From assembly GCF_011630105.1 (NCBI RefSeq), contig NW_022688036.1, positions 40,517-55,377 on the forward strand: 14,861 nucleotides of DNA, in the 5' to 3' direction. Under the pieces are notes generated by a model that was not told the DNA's origin, ran no database searches, and was given only the letters and a program-made list of their open reading frames with translations. Shown here one piece after another: positions 1 through 14,861 of the stretch (position 1 is its first letter; each line of letters opens with the position of its first letter). The translations under genes and the position numbers were made by a program. Source of the DNA: Anneissia japonica. Taxonomy: Eukaryota.

Positions 1-281
1 TTTACATACATGGCGAACATCATAACCACTTGCCTTTGAAGTATTGTTGAGATTCAAATGCCAGATAGGATCTAAGTTCCTTTCTTTCTTTTAACATGTT
101 TGACAGCATTATTTTAATATAGCACTATTATACCACATGACCAAACTGCCAGAGATCTATAAGATACGTCCTCTTCTGTGCGTTATTTGGAGTTTGCTTG
201 ATCGCGAATGATATGTAAGGTGATTAGGGGCATGGTAAAAATCCAGAAACAGCAAGCAGAATAAAGCAATATTATTCATAT

Positions 282-507
282 ATGTTGAACGTAGCCCTCA
301 GTGTTCTTAATATTCAATTCACAGATGTACCTGTTGTGCTTGATGCAGGCTCATTGACACTAAAAGCTGGCTTGGCTGGGGAAGCATTTCCCACTATGGA
401 GGTACCCAGTGTTATAGGGCGCCCTCGTCATCAAGGAGTGATGGTGGGCATGGGCCAGAAGGACGCATATGTTGGAGCCGAAGCAGTTGGAAGTTTTGGA
501 CTTCTTA
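282..507 (+). CDS. Actin-homologous exon-like ORF segment (ATG at 282, 75 codons + 1 nt) ending at a GTAAGT donor. Either a 5' coding exon or an actin-derived pseudogene fragment.
   Basis: Translation: ...[62 protein letters not shown]. It aligns residue for residue with the actin N-terminus (..[57 protein letters not shown]), and the [16 protein letters not shown] block is identical. The open frame stops being actin-like right after a consensus donor gtaagtat at 508-515. The exon ends in phase 1. Confidence 0.5.
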
Positions 508-1039
508 GTAAGTATTATGCAAAAGCAATAGTACACTCTTTCTTTAGTTCTACAGTATTAGTACCAAGGCTCTGTAACAAATATATGATTTGCCCATATA
601 TGGACTAAATAATAGTGCATCACACCTATATTTGGGCATCACACCAATGTTTAAGAAATTCACAGGTAGCTGTCACATTTATCTTAATAGTATATACAGA
701 CTGTTTGCTGTAGTGTATAAGTTTATTATTTTTTAGCAACAATTAGCAATGTTTGGCCATATTTTGACTAATAAAGATATAGAGTTTGATCAAATTTTTT
801 TTTAAAAAACAATCAGAAACTAAAGTCTCTTTAGAAATGTTTTAGAGTCTAACATATAATGACATAGTGGATATGACTCAGAAGACATTACAAAGTATAT
901 TATGAATTGTTTAAGTACAGTAGAAATTAATATATGCATTTTGGAGAAAAACATCTATGTATATACACCTTATTTACCAGATTATTGATCCCACTAATTC
1001 AGAAAAATAATGCTGCTAAATGGCGATTGGATTTCACTA

Positions 1040-1120
1040 AGTACAAGCTCGGTAGTCTAGTGTTATGGCACCAGGCTAGTTATCTGGAGGTTGTGGGTTC
1101 GATTTCCACCCGAATCACTT
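1040..1120 (+). mobile_element. tRNA-derived pol III element (SINE or tRNA pseudogene). The anticodon-arm-like hairpin CCAGG-CTAGTTA-TCTGG gives AGT (Thr-like).
   Basis: Box-A-like TAGTCTAGTG and a perfect box-B/T-arm GGGTTCGATTTCCACCC are present. The D-arm and acceptor stems do not close, so this is probably not a functional tRNA. The downstream sequence to about 1300 carries an internal AGTATTCGG duplication and is a plausible SINE body. Confidence 0.45.
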
Positions 1121-1805
1121 TTATCAAGTATTCGGAAATGTACAGTACTGAGTATTCGGTACGATAACACGCCAGGTAGGGCAAAACATCACTCGTATGA
1201 TATTTTCATGAAGTAAACTCGCATCGAAATAAGAGTGCATGTATTCAAATATATTGTACAGTGAATAACGTTTCAAATATTTTTCTATAGAATCAAGAAA
1301 AGTAAAAGGCAAGACTACAAAAAGTAGGTAACACAGTTGAAGCGACAGTGATATTGATTATTTTTTATAATGTCTCATGTGCAATATTCACAAACATTCA
1401 CAATTCATTCTCCTGATAGGGATCCAGGGCTTGTAATTAGCGCCATTTCAGAATGAGAGGCAGCTTAGCACAGTCAGCTTATCTGGTGGTAGCCACTGTG
1501 TGTGTGCGCTGAACCGTGGAAATCTTTAATCAATCAATTCCCTTAGCTGCCTCCCATTGTGTTTCAGCTGGATGGCTGAAATACAAGTTATAATAGCGCA
1601 CCGTCTTTCGTTGAGACGTTTAAACCGTTGGTCCCGTGTGTAATATGGCCCATGTGCACGTTAAAGAATGCAGTACACTCTTTGGAAAAGAGTAGGGGAT
1701 TGTCTCCCGGTGTACAGACCAATTCACCACCAGAAGGACCCCAAAACAAGTCTTCAGAATTCCTGGGTTATCCTTGTTGAGATTCACACCAAAATACTTA
1801 TCTAT

Positions 1806-2420
1806 CTTTTTAGAGCCTTAGTAATTCAGAAACACATTATTATGTGTAGTTGGCTCTGTAAACCATAAGAGTGTTTAATAGCTAATTACTAATTCCAAAA
1901 AAATCTCAAATGGGAGAGGATTCCCCCTCCAAAACCTTGTGCTTTGCATCTCGTGTTATCATGTTAAATTTTGTTCTCGATTTTTTCTCTGGTAAAATAT
2001 TCCTTGCCTTGCCTTTAGTCCACAACATTTACAGCCTATCACCAACTCCTCAGTATAATTTGAGATAAAAATAGACAGTTACACAAGTACCACTTTAGAT
2101 GATTCATTTATGATAAAGATAGTTGAACGTAAAAGTGTAGCTCTCTGCACACAAATGAAGGGTCTGAGAGAACAAAACCCAAACTCTGGAGCCTCCGTTA
2201 ATAGTAGTTAGGAACACTACTTTTACAGACTCAATGTGCTATTTTCATGAATTTTCAAATTTGATCACCTACATTTTTTTTTTTTTTTTTTTTGTGTCAA
2301 TCTTTTTCTTAAATGCAGTATTTAAACCAAGACCAATATTAACAAGTTCTAGTCAACAAGACAAGTTTCAAAGTAAATGGATATATTATTTATTAATAAT
2401 GTTGATGTATGCCAATTTTA
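1806..2420. repeat. Interspersed repeat family R1, copy 1. Segment a spans 1806-1960 and segment b spans 1975-2420, contiguous.
   Basis: Segment a is near-identical to 5065-5195 (…tctgtaaaccataagagtgtttaatagc[t/c]aattactaattccaaaaaaatctcaaat[g/t]ggagaggattccccctccaaaaccttgtgctttgcatctcgtgttatc). Segment b is about 80-85% identical to 4487-4960 (ttctctggtaaaatatt…cacaagtaccac…ctctctgcac…ccaaactctggagcctc…ttttacag[a/t]ctcaatgtgctattttc…gacaagtttcaaagtaaat). Confidence 0.65.
2274..2293. repeat. poly(T) homopolymer (T20) inside R1 copy 1
   Basis: Read directly from the sequence. The equivalent position in R1 copy 2 (about 4787-4800) has only a short T run. Confidence 0.95.
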
Positions 2421-2626
2421 TTTACCATTGCTTTAAATTTTATACATCCAAAATAATTTAAAGGTAACAACAGGGACAATAATAATATTTGACTTAATTG
2501 TAAAGTGTTTTCTCAAAATTTTGTAAATGTTTTCTGTGGATTCTTGTGTATTGTCACAAATAATTGGGTATTTTTGTTAATTTTATTTGTAATTTTATTT
2601 TCTGTTTTGTGAATACTTACCTATAG

Positions 2627-2719
2627 TACATAAATGGGAGTCTTTGGCATCTGCTGAAGCACCAACTATTGATGCAAAGGAAACGGCACCTAGACCTGTA
2701 CTAAAAGCTAAGCCTCTTG
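2627..2719 (+). CDS. Exon E2 (phase 1/1): I-HKWESLASAEAPTIDAKETAPRPVLKAKPL-(G)
   Basis: Acceptor is ttctgttttgtgaatacttacctatag| at 2601-2626 and donor is |gtaagc at 2720. Only one of three frames is open across the 93 nt, and it is the phase-1 frame. That frame is also compatible with the phase-1 end of the 282-507 ORF. Confidence 0.5.
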
Positions 2720-2919
2720 GTAAGCACATTTATGGATTCAGGTACTGGTATATAGATATATAGAAATATTTCACATTAAACCCATCAGTGGTGGATCCAA
2801 GAATTAAAAATAGAGAAGGCCCAGACAGTGACTTTCACAGATAGAGGGTCAAAAACACGTCAGGCCCAACCATGTTGTAAGTACAGTACCTCTATATTGC
2901 CAAAAATGGCATCTCAGAC

Positions 2920-2963
2920 TTAAGTTTAATTAGTTAATAAATTTATTAACTAATTAAACTTAA
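2920..2963. repeat. Perfect 44-bp palindrome ttaagtttaattagttaataaatttattaactaattaaacttaa
   Basis: The reverse complement of 2920-2963 is identical to the sequence itself. It lies inside the segment of about 425 bp that interrupts R2 copy 1. Confidence 0.95.
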
Positions 2964-3108
2964 TAACTAACTCCCAATTCCATAATGTTATAGTTGTAAC
3001 TTTTAGTCAACTGAAGATGATTGGTAACACTTAAATAGTCCAACAGGGGCGGATCCAAAGATATATAAAACAGGAAGTAAAAACACTATCCAGAAAATGT
3101 ATCATATA

Positions 3109-3230
3109 ATTTTTTTTTTTTTCATGTGTTTTTAAAATTTGTATTTTTTTTTTTTTTTTTTTTTTGAACTTTCAAAAAGGAGGTGGGTGAGGGTTTTGGT
3201 CCCCCCCCCCACCCTCAAATCTTCCCCTGT
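3109..3230. repeat. Low-complexity block of poly(T) runs (including T22 at 3144-3165) followed by a C10 tract (3201-3210) and a C-rich motif
   Basis: Read directly from the sequence: ttttttttttttcatgtgtttttaaaatttgtatttttttttttttttttttttttgaac…ggttttggtccccccccccaccctcaaatcttcccc. Confidence 0.9.
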
Positions 3231-4355
3231 CCAAGATGATTTTATAAACAATGAGATTCAAAGTGGCAAACACAGGTTATTTACACTTGTAACAGGCTTG
3301 GAAGGATAATTTCAGTCTCTGAATTTCATTATCGGACCATGAGAATATTGTGTTTGTATTTTTCTTCACAATCTTTTTCTGAAATTCATTTTCCATGTTA
3401 TGTATAGTATCAAAGAATGCCATGAGGCCTCGTACATTTGTAAGGTCACCGAAAACCATTTCATTTGAAGGTCAATTGATCTTTTCAGAGCCTTAGTAAT
3501 TCAGAAACACATTGAGTATCAACAAATACAATAAAGAGCTTTAAACAATAGAAAAATGAGAGTCTTGCATAGCCATTTATAATCTCAAAAAAAAACAAAC
3601 CAAGCTCTGAAGACTCAAACAATCATGGATTACCGAACCACAAAGGAACTTTCTAAATATCCAGACAACACCATTTTGCCCTTGACAGAAAGAGATGATG
3701 TTTAATTACGGGTGTTTTCAATTTGAGGAACACCTGTAGACACAGTTTCTTGCGGGATGTTTAGTAGATACGTATGTATATGTGGCGGAGTCAAGCCAAA
3801 CTGTCACTTCTCGCAAAAATTCAGTAAAACAGTAAAATGAGTGTTTTAAAAAAGAATCATTCAAATCTGAAATTTTCTAAGTTACAGGACTTTTTAAACC
3901 TACAGCAGTTTAAAGAACAGTATTTACGAAATCAGCCTTTAAAAGTTACAAAATCAGCCTTCAGACCAAAACCATCACCAAATCGTTAAAAATTATTGTT
4001 TTAAATTTGAAAATCTGGAACTAAAAACATAGCACGATGCATAGCAATAAAGATAGTACAAGTGACATAAAAAAATAATGTGAATAATATCATGTTTCAT
4101 TAAAGTGCTATTTTTGTTTTGATAAACAGATAACTAAATTTTTATATATTTGTATGTTAAGTAGAAAAAATAACATATTGTGAATACTTATATAGATCTA
4201 GATGAACTGACATAGGTCAATTTTCCTCCAAAAATATTTCAGTACTTTTCCCTAGAGCAGCTGATAAACCACAATTGATTTGTGCAACTAGATTTTAACA
4301 TGATTCAAACAGTTTATTATAAAGGTATTATACTTTTTAATAATATTTTTTGTAG

Positions 4356-4418
4356 GAAGATCACTTAAGAAAGCACATTCACCACCACCAGCATCACCCA
4401 GCAAAGTGTCTGACTCAG
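4356..4418 (+). CDS. Exon E3 (phase 1/1): (G)-RSLKKAHSPPPASPSKVSDS-(G)
   Basis: Acceptor is taatattttttgtag| and donor is |gtataagt at 4419. The exon is 63 nt and the phase-1 frame is open. The basic Ser/Pro composition continues that of E2. Confidence 0.5.
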
Positions 4419-4486
4419 GTATAAGTTACTGTATCTTTGTGTCGTATTCTGTGCATTCAGTATGTATCGAATAATTGTTTTATTCT

Positions 4487-4960
4487 CTTGTTTTCTCTGG
4501 TAAAATATTTCTCGCCTTGCATTTGGTCCACATCCTTCACAGCCTATCTCCAACTCCACAGTATTCCTTGAGGTAAAAATGGACAGATACACAAGTACCA
4601 CCTAGCATTCATTTGTGATAAAACCAGTTGATGTAAACCATAAAATTGTAGCTCTCTGCACTCAAGTAAAGGGTATGGGAGAATAAAATCCAAACTCTGG
4701 AGCCTCTGTTAATAGTACTTGGGAATACTACTTTTACAGTCTCAATGTGCTATTTTCCAGGAATTTTCAAATTTGATTACCTACATTTTTTCATTTTTGT
4801 GTCAATTTTTTTTTTAATTCAATTGCAAATTTTAGTGAGGGTGTATTGCCACTTAATACTAGATCAAAACTAAAAATAAGAAGTTCAATGAAAACTCGTT
4901 TAGACAAGTTTCAAAGTAAATTGATTTATTGATTATTAATATTGATGTATTCTCAATGGT
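4487..4960. repeat. R1 copy 2, segment b
   Basis: Collinear and about 80-85% identical with 1975-2420. Here segment b comes before segment a (5040-5195), the reverse of the order in copy 1. Confidence 0.65.
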
Positions 4961-5039
4961 GGATCCAGGTTGTTAATATGGTAGCTAGGCACCCCCACCT
5001 CCCCCACCCCATTTTTCGGTAATGCAGTGAAAAAAAATC

Positions 5040-5195
5040 TTGTATGTGTGCATCTCGTGTATATATGTTATGTGTAGTAGTCTCTGTAAACCATAAGAGT
5101 GTTTAATAGCCAATTACTAATTCCAAAAAAATCTCAAATTGGAGAGGATTCCCCCTCCAAAACCTTGTGCTTTGCATCTCGTGTTATCCACACCC
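5040..5195. repeat. R1 copy 2, segment a
   Basis: Near-identical to 1840-1960. A C-homopolymer tract follows at 5197-5211. Confidence 0.65.
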
Positions 5196-5255
5196 CCCCC
5201 CCCCACATTACTAGATCCTAGATCTGCAACTGGTAAAATCTTTAAACAATTGTTT

Positions 5256-5470
5256 CACAGATAGAGGGTCCAAAACTTGTAACAGGCTTAGAAGGATGAT
5301 TTCAGGCTCTGAATTTCATTATCAGACCATGAGAATGATGTGTTTATATTATTCTTCACAATCTTTTTCTGAAATTCATTTTTCATGTAATGTGTAGTAT
5401 TGAGGGATGCCATGAGGTCACGTGGACTAACTAGGTCACCGAGTACCAGTTCTGTTGAAGGTAAATTGAT
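5256..5470. repeat. R2 copy 2 (uninterrupted)
   Basis: About 85% identical to the two halves of copy 1 (2836-2860 and 3286-3480). Confidence 0.55.
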
Positions 5471-6151
5471 ATTTTGATTTAACTAGTTAACTTTAATTTG
5501 AATGTGGGAGGCTTCTTTAACAAGAAATTGGTTTTTTGGCGATTTGAAGACAATGTTCAGTGTAATTTTAATGACATCATGAAGGCCATTAAAAAATTGC
5601 AGCTATATTTATTTACCATCACTTTACATTTACATCTTTTTTTTGGGAAAAAATTTATGCATTTGGGTACTGTTAAGATTTTTTTTTTTTCTTACCTTCG
5701 AAGTCCTCCCTTACTCCCCCCTCCCCCCCTCCCCCCCAAATTATTTGTAAAAGTTATAAACAGCATTGGAGACAAAAAAAGAAAATCAGAGCTGTAAAAA
5801 GTTTTTTTTTTTTTTTATTAAGGTCTAGTTTTGCTAAAATAGTTGCTAGCCCTTATATCAGCTATTAAATATTGGATGTAGTTGTAATGTATTTTTTGCT
5901 AGCCCAGCCCTATAATTCTCAAGTCCCTGACACAGGACCACCAATGTTTACAGCCCTACAGTGAGTGTGTGTATGTTACGCTTTTTGTAAACAGGCAAAC
6001 AGGACTTTCTGGCGTCTGTTTGTTACAGATTTTCTTAACCATGTCAAACTTGACGTTGTGCCCTATTTATTGATTTTCTATTTGATTTTCTAGTTGTTGT
6101 TGTTGATTGAAATGAGCTATAAAATATAGCTCAAAAAATAGCCTAGGGTAA

Positions 6152-6174
6152 TTTTTTTTTTTTTTTTTTTTTTT
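6152..6174. repeat. poly(T) homopolymer (T23)
   Basis: Read directly from the sequence. It is absent from the equivalent position in unit B (about 8160-8200). Confidence 0.95.
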
Positions 6175-6625
6175 GCTATAAATAGTTACTATAAAGTTTA
6201 ATATTTGACTATAATCATGTCCCAAAGTCTTATTTCTGAAAATGGTCAATGAACCAGTTTTTTTTTTGTTTTTTTGTTTGGTTATTCGATTAAAGAATGC
6301 GCATATAAATTGAATTTGAATTTTATTACAGCTTCAAAGCATAATTGTTCTAATGTGAGAATTTTATAGCAAATGGTTCACCTACCAGCCACACCAACAT
6401 TAAACTATTTATTATTAACTATAATAATGGAGTGGCTAAATCCTGTTTTATTTACAAATTACTCTCGCACTGTGAGTCGGAGATGATGAGCTTAGGATGT
6501 TAACACTTTAAACAGGTTTAGTAGGAATCAATTCACGTATTAATTACTATCGAACCACATATGCCATGTTTACATCAATTAAATTTTTCTATCAAGTGTT
6601 TTTGGTTTTTTTTTCTGAAATTCAG

Positions 6626-6724
6626 CTAATGCTGCACAGTTGTCAACTGAATTTGGGGGTTTTGCAGCGCAAGATTTTGTAGGGTTTTCATCGACACCTG
6701 TTGCGGAAGGAGGAAGGCTATTTG
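6626..6724 (+). CDS. Exon E4, FG-repeat cassette type 1 (phase 1/1): (A)-NAAQLSTEFGGFAAQDFVGFSSTPVAEGGRLF-(G)
   Basis: Acceptor is gtttttttttctgaaattcag| and donor is |gtaaatcaatctattgatataa. The exon is 99 nt. Exactly one frame is stop-free, and it is the phase-1 frame. FGGF and FVGF motifs are present. Confidence 0.7.
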
Positions 6725-7073
6725 GTAAATCAATCTATTGATATAATTCCTTCTTTATCTGGTAAATTTATCTGGTTAAATGTTTTTGTCACAGCCTTTG
6801 AAAGAGATCAATAATACTGTAGATTTTTTTTTATTTTATGTTTTTTTATAATATTATTAGTAATTTAAATTCTGTCTATTTTACCAGTGGGCTCGTTATT
6901 CCATCAATTTATATTAAGTTTTGCTCTGTAAGTCAAAGGTGATGAGTTTAGGGTGTTAACACTTTGAACAGGTTTAGTAGGATGAATTCATGCTTCGTAT
7001 TAATTACCATCAAACCATATGCCATGTATACATCATTTTAATTTTTCTATCAATTTTTTTTGCTGAAATTCAG

Positions 7074-7172
7074 GTGTGTCCAGTGATAGTTTACAATCAT
7101 CAACTTCATTTGGGAGTTCTGCTGCACAAACTTTTGGAGGGTTTTTATCAGCACCATTTGGACAGCCACTTG
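7074..7172 (+). CDS. Exon E5, FG-repeat cassette type 2 (phase 1/1): (G)-VSSDSLQSSTSFGSSAAQTFGGFLSAPFGQPL-(G)
   Basis: Acceptor is ttttttttgctgaaattcag| and donor is |gtaaatcaatctattgatataa. The exon is 99 nt. It carries SFG, TFGGF and PFG motifs. Its central part is about 75% identical at nucleotide level to E4, and its flanking introns are about 85% identical to those of E4. Confidence 0.7.
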
Positions 7173-7388
7173 GTAAATCAATCTATTGATATAACTTGAT
7201 GTTGTAAATTAAAATTTATGTGTTTGAGTTAACAAAAATTCACATTTAATTATTGTATATTAAGTATAGACTATGCAATATTACATGTATACAAATTTTC
7301 AAAGGTAAAATAGTAACTAGACTGGATTTCATTAGTATTTATTGATACTTATTTATAATTATATTATCTATTTTGTGACTATTTATAG

Positions 7389-7481
7389 TACCTACAGTGG
7401 AGAAGTCAGAGGCTTTTGAGGGAGCGCAAACTGTTAACTCAAGTACACTGGCTCAAATTGAACTAATATTAGAGGCTCAAG
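7389..7481 (+). CDS. Exon E6 (phase 1/1): (V)-PTVEKSEAFEGAQTVNSSTLAQIELILEAQ-(G)
   Basis: Acceptor is ttgtgactatttatag|. An alternative AG 9 nt downstream at 7397 gives the same frame. Donor is |gtagtg at 7482. The exon is 93 nt and only the phase-1 frame is open. Confidence 0.55.
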
Positions 7482-8638
7482 GTAGTGTTAAGATTTCTTT
7501 TTTTCTTCACCTGCAAAGTCTTTCCTTATTTAGGCTGGTGTCGCCACCTTAGCAGGATTCAAGGAGAAGCCTCCCTGCTCCCATCCCCTTCTCTTCCCCC
7601 CAATTTTTTTGTAAAAGTTATAAAAGAAATGGAGAAAAAAACTTATTATATCCAAGTTTAGGAGGGACCATAATCATAAGTTTTCTGACCTCAGTCCCAC
7701 TATGGTTGGGCAGTCCCTCCGTCTGTGGGAGTCCCTCCCTGGGGCCCCCTCTTTCGACTTCCTGGCACCAATCATAAAGCAAATTATCGATGCGATGTTG
7801 GTTTTGGTTTTGCATTCTAGTATTCTGTGAGTCAAGGTTCATGGTATAATTTCATGGCCGTTTCCTTTCGTTGTTGTCAAGCTCCTCAGGTTGATTCAAT
7901 TGCAAATTAGTATTACTTATTATTATTATTGGTTCTTATATAGGAACCAATGCGATCAAGTGAGTATGTTTGTATTTTATGCTGTTTGTAAACAGGCAAA
8001 CATGACTTTAAAGGCGTCGGTTAGTTTGATTTTCTTATCCATGCTAAACGAATATGACGCTGTGCCCTGTTTATTGATTTTCTATTTTGACAAATATAAA
8101 AGGCATAACAAATGACAGACAATACCCACCCCCCCCCCACTCCTGACAAGACTAGTAAAATGTAGAATTGTTGATGACAGTAATAATATTAATAGTTACT
8201 ATAAAGTTTAATATTTGACTATAATCATGTCCCAAAGTCTTATTTCTGAAAATGGTCAATAAACCAGTTTTTTTTTTGTTTTTTTGTTTGGTTATTCCAT
8301 TAAAGAATGCGCATATAAATTGAATTTGAATTTTATTACAGCTTCAAAGCATAATTGTTCTATTGTGAGAATTTTATAGCAAATGGTTCACCTACCAGCC
8401 ACACCAACATTAAACTATTTATTATTAACTATAATAATGGAGTGGCTAAATCCTGTTCTATTTACAAATGACTCTCGCACTGTGAGTCGGAATTTAATGA
8501 TGAGCTTAGGATGTTAACACTTTAAACAGGTTTAGTAGGAATCAATTCACGTATTAATTACTATCGAACCACATATGCCATGTTTACATCAATTAAATTT
8601 TTCTATCAAGTGTTTTTGGTTTTTTTTCTGAAATTCAG

Positions 8639-8737
8639 CTAATGCTGCACAGTTGTCAACTGGATTTGTGGGTTCTACAGCGCAAGATTTTGGAGGGTTT
8701 TCATCGACACCTGTTGCAGAAGGAGGAAGGCTATATG
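8639..8737 (+). CDS. Exon E7, FG cassette type 1 paralogue of E4 (phase 1/1): (A)-NAAQLSTGFVGSTAQDFGGFSSTPVAEGGRLY-(G)
   Basis: Splice-site context is identical to E4. There are 6 differences in 99 nt versus E4, and 5 of them change the amino acid. Confidence 0.7.
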
Positions 8738-9086
8738 GTAAATCAATCTATTGATATAATCCCTTCTTTATCTGGTAAATTTATCTGGTTAAATGTTTTT
8801 GTCACAGCCTTTGAAAGAGATCAATAATACTGTAGATTTTTTATTATTTTATATTTTTTTATAATATTATTAGTAATTTAAATTCTGTCTATTTTACCAG
8901 TGTGCTCGTTATTCCATCAATTTATATTAAGTTTTGCTCTGTAAGTCAAAGGTGATGGGTTTAGGGTATTAACACTTTGAAGAGGTTTAGTAGGATGAAT
9001 TCATGCTTCGTATTAATTACCATCAAACCATATGCCATGTATACATCATTTTAATTTTTCTATCAATTTTTTTTTCTGAAATTCAG

Positions 9087-9155
9087 GTGTGTCCAGTGAT
9101 AGTTTACAATCATCAACTGCATTTGGGAGTTCTGCAGTACACGGACGACCATTTG
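9087..9155 (+). CDS. Exon E8, FG cassette type 2 paralogue of E5 with a 30-nt in-frame deletion (phase 1/1): (G)-VSSDSLQSSTAFGSSAVHGRPF-(G)
   Basis: Acceptor is tttttttttctgaaattcag| and donor is |gtaaatcaatctattgatatag. The exon is 69 nt and the frame is preserved. Confidence 0.65.
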
Positions 9156-9922
9156 GTAAATCAATCTATTGATATAGTTCCTTCTTTATGTTGTAAATTT
9201 AAGTGTGTGTGATTGAGTTAACAAAAATTCTGATTTGATTATTGCATATTATGTATAGACTATGCAATATTACAATTACACAAATTTTCAAATGTAAAAT
9301 AACAACTAGACTTGATTTCAGTACCTAAAATGTCTCCTAATCAGTAAAACTATTAAAAATATATTGATTTTTGCACCAATGGCGTTCCATATTACTTCTT
9401 TGCACCAGTAGCGTTCCATACTATGCTTCTTCTGGATTCTGTGATTCAAATTCAAGAACATAAAAAGTTTCTTGTTATAAATAGGCACTCGTGGCGCTTT
9501 CCGAAAGTTTCTAACACCAGCAAAAATCAATAAATTGGAGACTTGTGGCAAGTCTAAATAACAAGTGACACATACACATTGGTGGCTCCCCTGGAAGTTC
9601 CGAAAAGTGGATTTCTGAAACTCATAATTTGTAATATTCTGTTAAAATTTTCATTCATTTGGGTATCGTTTATGGAGCTAAAGCAGGAGAAATAGAGGGT
9701 GGGGATGCAGAAAGAAATGTTCACAGACCTCACCTTCTGCACCCCCATCCCCCCCTCTTTTTGCCTATGGGCCTGCACATCATGTCTATATATGGGCGTA
9801 CAACAGTTAAAGAAAAAGTCTGTACAGGGGTTTATACAGTTAATTCTAAATTTATAACTGTATGACTCATTTTTTGCTGAGCCCTCACAATTATTAAAGA
9901 TTTTTTTTTATATTGATACTAG

Positions 9923-10117
9923 GAGCAATGAGATCATCTTATAATGTATTACCACGACCATTTAGTGGCACTTTTGCAAAACCAGGACTACCGAGGGCCG
10001 GCATTCCTCCAACACTACCAACACTAACCGGTGTACCTCCTCCTCCTCCACCACCTGGACTAAGTGGTGCACTTTCATCAGGATCGTCACCCATACACAT
10101 CAAACCTCATATTTCAG
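9923..10117 (+). CDS. Exon E9, polyproline exon (phase 1/1, 195 nt): (G)-AMRSSYNVLPRPFSGTFAKPGLPRAGIPPTLPTLTGVPPPPPPPGLSGALSSGSSPIHIKPHIS-(G)
   Basis: Acceptor is ttttttttttatattgatactag| and donor is |gtatgatc at 10118. It corresponds to six-frame ORF 9913-10128. Proline is encoded by a mix of CCT, CCA and CCG codons, so this is not a pure microsatellite. Confidence 0.75.
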
Positions 10118-11379
10118 GTATGATCTAAATTTTCTGCAGACAAACTATATAGGAATGTAGCGCAGGGATCCCAGATTGGAATACGTCACTTATAAGAGAT
10201 TAAATCTATTTAACTTTATTTTGCTGCACCTAGAAAGGAAATATCTCACGAAGTGATACATACCAGTTTGTTTGACCTTTTGCACATTAACCACAAAAAA
10301 AAAGGAATGTTCAGTTTTATGTATTGAATGATGAGGCTTGCAATCCCATTTATTGTATTGTATCATAACTTTGTCAATTCCATTTAATGACCATCATTTT
10401 AAATCTTATAATGTGGAGAATTAGATTCTGGTTTTGGATGGCAATCCTTAATAGACCATTGCACTATTGGTCATATCACCTACTGTATAGTAGGTGTAAA
10501 TTGTAAACTGGCTGCACGAGTAATGTGCTCAGTAATAGGAAAAACGTGTGGCTTCTTCTGATTGTTTCTGATGTAAAGGCTACAGCAGATAGTTGCAGAT
10601 GTTGATTAATGTTATTTAAAATGCTAGTAAACTATACCGAATTGATTGTAAATTGAACTTCAGAATTTTGTCGTAATGGTTTGTTAATGCTCCAAAAGAT
10701 GCTGGCCCCAAACACTGAGATTTTTAAGAAATGACAGTCTTAGCAGGGAGGTATAAAAATAAGACCCCTGCATACCTAGAGCCTGTTTAGGTGTGCAAAA
10801 GTGTCTTCGATCCGCGAAATGTGATTTTCACACGCTACAACTTCTAGGCCAGCTAAGTTTTACGAATGAGCACATACATTTCAAAGCATATGAAGCACAG
10901 AGAACACTAAAATTTGCAGTAAATACACTATTTTTCACAATCCTAGTGCCTTTCTTTGCCAACTATTTCTCAAATTAATTGTCGGCATTTGTTTTTGCAA
11001 CCATTAACATTACCTTTTCGTATACTTCCACACTTATCGCATTGTAAATTCTCCATAGCTATTCTTACTATATGTCTGTCAAGTGTCCAACTCTAAACAA
11101 ACCTCGTGGAATGGGTTTATTGTTTTCTTCTTTTTTTTTATTATTCTAGTAAATATTCCTTTCTATGCAGGTATTTTTAAATGGAACAAATTCTATTGCA
11201 CATCATTCACGGCCTGTCAGTTTTCGTCCATATTATACATTTAGTAAAAGTTGACAATTGTAAACAAGTACCACTTTTTTATTCATGTACAATAAAATCA
11301 TTTGAAGTATCATCACTTTAAATTTTATACAATCAAAGTATATATTAATAAATAATTAAAAAATAATATATTTTAAAAT

Positions 11380-12045
11380 TTCATATTAGTGATTGAGTTG
11401 ACTAACATTCTCATTTAAAAATAGTTTGTTTTTTATTTATTTATTTTTTATTTATTTATTTAGGTATACGGTAAAAAGTACAAAAAGCAAAAAAGTCGAA
11501 AGTTATTGCAGTACAAAAATTCAAGAAATCTAAATATGCATTCAAACAAACAAAAAAATGATATCAAAATATATATTTACAATTTCATCATTTTAAAAAT
11601 ATAAACTTCTTTTTCATTTTTTTTTCCTGTATTATTCATTATTGCAATTACAATTATTATTGAAAATATTATTACCATTTATTTACTGTACATTTATTAA
11701 GTATAGACTATGGTTATTACATTTACACAATTTTTTTAAAGTATTACAACAAATGACCCATAAGCCTTGATCAGTGGTGGATGGTAAAAGCAAGAAGGGT
11801 ATACAGTGTATCCCCTACCTAAAACCATGAAGATTCCTAATTTTATACCTCCATGCTAAAACTAAAACTAAAGAAAAAGAATATATGGTACAGTTTCTCC
11901 GTTTTACTTGGAATTTCTTAGCCACAATCTTCTATACAAATTTTTATTCATTGGAAATACAAATACAATTAATTGGAATAGCAAAGTTTTTCAATCTTTG
12001 GCATACTTTGGTATCTCGGGATAAGTCACACTCGGGCTTATCGCG
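11380..12045. repeat. Repeat family R3, copy 1 (about 650 bp, intronic)
   Basis: About 90% identical to 14292-14861: ggtatacg[g/a]taaaaagtacaaaaagcaaaaaagt…aatttcatcattttaaaaatataaac…gatcagtggtggatggtaaaagcaagaagggtatac…ggtatctcgggataagtcacactcgggc. Its 5' part is homologous to the intron segment downstream of the FG exons (7215-7320 and 9218-9300). Confidence 0.75.
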
Positions 12046-12559
12046 TCATACTCTATCAGCTGCTTAGAATTTCTGCTTGACTGGTTTTCTTTATCAGCCT
12101 ATCGCATATTCAGTGAGTCAATGGAAGTGAGTAAAGCATACCGTACAATGCTTAAGTTTGCTATAGTTCCAACCGCGTGGTGGCATTAGAATAGCCAATT
12201 TAACGCTGGAATGGAAGTGCTGCCTCCAAGAGTATGTGCGCACACTCTTCTTCTCACTTCATCTCTCTATAGCATAATCAAGACCCACCACCAGAGGGCG
12301 CACTATGATTACACCTTACTTGCACAAAACATCATCAAGGGTTAGGTTATTGGCTGATTCTACCTTTACATTAAAAGGTACATCTTGAGAATGAGACAAT
12401 GAAATGCAAAATAACAAATGATAACGGCGACAGATGCAGAAGACCAAGTCCAACAATTTAAAGGTCACACCATGAAATTTGATGCATTGTTAGTGAGATC
12501 ATATCTAAAAATTACGGAAATAGGTGAAAAATAACATAAATTTCAATTTTGATTTCCAG

Positions 12560-12754
12560 AAGTGCTAGCCTATCGTCGTCCTTCTGCACAACTACGTCGA
12601 CGTAGTAGCACACGTAAATACGATGTAGCTCCTCCTCCTCCCTCTCCGCCGCCTGGATCTAGTGGCAGCCTTCCACACCCGCCACCACCAGCACAACAAC
12701 AGAGTCGAATGCCTCCTCCACCACCACCTGCACTAAGCGCAGCTCCTGTTTCAG
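12560..12754 (+). CDS. Exon E10, basic/RS-like plus polyproline exon (phase 1/1, 195 nt): (E)-VLAYRRPSAQLRRRSSTRKYDVAPPPPSPPPGSSGSLPHPPPPAQQQSRMPPPPPPALSAAPVS-(G)
   Basis: Acceptor is tttcaattttgatttccag| and donor is |gtatgttttt at 12755. It corresponds to six-frame ORF 12562-12882. Its length is identical to E9 (195 nt). Confidence 0.75.
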
Positions 12755-13689
12755 GTATGTTTTTATGCAAACGATATGAAGGATTTTTTCGATTCTTTTG
12801 TTTGCTTGTGGATTGCAGGAGGCCATTCCAATTTCTAGGAGATTTTTCCCACATCTTGCAGGATACTTGGGATCACTGGTAATGTAACACAAACAAAATT
12901 ATAGGAGAGATACTGAATAATTGTTTTCAATTCAATTGAATTTATTTGGCATCATTAAAAAGAAAAATATTACAAACATCAAACATTAAAAACATGAATT
13001 TACCAATTTACAACGAGATAGATAAAAAGGCCTGAAGCAAGAAGTTAAAAATTGCAATAATATGTTATTAGTAAAAATGTAAAAATTGTTTTCTTCTGTT
13101 TATCTGGTCAGTATTCCTGGCCATACAGCTATTTTTGTAGGAAACAATTTTATTACAAATCTTTCACCTACTAGCCACACCCACCTTGTAGTGACAATAC
13201 ACAAGGCCAAATAAAAAAAATTACTGTGTCTTGGCCACTGCAGGCACCATTTGCAAATATTAATGTGACATAACCATAGACTTATAATAATTTTTTTTAA
13301 TAGCTCTATGCACGTACCAGTTTTAAAAAAAGTAACAATAACTTAAACATTGTCTATAAAACTGGTATGCCACACTGGCTCCCCAACACGGCATCGGTGG
13401 CTTCACTTATTTCTGTACAATGATTGTCCAATGAGCAAACTTATAATAGTAGTAGAGATCAGTGCCCACTACCTTGTGCAATCACAAGTTCCCTATTATT
13501 AAATTTAGGTGAAGCGCAAATTTAGGTTACGATTTTGTGGTGTCTTTTAAAGTGCTAACGTCGCAGACCTAAATATCTCAAAAACTGATCAGTGGATCTG
13601 AAAGAAACGTTCCAGAATGGTTCGTCATAATCTAAAGGAACAATGATTGAAGGCGCCCAGTGGCTACTGGCTCGCACATAACTAAAAAT

Positions 13690-13765
13690 GCATTCGTGGG
13701 CCAGTTGGTAATATGATATTCGCTTTGTAAGCAAAAGTTCTCTGGTTCAAATCCCAATGGTGATT
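13690..13765 (+). mobile_element. tRNA-derived pol III element (tRNA-Thr(TGT)-like SINE or pseudogene) about 35 bp upstream of exon E11
   Basis: Box-A-like GGGCCAGTTGGTAATATG is present. The anticodon-loop-like cgcTTTGTAAgc has T33, TGT and A37 with an imperfect stem. The T-arm/box-B-like tctGGTTCAAATCCCAatgg is also present. The stems do not close, so it is probably not a functional tRNA. Confidence 0.45.
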
Positions 13766-13798
13766 GACAGTAGTTTTCTATTGAATTGTTTTTTTCAG

Positions 13799-13879
13799 AA
13801 GGAAAATATGAACGGGCATATTATGATGATAGTTATGAACGTAGACTAAATAAAAGGCAAAGCAAAGCTCTTGTTCCAG
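13799..13879 (+). CDS. Exon E11 (phase 1/1, 81 nt): (E)-GKYERAYYDDSYERRLNKRQSKALVP-(G)
   Basis: Acceptor is gaattgtttttttcag| and donor is |gtatgattat at 13880. Only the phase-1 frame is open. The phase-1 exit implies at least one further exon downstream, outside or at the edge of the window. Confidence 0.55.
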
Positions 13880-14291
13880 GTATGATTATACTTTGTAACA
13901 CATTTTTTGCGACAACTTATATGAAGGAATGTAATGCAGGAATCCCAGTTTAGAAAAAGTGATTTCCGGTACATGAAACATATATGTAATTAGGCAAGAC
14001 TTATTTTATACCCTGTTGACGAACCCACTGCCCACAAATATTGAAGATTTCAAATAAAAATAACATTTTATTTTGGTTAATTAGCGCACCTGCTGCAAAC
14101 AAAAAAATTGGAAATTTCTGAAAACAAAATGTTTTTCCTAATTTTTACTATACCTGCCATTGCCTTGGAATATTCAAAAATGATATATGTATTTCTTCCT
14201 AATTACATAAATTTAAAGCATTAAACCATCCCATTACTACCAAAAAAAAAATTTAAAGAATAAAAATTTCTACATATTAGTAGACTCTATA

Positions 14292-14861
14292 ATCGATTTA
14301 TTTAGGTATACGATAAAAAGTACAAAAAGCAAAAAAGTTGAAAGTTAATGCAGTACAAAAATTCAAGAAATCTAAATATCCATTCAAACAAACAAAAAAA
14401 TGATACCAAAATATATATTTACAATTTCATCATTTTAAAAATATAAACTGCTTTTTCATTTTTTTTTTATGTATTATTCATTATTGCAATTACAATTATT
14501 ATTGAAAATATTATCACTATTTATTTACTGTACATTTATTAAGTATAGACTATGGTTATTACATTTACACAATTTAAAAAAAAAAACCCTTGATCAGTGG
14601 TGGATGGTAAAAGCAAGAAGGGTATACATTGCATCCCCTGCCTAAAACCATGAAGGTTCCTAATTTTATACCTCCATGCTAAAACTAAAACTAAAGAAAA
14701 AGAATATATGGTACAGTTTTCTCCATTTTAATTGTAATTTCTTAGCCACAATCTTCTATACAAATTTTTATTCATTGGAAATACAAATACAATTAATTGG
14801 AATAGCAAAGTTTTTCAATCTTTGGCATACTTTGGTATCTCGGGATAAGTCACACTCGGGC
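14292..14861. repeat. Repeat family R3, copy 2 (truncated by the window end)
   Basis: See R3 copy 1. It carries an indel at 14575-14592 relative to 11745-11768. Confidence 0.75.

Follow-up and report, generated by a model that had tools for sequence, protein, structure and literature searches.

Nested Duplication and Probable Partial Homogenization of Putative FG-Motif Exon Cassettes in a Probably PARP4-like Gene of Anneissia japonica

Within the 14,861-nucleotide stretch of Anneissia japonica DNA analyzed here (the window) lies a series of similar short segments that could encode FG motifs, which raises the question of how the series arose and what it would contribute to a protein. The original prediction was that FG exons had been amplified by a duplication nested within a larger one, visible as dot-plot diagonals at about 450 bp and about 2.0 kb. 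Both diagonals were present in a self-blastn comparison. The longer one aligns 5960-7334 with 7959-9323 (1399 columns, 87.5% identity, 58 gap columns, 1457 bits), and the shorter one occurs in each of the two units, A (6450-6785 versus 6907-7225, 71.6% identity, 189 bits, E = 1.8e-49) and B (8457-8783 versus 8917-9201, 68% identity, 136 bits). The best score obtained when region 5400-9600 was shuffled 20 times was 41 bits; both diagonals are well beyond chance, which confirms that the repeat structure is real.

Global alignment blocks and blastn place unit A of this tandem duplication of about 1.8-2.0 kb at 5667-7481 and unit B at 7482-9327, both on the + strand. The bounds first proposed (5640 and 7490) need correction, as homology actually begins at 5667 in unit A and at 7482 in unit B. 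Unit A contains intron sequence, a type-1 FG exon, a type-2 FG exon, and a 93 nt phase-1/1 exon (7389-7481, VPTVEKSEAFEGAQTVNSSTLAQIELILEAQ) that sits between the two units and for which a search found no second copy. Unit B starts at the first intron base past the donor of this single-copy exon and ends 6 nt inside the exon's counterpart, where the duplication had been predicted to stop: a dead remnant (9322-9347, +) has 6 matching nt (TACCTA) before it diverges and runs into TAA at 9345-9347. A search for homology past 9327 found none.

Each unit carries one cassette of each type, all on the + strand. The type-1 cassette of unit A (6450-6785) comprises about 175 nt of conserved upstream intron, a 99 nt phase-1/1 exon (6626-6724, ANAAQLSTEFGGFAAQDFVGFSSTPVAEGGRLF), and about 60 nt of downstream intron, and the type-2 cassette (6907-7225) contains another 99 nt phase-1/1 exon (7074-7172, GVSSDSLQSSTSFGSSAAQTFGGFLSAPFGQPL). 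The 99 nt exon (8639-8737) of the type-1 cassette in unit B (8457-8798) differs from its unit A counterpart by seven substitutions, six of them nonsynonymous; the exon (9087-9155) of the second type-2 cassette (8917-9201) is 69 nt long owing to a 30 nt in-frame deletion, as predicted. In each unit the second FG exon starts 448 bp after the first (6626 to 7074 and 8639 to 9087), within the expected 447-449 bp. All four cassettes share the upstream-intron blocks and an identical donor-side string (GGTAAATCAATCTATTGATATA) that had been described for them, together with a TTCAG acceptor and a GTAAAT donor, and all four exons have the anticipated phase 1/1, a length divisible by three, and freedom from stop codons in the coding phase only. 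The donors lack a G at +5 and the polypyrimidine tracts are interrupted, as read directly from the sequence. The exon indels (9, 9, and 30 nt) are all in frame, whereas most intron indels have lengths not divisible by three. The cassettes thus have the properties of tandem exon duplicates: homologous neighbors in the same orientation, with homology extending into the introns and with phase, 3n length, and splice sites kept.

The four exons would encode eight FG dipeptides in about 120 residues, or approximately one per 15 residues, and the spacers between FG/GF motifs are rich in S, T, A, and Q and contain few charges. Type-1 and type-2 exons agree in their F, G, and AAQ positions. Because coding is supported by the frame, the phase, the splice sites, and exon indels confined to multiples of three, we infer that the FG exons are spliced into mRNA. 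The claim that the duplications added FG repeats in frame is supported to this extent, although it assumes that the exons are spliced in, and their dN/dS is about 1.

The two units were originally described as collinear at 97-98% identity with a constant offset. Alignment, a mismatch map, and sliding identity bear this out only for a core, in which 6181-7122 and 8191-9135 (both +) differ by 22 mismatches in 942 nt (97.7% identity, offset 2010-2014). The flanks (5667-5778, 5966-6082, and 7159-7334) are collinear with unit B on both sides at 80-88% identity, and the offsets over the whole unit span 1815 to 2035. Two segments, 5779-5965 (versus 7642-7966) and 6083-6175 (versus 8087-8185), are not alignable and are unrelated. 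There are 1-3 substitutions per 100 nt within 6181-7122 and approximately 14 in 7194-7334 and 5960-6082, and the steps in identity at about 6181 and 7123 are sharp (core 2.3% diverged, flanks about 14%). The right-hand edge of the core, which is about 0.94 kb long, falls within the type-2 exon: the 5' 49 nt of the unit B copy belong to the putatively converted core; the 3' end of that copy is homologous but old and diverged, with four differences in 14 nt in addition to the 30 nt deletion.

Because the unconverted flanks are about 14% diverged and high identity is limited to the core, the 2-kb duplication is old. An abrupt identity step within homologous sequence is a mark of gene conversion, and later gene conversion or segment replacement over the 0.94-kb tract appears to fit better than a single recent duplication; to judge from the identity step, the homogenizing process was most likely gene conversion. 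The tract resembles the products of ectopic (nonallelic) conversion between tandem paralogues in being bounded and 97.7% identical within sequence that is about 86% identical, although here a divergent patch is left in the type-1 exon. This 31 nt patch is still approximately 16% diverged between the units and represents either an unconverted island or fast change afterwards.

Two simpler accounts of these identity classes were weighed. One recent tandem duplication of about 2 kb, with no gene conversion and with low-identity flanks that are unrelated earlier repeats collinear by chance, would accommodate the unalignable inserts that bound the core on its left and the resemblance of part of the 3' flank (7238-7310 / 9247-9305) to a repeat elsewhere in the window. 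However, all three flanking segments are collinear with matching offsets, on both sides, and the right-hand step lies inside a type-2 exon whose 3' end is homologous but old. Because this step splits the exon and the flanks are collinear, an older duplication is needed beneath the young tract, and we regard the single-event account as highly improbable. An assembly artefact, with the tandem arrangement stemming from a mis-joined repeat or from two haplotypes, is more doubtful still. A difference of about 2%, as seen in the core, is within the heterozygosity range of many marine invertebrates, but alleles placed in tandem would show uniform similarity, and here the flanks are 14% diverged, two segments are unrelated, 30 nt of one exon are deleted, and a whole exon is lost.

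With an old duplication and a later homogenization as the preferred reading, the order of events can be addressed. A four-way alignment of the cassettes contained 72 type-specific sites and no unit-specific or cross-patterned sites. Because the site patterns are 72:0:0, the split between type-1 and type-2 is older than that between the units; each type is nearest to its own counterpart in the other unit, as in a nested duplication, and the unconverted 3' flank is common to the two type-2 copies only. The proposed order, an older cassette and a younger unit, therefore stands, but the 2-kb unit is not simply young, its flanks being about 14% diverged. Similarly, both nested levels are supported, but they are not the only ones. 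A cassette at 3285-3485 (+), with a 63 nt phase-1/1 exon (3408-3470), has the same upstream-intron blocks as the FG cassettes (3274-3388 versus 8963-9085, 67% identity by self-blastn), and its paralogue at 5275-5475 (+; exon 5398-5460) is 85% identical to it overall, with 71% identity in the exon and 91% in the upstream intron. The donor regions of both are related to those of the FG cassettes. There is thus at least one further, older level of duplication.

Direct observation covers the repeats and the way they are nested, the existence of two identity classes, and the conservation of frame, phase, and splice sites. Their joint explanation is probably nested cassette duplication and later homogenization in a multiexon + strand gene, most likely PARP4-like. 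A cassette of about 450 bp, consisting of an exon for about 33 residues with FG/GF motifs and its flanking intron, would have been copied in tandem to give the type-1 and type-2 exons, and a block of about 1.8 kb containing both cassettes and the following exon would then have been copied in tandem. The second copy of the following exon would have been destroyed, and the second type-2 exon would have lost 30 nt in frame. Finally, the two units would have been re-homogenized over a tract of about 0.94 kb that spans both FG exons, with gene conversion as the most likely process. As the exons are all symmetric, the surviving copies can be spliced in frame, and each would add 23-33 residues to an intrinsically disordered FG-motif tail.

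Exon divergence has proceeded at two to three times the pace of the adjoining introns at each of three paralogue levels (intron versus exon: 2.0% versus 6.5%, p = 0.005; 13-15% versus 30%, p = 0.001; 9% versus 29%). The divergence between type-1 and type-2 introns (13%) is not above that of the younger unit flanks (14%). The dN/dS of the FG exons, about 1 (approximately 0.7-2.2), gives no sign of purifying selection on their peptide. That faster evolution of exons than of the introns copied with them is seen at three independent levels is of more interest than the duplication itself. Exons that are less conserved than adjoining introns are the reverse of the usual coding signature.

Which gene do the cassettes belong to? 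Region 5667-9327 sits in a putative multiexon gene on the + strand. In it, 13 consecutive segments bounded by AG and GT all have phase 1/1 and a length of 3n, are free of stops in one frame only, and join into an open frame of 465 codons; all of the exons in the window are symmetric. The first (325-507, +) has a phase-1 acceptor and donor and encodes an N-terminal fragment of actin (Pfam Actin positions 6-54) in which LDAGSL replaces VDNGSGMC. Because its acceptor at 325 is in phase 1, upstream coding exons are implied. Putative exons downstream of the cassettes, in the same frame and phase 1/1, lie at 9923-10117 and 12560-12754 (195 nt each, polyproline) and at 13799-13879 (all +). Among the exons in the window, Pfam matched Actin only, and there was no match to the MVP-interaction domain (PF26156); this domain follows the tail in Mytilus, and an equivalent here would fall beyond position 14861.

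Relatives of the first exon were sought by phmmer in 1.84 billion representative proteins. The actin fragment was found after the VWA domain in a Mytilus edulis PARP (P0135, 65% identity) and in Magallana gigas PARP4 (P0144, 62%), both of which have the LDAGSL / EA-G signature in common with the window, and in stand-alone proteins (P0134, P0001, and P0003), in which FG and polyproline tails follow it. The Mytilus exon ends ...EACGKP+g and the window exon ...EAVGSFGLL+a, both in phase 1 and three codons apart; the next Mytilus exon is 48 nt long and phase 1/1. The homologues carry an acidic stretch before the actin fragment that is absent from the window. On these similarities, the gene is most likely that of a PARP4-like (vault PARP / VIT-VWA) protein, with the window coding for its post-VWA tail, or that of a stand-alone relative.

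The resemblance to PARP4 tails (human exon 30 and those of Mytilus and Magallana) includes the post-VWA actin fragment with LDAGS in mollusc PARP4 and the phase-1 intron just after it, as well as a disordered, proline-rich character; the Mytilus tail exon also has internal tandem repeats of its own. The differences are that the window lacks the catalytic, VIT, VWA, and MVP-interaction parts (the BRCT-WGR-PARP catalytic region, VIT, and VWA of a PARP4 would fall upstream of position 1), that it has many small exons in place of one large exon in Mytilus and vertebrates, and that neither mollusc tail has prominent FG motifs. Pairwise tests of the FG, polyproline, and other tail exons against family members found no similarity in the tail, and a search of 5.8 billion proteins found no homologue of these exons. 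The stand-alone proteins, from metagenomic eukaryotes (P0134/P0001, P0003, and P0090), share with the window an actin N terminus of about 55-60 residues, a charged stretch, FG-type repeats, and polyproline runs in that order, and P0134 has an obvious tandem FG-repeat array; however, they are uncharacterized, P0001 is intronless, and their tails cannot be aligned to the window protein.

These data bear on three other readings of the cassettes. They may be real duplicated exons that are skipped in a regulated manner, with the conserved sequence (about 170 nt upstream and about 60 nt downstream) acting in splicing regulation and with tail isoforms that differ in the number of FG modules. The better conservation of introns than exons at three levels, the type-1/type-2 intron divergence that does not exceed that of the younger flanks, the symmetry of all exons, and the donor and polypyrimidine features noted above would all suit such exons. 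However, a search for conserved RNA structure and for selector/docking pairing was negative (-8 kcal/mol over 167 columns, no compensatory pairs, weak inverted repeats only), and patchy gene conversion, evidently at work in this locus, could account for the intron similarity; regulated skipping is possible and, we think, somewhat unlikely. A mutually exclusive (Dscam-type) exon cluster was also considered and rejected, with no docking/selector pairing supported and with exons of 99 and 69 nt that would be additive in frame. The exons might instead be unexpressed, the region being a large intron with local noncoding duplicates or repeat-derived pseudo-exons whose frames are fortuitous. The dN/dS of about 1, exons that are less conserved than their flanks, the negative searches for a protein homologue of the FG exons in the databases covered, and further dispersed repeats would agree with this, but AG/GT positions, phase, and a single open frame are kept in all four copies despite 30% divergence, all three exon indels are multiples of three, unlike most intron indels, the F/G motifs stay in place, the frame runs on through nine other symmetric exons, and relatives of the first exon bear FG/polyproline tails. 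We therefore consider it improbable. As for an FG nucleoporin whose permeability-barrier domain is extended by the cassettes, the motif density and spacer composition are those of an FG-repeat domain, and motifs are kept while spacers drift, as in nucleoporins. This likeness is compositional: the window has a different N-terminal domain and no nucleoporin anchor domain, homologue searches were empty, and the actin fragment and polyproline exons indicate the PARP4-like / actin-fragment family, which leaves a nucleoporin scarcely credible.

Under the preferred reading, nested duplication in a PARP4-like gene, the locus is a clear case of a well-known route of gene growth and not a new type of element, with an ordinary mechanism and a neat anatomy. 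Tandem duplication of symmetric (phase 1-1) exons is a classical way to expand repeat or disordered regions in metazoan genes, and the adjacent homologous exons in the same orientation, the kept phase, 3n length, and splice sites, the co-copied introns, and the nested rounds all conform to it. The locus differs in that exons outpace the co-duplicated introns in divergence, a neighboring exon has lost one of its copies, and the array is partly re-homogenized. It documents a process and reveals no new one, serving as a small, self-contained illustration of the growth of a disordered, motif-bearing region by nested copying of symmetric cassettes, trimming, and partial homogenization.

Also of more interest than the duplication is that the tails of mollusc vault PARPs and of unnamed FG/polyproline proteins open with an N-terminal fragment of actin. 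In vertebrate PARP4, the disordered exon 30 varies in length and has a dN/dS above 1 (PMC4038475), and if the gene is a PARP4 relative, this known hypervariability would extend from vertebrates to invertebrates. A more speculative possibility, which we think unlikely to hold, is that the window covers an invertebrate vault-PARP-like protein's hypervariable recognition tail, actively diversified by cassette duplication, by conversion that spares or re-diversifies exons, and possibly by combinatorial inclusion, as the exon-cassette counterpart of the positively selected, length-variable exon 30 of vertebrates. The actin fragment with its FG/polyproline tail would then be an ancient undescribed module common to vault PARPs and protist stand-alone proteins.

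The repeat that resembles part of the 3' flank is also found at 11671-11752 and 14514-14586, and self-blastn detected other dispersed repeats in the window.

The window is AT-rich (about 25–41% G+C) with metazoan-style introns, and across its 14.9 kb, 13 segments bounded by AG and GT can be chained on the + strand into a putative gene. The predicted exons are exon 1 (325–507), which encodes an N-terminal fragment of actin; exons 2 (2627–2719), 3 (3408–3470), 4 (4356–4418), and 5 (5398–5460), of which 3 and 5 belong to an older pair of paralogous cassettes; exons 6 (6626–6724) and 7 (7074–7172), the type-1 and type-2 FG exons of unit A; the single-copy exon 8 (7389–7481); exons 9 (8639–8737) and 10 (9087–9155), the type-1 and type-2 FG exons of unit B; exons 11 (9923–10117) and 12 (12560–12754), which encode polyproline; and exon 13 (13799–13879). 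All 13 have a length divisible by three, phase 1 at both ends, and no stop in the coding frame, and joined together they give a continuous frame of 465 codons. Exons 4, 7, 9, and 10 are also free of stops at one more frame offset, and the others only in the coding frame.

The original prediction was of two tandem units of about 2.0 kb, each containing two FG cassettes (an exon with its flanking intron) about 450 bp apart. Self-blastn detected both diagonals: the long one pairs 5960–7334 with 7959–9323 (1399 columns, 87.5% identity, 1457 bits), and the short ones pair 6450–6785 with 6907–7225 (71.6%, 189 bits) and 8457–8783 with 8917–9201 (68%, 136 bits). Two cross-unit cassette pairs were also matched, and 20 shuffles of 5400–9600 gave no more than 41 bits. 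As predicted, 448 bp separate the two exon starts within each unit, and all four cassette copies contain the upstream-intron blocks together with the donor-side string GGTAAATCAATCTATTGATATA. Also as predicted, the second type-2 exon (9087–9155) is 30 nt shorter but keeps the reading frame, and unit B ends six bases into a counterpart of exon 7389–7481, after which a TAA is reached at 9345–9347.

The units proved less uniform than had been proposed. A global alignment, a sliding count, and a mismatch map resolved two identity classes, and the claimed unit identity of 97–98% holds only in a core, 6181–7122 versus 8191–9135, in which there are 22 mismatches in 942 nt (97.7%), two small indels, and offsets of 2010–2014. 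The collinear flanks (5667–5778, 5966–6082, and 7159–7334) are just 80–88% identical, with about 14 substitutions per 100 nt, and two segments cannot be aligned between the units at all (5779–5965 versus 7642–7966 and 6083–6175 versus 8087–8185). Over the entire unit the offset ranges from 1815 to 2035, rather than being constant at about 2011–2022 bp, and homology begins at 5667 and 7482, not at 5640 and 7490; position 7482 is the first intron base past the donor of exon 7389–7481. The right-hand step in identity, at about 7123, falls within the type-2 exon: the 5′ 49 nt of exon 9087–9155 are near-identical to the unit A copy, and its 3′ end has lost the 30 nt and differs at 4 of 14 nt.

Because a single recent duplication is expected to leave uniform divergence, the presence of two identity classes calls for an older duplication with later homogenization. 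A tandem duplication of about 1.8 kb would have come first (about 14% divergence), and a tract of about 0.94 kb would then have been homogenized between the units. Gene conversion between the paralogous units would be the simplest process to produce such a tract. The 14% difference in the flanks, the two unrelated inserts, the 30-nt exon deletion, and the loss of an exon between the units make it unlikely that the arrangement is an artefact of assembly, whether a second haplotype placed in tandem in error or a collapsed repeat. We found no relic of exon 7389–7481 on either side of the units, before 5667 or after 9327 (no alignment exceeded those of shuffles) and, at the end of unit B, no repeat copy able to mediate unequal crossing-over. 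The unit boundaries share just the 4-nt GGTA (5666–5669 and 7480–7483), which is too weak to count.

The proposed nesting, in which the split between type 1 and type 2 preceded the split between the units, was borne out by a four-way cassette alignment, in which 72 sites were type-specific, none was unit-specific, and none was cross-patterned. On the 3′ side of their exons, the two type-2 copies also share unconverted sequence that type 1 lacks, which fits this order. Nested, in-frame amplification of FG-exon cassettes therefore stands in outline, but the units were duplicated long ago, their duplication is overlain by a conversion-like tract, and a third cassette level had been missed. This level consists of 3285–3485 and 5275–5475 (+ strand; 63-nt exons at 3408–3470 and 5398–5460), which are 85% identical to each other at an offset of 1990 and contain recognizable forms of the upstream-intron blocks of the FG cassettes and a related donor region. 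Collinear with these cassettes is a repeat of about 450 bp (1969–2416 versus 4478–4957, 77% identical), which may be a sign of an older, larger duplication unit. Putative exons 9923–10117 and 12560–12754 (+ strand) are both exactly 195 nt long, have phase 1 at both ends, and encode runs of 6–7 prolines; they may descend from an even earlier duplication, although no similarity remains at the DNA level.

The mechanism is that of textbook exon duplication; the small upside of the locus is that its exons change faster than its introns and that it has a putative link to the hypervariable tail of vault PARP. Exon divergence exceeds intron divergence at three paralogue levels. Within the young core, differences occur at 10 of 154 exon positions (6.5%) and 16 of 798 intron positions (2.0%; Fisher p 0.005); between type 1 and type 2, exons differ by 30% and introns by 13–15% (Fisher p 0.001); and exons 3408–3470 and 5398–5460 differ by 29% (71% identical), with 9% in the upstream intron (91% identical). 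The synonymous distances of the exons (0.38–0.45) are also above the intron distances. Intron divergence between type 1 and type 2 (13%) does not exceed the 14% of the unit flanks, which are younger, and this indicates that about 170 nt upstream and about 60 nt downstream of the exons are constrained or have been repeatedly homogenized. Metagenome contigs scanned for the conserved intron motif contained no match.

In the youngest exon pair, five of the seven differences fall within 31 nt (6650–6680 versus 8663–8693), where divergence is about 16%, the level of the old flanks, in surroundings that are 98–99% identical. The cluster may be an island that conversion missed and not a product of positive selection; the alternative is fast protein change, and all five substitutions are non-synonymous (E>G, G>V, F>S, A>T, and V>G). 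Regulated cassette exons typically combine symmetry with conserved flanks and weak-looking splice sites, and that the FG cassettes are such exons is a tentative proposal, either a rival to the main reading or a refinement of it, to which we give about one chance in four. Other candidates for the intron blocks found no support: a conserved RNA structure (−8 kcal/mol, zero compensatory changes), docking/selector pairing (just weak inverted repeats), and an intronic snoRNA, for which ATGATGA and CTGA boxes are present but visual inspection shows no terminal stem and Rfam gave nothing above noise.

The claim that the duplications added FG repeats in frame is supported as far as frame, phase, splice sites, and indels are concerned, and expression is predicted from sequence. 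All four FG exon copies have kept their phase, a length divisible by three, and both splice sites despite the 30% divergence between types; exon indels are limited to 9, 9, and 30 nt, and of the roughly 19 intron indels, most have lengths not divisible by three. The F, G, and AAQ positions are kept across types and the spacers vary. Relatives of exon 1 that bear FG and polyproline tails also count in favor of coding. Against it we count the dN/dS of the FG exons (0.67–2.2, Nei-Gojobori), the lower conservation of the exons than of the adjoining introns, and the finding that the tail, with or without the polyproline exons, has no homologue among 5.8 billion proteins. This last result, together with the recognition by Pfam of Actin alone (profile positions 6–54, exon 1), leaves an FG nucleoporin unsupported.

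Exon 325–507 (+ strand) corresponds to about residues 8–65 of actin, and its nucleotide-binding loop motif is degenerate, with LDAGSL replacing VDNGSGMC. When the full spliced protein was used as a query, actins were the sole matches, via exon 1, and the exon-1 ORF had no exact match on look-up. The 61-residue exon-1 peptide, run exhaustively with phmmer against 1.84 billion representative proteins, matched many actins and also proteins in which only this fragment is embedded. In a Mytilus edulis PARP (P0135, 1730 aa), BRCT, PARP, VIT, and VWA domains are followed by the fragment (1293–1347) and a proline-rich tail; in Magallana gigas PARP4 (P0144), the fragment (1264–1318) precedes a piece of Hsp70 substrate-binding domain. 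The fragment is likewise embedded in VIT-VWA proteins and ubiquitin-containing proteins, and in stand-alone proteins of metagenomic eukaryotes (P0134/P0001, P0003, and P0090) it is followed by FG-repeat and polyproline tails. The window peptide has LDAGSL and EA-G in common with the embedded-fragment proteins, in place of VDNGSGMC and DEAQSKRGILTL of actin. A literature search found no description of an actin fragment in PARP4.

At the Mytilus locus (CAJPWZ010001022.1), the exon that encodes the actin fragment has a phase-1 end, no more than three codons from the position of the window exon-1 donor, and is followed by a 48-nt exon with phase 1 at both ends. The 1.1-kb tail exon (55405–56502) contains internal tandem repeats at offsets of about 280–310 bp (80–84% identity), but it is a single exon, in contrast to the many small ones in the window. 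The next annotated gene (56618–58505), which starts 113 bp downstream, carries the PARP4 MVP-interaction domain, and the annotation probably splits one PARP4 gene into two. In vertebrate PARP4, the disordered exon 30 is length-variable and has a dN/dS above 1 (PMC4038475). Compared with the PARP4 tails of Mytilus and Magallana and with the stand-alone proteins, the window tail is similar in composition only and cannot be aligned. Given the embedded-fragment homologues, the Mytilus intron phase, and vertebrate exon 30, the best reading, which we favor by a little over even chances, is that the window contains the part of a PARP4-like gene that encodes the tail behind the VWA domain, or else a stand-alone relative of such a gene, and that the catalytic, VIT, VWA, and MVP-binding parts would lie outside it.

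Other elements are present in the window. A tRNA-Thr(AGT)-like sequence (1046–1118, + strand; ARAGORN; Rfam tRNA 39 bits, gathering score 29), directly followed by TTTT, lies in intron 1 of the putative gene; it could be either a genuine tRNA gene or the head portion of a SINE derived from a tRNA. The window ORFs contain no transposon protein remnants (no Pfam matches). A 121-bp repeat (1840–1960 versus 5068–5188), 97% identical and not collinear, resembles a dispersed element that inserted recently. Two downstream introns contain copies of a 585-bp AT-rich repeat (11454–12037 and 14296–14861, 93% identical), the second of which reaches the window end; a piece of about 70 bp occurs in both duplication units (7238–7310 and 9247–9305), and the repeat is probably a transposable-element family. 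Short C-rich or G-rich intron runs resembling CCCCCCTCCCC (3187–3215, 4985–5015, 5195–5215, 5700–5740, 7566–7610, 8125–8150, and 9740–9765) may be pieces of one repeat family, and some of them adjoin motifs resembling GGTGGATCCA.
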